Shown here piece after piece: positions 1 through 64,000 of a stretch of 64,000 nt of DNA. The position numbers and the translations under genes are program-made. The notes below the pieces were generated by a model. The model had not been told where the DNA came from. It saw only the letters and a list, made by a program, of their open reading frames with translations, and ran no database searches. Positions within the stretch are counted from its first letter, which is position 1; every line of letters begins with the position of its first letter. Source of the stretch: an uncultured Gammaproteobacteria bacterium (GTDB lineage: Bacteria > Patescibacteriota > Microgenomatia > Daviesbacterales > UBA10151); NCBI GenBank assembly GCA_964392925.1, contig CAYMRP010000004.1, positions 71,184 to 135,183 of the forward strand, written 5' to 3'.

Positions 1-1
1 A

Positions 2-136
2 GAAGAGCATAAAGTCTATAAAATCGTCGATTCCCCGGAGGAAGTGTTAGAAGCCATCAACGCTTTTGAAAAAGAAATTGAAAAAGGCGACCACGGCGAT
101 CACCTCAAAGCCTCAACCGAAGGCTTCTCTATTTAA
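2..136 (+). CDS. Partial CDS, 3' end of a gene that starts upstream of the window; C-terminus resembles LOG/Rossmann-fold nucleotide-binding proteins
   Basis: Frame 2 is open from the window edge to TAA at 134-136 (...EEHKVYKIVDSPEEVLEAINAFEKEIEKGDHGDHLKASTEGFSI*). The C-terminal pattern '..VDSPEEVLEAI' is typical of LOG-family proteins, but the similarity is weak. Confidence 0.3.
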   Translation, partial: EEHKVYKIVDSPEEVLEAINAFEKEIEKGDHGDHLKASTEGFSI

Positions 137-211
137 ACAACCTAAGTATAAACTCTATTTTGTGCCTCCTGGTACTTGTGGTACTTTTGATACTCGTGGT
201 ACCCTTAAACT

Positions 212-1096
212 ATGCAACTTTCCCCTCATGATGTTAAAGATTTAGAACTAAAAGCCAACGAAATCCGTACAGATATTATAAAAATGTTAGTTGAAGCTAA
301 ATCCGGCCATTCAGGCGGTCCATTAGGCTTAGCCGATATTTTTACAGCCCTATTCTTTAAAGAATTAAATATAAATCCTGAAAAGCCTGAGTGGGAAGAA
401 AGAGATAGGTTCGTTTTATCCTGCGGCCATACCTGTCCTGTCATGTATGCTACCATGGCCCATCGCGGATTCTTTCCTATTTCCGAACTAAAAACCCTCC
501 GAAAACTTGGCAGCAGACTCCAAGGCCATCCGCATAGAGAAGCACTTCCCGGATTAGAAACAACCTCAGGCCCCTTAGGCTCAGGTTTATCTCAAGCTGC
601 CGGCATGGCTTTGGTTGGAAAAATGGATAATAAGTCTTGGCGGGTATATTGTGTAACCTCAGACGGCGAACACCAGGAGGGAAATACCTGGGAAGCAGTC
701 ATGTTTGCAGCCGGCCAAAAACTTGGAAATTTAACAGCCATAATGGATAGAAATAATATGCAAATCGACGGCCATACCGAAGATGTTTTGCCTCTTGATC
801 CGGTAGCCGATAAATATCGCGCCTTCAATTGGAATGTAATCGAAGTAAACGGCCATAATTTTGAGGAAATACTCGAAGCCTGCGAATCGGCTAAAAAAAT
901 TACTGATAAACCAACTATGATTATCGCCAACACTGTCCCTGGCAAAGGCGTAAGCTATATGGAAAACCGCTACGAATGGCACGGCGCACCTCCAGATGGA
1001 ATGGATATTGAAGGAGCTCCTAAAAAAGGCGAGCAGGCAAGCGAGGCACTACAACAATTGGAAAAAATTGAAAGAAGTCTTAAAGACTCAAGTTAA
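212..1096 (+). CDS. Transketolase, N-terminal (TPP-binding) subunit of a split transketolase
   Basis: 294 aa containing GHSGGPLGLADIF and the TPP-binding region GDGEHQEGNTWEA. The adjacent downstream ORF encodes the C-terminal half. Confidence 0.9.
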   Translation: MQLSPHDVKDLELKANEIRTDIIKMLVEAKSGHSGGPLGLADIFTALFFKELNINPEKPEWEERDRFVLSCGHTCPVMYATMAHRGFFPISELKTLRKLGSRLQGHPHREALPGLETTSGPLGSGLSQAAGMALVGKMDNKSWRVYCVTSDGEHQEGNTWEAVMFAAGQKLGNLTAIMDRNNMQIDGHTEDVLPLDPVADKYRAFNWNVIEVNGHNFEEILEACESAKKITDKPTMIIANTVPGKGVSYMENRYEWHGAPPDGMDIEGAPKKGEQASEALQQLEKIERSLKDSS

Positions 1097-1103
1097 AAGT
1101 CAT

Positions 1104-2078
1104 ATGCAAAATAACCTAAATCCAAAATTATTTGATGATGATATCGAGCAAGTTCCGTCCCGGAACGGTTTTGGCGAAGGCTTAGTTATAGCTGGTGAAG
1201 AAAATCCAAACGTCGTTGCTCTCTGCGCAGATCTCACAGAATCGACTAGGATGGAAGGATTTAAAAAGAAATTCCCTGAACGCTTCGTTGAAGTTGGAGT
1301 TGCCGAGCAAAACCTGGTAACTGTCGCCTCCGGCATGGCGCATGAAGGCAAAATCCCATTCACCTCCTCATACGCCACATTCTCCCCAGGTAGAAACTGG
1401 GAGCAAATAAGAACCACAATTTGCTACAACAATCAGCCAGTTAAAATAATCGGCAACCACACCGGAGTCTCAGTCGGTCCCGATGGCGCAACTCATCAAG
1501 CGTTGGAAGATATCGCTCTGATGCGTGTTCTCCCCAATATGATCGTCGTTGTTCCGGCAGACTCAATCGAAGCTAAAAAAGCCACTATCGCTATCGCCAA
1601 AAATGGCAAACCAAGCTACCTTAGACTTTCCAGAGACAAGACCCCGGTTATTACTACTGAAGACTCATCGTTTGAGATAGGCAAAGCCGAAGTTCTAAAT
1701 AATGGTAATGACGTGACTATTATTGCTTGTGGCCAAATGGTGTACCTCGCTTTAAAAGTTGCTAAAACCCTTGAAGAGGATAAGATTAGTGTTCGGGTAA
1801 TAAATTGCCACACAATTAAACCTTTAGACACAAAAACAATCCTAAATGCCGCAGAAGAAACTGGTGCCATAGTTACAGTCGAAGAACACCAAATAGCTGG
1901 TGGTTTAGGCAGCGCAGTCGCAGAAGTCGTTTCAGAATCATATCCTGTGCCCATTAAACGAATCGGCATTGAAGACAGTTTTGGCGAAAGTGGTTCGACT
2001 GCAGAGCTGATGACAAAATATGGCCTAACTGAAGAGCATATAAAGAAAGCTGTTCTCGAAGTAATTAGGCGAAAGTAA
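1104..2078 (+). CDS. Transketolase, C-terminal (pyrimidine-binding/C-terminal domain) subunit
   Basis: The track ORF begins at 996 and overlaps the previous gene; the likely start is the ATG at 1104 (MQNNLNPKLF...). The translation shows the transketolase Pyr/C-terminal domains (GEDGPTHQ-like 'GPDGATHQALEDIALMR'). Confidence 0.9.
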   Translation: MQNNLNPKLFDDDIEQVPSRNGFGEGLVIAGEENPNVVALCADLTESTRMEGFKKKFPERFVEVGVAEQNLVTVASGMAHEGKIPFTSSYATFSPGRNWEQIRTTICYNNQPVKIIGNHTGVSVGPDGATHQALEDIALMRVLPNMIVVVPADSIEAKKATIAIAKNGKPSYLRLSRDKTPVITTEDSSFEIGKAEVLNNGNDVTIIACGQMVYLALKVAKTLEEDKISVRVINCHTIKPLDTKTILNAAEETGAIVTVEEHQIAGGLGSAVAEVVSESYPVPIKRIGIEDSFGESGSTAELMTKYGLTEEHIKKAVLEVIRRK

Positions 2079-2244
2079 TCTATGTGTAATCTCTGCGGTG
2101 TAGTCACCATACCTCTCGATTTCCTACTCTCACTCTTAATGCTCGCCCTATCATACTTAATAATGATTTCTCAAATGGCCGTTATGTTTATATCCCGTTT
2201 TCTTGAATACAACCTCCGCAAATTCACCCAAAAATAATCTCCAC

Positions 2245-2269
2245 TTTTCGAACATAGTGAGAAAATGCC
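2245..2269. repeat. Copy A of a 25-nt dispersed motif TTTTCGAACATAGTGAGAAAATGCC (two related copies at 59728 and 59764)
   Basis: Direct comparison gives a three-copy consensus TTTCGARCRYAGYGAGAAAA. This copy lies about 70 bp upstream of the DsbA-like gene. Confidence 0.6.
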
Positions 2270-2342
2270 TTAAGGAAGCAAATCCGGGAAACTGCGGGGT
2301 TTACACGCCAATACTCTTTGTGTAGAATCTTTTAACTAACGC

Positions 2343-3113
2343 ATGGACAAGACTGAGACTACTTCTTTCATTACCACACCAACAGCAATCTTAATCGGAT
2401 CGATCTTAATCTCTATTTCCTTATTAATCTCTGGCGGTGCTGTTCAAATAAAAGGTTTTAATTCTGGCGCGGCTGGTGTACCTACAGCCCCAGGAGCTCC
2501 TGCAGCTCCAGGCGCACCCACAGCTGCAGCCCCAGCTGAGCCAACATCTGCCACAGTCTCTATAGACGATGATCCCATCTTAGGAAATGCGGACGCTCCT
2601 GTCACCATAGTTGAATTCTCCGACTATGAATGCCCATTCTGCAAAAGACATTTTGAACAGACTTATGCTCAACTAAAAACTAACTACATAGAAACAGGCA
2701 AGGTAAAGTTAGTTTTCCGTGATCTCCCGCTTTCTTTCCATGATCCTCTAGCTACAAAAGAAGCAATCGCTGCCAATTGCGCTAGAGAGCAGGGCAATGA
2801 TCAGACTTATTTCAAGATGCATGAGGCACTTTTTCAAACCACAACATCAAATGGTAGTGGCATGACCATGGATCAGCTTTACGGTTTAGCCGGGAAAGTC
2901 GGTATTGATCAAACTGCTTTCAAAACCTGTATCGATGCCGATAAATATAAAGATGAAGTAGCCAAAGACTTAGCAGATGCCGGTGCAGCCGGAGCAACTG
3001 GAACTCCTAGTTTTGTGATTGGTAAATCAGGCAAAGAAGTCTCAGGTAAGTTAATAGTTGGAGCTCAGCCGTACGCAGCATTCCAAGCCGAAATCGATGC
3101 TTTGTTAAAGTAA
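2343..3113 (+). CDS. DsbA-family thiol:disulfide oxidoreductase, membrane-anchored with a Pro/Ala-rich linker
   Basis: N-terminal TM helix, a PAPGAP repeat linker and a thioredoxin-fold CPFC active site (DYECPFCKRHF). Confidence 0.8.
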   Translation: MDKTETTSFITTPTAILIGSILISISLLISGGAVQIKGFNSGAAGVPTAPGAPAAPGAPTAAAPAEPTSATVSIDDDPILGNADAPVTIVEFSDYECPFCKRHFEQTYAQLKTNYIETGKVKLVFRDLPLSFHDPLATKEAIAANCAREQGNDQTYFKMHEALFQTTTSNGSGMTMDQLYGLAGKVGIDQTAFKTCIDADKYKDEVAKDLADAGAAGATGTPSFVIGKSGKEVSGKLIVGAQPYAAFQAEIDALLK

Positions 3114-3180
3114 CAATTTAACCATTTAACAATTCAGCAATTTAACCATTTAACAATTCAGCAATTTAACAATTAATTTA
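3114..3180. repeat. Tandem 24-nt repeat (CAATTTAACCATTTAACAATTCAG, 2.7 copies) in an intergenic region
   Basis: Seen directly in the sequence immediately after the TAA stop at 3111-3113. Confidence 0.8.
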
Positions 3181-3202
3181 TGCTATATTGTTACTACCTG
3201 CT

Positions 3203-4423
3203 ATGAATTTTGATCTTGAAAATGATTTTCAAATTTTTGATGAACTCCTAAAAAAACGGCCCGAAATCTCGACTGATTCTTTCAAAAAAGATCTTCAAAA
3301 CTTTTTCCTCCCTTATGCCGAGAAGCTTCTAAAGCTTAAGGAATCAGCAGATAAAGCTATAGTTATCGGAGTCTCTGCCATTCAGGGTGCTGGCAAAACC
3401 ACGCAGGGTGAAATCCTAGAGATCCTCCTCCGGCATTTTAATAAAACATCAGTTAGTCTTTCGATTGACGATCATTACATTACTCATAAAGAGCTCTGTG
3501 AATTAAGACAACAGGATTCAAGGTTTATCAGGCGTGGAGTGACCCACGATATTGGTCTTGCGATAAGAAATATTAATGATTTAGTAGATTTTAAATCCCC
3601 AATAATCATTGCTCAATATGATAAAGGTGCACAAATGGGGGACGGAGATAGGTTTGCCTTTATAACACCTGTTGAAAATTTAACTCTTAAAGCCAAAGTT
3701 TTTGAAGAGGATCTGATTATTAATAAACTTCCTCAAACTGAAAAAGCTCTTAAGTTGTTGTCCTCTCAGTACGGCTCTGAAGATTTGAAATTGCCCGAAA
3801 ATATGGGTTCGGATATCCCAATAACTGAGGAATTTCTTCCTCAACCGCTTTGCGACTTTCTTTCCAGAATTGATAATCAGGTTGTTACAATTACCCGAGT
3901 CCAGGATAAGGTCTATTTTAGAGGTGGGGAAGATTTAGAAGTAAATATTAGTGATCTGCCAAAAGGCTGGAGACTAGTTCCTCAAAAACCCGATTTTATT
4001 TTCTATGACGGCTGGATGTTAGGTGCTAGAAAAGTTCAGGATGAGTCTGCATTTAGTCCTGAACTGCCTGCGCTGGAAGGCCCTAACTCTAGGGACTTCG
4101 CAATTTTTATTAATAATAAGCTCACTCATTACAATCCTTTATGGGACTTAATAGACTTTACCTGTGTTTTATATGTGCCTAATTATCAAATGTCTCTCAA
4201 ATGGAGAGATCAGGCAGAAGAATCCTTACGCACTCAGGGAAAAGGCATGACCCCGGATCAAATCCGTGAATTCGTTTACTATTTCTGGCGCTCAGTCCAT
4301 CCGGCCATTCAAATTAAAAATCTAGCCCAAGATCCCGAAACAGACCAGGTAATTATTATTAACGACGATCACACAATAAAAGAAGTATTGAAGCCGGAAG
4401 AAGTAGCAGTTAGGTATCAGTAA
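3203..4423 (+). CDS. P-loop kinase, D-glycerate 3-kinase (GLYK)/Tda10-like family
   Basis: Walker A embedded in GVSAIQGAGKTTQGEILEIL, like the G(I/V)SAPQGxGKTT motif of plant-type glycerate kinases. The track start at 3188 is TTG; the ATG at 3203 is more likely. Confidence 0.5.
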   Translation: MNFDLENDFQIFDELLKKRPEISTDSFKKDLQNFFLPYAEKLLKLKESADKAIVIGVSAIQGAGKTTQGEILEILLRHFNKTSVSLSIDDHYITHKELCELRQQDSRFIRRGVTHDIGLAIRNINDLVDFKSPIIIAQYDKGAQMGDGDRFAFITPVENLTLKAKVFEEDLIINKLPQTEKALKLLSSQYGSEDLKLPENMGSDIPITEEFLPQPLCDFLSRIDNQVVTITRVQDKVYFRGGEDLEVNISDLPKGWRLVPQKPDFIFYDGWMLGARKVQDESAFSPELPALEGPNSRDFAIFINNKLTHYNPLWDLIDFTCVLYVPNYQMSLKWRDQAEESLRTQGKGMTPDQIREFVYYFWRSVHPAIQIKNLAQDPETDQVIIINDDHTIKEVLKPEEVAVRYQ

Positions 4424-4533
4424 AATTTCTAATTTCTAAGTGCTCTAATTACTAAACAAATCCCAATACTCAAAATTGGGACTTTGGTTATTTCTTAGGT
4501 TAATTAGAAATTAGGTTAATTAGAAATTAAACC
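4424..4533. repeat. Copy 1 of a ~110-130 bp dispersed intergenic element (AATTTCTAATNTCTAAGTGCTCTAATT...TTAGAAATTAGGTTAATTAG)
   Basis: Near-identical 5' 30-mer and 3' TTAGGTTAATTAGAAA-type repeats are shared with 41434-41565. Both copies start immediately after a stop codon on the + strand. Confidence 0.7.
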
Positions 4534-5520
4534 ATGTACGATCTTATAACTATCGGAGACACAGTCATTGATACCTATCTGCCGATTGATGATGCCCAAG
4601 TTCTTGATAAAAAAGGCGTTAAATATCTTGGTTTAAAGTATGGTTATAAAATCCCCGTTTCTGACGGAGTTTCTGTGGTTGCCGGCAATGCCGCCAATAA
4701 CTCTATCGGAGCCTCCCGGCTGAAGCTAAAAACCGCAATCTATACTAATGTCGGGAATAAAGACGACGAGCAAAATGATGATCGTATCAAAGCTAAATTG
4801 AAGCAGGAAGGTGTGGATGTTCGCTATATAAAAGAAACTGACGATCTTCCTTCAAATCACAATATCGTCCTGACTTATAAAGGTGAGCGAACAATACTAG
4901 TCCATCACCAGCCATTCAAATTCGAGCTTCCAGACTTGGATAAATCTAAATGGGTTTATTTAACTTCAATGGCCCCAAATTATATTGAAACTCCCCTTGT
5001 AAATCAGCTTATCAATTACCTAGAGAGATCAAACGCTAAGCTTGCTTACCAGCCAGGCACTTTTCAGGTCAAACTGCGAGCAAAAAAACAGCACCGAATA
5101 TTATCTTTAGTTAATTTCTTGATTATGAACGCAGAAGAAGCAATTCATTTTCTGGAGCAGGAAGCCAATGAGCCCGTTCCAATTAAAAAACTTCTTAATA
5201 TGCTTTATCAATTAGGTCCTCGGTTAGTTGTTATCACTGATGGTAAAAAAGGCTCATTTGGTTTTGATGGAAAAAAGTATTTCTCGCTTGATGTCTTCCC
5301 TGCCAAGCTTGTCGAAATGACTGGTGCAGGGGATTCATTCGCAACCGGCACTCTGGCCGGCCTCTTTTACGGACATTCACTTGAAGAATCAATGCGCTGG
5401 GGCGGAGTTAATTCAGCCTCAGTCGTCGAACACATGGGATCAACCCCCGGATTATTAACACTAAACAAAATGGAAGAAAAACTAAAGGAACACAAAAAAA
5501 TTACTGCAAATGAATTATGA
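4534..5520 (+). CDS. PfkB-family carbohydrate/nucleoside kinase (ribokinase-like)
   Basis: PfkB C-terminal signature VEMTGAGDSFATG, an N-terminal GG-type motif, and about 328 aa. Confidence 0.8.
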   Translation: MYDLITIGDTVIDTYLPIDDAQVLDKKGVKYLGLKYGYKIPVSDGVSVVAGNAANNSIGASRLKLKTAIYTNVGNKDDEQNDDRIKAKLKQEGVDVRYIKETDDLPSNHNIVLTYKGERTILVHHQPFKFELPDLDKSKWVYLTSMAPNYIETPLVNQLINYLERSNAKLAYQPGTFQVKLRAKKQHRILSLVNFLIMNAEEAIHFLEQEANEPVPIKKLLNMLYQLGPRLVVITDGKKGSFGFDGKKYFSLDVFPAKLVEMTGAGDSFATGTLAGLFYGHSLEESMRWGGVNSASVVEHMGSTPGLLTLNKMEEKLKEHKKITANEL

Positions 5521-6217
5521 TGTTATTATGTCCATAAACCAAAAAGGCCTGACTGCAATATTTATTATTGTAAGCCTGCTGGTTTTTAGTAGTGCTATAG
5601 GCGGAGCCTATTTTTTTGGCACACAATCTAAAGCACCTGTCCCTTCCCCAAGCTTAGGCCCCTCATCAACGCCCTCTGTTGCACCAATTCTAAGTCCTCT
5701 TCCTTCCCAAACAGCAGCCACTCCGAGCCCAAGTGCTCAGGCTTCAGTTGTCACCACTCCTGTAACCGCTGTCAAAACCGAGCTAAAAATTACTTCAACT
5801 GTCCTTAATAACTCTCTCCCCTCAGGTTGGAAAACCATAAACAGCGCTAACAATAGCTTTCAGGTAGGCTATGATCCAAATCTGTATGAGGGAGAACAAA
5901 CAGCTTCATTTGCTGATAGTATTAACATTGAGAGAAGTAAAGAATGCTGTTTTAACTTTAACATTAATATAAAACCTTACAATGGTGGTTCAAGACATTC
6001 ATTCATAGGTAATTATGATAAAACTCCTCAGACTTATGAAAAAGATTATTACATAAAAGGTCGAAATGGCTTAGTGATATACAACATAATCTCCTCCTCA
6101 GCCTCAGCAATTGGCATGGTCAATATAGACGGTAAAAGAGCTTTTTATCTTACTTTCTATGGAAGCGACCAAGCATATATAGAGAAAGTATTGGCAAGCC
6201 TGAGAGTCCTACCCTAG
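5510..6217 (+). CDS. Hypothetical membrane-anchored protein with a Ser/Pro/Thr-rich linker
   Basis: N-terminal TM helix, a low-complexity PSPS linker and a C-terminal globular part; no recognisable motif. Confidence 0.45.
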   Translation: MNYDVIMSINQKGLTAIFIIVSLLVFSSAIGGAYFFGTQSKAPVPSPSLGPSSTPSVAPILSPLPSQTAATPSPSAQASVVTTPVTAVKTELKITSTVLNNSLPSGWKTINSANNSFQVGYDPNLYEGEQTASFADSINIERSKECCFNFNINIKPYNGGSRHSFIGNYDKTPQTYEKDYYIKGRNGLVIYNIISSSASAIGMVNIDGKRAFYLTFYGSDQAYIEKVLASLRVLP

Positions 6218-6793
6218 GAGCATCAGGTTGAATTCTTTCATTTTCTCGGAATCAAGTTTAGCCTCCAAAACTTTAACTTTCAAAGCTAAGTTAGGAAAAC
6301 TCTCCTCTGAAACTTTTTCTATAAATTCATCAAAACTAAATAAAATGGGTGTAATTCTTTCCCCTCCCTCTAAATTTTGCGGTCCAACTTTACGGCATCC
6401 CCGCGCCACATACGTATAAACAGTCCAATCAATCTTATAAATTGGATTTTCTAAATACCAAAGTTCAATTTCTTTACATTCATAACCAGTCTCCTCCAAA
6501 AGCTCGCGTTTGGCGGTATCTTCTGGTTTTTCCCCAGGATCCACTTTCCCGGCGACATTCTTTAAATGAAGTGGAATATGAGGCTGTTCTTCCTCAATCA
6601 GCATAATCTTCCCGTCCTCAGTAACGGGAATAACAGTCACAGTCTCACTTCTTTTTAATGACTCAAAAATAGCTTTTGAATCATCAAACAACACCTGTTC
6701 CCATTGATATACGTCAAAGATCTTACCTTTAAAAACTTTCTTTGCTGCATCTGGAATCTTCTTCATCTCGACTCTAAGTTTAATATATGTCAA
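6209..6793 (-). CDS. NUDIX hydrolase
   Basis: Nudix box GKVDPGEKPEDTAKRELLEETGY (GX5EX7REUXEEXGU). Confidence 0.85.
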   Translation of the reverse strand: MTYIKLRVEMKKIPDAAKKVFKGKIFDVYQWEQVLFDDSKAIFESLKRSETVTVIPVTEDGKIMLIEEEQPHIPLHLKNVAGKVDPGEKPEDTAKRELLEETGYECKEIELWYLENPIYKIDWTVYTYVARGCRKVGPQNLEGGERITPILFSFDEFIEKVSEESFPNLALKVKVLEAKLDSEKMKEFNLMLLG

Positions 6794-6803
6794 ACTAAAT
6801 TCA

Positions 6804-7169
6804 ATGCCTAATATAAATCAAAATGGTCTCGCACCTCTAATATTAATCGGGGTTTTGTTATCTATTGGGGTAATTGCTGCCTCCGGAACATACTACGCTT
6901 TGAATTTAACCCAACCTGTAAAGCAGGAATCTATCATCCCGGCGCAAAATCCAATTCCTTCGCCAAATGTAAATGTCACCATAGAAGAAGTTAAACAAAC
7001 AAACGAAGATGCTTTATTAAATATGGAAGGTGTGGAAAAAGTCGAAGTGGGGGAGAAGGATGGTAAACCCTGTGTAGTTGTCTTCAGCTTCAAAGAAACA
7101 GACGAACTTCAAAATCTGGAGAATAATGGTTTAAGTGGCTATGAGGTAGTTGTCCAAAATACTAAATAA
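6804..7169 (+). CDS. Hypothetical small secreted/membrane-anchored protein
   Basis: A 121-aa ORF with an N-terminal hydrophobic segment and no recognisable motif. Confidence 0.4.
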   Translation: MPNINQNGLAPLILIGVLLSIGVIAASGTYYALNLTQPVKQESIIPAQNPIPSPNVNVTIEEVKQTNEDALLNMEGVEKVEVGEKDGKPCVVVFSFKETDELQNLENNGLSGYEVVVQNTK

Positions 7170-7217
7170 TTAGTAATATCTCGACAATCCCAAAGCGATA
7201 TGCCAAACTAAATATTA

Positions 7218-8102
7218 ATGCCCAATCTTTCTAAATTCCAAAAAGACGGAAAATTCTTAATGCTGGCTTTTGATCACCGCGGCAGCTTCAAAAAACTAAT
7301 GAATCCTGAAAATCCTGATTCAGTAACTGACGAAGAAGCAATTTCTTTAAAAAAAGAAATTATTGACTCACTTAGAGGCCAGTTCACAAGTCTTCTGATT
7401 GATCAGGAAATCGGCTTAAAAGCTTATGAACCCAGAGATGTGCCTTATCTTCTTCCAATCGAAAAAACTGGTTATGAAGTAACGGGTGAAGAACGTTTAA
7501 CTGAACTTGAGAATTCCGTAGAATCACTCAAAGCAGCCGGAGCCTCAGGCGTAAAAATCTTAGTTTGGTTTAATCCCTACGTTGAATCGGCTCAAAAACA
7601 ATTGGAAATCAGTAAAAAAGTTATGGAGGAATGCCAAGCTGCAGATATGCCTTATTTTCTCGAGATCAGAACTTATGACGGTAAACGTGAAGCCGATAAA
7701 ATGGACGATGATGAAAGAGAGAAGATAATCCTCGAATCAATAAAAATGTTCTTAAGACATGATATATTCCCTGATGTCTACAAGCTAGAATACCCAGCCT
7801 CAGCCCTAGCCTGCCAAACAATCTCCGCCGCACTCCAGCTATCAGAACGGGAAATCCCATGGATCCTCCTCACAATGGGCTCCTCATTCGACGACTTCGT
7901 CGCCCAGCTAAAAGAAGCAAGCATCAGAGGCTGTAAAGGATTCTTAGCCGGCCGTGCAGTTTGGCAGGAAGTCTGCGCTATGAAAGGCGAAGAAAAACAG
8001 AAATTCCTAAAAGAAACTCTACCCGAAAGATTCAAAATAATCTCAGAAATAATGGTTGGTAATGCGGAAAATGTCATTGCGAGCGAAGCGTCGCAATCTT
8101 AA
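7218..8102 (+). CDS. Class I aldolase of the tagatose-1,6-bisphosphate aldolase (LacD)-like family
   Basis: N-terminus FLMLAFDHRGSFKKLM resembles the LAFDQRGALKQMM region of LacD; about 294 aa TIM-barrel size. Confidence 0.55.
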   Translation: MPNLSKFQKDGKFLMLAFDHRGSFKKLMNPENPDSVTDEEAISLKKEIIDSLRGQFTSLLIDQEIGLKAYEPRDVPYLLPIEKTGYEVTGEERLTELENSVESLKAAGASGVKILVWFNPYVESAQKQLEISKKVMEECQAADMPYFLEIRTYDGKREADKMDDDEREKIILESIKMFLRHDIFPDVYKLEYPASALACQTISAALQLSEREIPWILLTMGSSFDDFVAQLKEASIRGCKGFLAGRAVWQEVCAMKGEEKQKFLKETLPERFKIISEIMVGNAENVIASEASQS

Positions 8103-8151
8103 CTAAACCAGCTTGGAGTATAAATCTTTTAACAGCACTCACAGTGACTTT

Positions 8152-9834
8152 TTACTTCTTAACACCTTTATAATCTGCAACAGTTATCCCTGCCCCACTT
8201 AAATGAGCCTGAGAGTATTCGTGCGTCGCATCCATCTTCTTATGCGGATTAAAAATTCCCCGGGGATCAAATATCTTCTTCACAGCCTTAAACAGCTTCA
8301 GCATCTCCGGTCCATACATCTTTTCTAAATATGGTCCCCGGACCAATCCATCATTATGCTCGGCCGCCATAGATCCCCCAAATTCAAAAACCAAATCAAA
8401 AACTTTCCTTGATATCTCCGGAATCAAATCACGGATCTCTTTTTTATGCATATCCATCAAAGGGATAATATGAAAATTCCCATTTCCAATATGCCCGGCA
8501 ATTGTATAAATAATCTTCTTACGATATGGACTTAATACTTTTTGCAGTCTCGGCAGAAAAGCTGGCAATTTCTCAACCCGCACTACAATATCATCAATAA
8601 ACGGCGCAGTCCTTAAAGTCTTTCCTGAATGATTTCTTAAAATATTAAAGCTATCTCGTCTTAAAATCCAGTACTTATCAGAATCGCCATAAGGCACTAC
8701 CCGGCTTATAACTTTAGGATATTTCTTTAGAGAGCTGTGCACACTCTCAGCCTGGCTCATGACTTCTTCTTGGGAATCCCCTGTAAACTCCGCAATCAAA
8801 ACAATCTTCGGTAATTTTCTAAACAAATCCCGCATAAACCCAGGCAATAATTTTAGTTGAATCGGGTCAGAATTATGCTTTTTGAAATCCTTCTTAAAAT
8901 CTGGAATAAATCTATACGAAAATTTGATAGTTTGATCATCAAAACACTCAAAACTCTCCGGCTTAAACTTCAACACCTCCAAAACTACTTTATCCAATTG
9001 GTCCAAAGACGCAAGCTCAATCTCCACCATCGCTTTTTTAGTTTTAGGCTTAATAAGTCCAAATTTAATCTGCGTTATGATCCCGAGAGTTCCTTGTGAG
9101 CCTACAATTAACTTATTTAAATCAAATATCGCCCGGTTTTTATCCCAAACATTCCATAAATAGAGTCCAGTCGAATTTTTTGATGTCTGTGGTTTATGCT
9201 TTTTAATTAAGTCTTCATTTCTCTCTATTAAATTAAAAATCTGTTTATATAAATTTCCCTCGAAAGTTTTCTCTTTCATTTTCGCATCAAGCTCTCTTTT
9301 AGTCAGAGGCTCAATAACATACTCCTGGCCATCAGCCAAAACCACTTTGAGCTCACGAACCCATCTTTCTGTTTGACCATAGCTTAATGTTTTTTCACCT
9401 GCTGAGTTATTGCCCACCATTCCACCAACAGTATTTAATTCTCGGGAAGAGGTATAACAGGGGAGCAGCAAATTCTTCTTAAGAGTTTCTTTTTCAAAAT
9501 TTCTATAATAAACTCCAGGCTGAGTTACAGCATAGTCGTTTCCAACCTGAATCACCCGGTCAAAGTGCTTTGTCATATCAAGAACCAACGACTCGGATAA
9601 TGATCCTCCTGACATACAGGTACCTGCGGCTCTTGGGGTCAGGGATATATCAACCTCTGGATGATCATTAACAAACTGAACCAGCTTTTGGATATCCTCT
9701 GAGTCCTTTGGCGCTATTACCAGTTCTGGTTTCACTACAAATATTGATGCGTCTTTTGAAAAAGTTTCTAAAACTTCTGGTGTATCGATAACCTCTCCTT
9801 TAATAACTTTTGACAACTGATCTTTAAGCTTCAT
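8152..9834 (-). CDS. FAD-linked oxidase (PCMH-type FAD-binding domain; D-lactate dehydrogenase/GlcD-like)
   Basis: 560 aa. The N-terminal FAD_binding_4-like region (PRAAGTCMSGGS) and C-terminal oxidase domain are consistent with the family. Confidence 0.75.
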   Translation of the reverse strand: MKLKDQLSKVIKGEVIDTPEVLETFSKDASIFVVKPELVIAPKDSEDIQKLVQFVNDHPEVDISLTPRAAGTCMSGGSLSESLVLDMTKHFDRVIQVGNDYAVTQPGVYYRNFEKETLKKNLLLPCYTSSRELNTVGGMVGNNSAGEKTLSYGQTERWVRELKVVLADGQEYVIEPLTKRELDAKMKEKTFEGNLYKQIFNLIERNEDLIKKHKPQTSKNSTGLYLWNVWDKNRAIFDLNKLIVGSQGTLGIITQIKFGLIKPKTKKAMVEIELASLDQLDKVVLEVLKFKPESFECFDDQTIKFSYRFIPDFKKDFKKHNSDPIQLKLLPGFMRDLFRKLPKIVLIAEFTGDSQEEVMSQAESVHSSLKKYPKVISRVVPYGDSDKYWILRRDSFNILRNHSGKTLRTAPFIDDIVVRVEKLPAFLPRLQKVLSPYRKKIIYTIAGHIGNGNFHIIPLMDMHKKEIRDLIPEISRKVFDLVFEFGGSMAAEHNDGLVRGPYLEKMYGPEMLKLFKAVKKIFDPRGIFNPHKKMDATHEYSQAHLSGAGITVADYKGVKK

Positions 9835-9964
9835 TAATTAATAATAGAGGCTTTTAGTATCTCAAAACACCCCCTAAAAATAGACCTATAGATTTGATTA
9901 TTGACCCATAGTATGGTATTATATTCACTTCAGTTAAAGCTATTTAGGCTCAAAACTGACAAAT

Positions 9965-10639
9965 ATGATACAAACTGCCCTAATTTCAGTAATGCTTCTT
10001 TCAAACGTCGCCTTTACCCAGGCTGAATTTCCTACCACAGCCTCCGCCCAGTTGAAAACTGAGGCTAGCCAGGCTCAAACTATCCTAGGCTCAAGATCGA
10101 TGTCTTTAAACATGAGATATGGCTACGACGTGCCTGAGAACGTTTATAAAGACAATATTTTACTTAATTTAGCCTATCTCTCAGGCACAGTTAAATCTAA
10201 AAACGACATCAATTGGGACGTTTTAAAACAGCCTTCATCTACGAAATTCACTTTAAAACCAGGTGAAAGATTTGCTTATCACGATTTAATCGATCCTCAA
10301 TATCAAGATAATGTTGTTGTAACTGCCCATACTAACTTTGGAGCTGGCGATGGTTATAAATTCGAAGGTGGACTATATGGAATGGGTGTTTGTCACTTAG
10401 CTTCTTTAATCCATTGGGCTGCGCTTGATGCTGGACTAGAATCAATTGCTCCAAGCAACCATGACTTTTATGCTATACCTGAAATCCCTAAACAATATGG
10501 AGTAGCAATTTACGCAAGCCCTGATGCAGTTTCTTCATCTGTAAGACAAAATCTTTATATTAAAAACACTCTGGATTCAGAAATAACAATTAAATTTGAT
10601 TTCGACGGAGTAAATCTAATAGTTAGCGTTATTAAGTAA
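9965..10639 (+). CDS. VanW-family secreted protein
   Basis: Signal peptide, a GERFAYHDL segment and a GGLYGMGVCHLASLIHWAALDAGL segment matching the VanW GGGVCQ...AGL core, then SNHDFY...ASPDAV. Confidence 0.6.
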   Translation: MIQTALISVMLLSNVAFTQAEFPTTASAQLKTEASQAQTILGSRSMSLNMRYGYDVPENVYKDNILLNLAYLSGTVKSKNDINWDVLKQPSSTKFTLKPGERFAYHDLIDPQYQDNVVVTAHTNFGAGDGYKFEGGLYGMGVCHLASLIHWAALDAGLESIAPSNHDFYAIPEIPKQYGVAIYASPDAVSSSVRQNLYIKNTLDSEITIKFDFDGVNLIVSVIK

Positions 10640-10641
10640 GT

Positions 10642-11343
10642 TTAGTGAACTCTTACCCTTGTCCCAGGATTATCTACAGATGCTCTTAAAGCATTAACCC
10701 CAGGCGGTAAAACAGGTCCAGTCCAATCGAATAACTCAGCAACTTCAGCCAATGGTGAATTAACACATCCATGACTCATTGGGTTTCCAAAATTACTGTG
10801 CCAATACGCCCCATGTATCGCATAACCCTGATAAAAGAACATATTATGAGGCACATTCGGTAAGTAATAATAAGTTCCTAATTCTTTTGAGCCCCCTTTC
10901 ATCGCCTGAGAACGGGTCTTATACCAAATTCTAAATTCCCCCTTTGGTGTTGCAGCCCATTTACCAGAAGATATTAAAAACTCTTTAACAATTGTATCGC
11001 CTTCATAAGCCCTTAACTTCTGCTCATCAAGCGAAACATCAATCCATTTTTCCTCACCTGCTGCATTTGTTATTCCGAGTACACTCACATCTTGAATTTG
11101 ATTATTGGATAAAATTTGAGCCAGAGATGTCTTTGGGTAATCTATGATCTCATTATTGTAAATTGCCAAATTAGCACCCTCATCAAAACCTCCATCAGAT
11201 AAATTATTTACATCACAGCACGACAATGTTGTATCTCCTGAAATTCCAAGTCTATAAGCAGCCTCACGGCGAATTGGTGTGTAATTAAAAGCGCCCACAA
11301 TCAGGGCTATAAAGACTAGTATGGGCAGAAAACGTATCATCAC
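10642..11343 (-). CDS. L,D-transpeptidase (YkuD domain)
   Basis: Catalytic motif AIHGAYWHSNFGNPMSHGCVNS (His...SHGC) and an N-terminal TM anchor. Confidence 0.85.
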   Translation of the reverse strand: MMIRFLPILVFIALIVGAFNYTPIRREAAYRLGISGDTTLSCCDVNNLSDGGFDEGANLAIYNNEIIDYPKTSLAQILSNNQIQDVSVLGITNAAGEEKWIDVSLDEQKLRAYEGDTIVKEFLISSGKWAATPKGEFRIWYKTRSQAMKGGSKELGTYYYLPNVPHNMFFYQGYAIHGAYWHSNFGNPMSHGCVNSPLAEVAELFDWTGPVLPPGVNALRASVDNPGTRVRVH

Positions 11344-11417
11344 TTCAGCGAAGAAAATAAAGCCTCAACGCTTAATATATTGTCCGGTTTGCTAGTATAA
11401 TAAGTCAAGACTTCAAT

Positions 11418-12503
11418 ATGAGAATCCACTGGTTTTTTAAAGTTACAGGTTTTTTTGCGGCGATTTTTATAATCTGGCTGCTGTTTTATTATGCTCTCCC
11501 GGAAATATTACCTGCGCAAAGAGTCGAGTCATCAGAAGTCTATGGACTAATCTTCTCTGATCAAATTTGGGGAGGAAATATTAAAATTGTTGGAGATGTT
11601 TATACTCTCACAAATAGTAAGGTAACGATTCTTCCGGGAACTAAAATAAAAGTTGCCATTAATAGTGATAAATCAAATATGGATCTTCTTCCTTGGCATA
11701 GAAAGGAAGGAGTTAACACCGGAGATTTTTATAAAGGTGTTAAAACTGGTGAGCCTTTCTGGAATGAAAGCCGGAAAATTCAAATCCATCTCAATACAGT
11801 CGAAATGATTGGAGAGCCCAGCAATACTATCGAAATAACCTCAGAATCAGAAGACCCTAGTCCATATGACTATAATATTTTAAGTATAAGATCAGGTAAG
11901 ATTACGCACGCTTTATTTTCTAACTACCGCCGTTTTGAAACTAATGGCGATTTAGAAGTAATGAACTCTACCTTTCGTAATACAGGTGAATGCGCACTCT
12001 GTATAACTGGTGGAACACCCAGAGTCTACAACAATACTTTTGAAAATAGCTTACGTGAGTCAATTTGGATTAAAAAAGCCAGCCCCATAATCGATAATAA
12101 TTTATTCATTAACCTAACCGGAGATGGAATAAAAATAGATCCTCAAAAAATTGCCGCACCTCATATCGTAAATAATGTTTTTGAAATGCCTCAACGAGGA
12201 GCAATTGATATAATAGCAGGAAGTCAACTTGGGGAAATATTAATTGCCAGAAATATTTTCTCCGGAAATTCGCAGATTAAAATCGCTTGTGATGCACAAG
12301 TCAAAATAAGAGATAATGCTATCTTTGGGCTGATTAGTTTTACCAATGGTTGTACTGGTGGATTCACCTTTGGGTCCAATTTTTGGGGAACTATTGACCC
12401 GCGAATTATCCTCAGTGAAAAAATTCTCAGTAAATATGAAAGATTCCGCATTGAAATACCTAACGTTCTATTTATGGCTCCTAAAGGAGCGGGGAGGAAA
12501 TAG
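11418..12503 (+). CDS. Right-handed parallel beta-helix repeat protein (pectate-lyase-fold, secreted/membrane-anchored)
   Basis: Repeated N-x-F/I-x-N turns (NNTFENS, DNNLFINL, NNVFEM, RNIFSGN, DNAIFG) typical of PbH1 repeats, plus an N-terminal TM helix. Confidence 0.6.
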   Translation: MRIHWFFKVTGFFAAIFIIWLLFYYALPEILPAQRVESSEVYGLIFSDQIWGGNIKIVGDVYTLTNSKVTILPGTKIKVAINSDKSNMDLLPWHRKEGVNTGDFYKGVKTGEPFWNESRKIQIHLNTVEMIGEPSNTIEITSESEDPSPYDYNILSIRSGKITHALFSNYRRFETNGDLEVMNSTFRNTGECALCITGGTPRVYNNTFENSLRESIWIKKASPIIDNNLFINLTGDGIKIDPQKIAAPHIVNNVFEMPQRGAIDIIAGSQLGEILIARNIFSGNSQIKIACDAQVKIRDNAIFGLISFTNGCTGGFTFGSNFWGTIDPRIILSEKILSKYERFRIEIPNVLFMAPKGAGRK

Positions 12504-12557
12504 TAACTGAAAAATTTATTAGCATTCTTAGGAATATTACTTCTTAGTAGCTTTGTT

Positions 12558-13439
12558 TTGTTTAAATCTGGTGAATTCTTTACTAAATCCAGCTTAACGT
12601 CACCCGTGCTTGGAGTAGCGAAGGAAAGAGTTTCTGAAAACGTCTGGGCTCCTCATATAGAGGATATCACTTTAAATCAGTTTATTGATGCCCCAGAAAT
12701 AACCGCCATCTCAGCATTATTTGTTGACACTACAACCGGTCAGGTTTTATATGAGAAAAATTCTCAGCAGGAATTGTCTATTGCTTCGTTGACTAAAATA
12801 ATGACAACTATAATTGCTCTGGAGAATAAAACCCCCGAAGATCTTTTTACAGTGTCTGAACATGCCTCCAGCATGGAGCCCGATAAAATGTATTTGATAG
12901 CTGGAGAAAAAATCAGCCTAAGCAACTTACTAGATGGAATATTCCTGGTCTCTGCCAACGATGCAGCGGAAGTTATCGCTGAGAACACCTCTGGGAGAAG
13001 AGAGGAGTTTATTAATTTAATGAATTCTAAAGCCAGGCAACTAGGTATGAATAATACTTTTTTCCTCAATCCCTCCGGTCTTGAAGAAGATTTTGCTAAA
13101 CAGTATTCAACAGCCCTTGATGTCGCTGTTATGTCTAGATATTTAATTACCAGGTGGCCTAATGTTGTTAATATTTCCTCGCAACCCCATGTTTATATCG
13201 AACGGACAGACTATCACCAAGATTATGATATGTATAGCGGTATTAATTTACTCACTACTTATCCGGGAGTTTTAGGATTAAAAACTGGCTATACTCCTGT
13301 TGCCGGCTTAACTCTAGTAACTTTAGCTAGGCGTGGCGATAAAGAAGTCTTAGGCGTTTTACTTGGTGCTGTTAACCGTCGGGACGATGCTAAGGCCTTA
13401 CTAGACTATTCCTTCAAAAAACTCGGTTTAGAGATATAA
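12558..13439 (+). CDS. D-alanyl-D-alanine carboxypeptidase (peptidase S11, PBP5-like); the true N-terminus probably lies upstream
   Basis: SxxK (SIASLTKIM), SxN (SAND) and KTG (LKTGYT) motifs. The track start is TTG, and an in-frame hydrophobic signal-like segment is encoded just upstream (see finding). Confidence 0.85.
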   Translation: MFKSGEFFTKSSLTSPVLGVAKERVSENVWAPHIEDITLNQFIDAPEITAISALFVDTTTGQVLYEKNSQQELSIASLTKIMTTIIALENKTPEDLFTVSEHASSMEPDKMYLIAGEKISLSNLLDGIFLVSANDAAEVIAENTSGRREEFINLMNSKARQLGMNNTFFLNPSGLEEDFAKQYSTALDVAVMSRYLITRWPNVVNISSQPHVYIERTDYHQDYDMYSGINLLTTYPGVLGLKTGYTPVAGLTLVTLARRGDKEVLGVLLGAVNRRDDAKALLDYSFKKLGLEI

Positions 13440-13528
13440 ATCTTACCCCACTTCTTCATACCCAAAATAAACTATGAGCTAGCTTTCAGGATTAGAGTAT
13501 GTTATTATAGGCCCTCATAATTTTCCCA

Positions 13529-16500
13529 ATGAATCTGGGAATAGATGTTATGGGTTTAAACATGAGCAATTTAGATATCATCATCCCGGTTAAAAACGAA
13601 GAAGGCAATATTCTTGCCTTAGTCCAGAGAATCAGTCAAGCAATGAAGCTTGGAAATCTTTCCTATAAAATGATTTTCATCGATGATAATTCAAGCGATA
13701 AAACTGTCTCCTCTCTAGAAATACTAAAAAAAATCTATCCAATTGAAATACATCCAAAAAAGGGCAAGCCAGGCAAAGCTTATTCAATAATTGAGGGAGT
13801 CGATTACGCAACCAGCGATAACATCGCCATGATCGATGCCGATCTTCAATACCCCCCAGAAGTTTTGCCTCAAATGCTCAAACAATTAGCAGATTCAGGG
13901 GTAGTAATCGCCCGCCGGAAAACAGCCCAGGGCTCAAAGTTGCGAAGATTCGTCAGTAAAGCTTTTACCAATGTATTTGGCGGCCTTCTTCACAACCTAA
14001 ACGTTGATGTTCAATCAGGACTCAAAGTCTTCAAAAAAGAAGTAATTGAAAAAATAGACCCCAAGAAAATAACACCTTGGACTTTAGACCTCTCACTGGT
14101 TTTAGTTGCCCGGGATTTAGGATTAGGCATTTCAGAAGTTGATATTGAATTTGATAAAAGAAAAAATGGTAATTCAAAAGTAAGTTTAGTCAGAACTTCA
14201 ATTGAAATCGGCAAAAACGCTTTAAAGCTTAAGTTCTTTAGAAAAAGACAATTCACTATTAAACCAACTAAAGAAAACTCCATGATCGGTGGAGGCATAA
14301 TACTTAAGGGTAAAAAATATATTACTCACACCACCTTAGAAGATAAGCATCTCGCTCTCAAAACATTTAGCACCACCCAAAAGTTCATTATTGGCTCACT
14401 AGTTACCGCTGCCATAGTTGGTTTAATCACAAATCCTCTTGCTGCAATTTTAACTATAGTCGCGATTCTCAGCGTAATTTATTTTATTGACGTTGTTTTT
14501 AATATTAGTGTTGTTCTGAAGAGTCTTCATTTTCCGCCAGAAATTAAAATACCCTCGGAAGACATCGAGGCTGTAGATGATAGTAAATTACCAACCTATA
14601 CAATTCTCTGTCCTCTCTATCGAGAAGCGGATGTATTGCCGCAGTTTTTGGAGTCTATCGAAAAACTTGATTGGCCTAAAAGTAAGCTTGATGTCATACT
14701 TTTACTTGAGGAAGATGATAAAGAGACTGTCGCTGAAATTAGTAAAAAAAGACTTCCATATTACGTCAGGGCTTTAATTACTCCCGACTCTCAGCCTAAA
14801 ACAAAGCCCAAGGCCTGTAACTACGGTTTAGCCCATGCTAACGGTGAATACCTAGTTATTTATGATGCCGAAGATCGACCTGATCCAGACCAATTAAAAA
14901 AGGCCTATCTCGGCTTTAAAAATTCCGGATCTAAAATTGTCTGCTTGCAGGCAAAATTGAACTATTTTAATCCTCACCAAAATTTACTCACCCGTTTCTT
15001 TACCGCTGAATATTCACTCTGGTTCGATGTTATGCTACCGGGACTCCAGTCTATTAATACTGTGATCCCTCTGGGCGGTACCTCAAATCACTTCAGAACC
15101 GCCACCTTAAGAGATCTCGAAGGATGGGATCCATTCAACGTCACAGAGGATTGTGACTTAGGAGTGAGAATCTTTAAAAAAGGCTGGTCAACAGCAATTA
15201 TCGATTCAATAACTCTAGAAGAAGCCAATTCAAATTGGGCTAATTGGATCAGGCAGCGTTCAAGATGGCTCAAAGGTTATATGCAAACCTACCTGGTTCA
15301 TATGCGTAATCCTTTCAGTTTTATTGCTCAAAACGGCTGGCACGCTTTTGTTTTTCAACTAATTATTGGTGCCCGTATCTCGTTCATGCTTATTAACCCG
15401 ATTCTTTGGTTAACGACTCTTTCCTATTTTGCTCTCTACGCCTATGTTGGTCCGGCAATTGAAGAGATTTTTCCTTCAGCAATATTCTATATGGCGGTCT
15501 TTTCTCTTTTAGTCGGTAACTTCTCATATATCTATAACTACATGATAGGTGCCTTAAAGCGCGAGCACTATTCGCTTATTAAGTTCATTTTCTTGATCCC
15601 AATCTATTGGCTGGTGGCATCCTACGCAGCTGGAGTGGCTGCTTATCAATTAATTGTTAAACCTCACTATTGGGAAAAAACTGTCCACGGTCTCCATATC
15701 AAAAAAATGACTATAGAGAGTATAAAAGAAGAAATACTGCCCACGCTTACTGCCGATTTAATTAAGCCCTCTGACGGAAGAATGTCATTCTACAAGAAGC
15801 TATCCTTACCAAAAGCTTTAATACCAAGTGCAATTTACACCTTAGCTACTTTTATCTCAGGGATTCTTAACCTAGGATTTAATGTCTTCTTAGGTAGAGT
15901 AATCAGCTTTGAGAACTTAGCGACCTTAAGTTTAGTAAGCAGTTTTTTGTATTTTTCTTCAGTGCCTCAGAACTCCTTACTAAGCACTATCACCCATAAA
16001 GTTGGTTATCTAGAAGGTAAAGGTAAGTTAACATCAGCACTTCATTTTTTTAAACAGGCAACAAATAGATCGCTTTTAATATCTTTTATTGCCTCGGCTG
16101 CATGGCTTTTTTCAATTCCCTTTCTAATGGATTATTTCCAATCAGATGATATATTTCCTTTTCTTCTCTTTACCCCTGTTTGGACACTTGGTACGGTTTT
16201 CGCTCTGATGAAGGGGTTTTTAGTAGGGAGATTAATGCTTGCCAGAGTAGGGTTTATTCTTTTTGCTGAAACTGTATTTAAATTTAGCATAGCGCTCATT
16301 TTTATATATTTTAATCTTTCCCACTGGGCATTTGTTGCTCTACCAGGATCGATTGTGCTCAGCGCAATTCTGATAATTCTTATCTCGGGAAAACTACTTA
16401 AAGTGCCAGAGAATGCTCCACAGTTAAAAAATGAATTTAGCTTTCCTCTTAAGTTCTATTCTGCTTCTGCCCTATCAATACTTGCACCCATTGCCTTTTT

Positions 16501-18274
16501 AAGTATGGATGTCCTCTTGGCTAAGCACTACTTAGCTCCCGTTGAAGCGGGTAAGTACGCCTTGCTTTCTGTCATTGGAAAAATCATTTTCTTTATGGGT
16601 GCATTAGCTAATCAGCTAGTGCTGCCTCTGGTTAGTCGAAATGAGGGCGCGGGTCGAAGTTCAGAAAAGTTTCTTGGCTGGGTATTTATTGGAACATTCT
16701 TAGTCACAAGTCTGGGCTTCATTTTCTGGGGTTTACTTGGAGGCTATACAGTACCTCTAGTTTTCGGAGAAAAAGCCAATGAAATAACACAATTCTTAGA
16801 AATATTCACTTTTACAATGATATGTTTCTCACTCTCAAGAGTATTAGTGTCTTATTTTCTGGCCAAAAAAGTTTACACCTTCCCTATTGTTTCATCTCTA
16901 ATTGTTATTCTCCAATTCGCTTTAATTTATTTTAATCATTCCGACTTAGGGTCAATAGTTTTTGATATGTTCTTGGTCGGAGTAATTGATTTACTTGCTA
17001 TGGCTATTCTTTATTTATTCTTGCCGTATGTAAAAATATTTGAAAATAATGTTAGCGATTTATTTGGATTATTTACCCGATCACTTCCTTTTAGTAAAGC
17101 TGAAGCTAACAAAAAAGTCCGAATTCTCATATTCAATTGGAGAGATATCAGCCATGTCTGGTCTGGTGGAGCAGAGAACTATATTCATGAATTAGCAAAA
17201 CTTTGGGTGGAACAGGGTTATCAGGTAACTATTTTTTCAGGTAACGATAACTTAAGTAAACGGTATGAAGTTTTAGACGGTGTACAAATAGTTAGAAGGG
17301 GTGGGTTCTATACAGTCTACTTCTGGGCAGTTTTATATTATATTTTCCGTTTCCGCGGTCTATATGATTTAGTTATAGATTCTGAAAACGGCATCCCTTT
17401 CTTTACGCCTCTATACGTTGGAAAAGCAAAGCTTTTATTAATTCATCATATCCACCAAGAAGTTTTCAGAAATCACCTTTCTTTGCCACTGGCAATTTTT
17501 GCATCATTCCTTGAAGGCAAACTTATGCCATTTATTTATAAAAATCAAAAAGTTATAACAGTTTCTGAATCTTCAAAGCAGGAAATCTTAAAACTGGGCA
17601 AGGATGTATTTGGTGCAATTGAAATTGTTAATCCTGGAATTCACACTCATAAATTCCTCACCCTAAAGAAAACAACAAATCCATCATTCTTATATCTCGG
17701 CCGACTGCAGCCTTACAAGAATATTGAAGTAGCAATTAAAGCATTCGCACAAGTTATTTCTAAATACCCTGATGCCACTTTAACAATTGCCGGTTTTGGT
17801 GAAAGTCTGATATCTCTTAAAAAACTAGCCGGCCAATTATCAATAGAAAAATCAGTTATTTTTACTGGCCGTGTCACTGATGAGAGGAAGTACGAGCTGT
17901 TATCAGAAAGCTGGGTTATGCTTCAGCCCTCAATGATTGAAGGCTGGGGGATCACTGTTATAGAAGCAAATGCGTCCGGAACTCCTGTAATCGCCTCAAA
18001 TGTTAACGGTCTTCGTGATTCAGTTGTCGATGGTAGAACCGGCATGTTAGTTAGACCAAAAGATGTTCAGATGTTTGCCCGGGTCATGACAGATCTTATT
18101 GAAAATAAAGAATTTAGAGATTACTTATCAGCTCAGGGAATTAAGTGGTCACAAAATTTTTCTTGGAAAAAACAGGCTGAAAAATATACTCACATTATAG
18201 AAGAGACCCTCTCTGATCATACCAAGAAAGGTATAAATTTAACAAAATCATGGAGTTTAAATTTTAGAAAGTAA
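13529..18274 (+). CDS. Giant multidomain glycan synthase: GT2 (polyprenyl-P-sugar synthase-like) + processive GT2 (QxxRW) + polysaccharide-exporter-like TM domain + GT4
   Basis: A single 1581-aa ORF without internal stops. Domain 1: IIIPVKNEEGNI...FIDDNSSD...DADLQYPP. Domain 2: YTILCPLYRE...DAEDRPD...TEDCDLGVRIF...QRSRWLKGYMQ. Then about 14 predicted TM helices (polysaccharide biosynthesis/Wzx-like). C-terminal GT4: EGWGITVIEANASGTPVIAS. An alternative start is the ATG at 13562 (MSNLDIIIPV). Confidence 0.8.
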   Translation: MNLGIDVMGLNMSNLDIIIPVKNEEGNILALVQRISQAMKLGNLSYKMIFIDDNSSDKTVSSLEILKKIYPIEIHPKKGKPGKAYSIIEGVDYATSDNIAMIDADLQYPPEVLPQMLKQLADSGVVIARRKTAQGSKLRRFVSKAFTNVFGGLLHNLNVDVQSGLKVFKKEVIEKIDPKKITPWTLDLSLVLVARDLGLGISEVDIEFDKRKNGNSKVSLVRTSIEIGKNALKLKFFRKRQFTIKPTKENSMIGGGIILKGKKYITHTTLEDKHLALKTFSTTQKFIIGSLVTAAIVGLITNPLAAILTIVAILSVIYFIDVVFNISVVLKSLHFPPEIKIPSEDIEAVDDSKLPTYTILCPLYREADVLPQFLESIEKLDWPKSKLDVILLLEEDDKETVAEISKKRLPYYVRALITPDSQPKTKPKACNYGLAHANGEYLVIYDAEDRPDPDQLKKAYLGFKNSGSKIVCLQAKLNYFNPHQNLLTRFFTAEYSLWFDVMLPGLQSINTVIPLGGTSNHFRTATLRDLEGWDPFNVTEDCDLGVRIFKKGWSTAIIDSITLEEANSNWANWIRQRSRWLKGYMQTYLVHMRNPFSFIAQNGWHAFVFQLIIGARISFMLINPILWLTTLSYFALYAYVGPAIEEIFPSAIFYMAVFSLLVGNFSYIYNYMIGALKREHYSLIKFIFLIPIYWLVASYAAGVAAYQLIVKPHYWEKTVHGLHIKKMTIESIKEEILPTLTADLIKPSDGRMSFYKKLSLPKALIPSAIYTLATFISGILNLGFNVFLGRVISFENLATLSLVSSFLYFSSVPQNSLLSTITHKVGYLEGKGKLTSALHFFKQATNRSLLISFIASAAWLFSIPFLMDYFQSDDIFPFLLFTPVWTLGTVFALMKGFLVGRLMLARVGFILFAETVFKFSIALIFIYFNLSHWAFVALPGSIVLSAILIILISGKLLKVPENAPQLKNEFSFPLKFYSASALSILAPIAFLSMDVLLAKHYLAPVEAGKYALLSVIGKIIFFMGALANQLVLPLVSRNEGAGRSSEKFLGWVFIGTFLVTSLGFIFWGLLGGYTVPLVFGEKANEITQFLEIFTFTMICFSLSRVLVSYFLAKKVYTFPIVSSLIVILQFALIYFNHSDLGSIVFDMFLVGVIDLLAMAILYLFLPYVKIFENNVSDLFGLFTRSLPFSKAEANKKVRILIFNWRDISHVWSGGAENYIHELAKLWVEQGYQVTIFSGNDNLSKRYEVLDGVQIVRRGGFYTVYFWAVLYYIFRFRGLYDLVIDSENGIPFFTPLYVGKAKLLLIHHIHQEVFRNHLSLPLAIFASFLEGKLMPFIYKNQKVITVSESSKQEILKLGKDVFGAIEIVNPGIHTHKFLTLKKTTNPSFLYLGRLQPYKNIEVAIKAFAQVISKYPDATLTIAGFGESLISLKKLAGQLSIEKSVIFTGRVTDERKYELLSESWVMLQPSMIEGWGITVIEANASGTPVIASNVNGLRDSVVDGRTGMLVRPKDVQMFARVMTDLIENKEFRDYLSAQGIKWSQNFSWKKQAEKYTHIIEETLSDHTKKGINLTKSWSLNFRK

Positions 18275-18276
18275 TT

Positions 18277-18840
18277 ATGGGAAAAACGATATCAATCATC
18301 TTACGAGTCTTTAAAAAAACACAAGCCAAAATATATACCAGATTTTGGAAACTATTTCTAAAATCCTTAGGGAAATACAGTGTTCTATATCCTGGGAGCA
18401 CCTTTGCCGGGGCATGTAATATCCAAATAGGTCATCACGTATTTATTCATCAGGGAGCACATTTATATACTGGCGGCAGCAAAATTACCATTGGGAACTA
18501 CGTACTCATTGGTAGAAACTGCTCAATTATCGCCGCCAACAGAGACTATGCGAATTGGACTCGGCCTATTTATTTTGGTACAGAATATGTGAAAAAACCT
18601 GTAGTTATAAAAGATGATGTTTGGATTGGTGAACGGGTAATTATTACCGCTGGTGTGACCGTTGGGCGAGGAGTTGTAATAGGTGCGGGTTCAATCGTAA
18701 CAAAAGATGTACCTGATTTCGCTATTGTTGCTGGTGTTCCTGCCAAGTTAATTAAATATCGATTTGATAAAAAAACTATTCAGCGAGCGATGCGGATAGA
18801 CTTGTCCAAATTCAAAGATATCAAAAAGGAGAAAAAATAA
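18277..18840 (+). CDS. Hexapeptide-repeat (LbH) sugar O-acetyltransferase
   Basis: Left-handed beta-helix hexapeptide repeats (IGRNCSIIAAN...VWIGERVIITAGVTVGRGVVIGAGSIVTKDVPDFAIVAGVPAKLI), like WbbJ or maltose acetyltransferase. Confidence 0.85.
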   Translation: MGKTISIILRVFKKTQAKIYTRFWKLFLKSLGKYSVLYPGSTFAGACNIQIGHHVFIHQGAHLYTGGSKITIGNYVLIGRNCSIIAANRDYANWTRPIYFGTEYVKKPVVIKDDVWIGERVIITAGVTVGRGVVIGAGSIVTKDVPDFAIVAGVPAKLIKYRFDKKTIQRAMRIDLSKFKDIKKEKK

Positions 18841-20198
18841 TGTCCGGAATAATTACTAGAATTTCTACTTTGGCTTCCAAAAACAAACTTATAACTACAG
18901 CTGGATTATTTGTGGCAGCCTCGATGTTGGCAAATATATTCAATTGGCTTTTAAGTATCCTAGCCGGCCGGGTTTTAGATACAGATGAATTTGCAGTCTA
19001 CGCTGTTTTTGTAAGCATATTAGGCATTCTGTCTGTTCCCTCAAACGCTTTAGCAACAACAATCAGCAGATACTATGCTTATTATTCGGGAAAAGAGAGC
19101 AGTTCAGATATTAAAGCTTTGATTAACTATTATAAAAAAGTAGCGCTGATTTTAGGAGTTCTTGGTGTCCTTATAGTCTATTTCACAAACGACTATATCA
19201 GAGCTTTTTTAAAGCTACCATCAGATAGCATGGTCGTTGGGTTTGCACCCGTTGCTTTCTTTCTTTTTACGGCGGCTTACTTCAGAGGAATTTTAAAAGG
19301 AAAACTAAAATTCGGCATAGTTGGACTGATGATGATAGTAGAAACATTTACTAAGCTGATACTTTTATTCTCCGGATACATGTTAAACCTTCCTGTTCTC
19401 GTAATAGCCATCATTTCCTTACCACTTTCTTGGTCGCTTGCATCTCTGATCGGGTTTTTAGCTACTTTTGAAAACGATGATAAGACTAGAATCACAAAGA
19501 AAACAGGAACCTTAGAATTTTCAAAATTAGATAGTCATTTTTTTATGACAAACGCTTTTTTTGCTAGTGTTGGTATGATGCTAATGAATAGTGTCGATAT
19601 TTTGCTAGTAAAACATTATTTTTCCGATTTTGAAGCTGGAACTTATGCTCTATTAAGCCTTTTCGGGAAAATTCTTTACTTTGGAGGTGGAAGCTTCATA
19701 GAATTATTTGTTCCACTCACCGCTAAGTCACATGCGAAAAATTCTAACAGTAGAAATCAATTTTTTAAACTTCTCGTATTGGTATCATCAGTAGCGATCC
19801 CCACACTAATTCTATTTCTTTCATTCCCAAACTTCACAACATACCTATTCTTAAAGGATAAAGGCTACCTAGTAATTCCGTATTTGGCACCTTATCTTAT
19901 TGCAACAACATTCCTGCTTTATACCAATTGTTTTAATGCATATAACACGGCTAAAAAACATTTCATCTCGACATACCTGATAACTGCGATGGCATTAGTC
20001 CAGGGAGCTTTGATTATGATATGGCACAAATCGCTTACTGATATTGTAAACATTGTTCTTTTCACTCAAGTTGTACTTTTTGTACTAGTTCTGTTTTATG
20101 AATTTTTTATATCTCCAAAACACTCTGAAGAAAAATCAACTTCGTCACTATGGACAAAATGGTCTCCAATTTGGGAAAGGACTAACAACAATGTCTAA
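18840..20198 (+). CDS. Polysaccharide biosynthesis protein / Wzx-type (MOP superfamily) flippase
   Basis: 452 aa with about 12 predicted TM helices in the typical Wzx layout; adjacent to GT genes. Confidence 0.65.
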   Translation: MSGIITRISTLASKNKLITTAGLFVAASMLANIFNWLLSILAGRVLDTDEFAVYAVFVSILGILSVPSNALATTISRYYAYYSGKESSSDIKALINYYKKVALILGVLGVLIVYFTNDYIRAFLKLPSDSMVVGFAPVAFFLFTAAYFRGILKGKLKFGIVGLMMIVETFTKLILLFSGYMLNLPVLVIAIISLPLSWSLASLIGFLATFENDDKTRITKKTGTLEFSKLDSHFFMTNAFFASVGMMLMNSVDILLVKHYFSDFEAGTYALLSLFGKILYFGGGSFIELFVPLTAKSHAKNSNSRNQFFKLLVLVSSVAIPTLILFLSFPNFTTYLFLKDKGYLVIPYLAPYLIATTFLLYTNCFNAYNTAKKHFISTYLITAMALVQGALIMIWHKSLTDIVNIVLFTQVVLFVLVLFYEFFISPKHSEEKSTSSLWTKWSPIWERTNNNV

Positions 20199-21195
20199 AA
20201 CTTTATTAGTACAACAGCAACAGCTCCACTTTTTCTTGGTGATGCTTATGTCGTTATTCAGAAAAAAACAAACAGCCATCTCGCCTCTCCCAGCTTTAGT
20301 AAATGGCTTCGCTCTAGAGAGGGAGCTAAATTCAGGTGAGTTAATAAAGCCTCACAGAATAGGAATATACAAAAATGATCGCGGACAAAAAGGTGTAGTT
20401 AAATGGTGGAGTGGAAACAAAAAAACATTTGCAGCTATATCATTAGAGAATGAACTTTCAATGGCCAAATTATTAGAGAAATTAAACCATCGGACAATTA
20501 AAAATCAAAAACCAAATTTGACTCAAATTGGAAGTGCACATGTTATCACAAGTAGAGTAAATGAAAAAACAGTTTTTATAATGTCTGAATTTCATGAGGG
20601 AAAACTTCTTAGAGAAGTAGCAAAGGCGATCCAGATTAAAGAGTATAAACGGGCACTAAACTATTTAAGTAGTCTATCTGGCAATTTAACCCAAATTGAA
20701 ATTGACGCGCTTCCCAAGAGAACATATATTGATTACCTATTGCTTTACCCAGCTTTGTTAAGTGTCTCTATTCTAAGACAACCGAGATATTTTTGGACAT
20801 TTATAAAAGGCCTGCCCCCAGTACTTTTCTCACTTACAAAAATTAGAAAACATCCTTTAACCATAGTGCATCGAGATCTTCACACAATGAATATTATCTA
20901 TTCTCCATCTCGCACAACCATCATCGATCTACAGCGTGCTGTTCTAACTTACGGGTTATATGAGCTGGTAACAACTTTAGCAGTTGAATGGGACAACAAG
21001 GAATTACGTCAGGCGATTCTAGATTATATTTACTCATCATATTCGAATTCTTTAACTATCTTTAGAGGACTAATGATTTATTTTGCAACTCATGCTCTGA
21101 CTGCCAATAACTTGCCGGAGTATTATCTTAGCCGCTACAAAGCAATGCTTAACTTCGCGGTCTATAAATATTCCAACTATTATTTAAAAACATGA
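20191..21195 (+). CDS. Kinase-fold phosphotransferase (APH/choline-kinase-like) within the glycan locus
   Basis: Catalytic-loop-like IVHRDLHTMNIIY followed by IIDLQ (the HxDxxxxN...D pattern of APH/ChoK/Kdo-kinase folds). The track start at 20098 overlaps the upstream gene by 100 nt; the ATG at 20191 is more likely. Confidence 0.5.
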   Translation: MSKTLLVQQQQLHFFLVMLMSLFRKKQTAISPLPALVNGFALERELNSGELIKPHRIGIYKNDRGQKGVVKWWSGNKKTFAAISLENELSMAKLLEKLNHRTIKNQKPNLTQIGSAHVITSRVNEKTVFIMSEFHEGKLLREVAKAIQIKEYKRALNYLSSLSGNLTQIEIDALPKRTYIDYLLLYPALLSVSILRQPRYFWTFIKGLPPVLFSLTKIRKHPLTIVHRDLHTMNIIYSPSRTTIIDLQRAVLTYGLYELVTTLAVEWDNKELRQAILDYIYSSYSNSLTIFRGLMIYFATHALTANNLPEYYLSRYKAMLNFAVYKYSNYYLKT

Positions 21196-22097
21196 AAACA
21201 AAAAAAACATTAACTATTTGTATACCCGCATTTAATGAGGCAGAAAATCTAAAAAAACTGCTTCCATCCCTACTCGCTCAAAAAAGGTCAACTTACATTC
21301 TTTCTAAAATAATAGTAGCCTCTGATGCAAGCACTGACACTATATATAATGTGGTAAAGAAAATAGGAAGCAAAAAAATAAATGTTATACATGGAAAGGA
21401 GAGAAAAGGTGTCGCTTATCGTCAAAATCAATTATTAGAAAAATCGACCTCTGATATTGTAGTTCTTCTTAATGCTGACATCGCTGTTATCGATTTCAGA
21501 TATATTGAGAAATTAGTTGCTCCAATTATAAAAAATAAAGCCGATATGACTTCATCAGCTCTCATGGAAACAAGTCCCCGCACTTTTTTCGAAAAAGCCC
21601 TATATACCAGCATGCAAGCAAAAAAATATGCTTTCAATAAATTCAAAGACGGAAATAATGTCTATACCTGTCGCGGACCTGCAAGAGCTTTTAGTAAAAA
21701 TCTCTATAAAATAATTCGTTTCCCTTCTGGTATCGGGGAGGATGCATACTCCTACCTTTTTACAATCAAACGAGGCATGCGATTTATCGCTGTTAAAAAC
21801 GCTACAGTCTACTATTCCTTGCCCACAACCTTTAAAGATCACAAAAGACAAAGCCTGCGTTACCTGAGTTCTAAATCAAATTTTACTTCCAAATTTGGCG
21901 AAAAGTTTGTCAAAGATGAATACAACCTTCCCCTAAAATATATATTGGAAGCAGCTCTGTTCTACTCAATGTCGAATCCTATCTATATGCTTTGCTACTT
22001 CATGATCTTCATGCAAATAAATCTTAGATCTCTATTCAAAAACACCCAGAGTGAAACATGGGAGGTGGCAACAAGTTCAAAGTTGCTAAATGTATAA
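21192..22097 (+). CDS. Glycosyltransferase family 2
   Basis: The N-terminus LTICIPAFNEAENL and DxD-type motifs (VASDASTD, LNADI) are typical of GT2. Confidence 0.8.
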   Translation: MKTKKTLTICIPAFNEAENLKKLLPSLLAQKRSTYILSKIIVASDASTDTIYNVVKKIGSKKINVIHGKERKGVAYRQNQLLEKSTSDIVVLLNADIAVIDFRYIEKLVAPIIKNKADMTSSALMETSPRTFFEKALYTSMQAKKYAFNKFKDGNNVYTCRGPARAFSKNLYKIIRFPSGIGEDAYSYLFTIKRGMRFIAVKNATVYYSLPTTFKDHKRQSLRYLSSKSNFTSKFGEKFVKDEYNLPLKYILEAALFYSMSNPIYMLCYFMIFMQINLRSLFKNTQSETWEVATSSKLLNV

Positions 22098-22905
22098 AAT
22101 GAAAACCAATCCAATATTTATCATTCGCCGTTATATATACAAAACTCTAAATCTGGTCGATCGCCTTTTTGACAACAATACTAAAGCATTTGTTCTTTGC
22201 TATCACGGAATTGACTCCAGTGACTGGAGGTTTAGTATTTCGCTTATCATGTTCAAAAAACAAATTAAGCATCTGAAAAATGAAGGCTACTCTTTCATAA
22301 CAACTAAAGACATATTGGAATATTGCCAAGGTAAAAAAATTCTACCTAAGCCTAGTGTTGCAATAACTTTCGATGATGGATACAAAAGCATGAAAATAGT
22401 CGCTAAATTTCTCAAAGAAGAAAAAATTGAACCAACCCTATTCCTCCTCTCTCAAACAGTAAAACCTAACTGGAAAGAAATTGGTAAAAAGGACAGTTTC
22501 TTAAATTTCTCTGAGATAAAATCCTTGGAAAGAAATGGCTGGTTAATGGGAAGTCACAGCAGCACACATGCTAACCTTTCAGAGCTATCAAAAGAAGAGT
22601 TGGTAAATGAAATCTCAAATTCTAAAAAAGTGTTAGAACAAAAGCTTAAGAAATCTATTTCAGATTTTGCATACCCAAGAGGTAAATACAATGATTCCGT
22701 ACTAAAGCAAGTAAAAAAAGCTGGATTTAAAGCGGGTTGGACTATGGACGATGGATTTTTGGGTCCACAAACAAACTTACTTCAAATACCCAGAATAGGA
22801 GTTGACAGAACCCATTCCTTAGAAGAGTTTAAAACGCTATTCAGCCCATCGGCAATATTAATGCGAAAACTTATAAAACAATCTCCCATAGGAGGATTAC
22901 TATGA
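22090..22905 (+). CDS. Polysaccharide deacetylase (NodB homology domain, CE4)
   Basis: NodB motifs: TFDDGY (motif 1) and HSSTHANLSEL (His motif). Confidence 0.85.
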   Translation: MYKMKTNPIFIIRRYIYKTLNLVDRLFDNNTKAFVLCYHGIDSSDWRFSISLIMFKKQIKHLKNEGYSFITTKDILEYCQGKKILPKPSVAITFDDGYKSMKIVAKFLKEEKIEPTLFLLSQTVKPNWKEIGKKDSFLNFSEIKSLERNGWLMGSHSSTHANLSELSKEELVNEISNSKKVLEQKLKKSISDFAYPRGKYNDSVLKQVKKAGFKAGWTMDDGFLGPQTNLLQIPRIGVDRTHSLEEFKTLFSPSAILMRKLIKQSPIGGLL

Positions 22906-24074
22906 AAAGTAAACAAATTGATGTTGTAGTGAAATATTTTCACCCTGTTGCGGCGGGTATAGAAACTAACATACTTAATACATATAGTGTGCTTGCCCAA
23001 ATGGGTTGGGATGTTCGTATTCACACATCTACAAACACTCACACGGGTAAGGACATACTTCCAAAATTCGAAATAATCAGAGGCTTAAAAGTATATCGCT
23101 ATAAACATCATTGGTATGGAATACAGCCTAATATAGACTATACGAAAACTTCTTTAGTTTGTATCCATAATTTTAATATCTTTCCTCATATTCAAATAAT
23201 GACTAAAGCGATACTGGGTAACCTAACGAAAACAAAGAAGTACGGGCTGGTCTTGACCCCTCACGGGGGTTACACTCCTGATTGGAACGTTTTTGGACCA
23301 ATATCAAAACAAATTAAGAAAATCTATCACAGAACCCTAGGTAAAATTCTTATTAATTTATCTTGTGATGCAATAAGAGCAGTCTCAGTATGGGAGAAAG
23401 ACCAAATAATTAGCCAGGGAGTTAATAAAGATATTATTCAAGTTATAACAAATGGGGTAGAGAATGAAGCATTTGTAGATTTAAATAAAGAAGCAAGTAA
23501 ACAGGTCAAGAATCTCGCTCACTCATTAGGCGACTATATAATCCAGGTTGGAAGAATATACCCAATTAAAAACTACGAAACGACAATTCGAGCTCTTAGT
23601 CTGATCCCAGGTAACCTAAAATATGCTATTACTGGAGCAGATTCAGAGAAATCCGGTTATTTTAATTCCCTCAAAAAATTAATTAAATCGTTGGGGCTTG
23701 AAGAAAGAGTTGTCTTCACGGGAGTCATTTCCGGGGTCGATAAATTCTATCTCATGAATAAAGCCCAGATGATGGTCCATATGGCACATTGGGAGAGTTT
23801 TTGTAATGTGGTTCACGAAGGAATGAGCCAAGGATTAGTCTGTATCGTGGCCAACAATACTGCACTTCCATATCTAATAAAAAATAATGTGAACGGATAC
23901 TGTGTTGAAACTTTTGACTATAAATCTTTAGCAAGCAAGATTGAATATGTCATAAAAAACAAAAACAAGAAAGAAATTATTCAAATCGAAAAGAATAATA
24001 AAAATATTGGTTCTCAGGAAACTTGGGGTGCAGTTGCTGAAAAAATGAATAACTTGTATCTAAAGCTAATATGA
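22902..24074 (+). CDS. Glycosyltransferase family 4 (group 1)
   Basis: GT-B architecture with the C-terminal motif HMAHWESFCNVVHEGMSQGLVCIV (E-X7-E-like). Confidence 0.75.
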   Translation: MKSKQIDVVVKYFHPVAAGIETNILNTYSVLAQMGWDVRIHTSTNTHTGKDILPKFEIIRGLKVYRYKHHWYGIQPNIDYTKTSLVCIHNFNIFPHIQIMTKAILGNLTKTKKYGLVLTPHGGYTPDWNVFGPISKQIKKIYHRTLGKILINLSCDAIRAVSVWEKDQIISQGVNKDIIQVITNGVENEAFVDLNKEASKQVKNLAHSLGDYIIQVGRIYPIKNYETTIRALSLIPGNLKYAITGADSEKSGYFNSLKKLIKSLGLEERVVFTGVISGVDKFYLMNKAQMMVHMAHWESFCNVVHEGMSQGLVCIVANNTALPYLIKNNVNGYCVETFDYKSLASKIEYVIKNKNKKEIIQIEKNNKNIGSQETWGAVAEKMNNLYLKLI

Positions 24075-24964
24075 AAAAGAAATTAAAAATATCAATCGCT
24101 ATACCTACTTACGAAGCCGGAGAAAGTCTTGTTGTCACACTCCGCTCTATCTACAATCAAACTTTTTATTCGGAAATAGATAAAATTTATGTGGCTATAG
24201 ATGGTAATAAGATAAAAAGCAAAATCATGAATAAAATAAAAAATCCAAAGCTGAGTCTACTTCACTATAAAAGAAGAGAAGGCCAAGCCCAAAGAATTAA
24301 TAATTTATTCAAAAAATCGAGTTCTGACATTTTGGTATTAACCAACGATGATATCTACTTAACCAATACCTTAGTCGAGGAAATTGTCCGCACTTATAAT
24401 GGTGACCTGATATTAGGAAATGTCCTAGGTATCAAGCCTCAGACATTCATTGAGAGACTCGTCTTGGTAGGAGCAAATATTAATAAAAGAGTCGCAGAAT
24501 CCTGGAATTCAGGCGACAATTATCTTTCCTGCAACGGCAGACTGATCATACTTTCTAAAAAATTATATAAAAGAATAGAGCTGCCGAAAACAATTTGGAA
24601 TAGTGATGCTTATATTTATTTCTATGCAAAAAAACTTAAATCTGAAGTTAATATCGGCAAAGAACTAAAAGCATATTTCAGAGCTCCTAGCAATCTTGAA
24701 GAGCATATTAAGCAGAGTGATAAGTTTCAAATGTCTCGGGAGGAAAATATGTCTTATTTTAAAGAGGATATATCTAAACAATACGACATACCTAAAGCTC
24801 TAAAATTTAAATCCCTCATTCTTGAATTCCTATTAAACCCAGTGATTACTTTTTGCTACGTACTTATTTATATCTATACAAGAACCCATAGAAAATACTA
24901 TAATATACAACATAAGGATTTTTGGGAAACTGATAAAACAACTAAGCAATTGAAAATATCATGA
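24071..24964 (+). CDS. Glycosyltransferase family 2
   Basis: ISIAIPTYEAGESL at the N-terminus, a DGNK/TNDDIYL DxD region, and a C-terminal TM helix. Confidence 0.75.
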   Translation: MKKKLKISIAIPTYEAGESLVVTLRSIYNQTFYSEIDKIYVAIDGNKIKSKIMNKIKNPKLSLLHYKRREGQAQRINNLFKKSSSDILVLTNDDIYLTNTLVEEIVRTYNGDLILGNVLGIKPQTFIERLVLVGANINKRVAESWNSGDNYLSCNGRLIILSKKLYKRIELPKTIWNSDAYIYFYAKKLKSEVNIGKELKAYFRAPSNLEEHIKQSDKFQMSREENMSYFKEDISKQYDIPKALKFKSLILEFLLNPVITFCYVLIYIYTRTHRKYYNIQHKDFWETDKTTKQLKIS

Positions 24965-26511
24965 AAAAAATAATTACTTCAATACTATTAATAATCTTCA
25001 GTTTCGTAATTCTAACTCTTTCTATAAGGGGCATAGCTGGTAATCCTAGTGATGCTACCATTAACGAACCGTACTGGAAAGATAATGGTCCTTTAGAGCT
25101 CTCACCTGAAAGAGGTAAATTTGCTCTGACATATTCCTTCGTTGAGGATAATTCTGTTCATTTCTCGGTTCCAATAGCAAAATTCTCGACACCCGACTTA
25201 GGTTATAGTAAAGGTAATTATGTCTCACTTTTTGCACCAGGCGTAGCCTATATAACAATACCAGGATATATTATAGGTAAGGAATTTGGCTCTTCGCAAG
25301 TTGGCACTTATGCTGTAATAGCATTATTCGCGATAATGAACGCAGCCTTAATAAATTTAATCCTCCTAAGGCTTGGTGTAAGGAGTATTTTATCTGCTAT
25401 AAGTAGTATCATTTTTCTATTCGCGACACCGGCTTTCGCATATGCCGTATCTCTATATCAGCATCATATATCCACATTTATAATACTTCTAAGTGTATAT
25501 CTGCTGCAAAGATTTAAAGGAATTTGGCCACTGGTAATTATATGGTTTATCTTAGCCATATCTTTAGCAGTAGATAATCCAAATCTTTTTATGGTTTTCC
25601 CGATCGGGATATATGCATTAGGGCGAGTAGTTTACGCAAAAATTGATCAGAACAAGGTTAAGGTAGGAGTGAAGACATTAGCAGTTCTGACTTTAGTCAC
25701 TGCTTTAGTCCCTCTTTTACTTTTCGGGTGGTTCAACAAAATATCTTATGGCGACGCTATGAGACTTGGAGGTACTGTGGCATCGGTTAAAGAAATAGAT
25801 GAACAAGGTAAGCCAGCTGCTCCAAAAAATACAGGAACAACTAATGTTGCCCAGTTTATCAATCCTGATCAGCAAAAAAAGTCAGCTCTCAGATTCTTTA
25901 AGACCAGAAATATATTAAACGGCTTTTATATTCATTTTATTAGTCCTGACAGAGGCATTATATATTTTACACCGGTCATACTATTGGGTTTCATTGGAAT
26001 GTTTTATTTTTACAGGAAAGATTCGGGATTAACGTCTCTTCTTATTGCAATCATGGGAACAAATATCCTGCTGTATTCTATGTGGGGTGATGCATGGGGA
26101 GGATGGGCGTTTGGTTCGAGATATTTAGTACCTTCTTATGCAATACTCGCCATTTTCCTTGGTGTCGCCCTAAACAGGTTCCATCGGAATATTATATTTA
26201 TACTTGTGTTCTTATCTCTTTTTGTATATTCGGCAGCTATAAATACCGTAGGTGCTATTACTTCCAATAGAAATCCTCCTCAGGTTGAAGTTTTGGGTCT
26301 GGAGCAGCTAACAGGCAAACAAGAAAAATACACTTATGAAAGAAATTTTGACATGCTAGGCATTAATCAATCTAAATCTTTTGTATTTAATACTACAGTT
26401 AACAAATATTTCACTGCATGGGAATACTACTATTTCCTGACGGGGCTAATTATTCTCTCAGTGGCATTGCCATTAATTACACTTAACGCACTAGACTGGA
26501 GAAGAAAATGA
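24961..26511 (+). CDS. Polytopic membrane protein, putative GT-C-fold glycosyltransferase (ArnT/PMT-like)
   Basis: 516 aa with more than 10 predicted TM helices, a first extracytoplasmic loop carrying an acidic motif (FVEDNS), and a location beside a polyprenyl-P-sugar synthase-like GT2. The assignment rests on topology and context only. Confidence 0.45.
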   Translation: MKKIITSILLIIFSFVILTLSIRGIAGNPSDATINEPYWKDNGPLELSPERGKFALTYSFVEDNSVHFSVPIAKFSTPDLGYSKGNYVSLFAPGVAYITIPGYIIGKEFGSSQVGTYAVIALFAIMNAALINLILLRLGVRSILSAISSIIFLFATPAFAYAVSLYQHHISTFIILLSVYLLQRFKGIWPLVIIWFILAISLAVDNPNLFMVFPIGIYALGRVVYAKIDQNKVKVGVKTLAVLTLVTALVPLLLFGWFNKISYGDAMRLGGTVASVKEIDEQGKPAAPKNTGTTNVAQFINPDQQKKSALRFFKTRNILNGFYIHFISPDRGIIYFTPVILLGFIGMFYFYRKDSGLTSLLIAIMGTNILLYSMWGDAWGGWAFGSRYLVPSYAILAIFLGVALNRFHRNIIFILVFLSLFVYSAAINTVGAITSNRNPPQVEVLGLEQLTGKQEKYTYERNFDMLGINQSKSFVFNTTVNKYFTAWEYYYFLTGLIILSVALPLITLNALDWRRK

Positions 26512-28166
26512 TAAAAATAAATAAGTTAGCTGAAATAGAAATAGAGCTTAATGTCTCTTTACTAGACAAAATTAAAGATTTTTTCTCTAAGTATGGACTC
26601 TACTTCATAATTTTAATACTTTCAGGCATTTCCGTAGGCGGATTTCTATACTTTCTTGAAAACGGATTAGGGCTCGCATACAACGATGCCAGATCCCATT
26701 TAAATATTGGCCGAAGAGTAGTAGAAGGGTTAAAGCCAGGTTTCGCCCAAATTGGTAGTGTCTGGTTACCTCTACCTCACGTTCTAATGATTCCTACAAT
26801 CTGGAATGATTTTATGTGGCACACAGGTTTATCCGGTGCAATTGTCTCGATGTCCTCCTTTATTGGAACAGGTGTATTAGTCTATAAGTTCCTTCAAAAA
26901 CTAGGAGCAGGATTAATGGGTAGATGGATGGGAGTTCTTGTGCTGGTAGCAAACATTAATATTCTATATTTGCAATCTACCGCAATGACTGAACTATTAT
27001 TACTTTTCACAATGACCGCCGCAGCCTACGACCTAATGATCTGGCACCAATCAAGCAGAATTATTAATCTGGTTAAAGCCGCATTTTGGATAATGTTATC
27101 AACTCTCGTCAGATATGATGGTTGGTTCCTATTTTTCGTATCAGTTATTCTTATAGTCATTAATCTTATGCGGGTGGGTAGTTTTAAAATAAAGGATCTC
27201 CCTGCTAAATATTTCAAAATAGAGGGAGTCGTCATTGCTTTCTGTACGTTAGCAGGTCTTGGAGTTTTTCTATGGTTACTATGGAACCTATTAATTTTTA
27301 AAGATCCGTTTTTCTTTGCCTTTGGCCCATACTCAGCTCATGCCCAGCAACAGCAATTAGAAAGTGCGGGGGAGTTAATTACCAAACATGATTGGTTTCT
27401 TTCAGCTAAGTTTTATACATATGCTCTAGCCTATAATTCCGGAGCTTTCTCAGCACTTCTTGGGATATTTGGGTTAGTAGCTATTTGGTTCGATAAGAAG
27501 CTATTAACACCGGTAAAATTTGCAGTGTTTGCTTTAGTTGCACCACTTTTATTCAATATATTAGCATTATACCTTGGGCATTCAGTTCTATTTATCCAAG
27601 GACTTTCTGGTGATGTCTGGTTCAATGTCCGATACGGCATTATGATGATGCCATCAATAGCAATCTTTATTGGTTTTCTTATCGATAGGGTTAAGAATCT
27701 TAGAGCAGTCCTTATCGGGCTTTTACTACTTACGATTTTCTTCCAGTTCCAAAACTTTGATGCAGTTACTATTGATGATGCCAGAGTTGGATCTTCTCAG
27801 AAAAATGTCAGCGAAGTATCAGATTGGCTATCTCAAAATGCTAAAGATAGGGATGGGTTCATTTTAATCTCAGCAGCCTCACACGACGCTATTATTTTTT
27901 CATCTGGATTACCAATGAAAAAATTTATCCATGAAGGTACCGGCAGATATTGGGAATCCGCAACAACAAATCCTGAAAGATGGGCAAGATGGATTATTGC
28001 CAGAACTCATGACAATAACGATTCTACGTGGAGAGCTGTATCGCAAACTCCAGATATTAATAACTATATTCTTGTTAAGTCTTACCCGTTTGCAGATATC
28101 TACGAACTAAAGCCAGAGTTCCTCCCTAACCTCAATACAAAACCTATCTTAGGCAAGCAAAAGTAG
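26508..28166 (+). CDS. Polytopic membrane protein, putative GT-C-fold glycosyltransferase
   Basis: 552 aa with an N-terminal block of about 11 TM helices and a C-terminal soluble extracytoplasmic domain; translationally coupled to the preceding gene. Confidence 0.45.
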   Translation: MIKINKLAEIEIELNVSLLDKIKDFFSKYGLYFIILILSGISVGGFLYFLENGLGLAYNDARSHLNIGRRVVEGLKPGFAQIGSVWLPLPHVLMIPTIWNDFMWHTGLSGAIVSMSSFIGTGVLVYKFLQKLGAGLMGRWMGVLVLVANINILYLQSTAMTELLLLFTMTAAAYDLMIWHQSSRIINLVKAAFWIMLSTLVRYDGWFLFFVSVILIVINLMRVGSFKIKDLPAKYFKIEGVVIAFCTLAGLGVFLWLLWNLLIFKDPFFFAFGPYSAHAQQQQLESAGELITKHDWFLSAKFYTYALAYNSGAFSALLGIFGLVAIWFDKKLLTPVKFAVFALVAPLLFNILALYLGHSVLFIQGLSGDVWFNVRYGIMMMPSIAIFIGFLIDRVKNLRAVLIGLLLLTIFFQFQNFDAVTIDDARVGSSQKNVSEVSDWLSQNAKDRDGFILISAASHDAIIFSSGLPMKKFIHEGTGRYWESATTNPERWARWIIARTHDNNDSTWRAVSQTPDINNYILVKSYPFADIYELKPEFLPNLNTKPILGKQK

Positions 28167-28175
28167 TATTCTAAT

Positions 28176-29186
28176 ATGATCAAAAAAGTATTAATAGTCT
28201 CAGCTATAACAATAGTCATATTCTTGTTATTCTCCTACTTCAACTCAAAAATTGAAGAATATCATAAAGAATCTGCTCTAAAAAGAATTCATCTGTGGGA
28301 TTTTCGTTCGGTTGATACTGTAAAATATTCAAGAGATCTCGCACGCGAAATGATGGAGGATCAAGAATTCGATACCATTATTAGTAAACAAGTTAGTGAC
28401 ATAGCATTGCTAGGAGCTTCACATATTGCCATAAGTACTCCATACGATGCCGAATTCCTACCTTTCCTGAAAAGATGGGTTACCGTTGCAAGAGAGAAGA
28501 ATCTTAAAGTCTGGTTTAGAGGTAATTTTTCAGGCTGGGAAAATTGGTTTGGCTACGAAAGAATGACCAGAGAAGAACATAAAATATTACTCAAAGAGTT
28601 TATTGAAAATAATCCTGGTCTATTTGAAGATGGAGACATTTTTACCTCATGTCCTGAATGCGAGAACGGTGGACCAGGGGACCCGAGGCATAATGGTGAT
28701 GTAATAGGACATCGTAAATTCCTAATTGATGAATACAATATTTCTAAAGAATCATTTGCCAATATTGATAAGCAAGTTCAGCCTGGTTTTTATTCTATGA
28801 ATTATGATGTCGCAACTCTAGTTATGGATGAGGATACAACAAATAAGCTCGGAAACTTAGTAGTTATTGATCATTACATCAAAGATCCTGAAAAACTTGC
28901 CAAAGACGCAAGAAAGATAGCTGAGAAATCAAAAGGTGAAGTTGTTCTGGGTGAATTTGGTGCACCGATTCCTGACATACATGGAGCAATGACAGATAAG
29001 GCACAGGCTGACTGGATTAACCAAGCTTTGCAAGAAGTGAGTCTTGTTGAAGAAGTAACTGGTGTAAATTACTGGACTAATGTTGGAGGTTCTACCGAAT
29101 TGTGGAATTCAGGAGGTACTCCCAAAGCAGCTGTAGATATGATAAGAGAATATTATAAAAAAACAAAACTAATATCTCCACGTTGA
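28176..29186 (+). CDS. Membrane-anchored extracytoplasmic protein, possible clan GH-A (TIM-barrel) glycoside hydrolase
   Basis: N-terminal TM anchor and a GEFG motif (VLGEFGAP) resembling the nucleophile strand of GH5-like enzymes. The match is weak. Confidence 0.35.
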   Translation: MIKKVLIVSAITIVIFLLFSYFNSKIEEYHKESALKRIHLWDFRSVDTVKYSRDLAREMMEDQEFDTIISKQVSDIALLGASHIAISTPYDAEFLPFLKRWVTVAREKNLKVWFRGNFSGWENWFGYERMTREEHKILLKEFIENNPGLFEDGDIFTSCPECENGGPGDPRHNGDVIGHRKFLIDEYNISKESFANIDKQVQPGFYSMNYDVATLVMDEDTTNKLGNLVVIDHYIKDPEKLAKDARKIAEKSKGEVVLGEFGAPIPDIHGAMTDKAQADWINQALQEVSLVEEVTGVNYWTNVGGSTELWNSGGTPKAAVDMIREYYKKTKLISPR

Positions 29187-29266
29187 TTTAAACCCATAGT
29201 CGTGATACAATAACCCATAATGTTTTTTATTATGATAAAAAACATGCGAAATTTTTAATAAAACTT

Positions 29267-29905
29267 ATGAAGATAGTGTTCGTTATTTTTCTCGTTATTT
29301 TCAGCCTATTAATTAATTCAGGTCAAGCTCTCGCGTACGAAATACCTACCTTTACCTCCTGTGTTAACCCTCAAGGAGATCTCAAAGCTAACTATGAAAC
29401 TGGTACTCACGGAATTGCTGGCCGTCCAGGATTATTTGAAGGAAAAGACACCGTCTATGCAGTCGCGAGTAACGCCATTACTCAATGCTTTTGCCCAACC
29501 GATGGTAATGGTGTTCAGACAAATTTCTGGAAAATACCCGCTTTGACTCAATCTAAAATTAGTGTTCTTGAGGCTCAGGGTTGGATTTATATTCCCAACG
29601 GAGCATTGTGGGGATTAGAAAACGCTCCGTACCTAGCAAAAAATTCAGACTATAGCTGTAAATCATCAGGTGGAAGTAACGATAGTTCAGGTAGTTCTGG
29701 AGGTAGTAATGGATCTGGATCATCAGGCAGTAATTCTGGAGCTGGGGGCTCCTCATCTCTTTCAGTATCGGGCGGAGTAGGGCAGGTTTTAGGTCTCGCC
29801 TCAACCGGAAATACAATTTTTGTCTTAGGCACTGCTCTAACTTCAGGAATATCCCTGCTTCTGGGCCTTATTCTAAAAAGAAGAACAACAAATTTATCCA
29901 AGTAA
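29267..29905 (+). CDS. Sortase substrate: secreted protein with a Gly/Ser-rich stalk and C-terminal LAxTG (LASTG) sorting signal
   Basis: Signal peptide, a GGSNDSSGSSGGSNGSGSSGSNSGAGGSSS stalk, then LASTG + a hydrophobic stretch + KRRTT at the C-terminus. It lies immediately upstream of the sortase gene. Confidence 0.65.
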   Translation: MKIVFVIFLVIFSLLINSGQALAYEIPTFTSCVNPQGDLKANYETGTHGIAGRPGLFEGKDTVYAVASNAITQCFCPTDGNGVQTNFWKIPALTQSKISVLEAQGWIYIPNGALWGLENAPYLAKNSDYSCKSSGGSNDSSGSSGGSNGSGSSGSNSGAGGSSSLSVSGGVGQVLGLASTGNTIFVLGTALTSGISLLLGLILKRRTTNLSK

Positions 29906-29906
29906 A

Positions 29907-30485
29907 ATGGCAAAATATAATGAGGGTACAAAACTAACTCAGTCTGTTTTTTTAGGTAACCTATTACTTATTTTTGGTCTAATAAGTTTTATAGCCTTCA
30001 GCTACCTGATATTCCAAAGATATAATCCTCAAAACTTAGCTTTTGATTTACCTGAAGCAATCGCCGTCTCTGATAATGAAAATTCTGAACTTCAGCCTAT
30101 TGGTTTAAGAATAAATTCTATAGATTTAGCTCTCTCAATTACTCCTGCGGAAATTAAAAATAATAATTGGCAGGCTTTTCCTAACGCAATTTCCTATCTT
30201 AAAACTACGGTTGTTCCAGGAGCCAAAGGTAATAGCGTTCTGTATGGTCATAACTGGCCAAATCTATTAGGTGATCTAAAAAAAGTAAAACCCGGCGACA
30301 ATATTAATATAATTTACTCAGACAACTCATCAAAAGATTTTGAAATCGAATTTATAACAAAAGTACTTCCTTCCGAAACCTCTATCCTTAAAGATTCACC
30401 AGACAATAGGGTAACTCTTTACACCTGTACCGGATTTCTCGACTCAGAAAGACTAGTGGTTATCGCAAAACTTCTTAATTCTTAA
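29907..30485 (+). CDS. Sortase (class E-like, LAxTG-specific)
   Basis: N-terminal TM anchor, catalytic His (VLYGHNWP), TLxTC motif (VTLYTCTG) and a C-terminal Arg region. The LAxTG substrate is encoded adjacent. Confidence 0.8.
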   Translation: MAKYNEGTKLTQSVFLGNLLLIFGLISFIAFSYLIFQRYNPQNLAFDLPEAIAVSDNENSELQPIGLRINSIDLALSITPAEIKNNNWQAFPNAISYLKTTVVPGAKGNSVLYGHNWPNLLGDLKKVKPGDNINIIYSDNSSKDFEIEFITKVLPSETSILKDSPDNRVTLYTCTGFLDSERLVVIAKLLNS

Positions 30486-30732
30486 TTAGTCCTGTTAGAA
30501 TAGCTCTGTGGCCAAAGCAATAATTAGATTTATCAAAAATGACACAGTTTTTTGGCTATTCTTTATAGTCCTTTGTTTTATTATGCTGACATTTATTATG
30601 AAGAAAGAGGATATAAAAGTAACTATAACTTTGAGTGAGCCTTACGATAATAAAGTGATCACATTATTTGGTCGTTGACTGTGACTGGTCCGCTTGCCAA
30701 AAAAGAATGATAGTGGTATAAAACCTGTTGGG

Positions 30733-31389
30733 ATGAGTGAGAAGTCGTTTACAGTAATTTTCATAGCTATAACAATTGTTGCCGTTATTGGAATAATTGC
30801 GACCCGGTTAATAAGTTCTACTTCACCGGCTCCTTCTCCGTCTGCGGCTTCAGAACCGCAGCCAACCCAGCCAGTGCAGGAAGAAGCTACTCAAGCCGCC
30901 AATGTTATGAATGATAAAAAATCTTACACCCAAGCCCCAACCCCAATGCCTGCAGCTCAGTTAAAAAATAAAAAAGCTGTCATTGAAACCACCAAAGGCA
31001 ATATTGAGTTTGAAATTTATCCTGAAGCCTCTCAGGCCGCGACTAACTTCATCTTCCTTGCTAATGAAGGATTCTATGACAATTTAACTTTCCATCGTGT
31101 CGTTCCCGGCTTTGTTATTCAAGGCGGAGATCCTCTAGGTAATGGGACAGGCGGTCCAGGCTACCGATTTAATGACGAACCCGTTAAGCGCAAATATGAT
31201 AAAGGTATAGTCGCTATGGCTAATTCAGGTCCGAACACAAATGGTTCTCAGTTCTTCATCATGCTTGATAATAATCCTGATTTACCTGCTAAATATACTA
31301 TTTTTGGCAAAGTTACTAAAGGTCAGGACATAGTAGATGAAATAGCTGTCGGGGATGTCATGACTAAAGTTACAATTTCTCCAAAATAA
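30733..31389 (+). CDS. Peptidyl-prolyl cis-trans isomerase, cyclophilin type, membrane-anchored
   Basis: Cyclophilin signature FHRVVPGFVIQGGDP...GGPGY plus an N-terminal TM helix. The track start at 30694 is TTG; the ATG at 30733 is more likely. Confidence 0.9.
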   Translation: MSEKSFTVIFIAITIVAVIGIIATRLISSTSPAPSPSAASEPQPTQPVQEEATQAANVMNDKKSYTQAPTPMPAAQLKNKKAVIETTKGNIEFEIYPEASQAATNFIFLANEGFYDNLTFHRVVPGFVIQGGDPLGNGTGGPGYRFNDEPVKRKYDKGIVAMANSGPNTNGSQFFIMLDNNPDLPAKYTIFGKVTKGQDIVDEIAVGDVMTKVTISPK

Positions 31390-31615
31390 TTTCTCTCTTT
31401 CTTAAATCCAGTTTATGTAAATGAAGATTAATTAAGTGTGGCTGGGGTATTTAGTGCGCTGATACTGAAGCTGCAATCGAAAAAACAAAAAAAGTAAAAA
31501 CAATTGCTATTAATATAAGTGCTTGAATCCGCATCTATCTTTAAAACTACCACACACGCTCATTAGAGTCAAAGCTTTATAGATCTTAACTCCTGATTCT
31601 TGATACACTAATCAA

Positions 31616-32194
31616 ATGACCGGCAGAACTCACGACCTAGCAGCCTTTACCGCTTTATCATATGTGATCGCCACTCAGCCTCTTCCAGAGCACATCTCTT
31701 TGGCCACCGGTATTGTTGCTATCTCCGCCAATTTTATCGGCGGACTGGCACCTGATATTGACCAATCAACAGCTACTCTTTGGGGCAGGCTTAGAGGTGG
31801 TTCGGTATGGGGTAGAATATTCGCTCCTCTTTTTGGAGGCCATCGGTTCATCTCTCACTCCTTAATAGGTATCGCTTTATTTGGTATTGGCTCAAAGTTA
31901 ATTCTTCAGGCAATGAGCTCTGTTTTGATAGTTGATATGGATATAGTTTGGTGGGCTTTTATGATTGGTTTTGTCTCGCACCTCTTAATGGATACTATCA
32001 CCCGTGACGGCGTTCCTTGGCTTTTTCCAATCCCAATTCGCTTCGGCGTACCTCCACTCAGATTTCTTAGATTAAAAACCGGTGGTCTATTAGAAAAATC
32101 ATTTATTTTCCCCTCACTTATCCTGATAAATATCTGGATTTACTATCGTTACTACGATCGTTTCTTAGAAATTCTCCGGAATTACATAAAATAA
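31616..32194 (+). CDS. Membrane-bound metal-dependent hydrolase-like protein (YdjM/DUF457-like)
   Basis: The N-terminus MTGRTHDLAAF, several TM helices and conserved His/Asp residues; the family assignment is tentative. Confidence 0.4.
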   Translation: MTGRTHDLAAFTALSYVIATQPLPEHISLATGIVAISANFIGGLAPDIDQSTATLWGRLRGGSVWGRIFAPLFGGHRFISHSLIGIALFGIGSKLILQAMSSVLIVDMDIVWWAFMIGFVSHLLMDTITRDGVPWLFPIPIRFGVPPLRFLRLKTGGLLEKSFIFPSLILINIWIYYRYYDRFLEILRNYIK

Positions 32195-32237
32195 AGTCCT
32201 AGCTGAGCTTGCAAGTTATATTTTAGGCTAGTCTAAT

Positions 32238-32339
32238 ACAACATCTAGTGTATTGACAGTTACCTAAGACAATATGTTAATCTTATTTTTACATTAATAC
32301 ATGTTGAGTCTTCAAGACCAATGAGGTACAATATGTTGT
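32238..32339 (+). promoter_or_regulatory. nrdR-nrdJ upstream region: candidate NrdR boxes and a sigma70-like promoter (TTGAGT-17-TACAAT) abutting the ATG
   Basis: ACAACATCTAGTGTAT (32238-32253), ACAATATGTT (32269-32278) and ACAATATGTTGT (32328-32339) resemble the ACAC-ATATAT-GTGT NrdR box. TTGAGT (32304-32309), a 17-nt spacer and TACAAT (32327-32332) end 8 nt before the start codon. Confidence 0.4.
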
Positions 32340-32792
32340 ATGTATTGCCCATTTTGCAGATCCTTACAGAGCAGTGTTATCGATAAAAGATCGGTAAAAG
32401 GCACTGGTGAAATTAGACGTAGAAGAGAGTGCCTGAAATGTAAAAGACGCTACACTACCTACGAACGGGCAAGCGCAGTCGAGTTATTAGTTATCAAGCG
32501 GGACGGTAGAAGACAGCCTTTTGATATTGAAAAACTCAGAATGGGACTTGAAAGATGTCTGGAAAAGCGTCCGGCTTATCAGAATCTAGATGTCATCCTG
32601 GCTAAACTTGAGCGTAAAATCCGCTCTAAGGAAGTAGCTGAGATTGACAGCAAGGTTATCGGTCGGGAAGTACTCGGAGAACTTAAAAAGCTGGACCAAA
32701 TAGCTTATTTAAGATTTGTTTCCGTTTACAGACAATTTAAGCAGGCCAGCGATTTTACAAAAGAACTCGCAAACCTGAAGCTAGAAGAGTAG
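32340..32792 (+). CDS. nrdR: Transcriptional repressor NrdR (zinc ribbon + ATP-cone)
   Basis: MYCPFC...CLKCKRRYTTYE zinc ribbon followed by an ATP-cone; encoded immediately upstream of the RNR gene. Confidence 0.9.
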   Translation: MYCPFCRSLQSSVIDKRSVKGTGEIRRRRECLKCKRRYTTYERASAVELLVIKRDGRRQPFDIEKLRMGLERCLEKRPAYQNLDVILAKLERKIRSKEVAEIDSKVIGREVLGELKKLDQIAYLRFVSVYRQFKQASDFTKELANLKLEE

Positions 32793-32859
32793 AGTTCGTT
32801 GAAAGCTTCGCTTCCAAAAGAACTTGCCAACTTAAAATTAGAAGAATACTAAAAATAAA

Positions 32860-35379
32860 ATGAAAAAACAAAATCAAAACAAAGCAGTCGCTCTACAAAT
32901 TCAAATCCCAGCAGATAACGCCAAAAAAGCCGAAATCAAAGATGTAAACAGAGCCTTTGATGAAGGAATACTTCCAAAAATCCGGACCAAAACTGAATTA
33001 GATGGTATCCGTCAAAAAGTCTTTATGGATCGCTACTCGCTTAAAGACGTTAACGGTGAACCAACCGAATTTATTCCAGAAGAAATGTGGCAAAGAGTCG
33101 CCGCTGGAATTGCTCAAATGGAAAAAACCCATCCTTTAAGAAAACATTGGGCAAAAGAGTTTTATTCTGCCATGGAAGGATTTAAATTCGTTCCAGCCGG
33201 CCGTATTCTCTCCGGTGCCGGCACGGGCTACGAAGTCACGTTCTTCAATTGCTATGTTATCCCTTCTCCCAAAGATTCAAGACAGGGCATCATGGAAAAC
33301 ATCACTCACACCGTAGAGATTCAGGCAAGAGGTGGAGGAGTTGGAATCAATCTTTCATCTTTAAGACCTCACGGTGCTCGTGTTAAAAAAGTTAACGGCA
33401 CATCCTCAGGACCAGTCTCTTGGGCAAAATTATATTCAGCCGCCAATCACGACGTTATTCAGCAGGGTGGTTCAAGACGCGGCGCTCTAATGCTCATGCT
33501 TCACGACTGGCATCCAGATGTTATTGAATTCATTCACGCCAAAGAAGATGGGGTTTCAATTCCCGGAGCTAATCTCTCAGTCTGTGTTTCTGATAAATTT
33601 ATGGAAGCCGTTCAAAAAGATGAAGAATGGGTAACTGTTTTTCCCGATGTTTCTGACCCTGAATATGATGAAAAATGGGATGGTGTTTTAGAAAATTGGA
33701 CAGAAATGGGTAAGCCAGTTATTGAATACACCAGAATGCCAGCTCGGGAAATTTGGGATCAAATCTGCACTTCAGCCTGGAAGTCCGCTGAGCCAGGTCT
33801 TCACTTCCTTGAGCGAAGCAATAAATGGGGAAATACTTGGTATTTTGAAAAATTACTCTCCACCAATCCTTGCGGTGAACAGCCTTTAGGTGAATGGGCA
33901 GTTTGTAACTTAGGCGCTATGAATCTCTCGGCTTTTGTTAATGATGAAGGGGTGTTCGATTATGACGATCTCGATGCTAAAGTCAGAGTCGCTATGAGAT
34001 TTATGGATAACGTTGTTGATGCCAACTATTATTTCTGGGAAGAGAACGAGAAAAAAGCTAAAGATATTAGAAGAACCGGCATCGGCACAATGGGCTTAGG
34101 TGATGCCTTAATCAAGATGAAACTTGCCTACGGTTCCGAAGATGCTCAACCAGTCATCGAAAAAATATATAAAACAATTAGAGATGCCTCTTATGACACA
34201 TCTTCTGACTTAGCCGCTGAAAAAGGCTCCTTCCCGATGTTTGACTCGGAAAAATATTTACAGGGCCATTTTATTAAACAGCTGCCTCAGCCAATCAGAA
34301 GCAAAATCCAAAATCAGGGCATTAGAAACGCTGTTATTTTAACTCAGGCTCCAACCGGAACTACCTCACTTCTAGCCGGTGTTTCCTCAGGAATCGAACC
34401 AGTTTTTGATTTCAAATTCACCAGAAAAGATCGAATAGGCGAGCACGTTATTTATCATCCGCTATACGAAGCCTGGATGAAGCAAAATCCTGGAGCTGAT
34501 CGCCCTCACTATTTCGTCGGCGCAAATGACATGAGTCCTATGGATCACGTTAAAGTCCAGGCTTTAATCCAGGGATACACTGATTCCTCGATTTCCAAAA
34601 CAGCCAACGCTCCTTTTGAATTCACAGTCGACCAGGTTAAAGAGCTTTATATGGAAGCATATAAATTAGGCTGCAAAGGGGTAACTTTCTTCAGAGACGG
34701 CTCAAGAACTGCCGTCTTAACTCATGGTGATGATAAAAAAACTGAGGTAGCCAAAGTAGAAATGAATTCTGCGACCACACAAGATACTGTCGTTTCTCGC
34801 CCAATGATCTTAAGAGGACGCACCTATAAAATGCAGACTCCAGTTGGAGAAGGTTTTATTACTATCAATCGTGATGAGCAAGATAATCCTTTTGAAGTCT
34901 TCATTACTGTTGGTAAAGGCGGAATGCACACAATGGCTGATGCTGAAGCAATGGGCCGTTTAGTTTCTCTATCCTTAAGACTCGCCAGAAGTGCTTCAAA
35001 CGCTGATCCTAAAACAGTTGCCCAAAAAATCTCGGCCCAACTCCGGGGAATTGGCGGCGCTTCCCACGTTGGATTCGGCAAAGATCGTGTTATGTCCTTA
35101 GCTGACGCTATTGCTAAAGCTTTAGCTGAAGATTTAGCAATAACCGCTGAAAATCCATCAGAAAAAATTGAAACTGTCCCTCTTAATTTAACAATGGAAA
35201 CAGAAACCGCTTCCCCAGTCGAAAATACTGGTGCAGATGATGTTATCACTTCTCAAATGCCGTTAATAACGGAATCTACTCAAAAAACCGCCGATCTTTG
35301 TCCGGAATGCGGACAGGCGAGTTTTGTATTCGAAGAGGGGTGCAAAAAATGCTACTCCTGCGGATACTCAATGTGTTAG
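32860..35379 (+). CDS. nrdJ: Ribonucleoside-diphosphate/triphosphate reductase, class II (adenosylcobalamin-dependent)
   Basis: 839 aa with RNR active-site region NPCGEQPL and a C-terminal Cys cluster CPECGQASFVFEEGCKKCYSCGYSMC. Context: NrdR upstream, corrinoid adenosyltransferase downstream. Confidence 0.9.
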   Translation: MKKQNQNKAVALQIQIPADNAKKAEIKDVNRAFDEGILPKIRTKTELDGIRQKVFMDRYSLKDVNGEPTEFIPEEMWQRVAAGIAQMEKTHPLRKHWAKEFYSAMEGFKFVPAGRILSGAGTGYEVTFFNCYVIPSPKDSRQGIMENITHTVEIQARGGGVGINLSSLRPHGARVKKVNGTSSGPVSWAKLYSAANHDVIQQGGSRRGALMLMLHDWHPDVIEFIHAKEDGVSIPGANLSVCVSDKFMEAVQKDEEWVTVFPDVSDPEYDEKWDGVLENWTEMGKPVIEYTRMPAREIWDQICTSAWKSAEPGLHFLERSNKWGNTWYFEKLLSTNPCGEQPLGEWAVCNLGAMNLSAFVNDEGVFDYDDLDAKVRVAMRFMDNVVDANYYFWEENEKKAKDIRRTGIGTMGLGDALIKMKLAYGSEDAQPVIEKIYKTIRDASYDTSSDLAAEKGSFPMFDSEKYLQGHFIKQLPQPIRSKIQNQGIRNAVILTQAPTGTTSLLAGVSSGIEPVFDFKFTRKDRIGEHVIYHPLYEAWMKQNPGADRPHYFVGANDMSPMDHVKVQALIQGYTDSSISKTANAPFEFTVDQVKELYMEAYKLGCKGVTFFRDGSRTAVLTHGDDKKTEVAKVEMNSATTQDTVVSRPMILRGRTYKMQTPVGEGFITINRDEQDNPFEVFITVGKGGMHTMADAEAMGRLVSLSLRLARSASNADPKTVAQKISAQLRGIGGASHVGFGKDRVMSLADAIAKALAEDLAITAENPSEKIETVPLNLTMETETASPVENTGADDVITSQMPLITESTQKTADLCPECGQASFVFEEGCKKCYSCGYSMC

Positions 35380-35486
35380 TATCGAAAAAATAAAGAAACT
35401 CCGAAGTTTGTGAAACTCAAACACTGTGCCGCAACCGTAATAGCCGGGTCGAAGGTTTCTTTGAAAGTGAATAAGTCTCACGAGCA

Positions 35487-36776
35487 ATGAGGGTGATATT
35501 GAAAGTTACCTTCTCCAAAAGAGAAGGTTTTTTTATTTTCAAGCGAAAGCGAGAAAACAAAGTTTCTTTAACCCCAATTCTCCAAAGACTCCAAAATAAT
35601 ATGATTCAAGATTTAGAACAATATAGAAATAGGCGTGAAGTAACGAAGGCACCAATAATTAGCGGTGCGAATGCTTTAAAGTTGCAACCGCTTGTTGAAA
35701 TGACACCTCAGCTTAGGGTTGTTACTGAGCTTCCTGCTCCGATTCAAATAGACTCGTTCTTGAAAAGAAAAGTAGAGCCTCTTGCTGAAATCCCTAAAAC
35801 TCCAGAAGTCTTGGCAAGGCAACAGATAATAAATAATACAGCTGAAGCAGAGCCAGAGCGATTTATAGAAAGAGAAATTGACCCAGATAAGCCCTGGAGC
35901 GCCTTTGGACAAGTCATGTTTATAAAAGAGCATATTATTGATGGAAAATCAGTAAAGAAAATCGCTGCGATAAGTATGGCTTATCCAGGTGGGGTAGGAA
36001 CTAGAATGGCAGGGGAAGTGTTGAGTGAAACCGTCGGAATTAACCAATCTGAATTTGTAAGCTGGAAAGGTCAATCTGAAGGGGGGATTATAGCCGCAAG
36101 CAAAGAAGTTCAAAATATTACTGATCAATTTGGACTTATGGACGACTTTATTCAAAACTCCGGTTCAGTAATTAAAAACCGTCATGCTCAAGGTGAGCAC
36201 GAGGTGGTCCAGCACTTCTTCGGCCTGCAAGACACAAGGAAAGAATTTCTAGATACTGTTAAAGAAGATGCAGCTGCAATTTTAGAAAACCCTAATTTCA
36301 CGAGTAGGTCAGCGTTTGATGAGCGTTACAAGGACAAAGGTATTTACTTAATTGAAGGTATAGTGGTCGATGGAGTATGGGAAGGTGGAGATCCTCAGGG
36401 AAAAAGAATGCGTCTTGTTGATATGGCCGCAGATGAAGCACATCTAAAATGGTTGCAATGGGCTGAAAAAACAGCAAGCGAGATGAAAGGTGACGGAGTA
36501 ATTGTTGATGCAGAAGATACTGAGACAGTAACAGACTGCGGTGGAAATAAAGGATGCTCTGAATTCTTTGAAAAAATGGAAGGCAGCACATCTGAACCAA
36601 CCATCGATCTGAGCCGCTACTCTGTATCCACTGGAATAGCAGGCTCTATTGCTGCATCCGCATATTCAAAATCTCAGATTTCTGGAGGCGGAGCTCCAGC
36701 TTATGATAGTGAAAATTGCTCATCCTGCGGCAAAGACCGCTATAAAGAAGATGGCTGCAAATGCTCTACTAATTAA
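35487..36776 (+). CDS. Hypothetical protein with C-terminal Cys-rich motifs, located between nrdJ and the corrinoid adenosyltransferase gene
   Basis: 429 aa. The C-terminus carries DCGGNKGC and CSSCGKDRYKEDGCKC; there is no recognisable domain, and the N-terminal 40 aa may not be translated. Confidence 0.45.
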   Translation: MRVILKVTFSKREGFFIFKRKRENKVSLTPILQRLQNNMIQDLEQYRNRREVTKAPIISGANALKLQPLVEMTPQLRVVTELPAPIQIDSFLKRKVEPLAEIPKTPEVLARQQIINNTAEAEPERFIEREIDPDKPWSAFGQVMFIKEHIIDGKSVKKIAAISMAYPGGVGTRMAGEVLSETVGINQSEFVSWKGQSEGGIIAASKEVQNITDQFGLMDDFIQNSGSVIKNRHAQGEHEVVQHFFGLQDTRKEFLDTVKEDAAAILENPNFTSRSAFDERYKDKGIYLIEGIVVDGVWEGGDPQGKRMRLVDMAADEAHLKWLQWAEKTASEMKGDGVIVDAEDTETVTDCGGNKGCSEFFEKMEGSTSEPTIDLSRYSVSTGIAGSIAASAYSKSQISGGGAPAYDSENCSSCGKDRYKEDGCKCSTN

Positions 36777-36778
36777 TA

Positions 36779-37333
36779 ATGAAACCCAGCAAAAAATTTA
36801 AAGAAACAAAGCACGGTTTAACAATTATCTACACCGGTGAAGGCAAAGGTAAAACTACTGCCGCCTTAGGTTTGGCTTTACGTGCCGCAGGCTACAAAAG
36901 AAAAGTCTTAATTATCCAATTTGGCAAAACCTGGTTTTCAGGTGAGCTGGAAGGCATCAAAATGTTAAAGCCTTACGTCAAAATTATTCAGGGCGGTTTA
37001 GGTTTCGTTAAAATCTTTGATGACCAATCCGATATAAAAGACCACAAAAAAATGGCTCAGCAAACTTATGACCTATTATATAAGGAAGTTGTATCCGGAA
37101 ATTATGATGTAGTTATAGCAGATGAAATAGTTGGAGCAATTGCTGGAAAAATGGTCACCCAAAAACAAGTTATTCAACTAATAAAAGACAAACCTAAAAC
37201 CCTCGACTTGGTTTTAACCGGCCACCACGGCAAGCCTTCACTATTCAAACACGCCGATTTAGTAACCGAAATGATGCCAATAAAACACCCCTTCGAAAAA
37301 GGCTTCCTAGCTAAACCAGGAGTAGACTACTAA
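36779..37333 (+). CDS. ATP:cob(I)alamin adenosyltransferase (CobA/CobO/BtuR family)
   Basis: P-loop LTIIYTGEGKGKTTAALGLALRAAG and an about 184-aa length typical of the CobA/BtuR family. Confidence 0.85.
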   Translation: MKPSKKFKETKHGLTIIYTGEGKGKTTAALGLALRAAGYKRKVLIIQFGKTWFSGELEGIKMLKPYVKIIQGGLGFVKIFDDQSDIKDHKKMAQQTYDLLYKEVVSGNYDVVIADEIVGAIAGKMVTQKQVIQLIKDKPKTLDLVLTGHHGKPSLFKHADLVTEMMPIKHPFEKGFLAKPGVDY

Positions 37334-37376
37334 TTTTTAGTTTGCACAATAAATAACTATAAGATATAATATCATA

Positions 37377-37772
37377 ATGTTAAGAGATATTGGTGATATC
37401 GGAGCTGAGTTAAAAATTCAATACCTGCAAAGCGATAAAAAAAGTCGCCAATTTACGCGCATACGCTTAGGAACAAAGGGTATACTGGTTGCAAATAATA
37501 GTCACATTTGGACAAAGTCTTTTTCTTTAGAGCACGACAATTCTATAAGAGATCTAAATGAATGGGCCGACTTATTAAGTTGGGATCCACCTTCTAATTT
37601 TAACAGATCTTATAATTGGCTAAAAATCTCAAAGCCTAAAAAAGTGTACAGATTACGGTTAAGTGAGGGCTTGAAAAGTACAGTCTGTTCTACGGGTACA
37701 ATTGAATGGGCACCTGATGGGGTTCGTCATTTGATAACGCAACTTGAAGCATATGCAGAAAAGAAGAAGTAA
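37377..37772 (+). CDS. Hypothetical protein
   Basis: 131-aa ORF with no recognisable motif. Confidence 0.35.
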   Translation: MLRDIGDIGAELKIQYLQSDKKSRQFTRIRLGTKGILVANNSHIWTKSFSLEHDNSIRDLNEWADLLSWDPPSNFNRSYNWLKISKPKKVYRLRLSEGLKSTVCSTGTIEWAPDGVRHLITQLEAYAEKKK

Positions 37773-37797
37773 TTCCCTCTAACCTTCGTTTACCGGG

Positions 37798-37826
37798 TTG
37801 ACACTCTTTAGCACTCATGATATATT
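37798..37826 (+). promoter_or_regulatory. Sigma70-like promoter upstream of lon (TTGACA-17-TATATT)
   Basis: TTGACA at 37798-37803, a 17-nt spacer and TATATT at 37821-37826, about 95 nt upstream of the lon ATG. Confidence 0.45.
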
Positions 37827-37919
37827 ACTGCTAAATCCAGTTGAAGTTATCTCTTGAACAGATGTGGTAAAATAAGCTCCACTGTCCAATAACCTCTAAC
37901 TTGGACTCCCAATTTTTTT

Positions 37920-40322
37920 ATGGATCCAATCTCTAACCCTATTAAACTAAGTAAAACTTTACCAGTAGGTCCTTTACGCGGCACTGTTATTTTCCCTGGC
38001 AACACAGTCCCAATCGTCTCCGCCCGTCCAAAATCACGCGCGGCCCTTGATGCTGCTTGGGCTACTAATCGTTTAGTAGTTTTCGTTGCCCAAAAGAATG
38101 AGCGCATCGATGATCCCAAAAAAGATGATTTATTCCAGGTAGGCACAGTTTGTTTAATCAAAAGAATTTTAAAAGTCGATAATGAATACCAACTTAGTGC
38201 CGAAGGCTTAACCCGTGTATTTATTAAAGGCTTCACCCAGACTGATAATTATTTAGAAGCTGAAATTGAAGAAATTCCTGAGCTATATGAGAGAAATGAA
38301 GAAACAGAAGCTTTAATTAGAACAGTTCGTGAGCAATTACGAAAATATCTGGAACTCAACGGAAATCCGTTATTTGATATGTCCTCACTTACAAACTGGC
38401 CGCTAATTTCCTCAAGCGATGATCCAAATCAGCTAGTTAATACAATTTGCCAAATGATCGAATTTAAAACAATCGATAAGCAGCAAATTTTAGAAATGGT
38501 TGCAGCCTCAGAAAGACTTCAAAGAGTCTCCGAATTACTCGCCAAAGAAATCAGAATTCTGGAAATTTCTCAAAAAATCTCTTCCCATACTCAGGAGAGA
38601 GTTTCCCGGATGACTAAAGAAGCTATTTTAAGAGAACAAATGCGCTCAATTGAAGAAGAGTTAGGTGAAGCTTCTGAAAATTCCGAAGTCCGCGAGTTTG
38701 AACTTAAGATCCGCAAAGCCAGCATGCCTAAAGAAGTTCGTGATAAAGCTAATAAAGAGCTTGGTCGTTTGGCAAAAATGTCCTCGTATAATCCTGAAGC
38801 TGCCTATATTAGAAATTACATTGAATGGTTAACTGATTTGCCTTGGAAAGGTGCACCCAAAACAAAAATCGATATGAAAAAAGCTGAAAAAGTTTTGGAT
38901 GCCGAGCATTACGGACTAAAAAAAGTTAAAGAGCGAATTATGGAATACCTAGCCGTTTATAAATTATCAGGCAAACTCCACGGCCCAATCTTATGTTTCG
39001 CTGGACCTCCGGGTACTGGAAAAACCTCAATCGGAAAATCAATCGCCAAAGCCTTAGGCCGAAAGTTTGTTAAAGTTTCTCTCGGTGGTATCAGAGACGA
39101 AGCTGAAATCAGAGGTCACAGAAGAACCTACGTTGGTTCTATGCCAGGACGCATGATCCAATCAGTCAAACAAGCTGGAACCTCAAATCCGGTCTTTATG
39201 TTAGACGAAATTGATAAAATCGGAGCCGATTACCGAGGTGATCCTTCAGCAGCCTTGCTTGAAGCGCTTGATCCTGAACAAAATCATTCCTTCTCAGATC
39301 ATTATTTAGAAGTGCCTTACGATTTGTCTAATGTTATGTTTATAACCACAGCAAACATGCTCGATACCATTCCTCCGGCACTGCGTGATCGTCTCGAAGT
39401 CATTACTTATCCAGGCTATACCAGAGATGAAAAATTTAATATCGCTAAGAACCATCTATTACCAAAAGTAATCGAGTCTCACGGACTAAAAAATTCTAAA
39501 ATCAAACTCGATTTTGATGAAAGCGCTATTTATCAGGTTATCGATGGCTACACTCGTGAAGCCGGAGTCAGAAGTTTAGAGCGGGAGCTCTCCGCAGTAA
39601 TTAGAAAAATCGCCAGAAAAATCGCTGAAGGCGAAATTAAATCTAGCTATCCGGTCACTGAAGAAGTTGTCAGAAAATTATTAGGTCCTGTTAAATTCTT
39701 GCCAGAGCTCGCTGAAATTGAAGATATGATCGGCGCTTCGACTGGCCTCGCTTGGAGTGAAGTTGGCGGATCAATTATGTTTATCGAGGTTACTTTAATG
39801 CCTGGTAAAGGTGCAATTCAATTAACAGGTCAATTAGGAGACGTTATGAAAGAATCAGCTCAAGCTGCAATGTCATATGTCCGTTCAAGTTGGGCAGCTC
39901 TAGGCTTAAATGAAAAATTCTTCCATAAAGTCGATGTTCACGTCCACGTTCCTGAAGGCGCAGTTCCTAAAGACGGTCCCTCTGCTGGAATCGCTTTAAC
40001 TACCGCTATTGTTTCAGCTTTTACTAAAATCCCTGTTAAAAAAGACATCGCCATGACCGGAGAAGTTACTTTAAGAGGTCGGGTTCTAGAAATCGGCGGC
40101 TTAAAAGAAAAAGTCCTCGCTGCCCACAGGGCTGGTGTTAAAGATATTATTATTCCTGAAAACAATAAAAAGGATTTGGAAGATATTCCAGAACATATTG
40201 TTGCTGATCTAAAATTCCACACAGTCAAGCATATGGACCAGGTACTGGAAATCGCTCTAATCAGAAATCCTTTTCCTAAAGCCAAGAAAATTCATTCAAC
40301 CCTTCCTCCAGCTTTTGCTTAA
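37920..40322 (+). CDS. lon: ATP-dependent Lon protease (LonA)
   Basis: N-terminal LON domain, AAA+ Walker [10 protein letters not shown], and an S16 protease domain with catalytic Ser in [16 protein letters not shown] and Lys downstream. Confidence 0.95.
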
Positions 40323-40362
40323 CCATCTAGACCTATAGATCTTTTTAGATTATAATTCGCAG

Positions 40363-40833
40363 ATGAGAATTGAATCAGTCCAAGCTCCTATAGAGAGGCT
40401 AAAGTTTCTGCGTAATTTTAAGACTGAATCTTTAAGTGTCTTAGCCGGTGTTGGGATAGGGATATATGCCGCTCTGTCAGGTTCTATAAATAATGACCCA
40501 GCCTTCAAAATATCTTACTCCTGCGAAGAAAATAAAATGACGAATAATCGTGCAGAGGGAAAACACATAGAAATTGAAGTGGTCAGTAATTATCGGACCC
40601 GCGACGATTCTCTTCTCATTTTCTGGACTCCTCAACGACTAAGTCGGTTTAATCCCGAGCGACCATTTAATGGCTCTGCCAAGGAATCATTTGAGATGCC
40701 TAACGGCGTGAGTGTGCCTAAAGGTACGGTTGCCAGATTGAGAATCGTCCACTCTGACAGTCCCGATTTGAAACACTCTCTAAGCAGTGGCCGAGAGGTA
40801 GCTGCCCAAGCAGTACCAATAACTTGTGAATAG
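40363..40833 (+). CDS. Hypothetical protein, possibly membrane-anchored
   Basis: 156-aa ORF with an internal hydrophobic helix (SLSVLAGVGIGIYAAL) and no family motif. Confidence 0.35.
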   Translation: MRIESVQAPIERLKFLRNFKTESLSVLAGVGIGIYAALSGSINNDPAFKISYSCEENKMTNNRAEGKHIEIEVVSNYRTRDDSLLIFWTPQRLSRFNPERPFNGSAKESFEMPNGVSVPKGTVARLRIVHSDSPDLKHSLSSGREVAAQAVPITCE

Positions 40834-40926
40834 CTTCTTATATTTGACTATAAGTCCTAAAATTTAGTATAATTCCTCAATCAAAATTAATCTCTAGGTA
40901 ACCCCAAAGATTATTGATATACTAAA

Positions 40927-41433
40927 ATGACAGTGCATAATATTGGTGTCGGTAAAAAGTTTCCAAACGAAATATATGTAGTACTAGAGATCCCAAAAGG
41001 ATCTAGAAACAAATACGAATTCAACGAGGAATTCGGACTAATCGAACTAGACCGTGTTAACTACACAGCCATGGCTCATCCATACGACTATGGGTTTATA
41101 CCTGGAACCAGAAGCGAAGATGGCGATCATCTCGATGCTTTTGTTTTACTTGATCATTCCGCATTCCCTGGAGCACTCGTCTCCGCTCGTCCGGTAGGAG
41201 TTTTATTCATGGTTGATGACGGCGAAAAAGACGAAAAAATTATTGCAGTCCCTTCTAAAGATCCTAGATTTAATCATATTAAAGATCTTTCAGATCTATC
41301 TCCTCACATCAAAAAAGAAATCGAGCATTTCTTCCAGCATTACAAAGATCTTCAAAAAGTTACAGTTGAACTAAAAGGCTGGGGCGGAGCAGAAAAAGCT
41401 AAGGAAGTAATAGAGAAAAGTAGAGAAGAATAG
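40927..41433 (+). CDS. ppa: Inorganic pyrophosphatase (family I, soluble)
   Basis: Family I PPase motifs (DHLDAFVL, IAVP) and a 168-aa length. Confidence 0.9.
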   Translation: MTVHNIGVGKKFPNEIYVVLEIPKGSRNKYEFNEEFGLIELDRVNYTAMAHPYDYGFIPGTRSEDGDHLDAFVLLDHSAFPGALVSARPVGVLFMVDDGEKDEKIIAVPSKDPRFNHIKDLSDLSPHIKKEIEHFFQHYKDLQKVTVELKGWGGAEKAKEVIEKSREE

Positions 41434-41565
41434 AATTTCTAATATCTAAGTGCTCTAATTGACATAAGAAAATCCCAATATCCAAGTCCCAAATTTAAGT
41501 CATTCTAACCTTGGTGCTTGTTTAGATAAATTAGAAATTAGGTTAATTAGGTCAATTAATTCCAC
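41434..41565. repeat. Copy 2 of the dispersed intergenic element (see 4424-4533)
   Basis: AATTTCTAATATCTAAGTGCTCTAATTGAC...AAATCCCAATATCCAAG...TTAGAAATTAGGTTAATTAGGTCAATTAATT is highly similar to copy 1 and starts right after the ppa stop codon. Confidence 0.7.
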
Positions 41566-41628
41566 ATTCCCTCTTGACCTGTAACCTGTAGTTGTTGTAA
41601 TAATATCCCCACTGCCGCCAAGGTCTAT

Positions 41629-43632
41629 ATGGGTTTTGAATTAACACCACAAATTTTAAATTACTTTATTTGGTCCGGCTCAATCGCCGCCACAGCTTAT
41701 GGACTCATTCTTGCTTGGTTAATCTTAAAACTCCCCACAGGTAACGACAAAATGAGGGAAATCGCCTCAGCAATTCAGGAAGGTGCTACCGCATATTTAA
41801 CCCGACAATACATGGTTATCTCCCTGGTTGCGCTAGTAATAACTGTCCTGATCGGTCTCTTCATCTCCTTAAATAGTGCAATCGGCTTCGTTATCGGTGC
41901 TTTATTCTCAGCTGTTGCCGGTCTCGTCGGTATGGTTGTAGCCGTTAGAGCAAATATCCGATGCGCTGAAGCTGCAAAAAAAGGTTTAGCTCAGGCATTT
42001 GATGTCGCCTTTAAAGGCGGAGCAGTCACAGGTTTTATAGTTGTTGGCTTGGCTTTAGGCGTAACTTATGGCTTTTACCAATATTCTCTCGATATCCCAG
42101 CTTTAGTTTCTTTAGGTTTTGGAGCTTCTTTGATCTCAGTTTTTGCTAGACTCGGTGGGGGAATCTATACTAAAGGCGCAGACGTTGGTGGTGACATGGT
42201 TGGTAAAGTTGAGGCCGGAATTCCGGAAGATGATCCTCGAAATCCTGCTGTTATTGCTGATCTTGTAGGCGATAATGTTGGTGACGATGCTGGAATGGCT
42301 GCTGATATTTTCGAGACTTATGTTGTGACTGCAATTGCCGCAATTCTGCTCGGTGAATTCTTAATCCCTGGCTCTGAAACAGTTATTTATTATCCTCTGG
42401 CATTAATGTCAGGCGGTATTTTTGCTTCAATTATTGGTTCATTCTTTGCCCGTCTCACAGGTGGCCGGATTATGGGTACTTTATATCAGGGTCTTGGCGT
42501 AGCTGTTGTTTTATCTGCAGTTTCTTTTTACTTTATTACTGATGCTATGTGGGCAGGCAACGCAATCTTCTCCTCGACAAACTTATTCCTGGCCAGCCTT
42601 GTTGGTTTAGCAGTTTCAGCCGGCATGATGATAATTACGGAGTATTACACAGGGACAAAGTATAGTCCTGTTCGTTCAATAGCTCAGGCTTCAGCAACTG
42701 GCCATGGCACTAATGTTATTGCAGGCCTCGCAGTTTCTATGAAATCTACCTTTGCTCCAATCATCTTAATCTGCGCCGCTACTCTAATCTCTTTCTTCTT
42801 AGCTGATCTCTATGGAGTCGCTATCGCTGCAGTTGCCATGTTATCTCTGGCTGGAATAGTTGTGGCTATCGATGCCTTTGGTCCGATAACTGATAACGCC
42901 GGAGGAATCGCCGAAATGAGCGGTATGCCTGCTAAAATCCGTGCGAGTGTGACTGATCCTTTGGATGCCGTTGGCAACACCACCAAAGCAGTCACCAAAG
43001 GTTATGCTATTGCCTCAGCCGGCCTCGCAGCACTAGTTCTCTTTGCAGCCTACACACAAGAACTAGGTTCAGGAGTTATATTTGCCCTTAATGATCCTAA
43101 AGTCTTAGTTGGATTATTTATTGGTGGCGCATTGCCTTATGTATTTGCCTCCTTTGCTATGGAAGCAGTGGGTAAAGCTGGACAAGCTGTTGTTGAAGAA
43201 GTCCGCCGTCAATTCAAACTTTACAAAGGCATTATGAAAGGCACTCAAAAACCAGATTACGCTGCCTGTGTTTCAATAGTTACTGCAGCTGCTCAAAAAG
43301 AAATGATTATCCCAACTCTAATCCCTGTCTTAGCTCCAATCATAGTTGGTCTTTTCTTAGGTCCTATCGCCTTAGGCGGAATGCTCGTCGGTATAATTAT
43401 CACTGGTTTATTCGTTGGTTTATCTATGACAACTGGCGGAGCCGCTTGGGATAACGCTAAAAAATATATTGAGCAAGGTAACTTAGGCGGCAAAGGCTCC
43501 TTCGCTCATCAATCAGCAGTCACTGGCGACACAGTCGGCGATCCTTATAAGGATACTGCCGGACCAGCCATCAACCCAATGATTAAAGTTGCAAACATTG
43601 TTGCCCTACTTCTAGTCGCTCTTCTCAAATAA
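41629..43632 (+). CDS. hppA: Membrane-bound H+/Na+-translocating pyrophosphatase (V-type, HppA)
   Basis: 667 aa with about 16 TM helices and the signature [18 protein letters not shown]. Confidence 0.95.
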
Positions 43633-43660
43633 TTATTATTCTCTCAGTTATAATTAGTGA

Positions 43661-44833
43661 ATGTTTCAGCAATCCCGAAGAAATGTTTTAAGAAATATTA
43701 AGCTCTTATATCTCTATGATTTTTTCTCAGACTTTAGATTTTATTATCCTATTGAAATATTATATTTTTCTGAAATAGCCGGTTCTTATGCTTTAGGAAT
43801 GATGGTCTGGGGTGTTATGAGTGTTTCTTCATCTTTATTCGAAGTTCCAACAGGGATTTTTTCTGATTATATTGGCAGGAGAAAAACAATTATTCTGGCA
43901 TCTATAGCCTGTGTTATGTCAGTCTTTTGTTATGCATTAGGTCTTTCATATTGGTTTTTAATTCTCGGGGCAGTACTCCAAGGCCTTTCGAGATCGTTCT
44001 TCAGTGGAAATAATGAAGCTTTACTTCACGATTCTCTAAAAGAAAAAGATATGCAAAATGAATATCACCACTTTCATGGAAAAACTAACAGTATGATGCA
44101 GACAGGAGCCGCAATATCAGCTTTGGCCGGAGGCTTTCTCGCATACTATTTTTCATACAGCTTTGTTTTTTGGCTAAGCCTTATTCCACTGCTTATAAAT
44201 CTAGGACTATCTTTTCTATTCATAGAGCCGAAAGTTAAATCGGAAAAAAGCGGAAATTTATATAACCACTTAGGTGAAGCAATTACCTTATTTATTAAAA
44301 ATCCTAAACTTAGATTATTAAGCTTTGCCAGTATTTGGGCTTATGGTTTAGGTGAAAGCGGTTGGCTTTTTAGATCGGCTTTTGTTGCAACAATTTGGCC
44401 AATTTGGGCTGTCGGAATACCTAAAGCTCTTGGGAATATTGGAGCAGCATTTGGATTTTTTATTGCAGGTAAAGTAATCACAAAATTTAAAGCAATTAAA
44501 GCTCTTTTGTTCGGTAGTATATTCGCCCATACAATAAATATTATTGCTTTTGCTTTTGTAACGATACTTTCTCCAATAATATCTATACTAGGTTCTCCAA
44601 TTTTTGGAATTTCAGAAACTGCAAAATCTACCCTTTTTCAAAAAGAATTTACTGATAAGCAAAGAGCAACAATGGGTTCTTTAAATGCATTGGCTGGATC
44701 TTTATTCTTTGCCCTCGCTTCTTACTCAGTGGGATATATCGCAGATTTACTTGATCCGGCCAAAGGACTCTTGATCTTACAAATACTAATGCTTGTGAAT
44801 ATTTATATTTATTGGCGACTTCTTAAAAGATAA
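43661..44833 (+). CDS. MFS transporter
   Basis: 390 aa in a 12-TM layout with the conserved loop 2-3 motif GIFSDYIGRRKT (G-x-L-aD-r-x-G-R-R-like). Confidence 0.75.
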   Translation: MFQQSRRNVLRNIKLLYLYDFFSDFRFYYPIEILYFSEIAGSYALGMMVWGVMSVSSSLFEVPTGIFSDYIGRRKTIILASIACVMSVFCYALGLSYWFLILGAVLQGLSRSFFSGNNEALLHDSLKEKDMQNEYHHFHGKTNSMMQTGAAISALAGGFLAYYFSYSFVFWLSLIPLLINLGLSFLFIEPKVKSEKSGNLYNHLGEAITLFIKNPKLRLLSFASIWAYGLGESGWLFRSAFVATIWPIWAVGIPKALGNIGAAFGFFIAGKVITKFKAIKALLFGSIFAHTINIIAFAFVTILSPIISILGSPIFGISETAKSTLFQKEFTDKQRATMGSLNALAGSLFFALASYSVGYIADLLDPAKGLLILQILMLVNIYIYWRLLKR

Positions 44834-44860
44834 TTTGACACCAAGGACTATAATTTAGGT

Positions 44861-45502
44861 ATGAATGAGAGATTCATAGCCGATAAGCTTGCTGAATATC
44901 CCAAAGGCTGGAGTGCAAAAGTAAGACCTATTATTCCTTATGCAAATATTTCTTTAAGTAAAACTGCCTTACACGAAGCAAAGCATTTGGTATTACTGCA
45001 CGCAAATGGAACGGGTGCCAAAAGCGGGACAATTGAACCCGGACCCGGATATTTAGGAATGGTTGAGCCTCATGGCTTTGACGCTGTTGCCGCTTTAGGT
45101 CCAGATGCAGACGGAGATACCGGGACTGATCATGATAAAAGAGTTGCTGCATGGGGCGGCGCAGATATTGATTCATCTAGAAAAGTTGCCAGAACTATGC
45201 TTAATCGTTTAAGAGAAGAGGTCAGATTAGTAGCAGGGCTTCTAGAAGTAGAAAGAACTGTCTCCGGGGGCAGGGTATCAGAAGTTATAAATAAATATCA
45301 GCAAGATCCTGACGAAGAAGTAGAGGTGGTCGATCCAATTGGTAACATAACAACAACTAAGACACCCCGAAGTAAAAGACACGAAATACTTTTCGGGGTA
45401 AATGAAAAGAATAAACACTTAGAAAATAAAGATATAAAAAAAGTCAGGAATTTCAGACCTTTGAATAATAAGTTAAAAATTTCTACTAAAATAGCAGCTT
45501 GA
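44861..45502 (+). CDS. Stand-alone FtsH-type (M41) zinc-peptidase domain protein lacking AAA+ and TM regions
   Basis: TALHEAKHLVL (HExxH) resembles FtsH TAYHEAGHALV; GTIEPGPGYLGMVEP resembles TIIPRGRALGYT; GGADIDSSRKVARTML resembles TGASNDIERATEIARNMV. The ORF is 213 aa and GC-richer than its neighbours. Confidence 0.5.
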   Translation: MNERFIADKLAEYPKGWSAKVRPIIPYANISLSKTALHEAKHLVLLHANGTGAKSGTIEPGPGYLGMVEPHGFDAVAALGPDADGDTGTDHDKRVAAWGGADIDSSRKVARTMLNRLREEVRLVAGLLEVERTVSGGRVSEVINKYQQDPDEEVEVVDPIGNITTTKTPRSKRHEILFGVNEKNKHLENKDIKKVRNFRPLNNKLKISTKIAA

Positions 45503-45680
45503 CCTATAGTAGAGTATTGCAAAAAATAAAATTTATGATAGTATATTCATACAACTAAATATCAAAAGCGTTTGTACTTGTAGTCGCGCACAAGGAGCTG
45601 GTTCTCAAAATAGAACACGGAGACGAAACCGTAAAAGACAGTAACATGTGTCGGTAACGGAGCATGTCAGGAATAAGTAA

Positions 45681-45703
45681 TTCTTTGACATCTCGCGAAA
45701 GCG
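45681..45703 (+). terminator. Intrinsic-terminator-like hairpin (TCTCGC-GAAA-GCGGGA followed by T7)
   Basis: A 6-bp stem with a GAAA tetraloop followed by TTTTTTT, located inside a 320-bp noncoding region. Confidence 0.45.
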
Positions 45704-45747
45704 GGATTTTTTTGAATTAGTACAAGGTGGCACCGCCAATTTAAAGG

Positions 45748-45797
45748 CCCTTGTGATTTTCTTAACTAAAGTTAGGGAATTCACAAGGGCTTTTTTA
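45748..45797 (+). terminator. Rho-independent terminator (10-bp stem GCCCTTGTGA/TCACAAGGGC followed by T6)
   Basis: A perfect 10-bp inverted repeat at 45748-45757 and 45781-45790, followed by TTTTTT. Confidence 0.6.
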
Positions 45798-45822
45798 ATG
45801 CCCTAAAAAAGGAAAAAAATAT

Positions 45823-46413
45823 ATGAGATCAATATATAAGGAAAAGCTAAGTAATCCAATATCGGAACACATTCCTGGGAAAATTATTATGGGCGGAGAA
45901 ATTGACATCCTCTCTTTAGGGGTGAGGCAGGGGTATGCAAGTTATATTAGTGAGGAGCTAGGTAAGCATCAAGATAAAACTAAACTAAGAAGTTCCATAG
46001 AATTAGAAAGGGATATGCGAGAAGCCAGAGCGATTCTTTGTCTTCACCCCGAGACTGAGCAATTATTAGCATTCGCCAAGCTCGAATATTTTGGAATAAA
46101 TGATGCAAAACAAATTATATATGAGTTTGGTTCTTGGATTGGTAAGAATGGCTATGGAAGAGATGTCTTAGAGGCTGGAAGAGATTTAGCCGCCCAGCAA
46201 TTTCCGTATGCCAGACTGATAGCAATTGTCAGACCCAGCAACCTAAAAGCGCAAAGAATAATTACTGAGAGTGGGGGAATAAAAGTGGGTTATCTTGATC
46301 CTCTCGTGAAACATATTTACGACATAACCAGAAGACAACAACCAACAAGTGTAATCAAGCTAGGTCAGGGTGGAATTTGGATTAATCAACAAAATCAAGG
46401 TCATATTCTATAA
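45823..46413 (+). CDS. Hypothetical protein (possible acyl-CoA N-acyltransferase-like fold; weak)
   Basis: 196 aa with a good SD-like AAGGAAAAA upstream. A weak GNAT-like segment (ARLIAIVRPSNLKAQRIITESGGIKVG) does not support a confident family call. Confidence 0.3.
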   Translation: MRSIYKEKLSNPISEHIPGKIIMGGEIDILSLGVRQGYASYISEELGKHQDKTKLRSSIELERDMREARAILCLHPETEQLLAFAKLEYFGINDAKQIIYEFGSWIGKNGYGRDVLEAGRDLAAQQFPYARLIAIVRPSNLKAQRIITESGGIKVGYLDPLVKHIYDITRRQQPTSVIKLGQGGIWINQQNQGHIL

Positions 46414-46424
46414 GGAAAAAAGTT

Positions 46425-47150
46425 ATGAAAAAATCTACAGCAATAAAATACAAGACAATAGGTGTTTTAGGAGGCATGGGCCCCTCTGCCTCAGCATACT
46501 TTTATCAGCTTTTATTGAAAACTCTACAGCAAAAGCATAATGCTGTGCAGGATTATGACTATCCTCAAATAATCATTAATTCATTATCTCTATCGGATTC
46601 CAGCGAGAATGGAATGGAAAGTTCGACTAGAATTATTAATCAGTTAACCAAAGGGATTAATGCATTGGAAAAGGCGGGTGCTAATTTTATTACAATTCCT
46701 TGCAATTCAGTTCATAATTCAATTAAGGTACTGAGGAAGAAAACAAAGTTACCAATAATCAGTATTATTGAGAAAGTAAGCTTGGAGGTTATTAAGGATA
46801 AATCTAAGAAAATTCTTATTCTCTCCTCAAAAACAACTAATAATTACGGTCTTTATGATAGTTTGAAAAATGAGGGAATAATTATAATAAAACCTAACAG
46901 TATTCTTGAGGAGCAAGTCACTAGGTTAATACTTGCTGTAATGGGAAATAAGAATATTCAGAACGTAAAAAAACCTGTTATCAAAACAATTAACAGCATG
47001 TTTAACAGTGGTGATATTGATTCAGTACTTCTAGGTTGTACCGAGTTACCATTAGCAATAACTAAGGGCGATGTAGATTGTAAGATTTATGATTCATTAA
47101 GAATATTATCGGAGGCTTCTGTAAACTACTCACTAATCTCGGCGAAATAA
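46425..47150 (+). CDS. Aspartate/glutamate/hydantoin racemase-family protein (Asp racemase-like)
   Basis: N-terminal IGVLGGMGPSAS motif and a second half-site with Cys (LLGCTELP), typical of Asp/Glu racemase superfamily two-Cys enzymes. Confidence 0.75.
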   Translation: MKKSTAIKYKTIGVLGGMGPSASAYFYQLLLKTLQQKHNAVQDYDYPQIIINSLSLSDSSENGMESSTRIINQLTKGINALEKAGANFITIPCNSVHNSIKVLRKKTKLPIISIIEKVSLEVIKDKSKKILILSSKTTNNYGLYDSLKNEGIIIIKPNSILEEQVTRLILAVMGNKNIQNVKKPVIKTINSMFNSGDIDSVLLGCTELPLAITKGDVDCKIYDSLRILSEASVNYSLISAK

Positions 47151-47256
47151 TTATTGTTTTAATTTTTACACAGTTTAAGCTATAATAGGCACTATAAACG
47201 AAGACTTCATTAAAAACACATTATCTTTAAGAGGCAAGGTTAAGGGTCAAAAATGG

Positions 47257-48102
47257 TTGGACAGTTTGCCAGAACTTGTTAAAAGTTATGAAACTAAATG
47301 GGGTATCAAAACTGGCAGCCCTATCGAAAATCTTTCAATAAATTATGTTCAAAATGCTCAGGCCAGAGAAGGACAAGCTGTTCTAAAAATTGGATTTCCA
47401 GAAGATCAAGTTTTTCTCTATGAAATAAAAGCACTTGAAGTTTTTAATGGTAACGGCGCAGTTAGAATTATCAGAGAAGATTTTGAAAATTCTGTTGTCC
47501 TTCTTGAATCATGCATCCCTGGTAAATCTTTAGATACTATTAATGATGAAGAAAAAGAAAATTTAATTTTTACAAATGTTAGTAAAAGAATTTGGAGAAG
47601 AGTTTTTGAAGATTCAGAATTTCCTAAACTCTCAGATGAAATAAAATACTTCGACTGGTACTTCAGCAATAAAAAAGCTGCAACACTTTTGCCGGTGGAA
47701 TTAGTTACAAAGGCAAAGGAAAAATTTGAGGCATTAATAAAAGCCCAGAAAGATTTATATCTTTTACATGGTGATTTACATCACGGTAATATTCTATCTT
47801 CTGAAAGAGGATGGCTCTCTATTGATCCTAAAGGCATAGTCGGTGAAAGGGAATACGAAATAGCTTCTTTTATTACCAACCCCCGATCCAGATTTGAAAA
47901 CAACAATGATCTAATTGATAAAGATTATTTTGCCAAAAAAATAGAATCAATAGCAACCATCCTCAGATTTGATAAGAAAAAAATCACTCAATGGGCTTTT
48001 GTTAAGCAGGTTCTATCATTAATTTGGACAATCCAAGATCATGGTAAAACCGATAAGCTAGGACTAAGAATTGCTACCGAACTGGAAAAGTTAATATCAT
48101 AA
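47257..48102 (+). CDS. Aminoglycoside 6-phosphotransferase APH(6)-family kinase (streptomycin kinase-like)
   Basis: LHGDLHHGNIL and GWLSIDPKGIVGE closely match the APH(6)-Id LHGDLHHENI and GWLVIDPVGLVGE catalytic-loop region. The track start is TTG. Confidence 0.8.
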   Translation: MDSLPELVKSYETKWGIKTGSPIENLSINYVQNAQAREGQAVLKIGFPEDQVFLYEIKALEVFNGNGAVRIIREDFENSVVLLESCIPGKSLDTINDEEKENLIFTNVSKRIWRRVFEDSEFPKLSDEIKYFDWYFSNKKAATLLPVELVTKAKEKFEALIKAQKDLYLLHGDLHHGNILSSERGWLSIDPKGIVGEREYEIASFITNPRSRFENNNDLIDKDYFAKKIESIATILRFDKKKITQWAFVKQVLSLIWTIQDHGKTDKLGLRIATELEKLIS

Positions 48103-48159
48103 ACCTCCTATAAACTCGAAAAAAGAAATCTAAATGGTGAATTTGCTTAGTAAAGTAAA

Positions 48160-48561
48160 ATGTTAAATATAACTGAGCTTTTAACTAAAATAATAAATTG
48201 GGGAAATTCTGAAGAAAGTATTCAAGCCATTGGTTTAGTTGGATCTCACGCCAGAAAAGCAGCAACAGATGATTCAGATGTTGATCTAATGATCATTTGT
48301 AAAAATCCCGAAAATTATATTTCTGACGAAGATTGGATTCACAATTTCGGTCAAGTAAAAGAAATAAAAAATGAAATATGGAGTCAGTTAAAAACCAAAA
48401 GGGTTTTCTACACGAACGGCTTAGAAGTTGAATTTAATTTCGACAAAGCTTCTTGGGCAAATCATGAAGATTCAGGAACTAAAAGAGTTATTACAGATGG
48501 AATAAAGATTCTAGTAGATAAAGAAAAAATTCTGGAAAATTTACAAAAGTTTTTTAAGTAG
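48160..48561 (+). CDS. Nucleotidyltransferase-domain protein resembling the N-terminal half of ANT(6)/AadK aminoglycoside adenylyltransferase (truncated; possible gene remnant)
   Basis: The NTase motif GLVGSHARKAATDDSDVDLMII aligns with AadK LEGSRTN...DYDISYFV. The ORF is 133 aa against about 280 aa for ANT(6), and its stop codon overlaps the 3' end of the tRNA-Glu gene. Confidence 0.55.
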   Translation: MLNITELLTKIINWGNSEESIQAIGLVGSHARKAATDDSDVDLMIICKNPENYISDEDWIHNFGQVKEIKNEIWSQLKTKRVFYTNGLEVEFNFDKASWANHEDSGTKRVITDGIKILVDKEKILENLQKFFK

Positions 48562-48630
48562 CGCGTACGGGAGTCGAACCCGTTCTGCTAGATTGAGAAT
48601 CTAACGTCCTAACCGGTAGACGAACGCGCC
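48559..48630 (-). tRNA. tRNA-Glu (anticodon CUC)
   Basis: The reverse complement folds as a cloverleaf: acceptor GGCGCGT/ACGCGCT (a G1-U wobble at the end), D-stem GTCT/GGAC, anticodon stem TTAGA/TCTAG with loop TTCTCAA (anticodon CTC), and T-arm ACGGG-TTCGACT-CCCGT. No CCA is encoded. Confidence 0.8.
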
Positions 48631-48724
48631 AAGAAGGTTAATTTTACCAGACTTCAGCCTTCCATGCCAATTGATATGCAAAGTCGATACTTGCCAGGAA
48701 TATTGAAAGTGCTAAACTGATGGA

Positions 48725-48994
48725 ATGTTAACGAAACAAGATATACGACAAATAGGGGAAGTAATAGAAGTTAAATTAATGCCAATCGATGAAAAAGTAA
48801 CTGGACTTGATGAAAAAGTAACTGGACTTGATGAAAAAGTAACGAAGCTCGAGAAATCTCAAAAAGCATTGAAGAAAACACTTAATAGAGTTGCAAGAGA
48901 GCAACAAGCGATTCTAGGCTTCCTGAACAAAGAAGATGTGGAGACTCGCAAGCGGGTTGATAGAATAGAAGATTATCTGGGACTTTCTTCTTAA
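48725..48994 (+). CDS. Hypothetical small coiled-coil protein with a tandem EKVTGLD heptad repeat
   Basis: A 21-nt unit (GATGAAAAAGTAACTGGACTT) is repeated about 2.5 times in the coding sequence; the protein is charged and alpha-helical in character. Confidence 0.4.
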   Translation: MLTKQDIRQIGEVIEVKLMPIDEKVTGLDEKVTGLDEKVTKLEKSQKALKKTLNRVAREQQAILGFLNKEDVETRKRVDRIEDYLGLSS

Positions 48995-49036
48995 TAACTT
49001 CCAATATAGCCTCAAAAAATATATACTTAAGCCTCT

Positions 49037-50599
49037 ATGTATTGGGCAGATAAAGTCGCTAAACAAATTATTGATTCAGGAAAATTTAAGCCATATTTAG
49101 TGGACGATATGTTCACGCCATCCGGTTTTCCTCACATCGGATCCCTTCGCGGTCCTATTGTCCACGATTTAATTTTTAAAGCCCTCAAGAGTCAAAAACA
49201 GGATGTTAAATTTACTTTTGTCATAAACGATTTTGATCCAATCGATGGTTTGCCTCCTTCAATGGAAGAAGAATTTACGAAATATATGGGACTGCCTTTA
49301 AGAAATGCGCCTTCTCCCGTTGAAGGGTTCACTTCATTTGCCGCTTACTTTGCAGATGATTATAAAAAATCTATGAAGTCTCTTGGTGTAGAACCAGAGT
49401 TTTTATCCTCCTGGGATATGTACCACGAAGGTAAATTTGATCCAGCCATAAAACTTGCTTTAGATAATGCCGGTAAAATTCAGGACATTTATGAAGAAGT
49501 TTCCGGTAGTAAAAAAAGACAGGCTGGTTGGTTGCCTCTCCAAGTTATTTGTCAAAACTGCGGCAAAGTCGGAACCACCAGAGTTTTTGATTGGGATGGA
49601 GAAACTGTTGCCTATAAATGTGAACCTGATTTAGTTAAATGGGCTAAAGGCTGCGATAACGAAGGCCGCATCTCTCCATTCGGCGGAAATGGTAAATTAC
49701 CCTGGAAAGTCGATTGGCCATCTCATTGGCTGGTGATTGGTGTAACCATTGAGGGTGCCGGAAAAGATCACTCTTCTGCCGGCGGCTCACGTGATATCGC
49801 CCGAGAACTTTTAAAACAAATCTTCAAAATAGAAGAGCCGTTTAATTTGCCGTATGAATTCTTCTTAATCGGTGGTAAAAAAATGGCCTCCTCAAAAGGC
49901 TTGGGTTTAAAAGCCCGGGATTTAACTGAATTATTACCCTTAGAACTCGGCCGGTTTTTATTTTGTCGGGCCGACTATCGGCAGCAAGTTAATTTCGATC
50001 CTATTAACACCATGGCCATTCCGGATTTATTTGATGAATATGATCGTTGTTTCCAGGCTTTTGTTAGCAGTACAGATCCAGATTTTGCCCGGGCTTTTGA
50101 AATGAGTCATATAGGGGAGCTTCCGGAAAAAGCAAAAATATTTCTGCCCCGTTTTCGGGACGTAGCCAATTTTATTCAACAACCCACAGTCAAATTGGAA
50201 GAAAAATTCGCCGAAATTAAAGGCTCAGACTTAAATCCAATAGAAATAGAAATACTAAATGAAAGAGTTAAATATGCAAAAATCTGGCTGGATAAATTTG
50301 CCCCAGAGGATTTAAAACTTAGCCTCTCGGAAGATACTAAAAATAATTTCCAACTTTCTGCAGAGCAAAAACAATATCTTAAAGAAGTCATCAATTTAAT
50401 TGAAGAAGATTCTGATGCCGAGGAACTTCAAGCTAAACTCTACGAACTAACAAAATCCCAAGGCATAAATGCTAAACTTGGTTTTCAGGCAATCTATCAA
50501 ACATTGATCGGCAAAGATTTTGGTCCTAAAGCCGGAGCATTCATTAGGCAATATGAAAAACAGGAAGTTATTGGTAAAATAAACCAGGTTTTGAATTAA
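49037..50599 (+). CDS. Lysyl-tRNA synthetase, class I (archaeal-type LysRS)
   Basis: HIGH-type motif PSGFPHIGSLRG, KMSKS-type motif KKMASSKG, and an about 520-aa length typical of class I LysRS. Confidence 0.75.
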   Translation: MYWADKVAKQIIDSGKFKPYLVDDMFTPSGFPHIGSLRGPIVHDLIFKALKSQKQDVKFTFVINDFDPIDGLPPSMEEEFTKYMGLPLRNAPSPVEGFTSFAAYFADDYKKSMKSLGVEPEFLSSWDMYHEGKFDPAIKLALDNAGKIQDIYEEVSGSKKRQAGWLPLQVICQNCGKVGTTRVFDWDGETVAYKCEPDLVKWAKGCDNEGRISPFGGNGKLPWKVDWPSHWLVIGVTIEGAGKDHSSAGGSRDIARELLKQIFKIEEPFNLPYEFFLIGGKKMASSKGLGLKARDLTELLPLELGRFLFCRADYRQQVNFDPINTMAIPDLFDEYDRCFQAFVSSTDPDFARAFEMSHIGELPEKAKIFLPRFRDVANFIQQPTVKLEEKFAEIKGSDLNPIEIEILNERVKYAKIWLDKFAPEDLKLSLSEDTKNNFQLSAEQKQYLKEVINLIEEDSDAEELQAKLYELTKSQGINAKLGFQAIYQTLIGKDFGPKAGAFIRQYEKQEVIGKINQVLN

Positions 50600-50600
50600 T

Positions 50601-51833
50601 ATGATCGATATTAAATTAATTAGAGAGCAAACAGATTTAGTTAAAGAAGGAGTTCTTAAAAAGAACTTCGATGTCTCCAAAGTTGATGCAGTTCTTGAGC
50701 TTGATAAAAAAAAGCTTGAAATGCTTCATAAAATAGAAACCCTGCGTCAGGAACGCAATACTTTAAGCCGTGATGCCATAGACAGGGGCAGAGAAATAAA
50801 AGAAGAGCTAAAACAACTTGAGCCGGATCTCGAAGTTGTTGAAAAAGAATTTAAACATTTGCTACATGAAATTCCTAATCTCCCATCTGATGAATCTCCT
50901 GTAGGTAAAGGTGAAGCCGAAAATAAAGAAGTCAGACTGGTTGGTGAAAAACCAAACTTCGACTTTGAAGCCAAAGATCATGTTGAAATTGGAAAAAATC
51001 TTGATATCTTGGACTTTGAAAACGGTGCCAAAGTTGCCGGTTCCGGCTTCTACTATTTGAAAAACGCTGGTGCAATGCTTGAAGTTGCCTTAGTAAATTA
51101 TGGTTTACTCTTTTTGTCTAAGAGGGGTTTCTCTCCAGTCATAACTCCAGACTTAGCCCGCGAAAAATTCTACTTAGGTACTGGCTACAATCCTAAAGGT
51201 GATGAAGCTCAAACATATAAAATTGAAGACTCCGATCTAGGTCTAATAGCCACCTCAGAAGTTACAATCGCTGGGTATCATGCAGATGAAATAATCCAGA
51301 ACTTAGATAACCCCAAGCTGTATGGCGGGTATTCTCATTGTTTCCGGATGGAGTCAGGGGCTTACGGTAAATACTCAAAAGGTCTATATCGGGTTCATCA
51401 GTTCACAAAAGTTGAAATGTTTGCTTACACCAAAAAAGAAGAGTCTAAAAAAATGCACGAAAGATTTCTTGAACTGGAAGAGGAATTCTGGAAGAGTTTG
51501 GGTATTCCTTACCGGGTCCTTGAAATGTGTACTGGAGATCTCGGTTCGCAAGCTGTTCGCAAATTCGATCTGGAAGCCTGGATGCCTGGCCGCGGAGATT
51601 GGGGAGAGGTTACCTCAACCTCAAATACTACCGACTACCAAGCCCGCAACTTAAATATTAAATATAAAGATGGCGGCTCGACCGAATACGCTCATATGTT
51701 AAACGGCACATTAGTCGCCACTTCAAGAGCAATCATTGCCATACTAGAAAATTTCCAGCAGGCTGATGGTTCTGTTAAAGTTCCTGAAGTTCTGGTGCCG
51801 TTTGTTGGAGTCTCCGAAATTAAATCCTCTTAA
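50601..51833 (+). CDS. serS: Seryl-tRNA synthetase
   Basis: N-terminal coiled-coil MIDIKLIRE..., class II motifs (FRMESG, GDLGSQAVRKFDLEAWMPG) and 410 aa. Confidence 0.95.
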   Translation: MIDIKLIREQTDLVKEGVLKKNFDVSKVDAVLELDKKKLEMLHKIETLRQERNTLSRDAIDRGREIKEELKQLEPDLEVVEKEFKHLLHEIPNLPSDESPVGKGEAENKEVRLVGEKPNFDFEAKDHVEIGKNLDILDFENGAKVAGSGFYYLKNAGAMLEVALVNYGLLFLSKRGFSPVITPDLAREKFYLGTGYNPKGDEAQTYKIEDSDLGLIATSEVTIAGYHADEIIQNLDNPKLYGGYSHCFRMESGAYGKYSKGLYRVHQFTKVEMFAYTKKEESKKMHERFLELEEEFWKSLGIPYRVLEMCTGDLGSQAVRKFDLEAWMPGRGDWGEVTSTSNTTDYQARNLNIKYKDGGSTEYAHMLNGTLVATSRAIIAILENFQQADGSVKVPEVLVPFVGVSEIKSS

Positions 51834-51849
51834 GTCAAAATCCCTTATC

Positions 51850-53358
51850 TTAATTTACCGGTAAGCTTGATGAAGTGCCTGCCGAAGCAGCTGGACTGCC
51901 GCTAGGTGTTGGTGAAGCTTTTTGCTGAGCAGCTCTCATCGCCGGGCTAAGCGATGCTGCTGGACTTGAAGCAGGGTCTGGTGATCCGCCTACTGTAGGT
52001 GCTGGTAATGCAGTGTCTGTTGTTGGTTCCATGACTGGAACTGGAGATGGGGCAACTATTTGTGCCGGAGGATTAGTTAATGGAGCTTGTGTCTGTTGTG
52101 TTTCTTCAACAGGTAAAGAAGTTTCATCTGTAGGTGTTGGATTAGCTTGCCCCACTCCTAATATTAAATAAGCACTTAAAGCTGCAACTATCAGGATAAT
52201 TGGAATACCCGCAACTAAAAGTACTTTTGTTAAATTTAAATGCTTACCAGGAGGTGGAGCATCGCCTTCTGCTGATTGTGGTGTTGCAGAAGCCGGAGCC
52301 ATATTCAAGTTCTGATCAGCTGCAACTGGTGGGGTATAAACTCCATTCGTCTGCGAAGGTGCTGTCTCGTCACCTGCAATTAAATGCGATAAATCAGTTG
52401 GGGCATTCTCAACAGGTCCCATGTCCGGAAGAGGGGAGGCTGTAGGTGCGGCTGCAGCCTGATCAGGTTGTATTGGTGCTTGCATAGCAGCTGGATCTGC
52501 AGGCGGAGTAGTTGTAGCCCCGAGTCCCGATTGAAGTCCTGATAAATCCATCGATCCGGGTTGCGGCTGTGAGGACATAGTTTGATCCTGAATTTGGGCA
52601 GTTTCTTGTGGTGGGTTTCCAGGCTGGACATTTAGATCAATAGTAGGTGTCGCCATTGGGTCAGACATCGAAGCTGCTACTGGCGCTGCGGTTGGCGCTG
52701 AGAACTGTGACTCTGCCGGAGCCGGTTGATCCCAAGGATTAACAGTTGGTGCAGCAGGCTGAGTAGGATCACTAGGTAGCGCCGTAGCTCCTTCAAACGG
52801 ACTCTGCGGAGGAGTCGGAGTGAATGCTGTATTCAAAGGATCAGGTGGAGTAGTTGTCTGAGCACCGTATGGTGCGGCTGGTTGTTCAGGCAAAGGCGTA
52901 GGTGCTGCAGGCTGTTCAAAGGGAGGTGATGTATTAAAAGTCCCTGCTTGAGGCTGTAAAAAAGGATTAGCGGCTGCCGGATTTTCACTTGGCACTGCTG
53001 GTTCTGGAGGTGCCATCGGAGCTGTTGGTACATCTGTCGGAACAGTCGCTTGTGGGGTAGGCGGCCACGCCGCTCCTGAACTTGCGGTCGGTGTACTTGG
53101 CAATGGTGAAGAAAATCCAGGTTCTGGTGCAACAGTTTCAACCGGTACCGGGCTCCAAGGATTAGGAGCAGCTGTTGGGTTTGATTGGGCTGGATCTGAC
53201 ACAGGCATACTGGAAGAAAGGGGAGCTGATGTTGCCGATTGGTCAGGACTGCTGGACCATCCTGGAGTTTGTTGTGGAGGGGTTAATGGATCAACAGGGG
53301 CTGCGCCAAAAGGTAAACTAGGATTGTTATTTGGATTATTAGGGTCATTACTATCCAT
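51850..53358 (-). CDS. Proline/alanine/threonine-rich low-complexity protein with a single TM helix
   Basis: The 502-aa ORF is open over 1.5 kb with extreme P/A/T/Q/S composition and one hydrophobic helix (VLLVAGIPIILIVAALSAYLILGV). It shows a marked local GC rise. Confidence 0.5.
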   Translation of the reverse strand: MDSNDPNNPNNNPSLPFGAAPVDPLTPPQQTPGWSSSPDQSATSAPLSSSMPVSDPAQSNPTAAPNPWSPVPVETVAPEPGFSSPLPSTPTASSGAAWPPTPQATVPTDVPTAPMAPPEPAVPSENPAAANPFLQPQAGTFNTSPPFEQPAAPTPLPEQPAAPYGAQTTTPPDPLNTAFTPTPPQSPFEGATALPSDPTQPAAPTVNPWDQPAPAESQFSAPTAAPVAASMSDPMATPTIDLNVQPGNPPQETAQIQDQTMSSQPQPGSMDLSGLQSGLGATTTPPADPAAMQAPIQPDQAAAAPTASPLPDMGPVENAPTDLSHLIAGDETAPSQTNGVYTPPVAADQNLNMAPASATPQSAEGDAPPPGKHLNLTKVLLVAGIPIILIVAALSAYLILGVGQANPTPTDETSLPVEETQQTQAPLTNPPAQIVAPSPVPVMEPTTDTALPAPTVGGSPDPASSPAASLSPAMRAAQQKASPTPSGSPAASAGTSSSLPVN

Positions 53359-53490
53359 GGCAGTTACTCTATAAGTTTATGCGAAGATAGCCTTAATAAT
53401 CAAGTAGTCGCATAAATTACGGTAGTGCTTTTTGCTCATTTCAGGTATAATCCCTCACACAGGGGAATTCCCAAAGTAAGAGTCAGTAAT

Positions 53491-56292
53491 ATGCTTAATT
53501 TTTTTTCTTCATTAATCGATGCCAATAAACGGGAAATTAATCGCCTCTCAAAAATCGTTGAAACCATTAATAGTTATGAAGCTAAAATCAAAAAGTTTGA
53601 CGATAAAAAGTTTAAAGAAAAAGCTCTAGATCTACGTAAAAGACATGAAAAAGGTGAAACCTTAGAGTCTCTTTTACCTGAAGCTTTTGCTTTCGCCCGC
53701 GAAGCCGCTAGCCGCAGCCTAGGCATGCGTCACTATGATGTTCAGCTAATGGCAGCCATCGCTTTGCACAGCGGTAAGATCGCCGAACAACGAACCGGTG
53801 AAGGAAAAACTATGTCTGGTGTTCCGGCCATTTTTCTAAATGCTCTTTCCGGTAAAGGTGTCCATGTAGTTACGGTAAATGATTATTTAGCTCGCCGCGA
53901 TGCAGGTTGGAATGGACCTATCTTTCATACTCTAGGTGTTTCAGTCTCAGTTATTATTCATGAAAAGGCTTTTCTTTTTGATCCAAAATATAAAGATCCA
54001 GACACAACAGATAAACGGCTTAAGAATTTAAGACCAGTCACTCGCAAAGAAGCTTATGCTGCTGATATAACTTACGGCACTAATAATGAGTTTGGTTTTG
54101 ATTATCTAAGGGACAACATGGCCAACAGCTTGGATAATATGGTTCAGCGAGGTCACAATTTCGCCATCGTTGATGAAGTAGATTCAATTTTAATTGACGA
54201 GGCCCGTACTCCATTAATTATTTCAGCCCCCGATACTGAGCCCACAGGTAAATATATTGAGTTCACCAAAATCGTCAGTCAGCTTGATGGTAAAACAGAT
54301 TATGTAGTTAACGAAAAAGAACGTGCAGCCCACATGACAGAGGAAGGTATTCTTCATATCGAAAAAATTATGGGTGTCGATAATCTTTATGAAAAAGATT
54401 TTTCTGCTCTTCACCATATAGAAGAAGCCTTAAAAGCCAGAACCCTTTTTCTTAAAGACCGCGACTATGTTGTTAAAGATGGCGAAGTAATTATTGTTGA
54501 TGAATTCACTGGCCGTTTAATGCCGGGCCGCCGTTACTCCGGAGGTCTACATCAATCAATCGAAGCCAAAGAAGGCGTTAAAATCCAACAAGAGTCAAAA
54601 ACTTTAGCCACAATTTCTTTCCAGAATTACTTCAGAATGTATAAAAAGCTTTCTGGTATGACTGGAACTGCAGCCACCGAAGCAGAAGAATTCTTTAAAA
54701 TCTATAAGCTGGAAGTAGTTATTATCCCAACTCATCAACCTATGATCAGAAAAGATAATCCTGATGCTATCTTTAAAACCCAAACCGGTAAATTGATGGC
54801 CGTCGCCTCAGAAGTTGAAAAAATTCATGCATCTGGCCAGCCTGTTTTAGTAGGTACAACTTCGATTGATAAAAACGAATTCTTATCTGAACTCTTAAAG
54901 AAAAAGCGGATCTCCCACGCACTTTTAAATGCTAAAAACCACGAACGCGAGGCCGAAATTATTGCTGATGCCGGTCAAAAAGGTTCAGTAACTGTAGCCA
55001 CTAACTTAGCCGGTCGTGGTGTCGATATTAAGCTTGGTAAAAATGTTGAAAAATTAGGCGGACTTTATGTTATCGGTACCGAACGTCACGAATCAAGGAG
55101 AATCGATAATCAATTAAGAGGCCGCTCAGGTCGTCAGGGTGACCCGGGTGCTTCCAAATTCTTTGTTTCTCTTGAAGATGATTTAATGAGAATCTTTGGC
55201 GGCGAGCAAGTCGCAAGAGTCATGGGCTTTTTAAAAATGCCGGAAGATACTCCTATCGAAAACGGTATGGTTTCCAAAGCAATTGAAGGCGCACAGAAAA
55301 AAGTTGAAGGTCATAATTTTGATATCCGTAAACATACAGTTGAATACGACGACGTTATGAATCAGCAGCGCCAGATTATTTATGGTGTCAGAAGGAATGT
55401 CCTGGATGTCTTAGCTGGAAAATCCAAAGATGGTAAATCTCTTAAGGATGAAATCATCGAAAAAATCGGCATTGAAGTCGAAGCCATCATTGATGACTAT
55501 GCGATTGAAGGGGAGATAGAATATGAAAAAATTATCGAAGATTTCTCAACCATAATTAATTTTGATCAAGCCAGCCGTAAACAGCTATTAGGCCAAATCT
55601 CAGATATCAAAGATGAAGCTAAATTAAAAGAATTTTTAGTCCGTCTCGCCGAAGATCTCTACGGTGAAAAAGAAAAAACCGTCGGTGCCGATCTGATGCG
55701 CCAAATGGAAAGCTTTGTTTACTTAAACACAATTGATACTTTTTGGATGGAACATCTCGATACAATGGATGATCTTCGCTCAGGTATCGGATTGCGCGGA
55801 TATGCCCAAAGAGATCCTCTAATCGAATATAAAAAAGAAGGCTTTGAGTTATTCGAAAAAATGATTGCTGAAATTGATTCAGAAATTGCCAGACGTATCT
55901 ATAAAGTCTCAATGCATAATCATGGGCCAGTCCAGGTTGTTTCTCCAATCGATATGTCAAAAGCCGTCGCAACCCACGATGAGGCGCTCGATGAAAAAAC
56001 CTTACTTGAAGAAGTCGGCCAGCTTATGCCGTCAGTTCCTGAAGTTCGCCACAGCGGAACCAAAATCAAAGTTGAAGGCTCAAGTAATGATGAGGCATAC
56101 TCTCAGACTCCGACTGTAGTCGAAGAACCAGTTGCTGCCGGCACCCGAGTTACTGTTGAAAGAGCCGGTCAGGTTGTCTCACAAGATGTCTATAACGATA
56201 CAGGTTCGCTCCAAAGGAAAAAGCCTGGCAGAAATGACCCCTGCCACTGCGGTTCAGGCAAAAAATATAAAAAATGCCATTATCCTAATTAG
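53491..56292 (+). CDS. secA: Preprotein translocase ATPase SecA
   Basis: DEAD-like motor (Walker A GEGKTM, DEVDSILIDEART), preprotein cross-linking and helical scaffold domains, and a C-terminal zinc finger CHCGSGKKYKKCH. The track start at 53425 is likely too early; the ATG at 53491 (MLNFFSSLID) fits SecA N-termini. Confidence 0.95.
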   Translation: MLNFFSSLIDANKREINRLSKIVETINSYEAKIKKFDDKKFKEKALDLRKRHEKGETLESLLPEAFAFAREAASRSLGMRHYDVQLMAAIALHSGKIAEQRTGEGKTMSGVPAIFLNALSGKGVHVVTVNDYLARRDAGWNGPIFHTLGVSVSVIIHEKAFLFDPKYKDPDTTDKRLKNLRPVTRKEAYAADITYGTNNEFGFDYLRDNMANSLDNMVQRGHNFAIVDEVDSILIDEARTPLIISAPDTEPTGKYIEFTKIVSQLDGKTDYVVNEKERAAHMTEEGILHIEKIMGVDNLYEKDFSALHHIEEALKARTLFLKDRDYVVKDGEVIIVDEFTGRLMPGRRYSGGLHQSIEAKEGVKIQQESKTLATISFQNYFRMYKKLSGMTGTAATEAEEFFKIYKLEVVIIPTHQPMIRKDNPDAIFKTQTGKLMAVASEVEKIHASGQPVLVGTTSIDKNEFLSELLKKKRISHALLNAKNHEREAEIIADAGQKGSVTVATNLAGRGVDIKLGKNVEKLGGLYVIGTERHESRRIDNQLRGRSGRQGDPGASKFFVSLEDDLMRIFGGEQVARVMGFLKMPEDTPIENGMVSKAIEGAQKKVEGHNFDIRKHTVEYDDVMNQQRQIIYGVRRNVLDVLAGKSKDGKSLKDEIIEKIGIEVEAIIDDYAIEGEIEYEKIIEDFSTIINFDQASRKQLLGQISDIKDEAKLKEFLVRLAEDLYGEKEKTVGADLMRQMESFVYLNTIDTFWMEHLDTMDDLRSGIGLRGYAQRDPLIEYKKEGFELFEKMIAEIDSEIARRIYKVSMHNHGPVQVVSPIDMSKAVATHDEALDEKTLLEEVGQLMPSVPEVRHSGTKIKVEGSSNDEAYSQTPTVVEEPVAAGTRVTVERAGQVVSQDVYNDTGSLQRKKPGRNDPCHCGSGKKYKKCHYPN

Positions 56293-56300
56293 GTTTTTCT

Positions 56301-56723
56301 ATGATAAAAACAGCCAGCGAAATAGTTGACCAACTTAGAACCGAAGGTCACCGTATCACCCCGATTAGAAATCGGATTCTCGATATTCTCTCCAAGAGCA
56401 CAGAGCCTATTTCGGCATTAGATTTAATAGCAGACTTTAAATCCTCAAATCTTAACGTTAACAAAACCACCATCTACCGGGAAATAGAATTTTTATTAGG
56501 CAAAAATCTTATTAATGAAGTTGAATTTGGAGATGGCAAAAAAAGATACGAGATGGATAATGGGCATCACCATCACTTAGTTTGCTTAAAGTGTGGCAAA
56601 GTTGAAGATGTTAGTTTGGAGACGGATTTATCATCGGAAGAAAAAAAGATAGAAAAAGAAACAGGTTTTAAAGTTGAATCTCATTCATTAGAATTTTTTG
56701 GAATTTGTAAAACCTGCCAATAG
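56301..56723 (+). CDS. Fur-family metalloregulator (Fur/Zur/PerR)
   Basis: N-terminal winged helix (RITPIRNRILDIL), HHHH metal site and CxxC...CxxC (HHHHLVCLKCGKV...FGICKTCQ). Confidence 0.85.
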   Translation: MIKTASEIVDQLRTEGHRITPIRNRILDILSKSTEPISALDLIADFKSSNLNVNKTTIYREIEFLLGKNLINEVEFGDGKKRYEMDNGHHHHLVCLKCGKVEDVSLETDLSSEEKKIEKETGFKVESHSLEFFGICKTCQ

Positions 56724-56808
56724 AACTTTACTAAAGGTAAGTTGTTTACTAACAGCGATTTTCGTGCTAACTTAATCAAGTCAAATTCAAAACGAAAGGG
56801 GGTGTTTT

Positions 56809-57291
56809 ATGGAAGAACAAGTAAATACACAAGGCAGTTTGCCGAAGTTTGTAATGCCCACTGTTGTTGCAGCTCTAATAGTGTTCGCAGTTATCGGTTA
56901 TTATTTTTATAATTCCGGCTCAAATAACTCGTCTCAGCCAGCATCCACTATGGAAGGCCAAGGTTCTCCTGCAGCGGTTTCAGAAAGTAATTCGAATTAT
57001 AAAAATGGTACTTACACCATTAACGGGGAATACGTTAGCCCAGGAGGGCCCAGAGAAATTGGGGTAACTTTAACTTTGACTGATGGTTTAGTAACCGCAG
57101 CAGAGAGTCAGGTGCTCGCCGAGGATGCCACCTCTAAAAGATTCCAAACCGAGTTCGTTGAAGGTTTTAAACCAATGGTTATTGGTAAAAGTCTAAACGA
57201 AGTCGTTCTATCAAAAGTTTCGGGCTCATCTTTAACTCCTAAAGGATTTAATGATGCTGTCGAAAAGATTAAAGTTGAGGCTCAGTCTTAA
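56809..57291 (+). CDS. FMN-binding domain protein (NqrC/RnfG/PplA-like), predicted extracytoplasmic, with candidate flavinylation motif
   Basis: N-terminal TM anchor and an FMN_bind-like C-terminus. KVSGSSLTPKG aligns with the (D)AVSGAT(V)TS(R) flavinylation motif; there is a strong SD (AAGGGGG) upstream; ApbE is encoded immediately downstream. Confidence 0.6.
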   Translation: MEEQVNTQGSLPKFVMPTVVAALIVFAVIGYYFYNSGSNNSSQPASTMEGQGSPAAVSESNSNYKNGTYTINGEYVSPGGPREIGVTLTLTDGLVTAAESQVLAEDATSKRFQTEFVEGFKPMVIGKSLNEVVLSKVSGSSLTPKGFNDAVEKIKVEAQS

Positions 57292-58170
57292 ATGATTTGG
57301 GATCAAAAGTTTAATTTTGAAGAAATAGGAACCTCATGGACTATTGAATATTCAGGAGTCTCAAAACTTTCACCTGAATTACTTATAGAAAAGATCCGCG
57401 CAGAAATTAATAAATTCTCGCGGGTTTTTTCTAGGTTTGACAAAAATTCAGCGGTTTTTAAATCAAGTAAAACCGCATCTGAGATTATTATTCCGGAAGC
57501 TTATTTACCGCTTCTAGCTATCTATAAATCTTTATATAAATTAACTGACGGTTTATTCACTCCTCTTGTTGGAAATTTACTTTCTGAATCAGGCTACGAC
57601 GAAGATTATTCTCTGGTTCAAAAAAAATTAAATCCTGTTCCGCAGTGGGACCAAGTTATTGAGATTTCCGGAGAAACAATTAAATTTAAAAAGCCCTGGC
57701 TTCTAGATTTTGGCGCGGCCGGCAAAGGATTTATTGTTGATCTGATAGGGGAGTTGCTGGAAGATCAAAATATTAAGTCCTATTGTATAGATGCCGGCGG
57801 AGACATTCGCTATAAATCTGATAACAATGAAAAACTAAAAATCGGCCTTGAGCACCCCGATAATTTAGATCAGGTTCTTGGAGTTGCAGATCTAGAAACA
57901 GGTAGTATTTGCGGCTCATCTGGAAATCGCCGCAAATGGGCAAATCTTCACCATATTTTCAACCCTAAAAAACTTGATTCTGTTAGAGAAGTCCTGGCAG
58001 TTTGGGTAATTTCAGATACTACTTTAATAGCAGATGCTCTCTCGACAGCTTTATTCTTTGTAAACCCGGAAAAGCTTTTAGGAGATTTTAAGTTTCAATT
58101 TCTAATAATTTACCCGGATTTCACTTTTAAAAAATCCCCAAACTTCCCCGGTGAAGTATATGTGGCATGA
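57292..58170 (+). CDS. apbE: FAD:protein FMN transferase (ApbE family)
   Basis: ApbE-family motifs (FGAAGKGFIVD, CIDAGGDI, ICGSSGNRR), 292 aa, translationally coupled to the FMN_bind gene. Confidence 0.8.
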   Translation: MIWDQKFNFEEIGTSWTIEYSGVSKLSPELLIEKIRAEINKFSRVFSRFDKNSAVFKSSKTASEIIIPEAYLPLLAIYKSLYKLTDGLFTPLVGNLLSESGYDEDYSLVQKKLNPVPQWDQVIEISGETIKFKKPWLLDFGAAGKGFIVDLIGELLEDQNIKSYCIDAGGDIRYKSDNNEKLKIGLEHPDNLDQVLGVADLETGSICGSSGNRRKWANLHHIFNPKKLDSVREVLAVWVISDTTLIADALSTALFFVNPEKLLGDFKFQFLIIYPDFTFKKSPNFPGEVYVA

Positions 58171-58197
58171 GATGTCCAAGTCGGGTAAACTAGAATA

Positions 58198-59718
58198 ATG
58201 TACTTACTTAATAAAATTGATTCTCTTCTAAATTCAATCACCATGTACCGGCTGGTGCTATATGTATTACTAGTCCAATCCGCATTCGCAATAATTCTAG
58301 GTTTTCTAAATCTCCTACCTTATTCCGGAATCCAATTCACACTGACGCTTCTAGTTTTAGTCATAGTTAGTTATATATCCAATTTAATTTTTGCCTGGAC
58401 CGTCAAAGCCGTAGTTAACGTAGAGTCCTGGTTAATAACTGCCTTGATTCTTTTTTTAGTCCTGGCCCCGATAAATAATTTTCAGGATTTTATAGTCACC
58501 ACTGTTATCGCGATAGTGGCTATGGCTTCCAAATACTTTTTAACTTATGACAAAAGACATATCTTTAATCCGGCCGCTTTAGCTATGTTTCTAGCTAGCC
58601 TTTTCGGTTTCGGAAATTCTATTTGGTGGATTGGAAGTTCAATTATGCTGCCTGTCGTTTTAGTAACCGGCTTATTAATTGTTAGAAAAATTAGGAGATT
58701 TAGGTTAGTGATTATGTTCCTTGTCACAGCTGTCCTAACAGTCAGTGTCTTTAATTATTTAAATGGTATTCCTCTTACCCAAGCCTTAATCCAAGTTTTT
58801 ACATCTTGGCCTTTAATCTTTTTTGCAACGATTATGTTAACAGAGCCATTCACAACTCCTCCCAACAGAGAGTTCCGAAATTACTACGGAGTTTTTACTG
58901 GAGCATTATTTGGCTCTCAATTCTCAATCGGTCCTCTTTACGCTTCTCCAGAGCTCGCCCTAGTTGCCGGTAATTTTGTGTCATTTCTTTTAAGTCCTAA
59001 GGGTAAATTAATCCTTAAGTTTAAACAAAGAAACCAACTCGCTCCAACAATTTTCGAATTTATTTTTTCTCACAATGGGAAATATAATTTTACTCCTGGC
59101 GAATATTTAGAATGGACCCTGCCTCACCCAAATTCAGATTCAAGAGGTGTCAGAAGATATTTCACTATTGCCTCCTCCCCAGAAGAACCAGATTTAAAAC
59201 TTGGGGTTAAAATTATTCCTGATAAATCAAGTAGTTTTAAAAAAGCTCTCTTGGCTTTACAGCCCGGCAGTACACTTGCCGCCGACCAACTCTCGGGTGA
59301 TTTTGTCCTGCCTAAAAATCCCTCTCAAAAATTAGTTTTTATTGCTGGAGGAATCGGGGTAACTCCGTTTCGCAGTATGATTAATAGTCTAATTGTTAGT
59401 GGCGCAAAAAAGGACATAGTCCTTTTTTATAGCGCCGCAGATCCAAAAGAATTCGTCTATAAAGATATTTTCACTCAAGCAGAATCTTCCGGACTTAAAA
59501 CAGTTTATGTTTTTGGCGGTAAAGAAGTACCGCCTGATTGGCAAGGGGAGACAGGATTTCTAAATGAAGCAATGCTCAGAAAATATGTCCCTGATCTGAA
59601 AGAACGGAAATTCTATATGTCAGGTCCTGTCGCGATGGTTAACAATTATAAAGGCCTTCTGAAAACCCTAGGCATCTCCAACTCATCAATCGTTACCGAC
59701 TACTTCCCCGGCTTCTAG
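58198..59718 (+). CDS. Fusion protein: NqrB/RnfD-like polytopic membrane domain + C-terminal ferredoxin-NADP reductase-like FAD/NAD(P)H-binding domain
   Basis: The N-terminal ~280 aa carry about 8 TM helices with RHIFNPAALAMF (compare RnfD/NqrB ...FNPAM/LNPAL) and TEPFTTP (compare TDPVTAS). The C-terminus has the RxYS FAD motif (RRYFTIASSPEEP) and an NAD(P)-binding GxGxxP motif (FIAGGIGVTPF). Confidence 0.65.
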   Translation: MYLLNKIDSLLNSITMYRLVLYVLLVQSAFAIILGFLNLLPYSGIQFTLTLLVLVIVSYISNLIFAWTVKAVVNVESWLITALILFLVLAPINNFQDFIVTTVIAIVAMASKYFLTYDKRHIFNPAALAMFLASLFGFGNSIWWIGSSIMLPVVLVTGLLIVRKIRRFRLVIMFLVTAVLTVSVFNYLNGIPLTQALIQVFTSWPLIFFATIMLTEPFTTPPNREFRNYYGVFTGALFGSQFSIGPLYASPELALVAGNFVSFLLSPKGKLILKFKQRNQLAPTIFEFIFSHNGKYNFTPGEYLEWTLPHPNSDSRGVRRYFTIASSPEEPDLKLGVKIIPDKSSSFKKALLALQPGSTLAADQLSGDFVLPKNPSQKLVFIAGGIGVTPFRSMINSLIVSGAKKDIVLFYSAADPKEFVYKDIFTQAESSGLKTVYVFGGKEVPPDWQGETGFLNEAMLRKYVPDLKERKFYMSGPVAMVNNYKGLLKTLGISNSSIVTDYFPGF

Positions 59719-59727
59719 TTATATTAC

Positions 59728-59752
59728 GTTTCGAACGCAGTGAGAAAAACAT
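59728..59752. repeat. Copy B of the 25-nt dispersed motif (GTTTCGAACGCAGTGAGAAAAACAT)
   Basis: Matches copies at 2245 and 59764; in tandem with copy C (36-nt offset) upstream of gene 59868. Confidence 0.6.
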
Positions 59753-59763
59753 GCTCTTCATAT

Positions 59764-59788
59764 TTTTCGAGCATAGCGAGAAAATACT
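59764..59788. repeat. Copy C of the 25-nt dispersed motif (TTTTCGAGCATAGCGAGAAAATACT)
   Basis: See copies A and B. Confidence 0.6.
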
Positions 59789-59867
59789 TTACTGTGTTTC
59801 GCTAACAAGTTAGAATATTGACAAACGCCACAAAGTTGCATATACTTAATGCCACAAGGTTGCAATT

Positions 59868-60857
59868 ATGGAAAGAAGAGAAGCCTCTAACGAACTAAAT
59901 AAATCACTAAACTCTGTTGGCTTAAGACTTGAAGGTGCCCCAAAAGTTATAATCCCTAAAACGCTTAGTGCTGAAATTCTGGCAGCAAAAGCCATCGCTA
60001 TGTCAGAAGACATGCAATATGGTTTTGATTTAGCAAATATAGTCACAGATCTCAGGCAATCTGCAATCAGAACCCTAAAAGACGGAAAGTCCTTTCCATT
60101 AGTACTGGATATACCAAACCTCGCAGATCCGAATTATGAACCTACTCCAGCTGATATTGCGCCTTCTTTGCTCGCCGCAAGTCTTGGAAGTTTTGCAATT
60201 GTCAGGATTGCTATGCCAAACTCAGATCACAGTATATCGCAGCTTTACGGAACAACTACACCCAGAACAAACATTGATGAGGGGGAACTGCAATTTACTT
60301 ACATCGGATTAAGAGTCTCGAGTAAGAGCGGTTATAAATGGGAGTCCCCCGCGCAAATAGATCCTTTAAGACCAGACCTGGTCTCTCCGGCCGATATGGA
60401 AACTTATTTATCAGGTGCAAATCAACTCGGCCTAGTTGGTGATCACGATAACTCAGGAATAAAAGTTTCAGATCCAAGACACTTAATAAATCTCCTCCAC
60501 GGCCTAGCAAATCCTGGACTTAGCGGACATTGGGCAGATGCACTTGAAAGTAATGGTCAAAGAAAACTTTTGACCGAAACATCAGCAAAAAGAATAATTG
60601 CCCCTAACGAGTTTGGCGACAGCTTGTATCAAGACCCCCTAAACACGACCCCTGTATTCACAATAGGTGCAGAGAGAATTCCCATGGCCATAGTTCTGGC
60701 CCCTGAACTTATGGAAGATATAGATTCTCTTGAAACCAGACGCAGTAATAAACCGGGAAGTCTTGAAACTTTGCAAGGAATGGCGCTCGCTGCACGTTTC
60801 GCGCAGAGATTAGGGGATAGCTTAGATCGGGCAATACCTAAAAGCGGAATGATTTAA
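59868..60857 (+). CDS. Hypothetical protein (no recognisable family), GC-richer than surrounding genes
   Basis: 329-aa ORF preceded by two GCCACAARGTTGCA direct repeats and the tandem 25-nt motifs. Confidence 0.4.
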   Translation: MERREASNELNKSLNSVGLRLEGAPKVIIPKTLSAEILAAKAIAMSEDMQYGFDLANIVTDLRQSAIRTLKDGKSFPLVLDIPNLADPNYEPTPADIAPSLLAASLGSFAIVRIAMPNSDHSISQLYGTTTPRTNIDEGELQFTYIGLRVSSKSGYKWESPAQIDPLRPDLVSPADMETYLSGANQLGLVGDHDNSGIKVSDPRHLINLLHGLANPGLSGHWADALESNGQRKLLTETSAKRIIAPNEFGDSLYQDPLNTTPVFTIGAERIPMAIVLAPELMEDIDSLETRRSNKPGSLETLQGMALAARFAQRLGDSLDRAIPKSGMI

Positions 60858-60859
60858 CT

Positions 60860-61396
60860 ATGCTAGAGACAGCATCACCTAAAAAATTATTTGGAAAGAA
60901 AAAAATAGAATCTCAGGATATATCAACTCATTCTTTGGGAAACCCAATTCTAATAACAGAAACTCTCGACATTTTTAACCAAAGCCTGAGTGCCGAGATT
61001 ATAAAACAGGACCAGCAAATTACAGAGGTCCTTAAAAAAACATCAGATAACTTTATTAACTTCACAGGTCCTAAAGTTTTAGATTGGAATAAAAGTACTG
61101 GAAGAATAGCATTAGCAGAAAGTGTCATCAAAAATTCCGAAACCGAGTTTTTAGCATTCCGGCAAAGAATGACCGCTATGGCAGATGCTGATGGTTGCGG
61201 TGGTAAAAATGAAATTGCAAAATCTTCAGAGTCTGCTCTTTCTTCAAATGCGAATGTTATAGATTTTGGACAGGCGAAATTAAACAAAGCCTTAGGGATA
61301 AATAATAAACATACTCATAAATCAGGGGAACACGATCATTGTTCTCACGGCAATGATTACGGAGAATGCCCTAGCGGTTGTAAAAAAGCAGCCTAA
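60860..61396 (+). CDS. Hypothetical protein with a His/Cys-rich C-terminal putative metal-binding tail
   Basis: The 178-aa ORF ends NKHTHKSGEHDHCSHGNDYGECPSGCKKAA and is translationally coupled to the upstream ORF. Confidence 0.4.
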   Translation: MLETASPKKLFGKKKIESQDISTHSLGNPILITETLDIFNQSLSAEIIKQDQQITEVLKKTSDNFINFTGPKVLDWNKSTGRIALAESVIKNSETEFLAFRQRMTAMADADGCGGKNEIAKSSESALSSNANVIDFGQAKLNKALGINNKHTHKSGEHDHCSHGNDYGECPSGCKKAA

Positions 61397-61417
61397 ACTC
61401 TAAAATTAGCTGACTAA

Positions 61418-62497
61418 ATGAAAAAAATCCTAGCAGTACTTCTCCTTTTTCTTGCGTTACAAATATCTCCTGCTTTAGCTCAGGAAAACTTAGATCAGAC
61501 CATAAATTCCTCTGGGTATTCAACCCCGACCGATGAAATAAAACTTGAAGGTGTAGTTTTAGAAGATGGAAAAAAAGTCGAAGTGACCTCTCCTAACCGG
61601 CAGGGCGAAATTCTAAATACTGAGCAATCTTTTAATGCCCCTAATTCTCCGAGTTTTAAAAATGGTGATAAAGTAAAAGTTTCAATCTTTACGAATCCTG
61701 ATAACTCTCAGCAAATTTTCATTACTGATTTTATTAGAACCAGCCCGCTTTATTGGCTGTTCGGGTTATTTGTTTTGCTTGTTTTAATAATAGGAAAAAA
61801 ATCAGGACTCGGCTCGCTCGTCGGTATGGCTATATCTTTTGCAGTTCTATTCCTTTTTATTGTTCCCCAAATAACCGCCGGTCAAAATCCAATCTGGACT
61901 ACTTTAATTGGAGTATTATTTATTCTTCCTATAACTTTTTATCTATCCCACGGCATCAATAAAAAAACTACTATTGCTCTTGTTTCAACTTTTCTTTCTG
62001 TTTGTTTTACCAGTCTATTATCAATCTTCTTTATTAATACCGCCAAAATTTCCGGCTATGCTAGTGAACAGGCCGGCTTTATTCAAACTGCCAGAAGCGG
62101 AAGCTTCGATATTCAGGGATTATTATTTGCCGGAATTGTAATAAGCATAATTGGTATTCTGGATGATGTCACTATTTCTCAGGCCTCCATTGTTAATCAA
62201 CTGAAGATCGAACTACCAAAAGCTAAAGTGCTAGAGCTTTATAAAAAAGCTATGAATATTGGTCGCGATCATATTGGCTCTGTTGTAAATACGTTAATTC
62301 TTGTTTATGCCGGCGCATCCCTGCCGCTTTTAGTTTTATTCACAGACAGCAGTATTGGTTTTAACGAAGCGCTCAACAATGAAATAGTCGCCGAAGAAAT
62401 AGTAAAAACTCTGGTTGCCAGCATCGGACTTGTTCTATCAATTCCTTTGACCACAATTCTGGCTGCTTATTTTCTCAGTAATGACAAAGAAGCTTAA
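61418..62497 (+). CDS. YibE/F-family integral membrane protein
   Basis: Signal peptide, an N-terminal extracytoplasmic domain, then about 8 TM helices; the layout matches YibE/F-like proteins. Confidence 0.5.
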   Translation: MKKILAVLLLFLALQISPALAQENLDQTINSSGYSTPTDEIKLEGVVLEDGKKVEVTSPNRQGEILNTEQSFNAPNSPSFKNGDKVKVSIFTNPDNSQQIFITDFIRTSPLYWLFGLFVLLVLIIGKKSGLGSLVGMAISFAVLFLFIVPQITAGQNPIWTTLIGVLFILPITFYLSHGINKKTTIALVSTFLSVCFTSLLSIFFINTAKISGYASEQAGFIQTARSGSFDIQGLLFAGIVISIIGILDDVTISQASIVNQLKIELPKAKVLELYKKAMNIGRDHIGSVVNTLILVYAGASLPLLVLFTDSSIGFNEALNNEIVAEEIVKTLVASIGLVLSIPLTTILAAYFLSNDKEA

Positions 62498-62862
62498 GAA
62501 TTAATAATTGCTCTTGTCGCTTCAACATCCCTGGCCATTTGTGCAGTCAAATCTTTCTTATCAGGAAAATTCATAACTGGTCTTAAAAATTTAATAACTT
62601 CAACTTCGAATTCACGGGAATTCGGAATATCCGATTCCTTCGTATCAATTAAAAAGAACTCCAATGTTTTATCATCTTCTAAGAAAACCGGAATCGGCCC
62701 GTAATGCATTGCACCAATAAATTCTTTGTCTTCAATAAAAACTTTAACTGCATAAATTCCGTCATCTAAAATTAAGTCTGTTGGGATTTCTAAATTGATT
62801 GTTGGGAACCCTAAGATCTTCCCCCGGCCCTTCCCTTTAACTTGTGTGCTCTTAAACCTCAT
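62494..62862 (-). CDS. Riboflavin kinase (stand-alone flavokinase domain)
   Basis: GKGRGKILGFPTINL matches the RibF kinase-domain motif GxGRGKxLGFPTAN. The ORF is 122 aa and overlaps the upstream DMT gene by 11 nt. Confidence 0.75.
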   Translation of the reverse strand: MRFKSTQVKGKGRGKILGFPTINLEIPTDLILDDGIYAVKVFIEDKEFIGAMHYGPIPVFLEDDKTLEFFLIDTKESDIPNSREFEVEVIKFLRPVMNFPDKKDLTAQMARDVEATRAIINS

Positions 62863-63784
62863 GCTTTAATTGTAGTGAAGATAATCTCCAAATACTAAAC
62901 ATCAAAACCGCAGCTGCCAATAATTGAGTTGGAGCCAAGAATGTTTTATACAAAACTGCATCAATAATAATAGTTAACACCGGAAACACTAATTCCAAAA
63001 TAGTCGCCACCCTAACTGGAGTCTGTTTAAGACCTTTGTAATAGATAAGCAGTGCCACCATACCAGTCGATAAAGCAATAAATCCAAATTTTAGAAACTG
63101 CGAAAAATCTGGTGTAAACAATTGCGGCATCGCCCCTAGAAAAATAATAAATGGAATAGCCAAAATTGTTGTAAAAATAAATCGTAGTCCGGTAACTGTA
63201 TTAGAGTCATACTTTGTTAAAGCCATTTTAGAGAATGTTGTCGAAGTTCCCCAAGCAAACGCTGCTCCTAACGCAAATAAAGCTGCAGTTGCAGTTCCGC
63301 TGCCAGTCCCAAAATTAACCACCCCACCAGGGAAAGTGACAAAGTATGCAGCCGCAAATGCTAGGAGTGCCCAAGGTAAATAACTCTTTTTAATCGGTTC
63401 TTTAAGAAAAATTATCGCCGAGGAAATTGCAAAAATCGGCTGTAGTTTTTGGAGTAAAAATACGACAGAGAAAGGGATGAAGTTAACTTGCAAAAGTGCA
63501 GTTGTAAACCAAAGTGTACCTAATACACCGCTAAGCAACCCAATCACAATTAAAAGTAAAAATTCTTTCCGGGTTAAACGGACAGTAATTAATTTTTTCC
63601 AGATAAATGGAATTAAAATTAATAGTCCTATTAGATGCTCATAAAATACAATAATAATCGGCGGTAAAGAATAAAGGCTCCGTCTAACAACTCCGTCCAA
63701 AGCCCAAAGCACTGCTGCCGTAATAATTAATACTGGCCCTACTTTTAAAATATGTTTAATGAAGTGATTCATATAGATCCCCAC
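62852..63784 (-). CDS. DMT-superfamily (EamA-like) transporter
   Basis: 310 aa with 10 predicted TM helices arranged as two EamA-like repeats. Confidence 0.75.
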   Translation of the reverse strand: MGIYMNHFIKHILKVGPVLIITAAVLWALDGVVRRSLYSLPPIIIVFYEHLIGLLILIPFIWKKLITVRLTRKEFLLLIVIGLLSGVLGTLWFTTALLQVNFIPFSVVFLLQKLQPIFAISSAIIFLKEPIKKSYLPWALLAFAAAYFVTFPGGVVNFGTGSGTATAALFALGAAFAWGTSTTFSKMALTKYDSNTVTGLRFIFTTILAIPFIIFLGAMPQLFTPDFSQFLKFGFIALSTGMVALLIYYKGLKQTPVRVATILELVFPVLTIIIDAVLYKTFLAPTQLLAAAVLMFSIWRLSSLQLKHEV

Positions 63785-63845
63785 ATCGCTCCGCTCCTCA
63801 GGATGACAAATTGAATTTTAAATTTTATTCCATTTGTCAATTTTC

Positions 63846-63874
63846 CAAAAAAAATCCCCGACAAAATCGGGGGT
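63846..63874 (-). terminator. Rho-independent terminator on the minus strand (CCCCGA-TTTTG-TCGGGG followed by U8)
   Basis: On the + strand this reads as an A8 run followed by TCCCCGACAAAATCGGGGG. On the minus strand it is a hairpin followed by a poly-U run, downstream of an ORF that leaves the window. Confidence 0.6.
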
Positions 63875-63916
63875 AAATTTTGCACATCAAATGCGCAGCC
63901 TTCTTTCACTCCACTT

Positions 63917-64000
63917 GCGCCTAATGGCTTGGTGGAGTGTTCCGCACAGCTTTATTAAAAGCGACGTGGAACATCCGGACTATACCGTCGACTTTGGAAT
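63917..64000 (-). CDS. Partial CDS (3' end) of a minus-strand gene that continues beyond the window
   Basis: The minus-strand frame is open from the window edge (..KVDGIVRMFHVAFNKAVRNTPPSH*) with stop TAG at 63917-63919, followed about 45 nt later by the terminator. Confidence 0.3.

Follow-up and report, generated by a model that had tools for sequence, protein, structure and literature searches.

A probable three-gene NQR/RNF-like flavin electron-transfer operon with a signal-less ApbE in a CPR bacterium

Positions 56809-59718 of the window, the whole 64,000-nucleotide stretch of DNA that was analysed, most likely hold a self-contained three-gene operon (FMN_bind protein, ApbE and fusion reductase) of the published NQR/RNF-like class, and the trio probably carries NAD(P)H-derived electrons through the membrane. 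Checking of the open reading frames between 56301 and 59718 confirmed four consecutive plus-strand genes with coordinates exactly as given in an initial annotation of this DNA, whose domain calls for all four were also borne out (Fur, PF01475; FMN_bind by family and fold; ApbE, PF02424; NqrB/RnfD::FNR fusion). The first gene encodes a 140-aa Fur-family regulator (56301-56723; PF01475, E = 7e-28) that is a neighbour of the module and not a part of it. After a promoter-like region (56737-56773) comes the gene of a 160-aa RnfG/NqrC-like FMN_bind subunit (56809-57291), whose TAA stop codon (57289-57291) directly abuts the ATG of the ApbE gene at 57292, in agreement with the translational coupling claimed for this pair. 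The 292-aa ApbE FAD:protein FMN transferase (57292-58170; PF02424, E = 2e-41) is followed by the fusion, with residues 1-266 forming the RnfD/NqrB-like membrane domain (58198-58995) and residues 267-506 the NqrF/FNR-like FAD and NAD(P)H domain (58996-59718).

The architecture had been regarded as an undescribed one, a view that does not hold. Its exact parts list, an FMN_bind protein, ApbE and an NqrB/RnfD::PF00175 fusion, was published computationally as the NQR/RNF-like system, with 127 clusters mainly from Actinobacteria and CPR (Méheust et al. 2021, eLife, PMC8238504), and was later remodelled with an AlphaFold-multimer model of the Ktedonobacter racemifer complex (2024, PMC10979944). The locus is an ordinary new member of this class known from genomes. 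A single protein combines an N-terminal NqrB/RnfD domain, for which the match to the RnfD/NqrB family holds (PF03116), with a C-terminal NqrF-like NAD-binding domain (PF00175); ApbE is located immediately upstream and FMN_bind before it, the class being defined by either or both within five genes; and the flavinylated Thr of NqrB/RnfD is not conserved. Among 36 informative, non-duplicate related loci, ApbE lies within 3 kb in 28 and an FMN_bind-like gene in 29, a three-gene core far beyond chance. Related loci number 67 for the fusion, 44 for ApbE and 42 for FMN_bind, the last across two sub-families. No other neighbour recurs beside the trio in these loci, and no conserved partner indicates an acceptor. 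Co-conservation of all four genes, as envisaged at first, therefore stands for ApbE and FMN_bind but fails for Fur, which is adjacent to the trio in only 3 of the 36 loci, all of them in the window's own clade. With 360 clusters at 50% identity and E <= 1e-30, the family appears larger than the 127 clusters published.

The membrane domain of the fusion has 10 TM helices in an N-in/C-in arrangement, retains the FNPA and LTEPFTTP motifs and is collinear in alignment with RsxD, with which the FNPA/LTxP motifs are shared. A deletion of about 85 residues removes from it the RsxD loop with GISQATPLD, that is, the flavinylated loop of RnfD, and no [ST]G[AS][ST] motif is present in the window fusion or in 13 of 14 related fusion ORFs inspected, the remaining one carrying a TGAS. 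The mean of Lys plus Arg reaches 10.8 for inside loops and 0.5 for outside loops (30 sequences), a contrast by which the deleted loop would face outward and the FNR domain would lie on the inner side. As read from these alignments, the fusion has lost the predicted outward-facing loop carrying RnfD's own covalent FMN, reproducing the loss of the NqrB/RnfD flavinylation site (Thr) reported for the NQR/RNF-like class in the 2024 remodelling (PMC10979944). The C-terminal FAD/NAD(P)H domain is cytoplasmic and comes without a 2Fe-2S ferredoxin domain. PF00175 is detected at residues 381-484 (E = 5e-16), and the best PDB matches are NqrF FAD domains (E = 4e-20 for the NqrF FAD/NADH domain); the match is limited to the FAD/NAD domain, starting at residue 243 for full-length NqrF chains and at residue 83 for isolated FAD-domain constructs, and the TIGR01941 nqrF model scores 63.8 bits against a cutoff of 295. 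Loops and motifs of the membrane domain are strongly conserved, with 45 invariant columns. This conservation, together with the retention of the full 10-helix fold, related to urea and ammonium transporters (PMC12174285), and the proposed role of NqrB/RnfD as the cation path of NQR and RNF, would suit a miniature ion pump in which the two-subunit complex couples NAD(P)H oxidation to Na+/H+ export and conserves energy. Such a pump is nevertheless highly improbable, given the deletion of the covalent FMN loop and the absence within +/-8 kb of the RnfA/E (NqrD/E) switch module with its 2Fe-2S cluster; none of RnfA, B, C and E was found within +/-8 kb of a 94%-identical locus (L002) or among the scanned ORFs of the window.

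The 160-aa protein has no Pfam FMN_bind match of its own in the profile search, but PF04205 is matched by 24 of 40 members of its family (best E = 7.9e-6). Its AF2 model has a domain pLDDT > 90, and Foldseek lists SaFMN3, RnfG, CbFMN4 and NqrC among the best matches of this model, at weak E values of 0.03-0.4 and interleaved with unrelated folds (lipoyltransferase, IscU/SufU); hhalign against RsxG gave only 2.4% probability. By family and predicted fold, the protein is best described as a divergent, membrane-anchored FMN_bind (RnfG/NqrC-like) protein, in which a polar stalk connects the TM anchor at the N-terminus (about residues 11-36) with the FMN_bind domain at the C-terminus (about 64-160). 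Hydropathy (KD) peaks at 2.25 over residues 11-29 with no obvious cleavage site, and the protein is not a lipoprotein because its sequence contains no Cys. Lys and Arg around the TM helix favour the N-terminal flank in 25 sequences and the C-terminal flank in 6, a positive-inside bias consistent with an N-in/C-out anchor and, accordingly, with a flavinylation target predicted to face outward.

The proposal that VSGSSLT represents an SGAT-like flavinylation motif is likely to be right, flavinylation itself being a prediction. The segment K-V-[S/A]-G-S-S-L-[T/S]-P-K-G-F is invariant or almost so in 40 sequences, and visual comparison pairs VSGSSLT with TGATITP, the acceptor motif of E. coli RsxG (DQFTGATITPRAV). 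In the canonical ApbE motif, D-x-x-[S/T]-G-A-[S/T], Ser is able to accept flavin, and mutagenesis has demonstrated that Asp-to-Ala and Ala-to-Val changes are tolerated with partial loss (PMC12052999). Compared with it, the S-K-V-S-G-S-S of the window keeps Gly and the acceptor Ser, both invariant, and has Ser/Thr in place of Asp and Ser in place of Ala; some family members depart from the canonical motif at the first Ser too. A candidate flavinylatable residue is present in S141 of S138-G-S-S141 (57220-57231), whose GSS is invariant in the family and which is the likely FMN acceptor. The clade uses a variant acceptor motif, SGSS instead of SGAT, and in these CPR bacteria the altered form (x-K-V-S-G-S-S) may have evolved together with a distinct sub-family of ApbE.

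A cytosolic location is predicted for the ApbE of the window, from which signal peptide, lipobox and TM segment are all missing. Its PF02424 domain begins at residue 13, the ORF has no possible upstream extension, the hydropathy maximum (1.53) is located in the fold core, and the alignment with E. coli ApbE begins only at residue 11, the D-A-x-x-T segment, which we take to be Mg-binding, being kept as ADALST. The short N-terminus is common to 44 of 44 related ApbE ORFs of both sub-clades, and in none of them could it accommodate a signal peptide or lipobox. A signal-less ApbE conflicts with an outward-facing target unless flavinylation precedes export. It is conceivable, although we consider it doubtful, that topology and biogenesis are unlike the published model: the enzyme would attach FMN in the cytoplasm, where FAD is available, and the modified protein would be inserted or exported later, or the FMN_bind domain would stay inside and the published outward model would be wrong. 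Cytosolic ApbEs acting on cytosolic targets do exist, and ApbE recognises a 7-residue linear motif (PMC12052999); moreover, flavinylation outside the cell in Listeria is reported to require dedicated transporters for FAD export (PMC9973259), and no FAD transporter is linked to the trio among the neighbours across related loci. Against this stand the outward orientation of the pocket vacated by the deleted RnfD loop, the periplasmic location of RnfG and NqrC (PMC12174285), the positive-inside bias of the FMN_bind anchor and the partner proteins of clade B, which start with a signal-like MKK, a hydrophobic stretch and a Pro/Thr-rich stalk. The published AlphaFold-multimer model also brings the flavin site up to the NqrB-like FMN site (PMC10979944), and a secreted ApbE might be encoded elsewhere in the genome, beyond the 64-kb window. 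Were cytoplasmic flavinylation true, the module would be an inward-facing membrane NAD(P)H oxidoreductase, or FAD export would no longer be needed.

For the favoured outward-facing arrangement, domains, topology and co-conservation agree with a pared-down chain, derived from NQR/RNF, that leads from NAD(P)H to flavin; in its general form this idea of the initial annotation was sound. On these grounds the trio rather likely amounts to one half of the RNF/NQR electron loop, the RnfC-RnfD-RnfG one, working one-way and with a simpler input. ApbE would transfer FMN from FAD onto Ser141 of the FMN_bind protein, and NAD(P)H would reduce the FAD of the FNR domain. In RnfD/NqrB, about 8 A separate a riboflavin near the cytoplasmic face from an FMN close to the outer one (PMC12174285). 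In the RnfD-like domain a flavin that is not covalently bound (a riboflavin in RnfD/NqrB) would take the electrons across to the tethered FMN of the FMN_bind protein, and this FMN would occupy or sample the vacated outer FMN pocket. The electrons would then pass to an acceptor outside the cell, for example Fe(III), soluble flavin, a quinone-like compound or O2. For a fermentative CPR cell that has no respiratory chain, the most probable purpose would be to regenerate NAD(P)+ or to reduce an external substrate.

At the regulation level, the trio operon has what appears to be its own promoter-like region, conserved even without Fur. A -35 element, TTTACT (56745-56750), a 17-nt spacer and an extended -10 element, TGcTAACTT (56765-56773), are accompanied by a palindrome, GTAA-N5-TTAC (56737-56749), that overlaps the -35 element. 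In the intergenic alignment the window, L002, L007 and L009 share conserved promoter elements, as does L008, which keeps trio, promoter and palindrome with no adjacent Fur. The palindrome occurs at 0.027 per kb overall and upstream of FMN_bind in this clade only, the other three copies in the window being all intragenic. The regulator starts 8 nt past the secA stop codon, and has a C4 zinc site and an HHHH motif; its best PDB match, a Fur (85.6 bits), is followed by B. subtilis PerR (73 bits). Its position suggested iron or metal/redox control, and in a reading of this kind plentiful iron would lead Fur to repress the trio, whose outward flavin would reduce Fe(III) for uptake, making the module an assimilatory ferric reductase. 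The palindrome over the -35 element fits such control, as does the presence of Fur directly upstream of the trio in the window, L002, L007 and L009 despite different genes upstream of Fur in L009, and the VIT1 iron transporter is found in six published NQR/RNF-like clusters (PMC8238504). The reading is nonetheless improbable. Beyond the rarity of Fur adjacency and the Fur-less L008, Fur orthologs occur without the trio, also beside a ZIP permease, and L092 and L093 keep the orthologous gene in a SecA-Fur-Carb_kinase-RFK-EamA-Top1B backbone that lacks the trio, so that the adjacency in the window is positional. The search for a 7-1-7 Fur box with <=3 mismatches gave no match in 56000-57000, although the real operator of a CPR regulator may differ, and no iron transporter recurs beside the trio in related loci. 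A better operator candidate than the trio promoter is GCAAC-N3-GTTGC, common to the fur-ZIP promoter of L094 and to the window's next operon (P329–P178–YibE_F), not to the trio. The stand-alone riboflavin kinase downstream is indeed present (62494-62862, minus strand; PF01687, E = 5.5e-26), but its proposed link to the module falls away, since RFK-EamA belongs to the same backbone and persists without the trio. By synteny, Fur, riboflavin kinase and EamA are neighbours only and not parts of the system.

As one more example of a genome-catalogued class, the locus changes little, and the Fur and riboflavin-kinase linkage is removed as a misleading lead. Hardly any membrane redox machinery is recognised in CPR bacteria, and so compact a conduit, with two subunits leading from NAD(P)H out of the cell, would bear on redox balance and on external substrate reduction by these fermentative, often host-dependent cells. 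The signal-less ApbE poses a concrete problem for the published model, namely where and when the flavin is attached.

Among known systems, the NQR/RNF-like class shares with the window module the parts list, a host range that includes CPR, the lost NqrB/RnfD flavinylation site and a proposed one-way transfer of electrons that starts at NAD(P)H and ends on an acceptor outside the cell. The window clade differs in having S-G-S-S instead of [S/T]-G-A-[S/T], in the absence of the motif Asp and in an FMN_bind protein that misses the Pfam model, and the signal-less ApbE found throughout the class is a point not discussed in the papers describing it. Like RNF, the module has an anchored RnfG-type FMN_bind partner with a homologous acceptor motif, and both depend on ApbE; unlike RNF, it lacks RnfB, the operational marker of that complex, along with RnfA/E (the 2Fe-2S switch), RnfC and the covalent-FMN loop of RnfD, on the cytoplasmic side a fused NqrF-type FNR domain takes the place of RnfC, and electron flow would presumably be outward only, with no semicircular loop. 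Na+-NQR is approached through the C-terminal domain, closest to the NqrF FAD/NADH domain, and through the NqrC-like FMN_bind partner, but only NqrB-, C- and F-like parts are represented, NqrA, NqrD, NqrE and a 2Fe-2S domain being absent. Quinones are generally not known from CPR bacteria. The comparison with Listeria PplA/FmnB is fair as an analogy, since in that extracellular electron-transfer system (Ndh2, EetA/B, DmkA/B, PplA, FmnB, FmnA) an ApbE-family enzyme flavinylates a membrane-associated FMN_bind protein and electrons move outward, but not as membership: the NF041941 PplA model reaches 14.5 bits on the window where 325 is the cutoff, FmnB is a lipoprotein, as is PplA with its two FMN_bind domains, the route of the electrons across the membrane runs via Ndh2 and quinone and not through an RnfD-like flavin wire, and the window locus has no FAD-export ECF components. 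Finally, MsrQ-like::PF00175, PepSY-like::PF00175 and NOX/FRE ferric reductases follow the same design, in which a polytopic membrane domain that conducts electrons is joined in one protein to an FNR-type NAD(P)H domain in the cytoplasm and clusters with ApbE and an FMN_bind protein (PMC8238504); their membrane domain is a di-haem cytochrome, whereas that of the window fusion is a haem-free RnfD/NqrB-type flavin-binding domain.

Four consecutive open reading frames on the forward strand were recovered with exactly the boundaries proposed in the initial annotation. They encode a Fur-family regulator (56301-56723), a 160-aa FMN_bind protein (56809-57291), an ApbE protein (57292-58170) and a 506-aa fusion protein (58198-59718), the last three of which form the trio considered here. 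Pfam bore out the Fur-family and ApbE calls (PF01475, E = 7e-28; PF02424, E = 2e-41), and in the fusion it detected both the expected FNR-like C-terminal domain (NAD_binding_1, PF00175, E = 5e-16) and, marginally, the NqrB/RnfD-like N-terminal domain (NQR2_RnfD_RnfE, 28.0 bits; cutoff 27.7). Translational coupling of the first two trio genes holds as well, the ApbE ATG directly following the FMN_bind TAA. A read-through fusion of these two genes was rejected: the ATG is in frame after the TAA in the window, but the two frames differ in L002, a related locus that is 94% identical to it. The window has a low GC content (~38%) and belongs to a CPR/Microgenomates genome, and the fusion's named relatives come from Daviesbacteria and Levybacteria.

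At the structural level, the membrane half of the fusion is related to RnfD. A profile of this domain alone had RnfD as its sole PDB match (E = 1.4e-3), its hhalign comparison with E. coli RnfD (RsxD) gave E = 1e-4, and a full-length MAFFT alignment of fusion and RsxD is collinear, with FNPA and LT(D/E)P motifs in both proteins. The closest relative of the C-terminal half is the FAD/NADH domain of NqrF. The fusion has 10 helices, and among 30 family members the mean number of Lys and Arg residues is 10.8 in even-numbered loops versus 0.5 in odd-numbered ones, which therefore puts both termini and the FNR domain on the cytoplasmic side. Compared with RsxD, the fusion lacks about 85 residues, and these correspond exactly to the outward loop that carries the flavinylated Thr of RnfD (GISQATPLD); the remnant loop, residues 136-150, faces outward. 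In RnfD and NqrB a riboflavin lies near the cytoplasmic face and a covalent FMN near the outer face, ~8 A apart (PMC12174285).

The 160-aa protein itself has no Pfam FMN_bind match. PDB sequence searches with it, as a single sequence or as a family profile, returned transmembrane-helix noise only, and its hhalign comparison with RsxG, the E. coli RnfG, is weak. The family to which it belongs comprises more than 900 proteins, and PF04205 is matched by 24 of 40 aligned members (best E = 7.9e-6). The C-terminal domain of its AlphaFold2 model reaches pLDDT > 90, and the best Foldseek matches include the flavinylated domains SaFMN3 and CbFMN4 together with RnfG and NqrC, at weak E values of 0.03-0.4 and interleaved with unrelated folds (lipoyltransferase, IscU/SufU). 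The motif K-V-[S/A]-G-S-S-L-[T/S]-P-K-G-F is essentially invariant in the family and can be aligned by eye to the RsxG acceptor region, DQFTGATITPRAV, and Ser141 is for these two reasons the predicted flavin acceptor. The putative FMN_bind identity rests on these family Pfam matches, the predicted fold and the motif. RnfG and NqrC consist of an outer-face domain carried by a single N-terminal helix (PMC12174285). The 160-aa protein is built likewise, with a positive-inside bias of 25 versus 6 at its membrane anchor.

The simplest reading of the anatomy of the fusion and the FMN_bind protein is a path from NAD(P)H to the outside. Electrons would pass from NAD(P)H to the FAD of the cytoplasmic FNR domain, then to a non-covalent flavin in the RnfD-like domain and from there, at the vacated outer pocket, to the FMN tethered on the FMN_bind subunit, which would hand them to an external acceptor. 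The minimised NQR/RNF-like chain envisaged initially is broadly right in this respect and agrees with a published proposal. How the tethered flavin would be installed is less straightforward. In the window and in every related locus, the N-terminus of ApbE is too short for a signal peptide or lipobox; its reading frame starts no more than about a dozen codons ahead of the first strand of the fold, and it has no transmembrane segment. Characterised ApbEs are mostly secreted lipoproteins, and the known cytosolic ones act on cytosolic targets (PMC12052999). A signal-less ApbE with an outward target implies flavinylation before export, an inward-facing FMN_bind domain, or another ApbE elsewhere in the genome. 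Neither of the two papers on NQR/RNF-like systems (PMC8238504, PMC10979944) discusses a signal-less ApbE. This question of biogenesis is the most interesting loose end of the locus, and simple experiments could address it.

The conservation of the trio was assessed in 90 loci, collected by exact-protein look-ups together with a metagenome scan seeded by a profile. Of these, 36 are non-duplicate, carry a full fusion and extend at least 2.6 kb upstream; 28 of the 36 have an ApbE gene, and 29 an FMN_bind-like gene, no more than 3 kb away. All-against-all clustering of neighbours returned FMN_bind, ApbE and the fusion as the only recurrent families and no conserved acceptor or partner gene near the trio; the module is self-contained, with no acceptor encoded alongside. 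The membrane domain of the fusion alone retrieved 360 clusters at 50% identity (E <= 1e-30), most of them ~500 aa long, that is, fused. The NQR/RNF-like clusters fall into two sub-families (L012-L045 plus L060 versus L001-L011, L036 and L059-L071). The former, more distant from the window, combines the canonical DAVSGAT acceptor with a short ApbE (246-270 aa, starting with MGMP) and an FMN_bind protein that has a signal-like MKK plus hydrophobic N-terminus and a Pro/Thr stalk. The latter, to which the window belongs, has the acceptor x-K-V-[S/A/N]-G-S-S, which is SGSS in the window's clade, and an ApbE of ~290 aa.

The linkage of the trio to Fur and riboflavin kinase (RFK), both part of the original proposal, could not be upheld. 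Adjacency of Fur to the trio is confined to the clade of the window (L002, L007, L009), and Fur is missing from this position in L008 and in every more distant locus. Fur orthologs in L092 (68% identical) and L093 (60%) keep their place in a backbone of SerRS-SecA-Fur-Carb_kinase-RFK(-)-EamA(-)-Top1B-DAGK, in which FMN_bind, ApbE and the fusion are all absent (L092 5001-6291 and L093 4105-5370 versus window 56301-59718 and L009 5079-9368). Therefore, the trio is a cassette, present or absent between resident genes. Its site lies between Fur and Carb_kinase/RFK, and the backbone is otherwise collinear (SerRS, SecA, Fur, RFK, EamA, Top1B, DAGK). The stand-alone RFK gene is indeed present downstream (62494-62862, reverse strand), and RFK and EamA are backbone members too. 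The EamA-family transporter gene overlaps the RFK gene by 11 nt, so the two form an operon (62494-63784, reverse strand), and the pair is kept in the lineage backbone with or without the trio (also in L007, L008, L009, L092 and L093). RibN-type riboflavin importers belong to the same superfamily as EamA proteins. The pair is a candidate riboflavin salvage module for import and phosphorylation; the EamA protein scores 68 bits against TIGR00950 (cutoff 230). Because fur begins 8 nt past the secA stop (56290-56303), which leaves no space for a promoter, it is probably either transcribed together with secA or expressed from inside the 3' end of secA. Upstream of secA, the window encodes on the reverse strand a 502-aa protein (51850-53358) extremely rich in Pro, Thr, Ser, Ala and Gln, a composition that accounts for the high local GC (0.47). 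It matched no family, and its single hydrophobic segment is near residue 385; counterparts of 460-518 aa occupy the same place in L002, L007 and L092.

A search for the canonical Fur box (7-1-7 pattern, up to 3 mismatches) gave 14 matches versus 9 expected, none of them within 56000-57000. A conserved promoter-like region of its own (TTTACT, 17 nt, TGcTAACTT) precedes the trio, and a GTAA-N5-TTAC palindrome overlaps its -35 element (window 56737-56749; L007 5547; L008 5543; L009 5518). Across these four distinct sequences the arms are invariant and the spacer is variable. The palindrome is kept in L008, without an adjacent Fur, and goes with the trio, not with Fur. It occurs four times in the window versus 0.95 expected; it was rejected as a regulon motif, the other three copies being within genes and the element being tied to the trio. 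It may be the operator of some regulator or mere conservation of a -35/upstream element. A better operator candidate is the box of the next operon (59818-62497), which is found only in the window and L002. This operon encodes P329 (59868-60857, 329 aa), of no known family and with no relatives in PDB or Pfam searches, P178 (60860-61396, 178 aa), whose C-terminal tail is rich in His and Cys (HTHKSGEHDHCSHGNDYGECPSGC), and a membrane protein of the YibE/F family (61418-62497, PF07907). Its strong promoter (59818-59846; TTGACA-17-TATACT) reads TTGACAAACGCCACAAAGTTGCATATACT, with GCCACAAAGTTGC between -35 and -10; of the two box copies (59827-59839 and 59851-59863), the first is a perfect palindrome in L002 and the second covers the ribosome-binding site. 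In L094, a Fur ortholog (58% identical) is encoded upstream of a ZIP permease behind a promoter that reads TTGACAAACGCAACTTAGTTGCAGTAATAT, and the layout of this fur-ZIP promoter (GCAACTTAGTTGC) is nearly identical to that of the next operon. This likeness suggests that the next operon is the local target of the Fur/Zur-like regulator, and that YibE/F has a metal-related role. Should the Fur-family protein have any target in the vicinity, the next operon is the likelier one, and we predict binding at 59800-59870 (GCCACAAAGTTGC and GCCACAAGGTTGC), not at 56724-56808.

The architecture, initially put forward as a candidate novelty, is an already described one. In Méheust et al. 2021 (PMC8238504), flavinylation clusters that contain a PF03116::PF00175 fusion are defined as 'NQR/RNF-like systems', and a follow-up in 2024 presented an AlphaFold-multimer model of the Ktedonobacter complex (PMC10979944). 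The same work noted the loss of the flavinylation site of NqrB/RnfD and suggested that the flavin of the NqrC/RnfG-like subunit samples the position so vacated (PMC10979944). The present analysis arrived independently at both points. No experimental work on this class turned up in a literature search. The window locus falls within the operational definition of an NQR/RNF-like system and outside those of RNF, Na+-NQR and Listeria EET; it joins a known, computationally defined class as a member that has a variant acceptor motif.

Follow-up and report, generated by a model that had tools for sequence, protein, structure and literature searches.

The window, a stretch of DNA of 64,000 nucleotides, probably encodes a complete NQR/RNF-like module for outward electron transfer, consisting of a membrane-anchored FMN_bind-type protein, an ApbE flavin transferase, and a single polypeptide in which an RnfD/NqrB-type membrane domain is fused to an FNR-type reductase (Table 1). 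The locus is a divergent candidate-phyla member of the already published NQR/RNF-like system, and the fusion at its centre is real and conserved.

Table 1. Coordinates of the cassette and of the regulator gene that precedes it, numbered from the first nucleotide of the window.
Feature	Coordinates	Strand	Comment
Fur-family metalloregulator	56301..56723	+	PF01475, E 7e-28; immediately upstream of the partner gene
Membrane-anchored NqrC/RnfG-like partner, 160 aa	56809..57291	+	Homologues match PF04205
ApbE-family FAD:protein FMN transferase, 292 aa	57292..58170	+	PF02424, E 2e-41; domain from aa 13
N-terminal membrane domain, fusion aa 1-270	58198..59007	+	RnfD/NqrB fold; periplasmic flavinylated loop deleted
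C-terminal cytoplasmic FNR/NqrF-type FAD and NAD(P)H-binding reductase domain, fusion aa 271-506 and stop codon	59008..59718	+	

Two domains on one polypeptide

In the ORF listing of the window the fusion is a single ORF (58198..59718, + strand) with an ATG start and a product of 506 aa. The first-pass annotation had proposed that one such polypeptide carries both an NqrB/RnfD-type domain and an NAD(P)H:FAD reductase domain, and this is borne out by the ORF, by matches to Pfam and NCBIfam, and by the predicted folds. Pfam places NAD_binding_1 (PF00175) at aa 381-484 with an E-value of 5e-16, and NQR2_RnfD_RnfE (PF03116) at aa 140-238 with 28.0 bits against a gathering score of 27.7; the second match is borderline and partial, covering profile positions 165-259 of 296, and at the sequence level the RnfD/NqrB assignment is marginal. 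The best 120 homologues range from 94% down to 49% identity, have database names that include Daviesbacteria, Levybacteria and 'RnfD subunit/ferredoxin-NADP reductase', are nearly all about 505 aa long, and align over 94-100% of the query. This near-uniform length and coverage show that the fusion is not an artefact of assembly or of a frameshift.

The C-terminal half is a reductase of the FNR/NqrF type, with the two-lobed fold and the RxY[ST], GGxGxxP and (C/S)GP motifs of that class. NCBIfam reductase models (flavohaemoprotein, GbcB, nqrF and Fre) cover aa ~275-503 and thereby both lobes of the FNR-type module, the nqrF model TIGR01941 matching with an E-value of 1e-17, and matches to PDB sequences include T4moF and the NqrF FAD domain. 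A full-length AlphaFold2 model of the fusion, built from 45 homologues, has a pLDDT of 90.2 and a pTM of 0.85; all of its Foldseek matches are to the FNR family (T4moF 4wqm, E 6e-17; the NqrF FAD domain 7qty, TMt 0.73; Fre, TMt 0.84), and the fold of the reductase half spans both lobes. Invariant in 45 sequences are R319-R320-(Y)-F322-T323 (RxY[ST]-type, R-R-Y-F-T-I-A-S), G384-G385-I-G387-x-T-P390 (A-G-G-I-G-x-T-P), S475-G-P477, and a C-terminal D-Y-F-P-G-F. FAD_binding_6 (PF00970) is found in full-length homologues (L016, L021, P0031, P0092), whereas the window copy has no match to it even at E<=10.

The N-terminal domain is more divergent. A profile of it finds RnfD only weakly among PDB sequences (8ahx_D, E 0.05), and pairwise phmmer against Escherichia coli RsxD (reference sequence taken from NC_000913) gives no match, so that sequence alone is insufficient here and structure prediction is needed; hhalign against RsxD gives an E-value of 2.6e-4 over aa 159-261. 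Because Foldseek with the full-length model returned FNR-family matches only, aa 1-272 were modelled separately (pLDDT 84.5). The 14 best matches of this model are RnfD and NqrB chains, with TMq of 0.58-0.71, and urea transporters rank next, below 0.5. The motifs FNPA and LT(D/E)PxT are common to the fusion and RsxD, and both are invariant in the fusion family. Two structure methods and the profile comparison thus agree on an RnfD/NqrB fold, and each half of the protein matches the fold of its proposed counterpart, NqrB/RnfD or NqrF. A conceivable alternative is that the N-terminal part belongs to some unrelated family of channels or transporters, such as those for urea or ammonium, or that the fusion is an assembly or frameshift artefact after all; the PF03116 score barely at threshold and the presence of urea and Amt/Rh channels as weaker structural neighbours could be cited for it, but it is already refuted by the homologue coverage and by the fold results, in which RnfD/NqrB outranks the urea transporters, and we give it virtually no credence.

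The first-pass annotation had further described the NqrB-like part as short and as missing an SGAT-type flavinylation loop, and both points stand. The domain has 272 aa where solved RnfD/NqrB chains have 304-412 aa, and a scan of fusion aa 1-272 for [STAG][GSQ][AS][ST] finds no such motif. In E. coli RsxD the long stretch that separates the FNPA helix from the transmembrane helix after it includes 'SQAT' (residues 184-187), and T187 is the flavinylated residue of RnfD (Backiel 2008, as cited in PMC8238504). In a global alignment, RsxD ~130-232 face only ~35 residues (aa 124-158) of the query, and the RsxD segment around 'SQAT187' is without counterpart in the fusion. The deletion sits where RnfD and NqrB normally carry covalent FMN. 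Topology was read from K/R counts in the sequence, together with the helix boundaries of the full-length model: aa 112-121, 163-169 and 266-275 are placed inside and the shortened loop at aa 136-150 outside, a distribution that puts the reductase in the cytoplasm and the deletion on the outer face. No haem-ligand pattern is seen in the membrane domain.

The predicted flavoprotein partner and the flavin transferase

The partner starts with a TM helix, continues through a linker rich in Ser, Asn and Pro, and ends in a divergent FMN_bind domain of ~95 aa. The window copy has no Pfam match, and its profile finds only spurious TM-helix matches among PDB sequences. As the PDB search was uninformative, family membership is taken from a Pfam scan of each homologue: 16 of the 31 aligned homologues match FMN_bind (PF04205; best E 7.9e-6), and some carry the JGI label 'uncharacterized protein with FMN-binding domain'. 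The motif K-V-[S/A]-G-S-S-L-[T/S]-P is invariant. Its counterparts in the alignment are the 'FTGATITP' segment of E. coli RsxG, with its flavinylated T, and D(I/V)(I/V)(S/T)GA(T/S) in the canonical partners of distant loci, and this makes Ser141 the predicted FMN acceptor. Relative to the canonical D-x-x-[S/T]-G-A-[S/T], the partner has [S/T]-K-V-[S/A]-G-S-S, in which the G and the acceptor S are kept and the D and the A are lost, and some family members also depart from the canonical motif at the first S/T. Because of these departures covalent flavinylation is not certain. In published mutagenesis of the flavinylation motif, D->A had a minor effect and A->V left about 50% flavinylation.

Of the related loci examined, 21 have an ApbE gene as the immediate upstream neighbour of the fusion. 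In the window the start codon of ApbE follows the partner stop codon without a gap (TAAATG), and the wastewater contig L004, 94% identical, has TAATG there, an arrangement that suggests translational coupling. Read-through of the stop codon, joining the partner to ApbE, would have accounted for the missing leader but is rejected: the partner gene ends in TAA, and ApbE, in frame with it in the window, is out of frame in L004. The window ApbE is of a long form, compared with ~246 aa in the Ktedonospora and Mesorhizobium clusters, and no signal peptide or lipobox is found in it. None of the 21 related ApbE proteins has a leader, and the in-frame stretch upstream of ApbE contains no hydrophobic segment in any of these loci (maximum 15-residue Kyte-Doolittle mean <0.7 in all 21).

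An ApbE without an export signal is a poor fit with flavinylation outside the cell. A different arrangement would be cytoplasmic flavin chemistry, in which the leaderless ApbE modifies either a partner domain held N-out/C-in or a site on the fusion, and the membrane domain reduces a membrane-soluble acceptor, as NqrB does with quinone. The absence of a signal peptide from ApbE here and at every related locus agrees with this, as do cytosolic ApbEs serving cytosolic targets in K. pneumoniae (PMC12052999) and an anchor in the partner (N-terminal hydrophobic helix at aa ~11-33, KD19 2.25) whose flanking K+R bias, 1.45 vs 0.84, is only slightly positive-inside, although it favours N-in. Such an arrangement is nonetheless improbable. 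NqrC and RnfG homologues are extracytoplasmic; behind its signal-anchor the partner has a tether rich in Ser, Asn and Pro, of a kind typical for surface proteins; the K/R distribution puts the deleted loop on the outer face, and with it the flavin pocket left vacant; and the published AlphaFold-multimer model docks the partner flavinylation site at that pocket. Moreover, ApbE can modify 7-residue unfolded tags, as published, so that together with the cytosolic ApbEs already mentioned flavinylation before export is conceivable.

The leaderless ApbE at every locus examined and the K-V-S-G-S-S motif raise the possibility that the candidate-phyla subfamily differs from the published picture in this respect, with FMN attached in the cytoplasm before the partner domain is exported. 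We consider this unlikely on balance; if true, these minimal cells could do without an FAD exporter.

Gene neighbourhood and distribution

The order partner, ApbE, fusion recurs in L001, L004, L007, L008, L016, L019, L033 and L034, and in loci from four phyla the fusion is immediately preceded by ApbE together with an FMN_bind-type gene. The cassette genes are confirmed by Pfam for Ktedonospora, Mesorhizobium and two Patescibacteria-type loci. Related loci hold FMN_bind, ApbE and the fusion as their only module genes, and phmmer at E<=1 finds no RsxA/B/C/E/G homologue among the ORFs of the 64-kb window. Other neighbours of the cassette were rejected as conserved: Fur, two downstream ORFs of unknown function, the flavokinase and EamA recur only in the near-identical relative, and YibE/F only there and beside the fusion in one further locus, L030. 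Promoter-like and terminator-like sites show no enrichment over shuffled sequence, and an Rfam scan of 48-64 kb finds one tRNA only. The downstream ORFs may form their own transcription unit, to judge by a strong promoter-like site at 59818-59846.

The Fur-family regulator may regulate the cassette, and the link is weak. One possible role for the same module is assimilatory ferric reduction, in which NAD(P)H-derived electrons would reduce Fe(III), free or chelated, outside the cell ahead of its uptake, with Fur in control. This would fit the regulator gene directly upstream, the VIT1 ferrous iron transporter that adjoins the Mesorhizobium cluster and is also present in six published clusters (PMC8238504), and the analogous PF00175-fused MsrQ-like and PepSY-like systems that have been tied to iron reduction (PMC8238504). 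We regard it as possible but somewhat doubtful. Against it, Fur adjacency is confined to the window and L004 (0/29 other loci); the 85-bp spacer shows no palindrome resembling a Fur box; a regulator of the PerR or Zur type would be just as likely, since its NCBIfam matches, of which the Fur and PerR models are the best, are all below their cut-offs; and no iron transporter is next to the cassette in the window.

Full-length matches to the fusion, with one genome taken per species, are found in Saccharibacteria, Amesbacteria, Levyibacteriota, Peribacteraceae, Nomurabacteria, Adlerbacteria, Ktedonospora formicarum, Anaerolineales, Mesorhizobium, Methylocapsa, Phyllobacterium, Micrococcales and Nocardioides. 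The Ktedonospora homologue is 45% identical over the full length of the fusion; its class is also that of the Ktedonobacter racemifer example in the published work. When 1.84 billion cluster representatives were searched with a profile of the membrane domain, 576 proteins matched at E<=1e-30, out of 2196 at E<=1e-3. Among the best 150 listed, most are 470-590 aa long, lengths that indicate that the membrane domain is practically always fused; shorter matches are probably fragments at contig ends.

This distribution bears on a second possible role, that of a redox valve, in which NAD(P)+ is regenerated in a fermentative candidate-phyla cell without respiration by way of any external acceptor, as extracellular electron transfer, or reducing power is supplied to repair enzymes at the cell surface. 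The closest homologues are named Daviesbacteria and Levybacteria and further ones Saccharibacteria, Amesbacteria and Nomurabacteria, lineages that are not known to have respiratory chains and in which the fusion family is very abundant, and the loci examined share no dedicated acceptor gene next to the cassette. Yet the cassette also occurs in respiring Alphaproteobacteria and Actinomycetota, where a valve would be less needed, and the support comes from genomic context; we regard this role too as possible but somewhat doubtful. Iron reduction is hinted at by Fur at this locus and by VIT1 at others, the redox valve by abundance in respiration-less Patescibacteria.

In precomputed domain assignments, PF03116 is present in 60/120 of the closest fusion homologues and PF04205 in 1/120 partner homologues. 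To be counted in the published census, a cluster also needed a predicted signal peptide on its ApbE or FMN_bind protein (Méheust 2021, PMC8238504). The count behind the description of the candidate phyla radiation as under-represented probably missed part of this subfamily, and censuses based on domain thresholds probably miss much of the family.

Known systems, the proposed electron path and its meaning

An NQR/RNF-like system has been defined operationally as a fusion of PF03116 and PF00175 in a flavinylation-associated cluster (Méheust et al. 2021, eLife, PMC8238504), and a two-subunit complex of this type from Ktedonobacter racemifer has been modelled (Huang et al. 2024, PMC10979944). In the window a PF03116-type membrane domain has the C-terminal NAD-binding PF00175 domain on the same polypeptide, and the fusion lies beside an FMN_bind gene and an ApbE gene, of which ApbE is adjacent, within the five genes used to define a flavinylation-associated cluster (ApbE and/or FMN_bind). 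It further resembles the published system in having two structural subunits only, in the loss of the flavinylation Thr of NqrB/RnfD (Huang 2024), and in a taxonomic range of Actinobacteria and the candidate phyla radiation. It differs in being a more divergent subfamily, with PF03116 only at threshold, a partner below the PF04205 threshold that has K-V-S-G-S-S for D-x-x-[S/T]-G-A-[S/T], and an adjacent Fur gene.

Compared with canonical RnfD/NqrB, the membrane domain is about 30-140 residues shorter, the periplasmic SGAT-type loop with the Thr that bears covalent FMN (RsxD T187) is deleted, the protein is not within a six-subunit complex (there is no RnfA/B/C/E/G in the window), and electrons presumably flow outward in one direction, without the semicircular path. 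The reductase shares its two-lobed fold, motifs and C-terminal aromatic residue with the NqrF FAD domain and the FNR superfamily (T4moF, Fre, flavohaemoglobin reductase), but unlike NqrF it is without an N-terminal 2Fe-2S ferredoxin domain and TM helix, and its tether to an RnfD/NqrB-like domain would bypass the NqrD/E iron centre. The joining of a cytoplasmic FNR-type NAD(P)H dehydrogenase to a transmembrane conduit for delivery of electrons out of the cell is also seen in the PF00175-fused MsrQ-like and PepSY-like systems, which are often encoded beside ApbE and FMN_bind genes (PMC8238504), and in NOX-type proteins with a ferric-reductase domain such as SpNOX, which is among the fold matches of the fusion by virtue of its dehydrogenase domain. 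The conduits of these are di-haem helical bundles, whereas that of the window has the RnfD/NqrB fold and is presumably flavin-based.

The first-pass annotation had suggested a two-component relay from NAD(P)H to an extracytoplasmic flavoprotein, and the domains, their topology, the three-gene cassette and the published model support it. A plausible electron path can be drawn from the domain identities, the charge-based topology, the loss of the flavinylation site in cis and the conserved three-gene cassette. NAD(P)H would reduce FAD in the cytoplasmic C-terminal domain, where the domain and its motifs are observed and the cofactor is predicted, and electrons would then cross the membrane through the RnfD/NqrB-like domain, probably by a non-covalent flavin at the position known from NqrB/RnfD. 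From there they would reach the FMN that ApbE is expected to attach covalently to the predicted Ser141 of the partner. This FMN may dock in trans at the position of the covalent FMN of NqrB/RnfD, because the loop bearing the site in cis is deleted, as in a published AlphaFold-multimer model of the K. racemifer homologue, which docks the partner flavinylation site at the vacant pocket (PMC10979944). The last step would be transfer to an acceptor outside the cytoplasm, for which Fe(III) destined for iron assimilation, or a general sink by which NAD(P)+ is regenerated, are the most plausible candidates. Flow through the module would presumably be one-way, as opposed to the semicircular path in Nqr/Rnf.

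The idea of a minimal two-protein relay is already in the literature, to which this locus adds a well-documented divergent example; the leaderless ApbE, the variant partner motif and the likely under-counting, all read from sequence, may be slightly new. In the literature searched we found no biochemical characterisation of any member of the NQR/RNF-like system, and the locus offers a compact three-gene candidate for a first biochemical test of the model. The module would represent a minimal, flavin-only way of moving NAD(P)H electrons across a membrane, in which the six-subunit Nqr/Rnf is cut to two proteins. If clusters of this kind escape censuses built on Pfam and SignalP, NAD(P)H-driven, flavin-based outward electron transfer could be a common, overlooked redox outlet in Patescibacteria without respiration, and not 'strikingly underrepresented' in them, a reading that we consider unlikely on balance. 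In candidate-phyla bacteria without a respiratory chain, the module could be a main route for iron reduction or for the disposal of reductant.

Predicted flavinylation motif, leaderless ApbE and the fusion N-terminus

The partner, an FMN_bind-type protein encoded upstream of the fusion, differs from the canonical flavinylation motif D-x-x-[S/T]-G-A-[S/T] in that its predicted motif is instead [S/T]-K-V-[S/A]-G-S-S-L-[T/S]-P, which is unvarying across 31 homologues; K-V-S-S-S-S is found at the motif position in one Saccharibacteria relative (L007). The ApbE adjacent to the fusion lacks both a signal peptide and a lipobox, and a leaderless ApbE is seen in all 21 related loci, representing four phyla, in which ApbE lies directly upstream of the fusion (the loci listed for this observation are the window, L001, L002, L004 and L007-L034). 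Its target is nevertheless presumed to be the membrane-anchored, outward-facing FMN_bind protein. Near the N-terminus of the fusion there is an almost invariant motif, I-D-x-[F/L]-L-N-x-[I/Y]-T-M-Y-R (D8, L11, N12, T15, M16 and Y17), which is also discernible in the Ktedonospora and Mesorhizobium homologues and might contact flavin at the cytoplasmic face or contact the reductase domain.

Coordinates of the features discussed (window positions except for VIT1)
Feature	Position	Strand	Remarks
Low-complexity protein	51850..53358	-	502 aa; Pro/Ala/Thr/Ser-rich; one predicted TM helix
SecA ORF as listed	53425..56292	+	955 aa; GTG start
Fur-family regulator	56301..56723	+	
Partner predicted flavinylation motif	57211..57240		aa 135-144 of 160
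ApbE	57292..58170	+	
Fusion N-terminal motif	58198..58257		aa 1-20
Promoter-like site	59818-59846		11/12
ORF	59868..60857	+	329 aa; without Pfam or NCBIfam match
ORF	60860..61396	+	178 aa; without Pfam or NCBIfam match
YibE/F membrane protein	61418..62497		follows 178-aa ORF
Riboflavin kinase domain, stand-alone	62494..62862	-	122 aa; matches C-terminal part of RibF
EamA/DMT-family transporter	62852..63784	-	
VIT1-family ferrous iron transporter	L021 3507..4253	-	Mesorhizobium sp.; PF01988, E 4.5e-68

Genes flanking the cassette

The SecA gene is called at 933 aa in the 94%-identical contig, shorter than the ORF listed for the window, and translation therefore probably begins downstream of the listed GTG. 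Just 8 bases separate the SecA gene from the Fur-family gene that follows it, and the two may be co-transcribed. The low-complexity gene explains why GC content, ~0.38 in the background, climbs locally to ~0.50.

Downstream, the promoter-like site precedes the 329-aa and 178-aa ORFs, the latter closing with a His/Cys-rich tail, HTHKSGEHDHCSHGNDYGECPSGCKK. The riboflavin kinase gene lies ~2.8 kb downstream of the cassette and overlaps the EamA/DMT transporter gene; together they could form a flavin uptake and activation pair supplying the cassette system. The pair is kept only in the near-identical relative, L004.

Pfam coverage and an association with iron transport

Among the 120 closest fusion homologues in the homologue table only 60 have a precomputed PF03116 match, and a PF04205 match is present in only one of 120 partner homologues, such that censuses based on Pfam thresholds would overlook most of the candidate-phyla subfamily. 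In the Mesorhizobium locus the VIT1 gene adjoins the FMN_bind-ApbE-fusion cassette, in agreement with the VIT1 association also on record for published NQR/RNF-like systems, and this supports a role for the cassette in iron reduction in some lineages.
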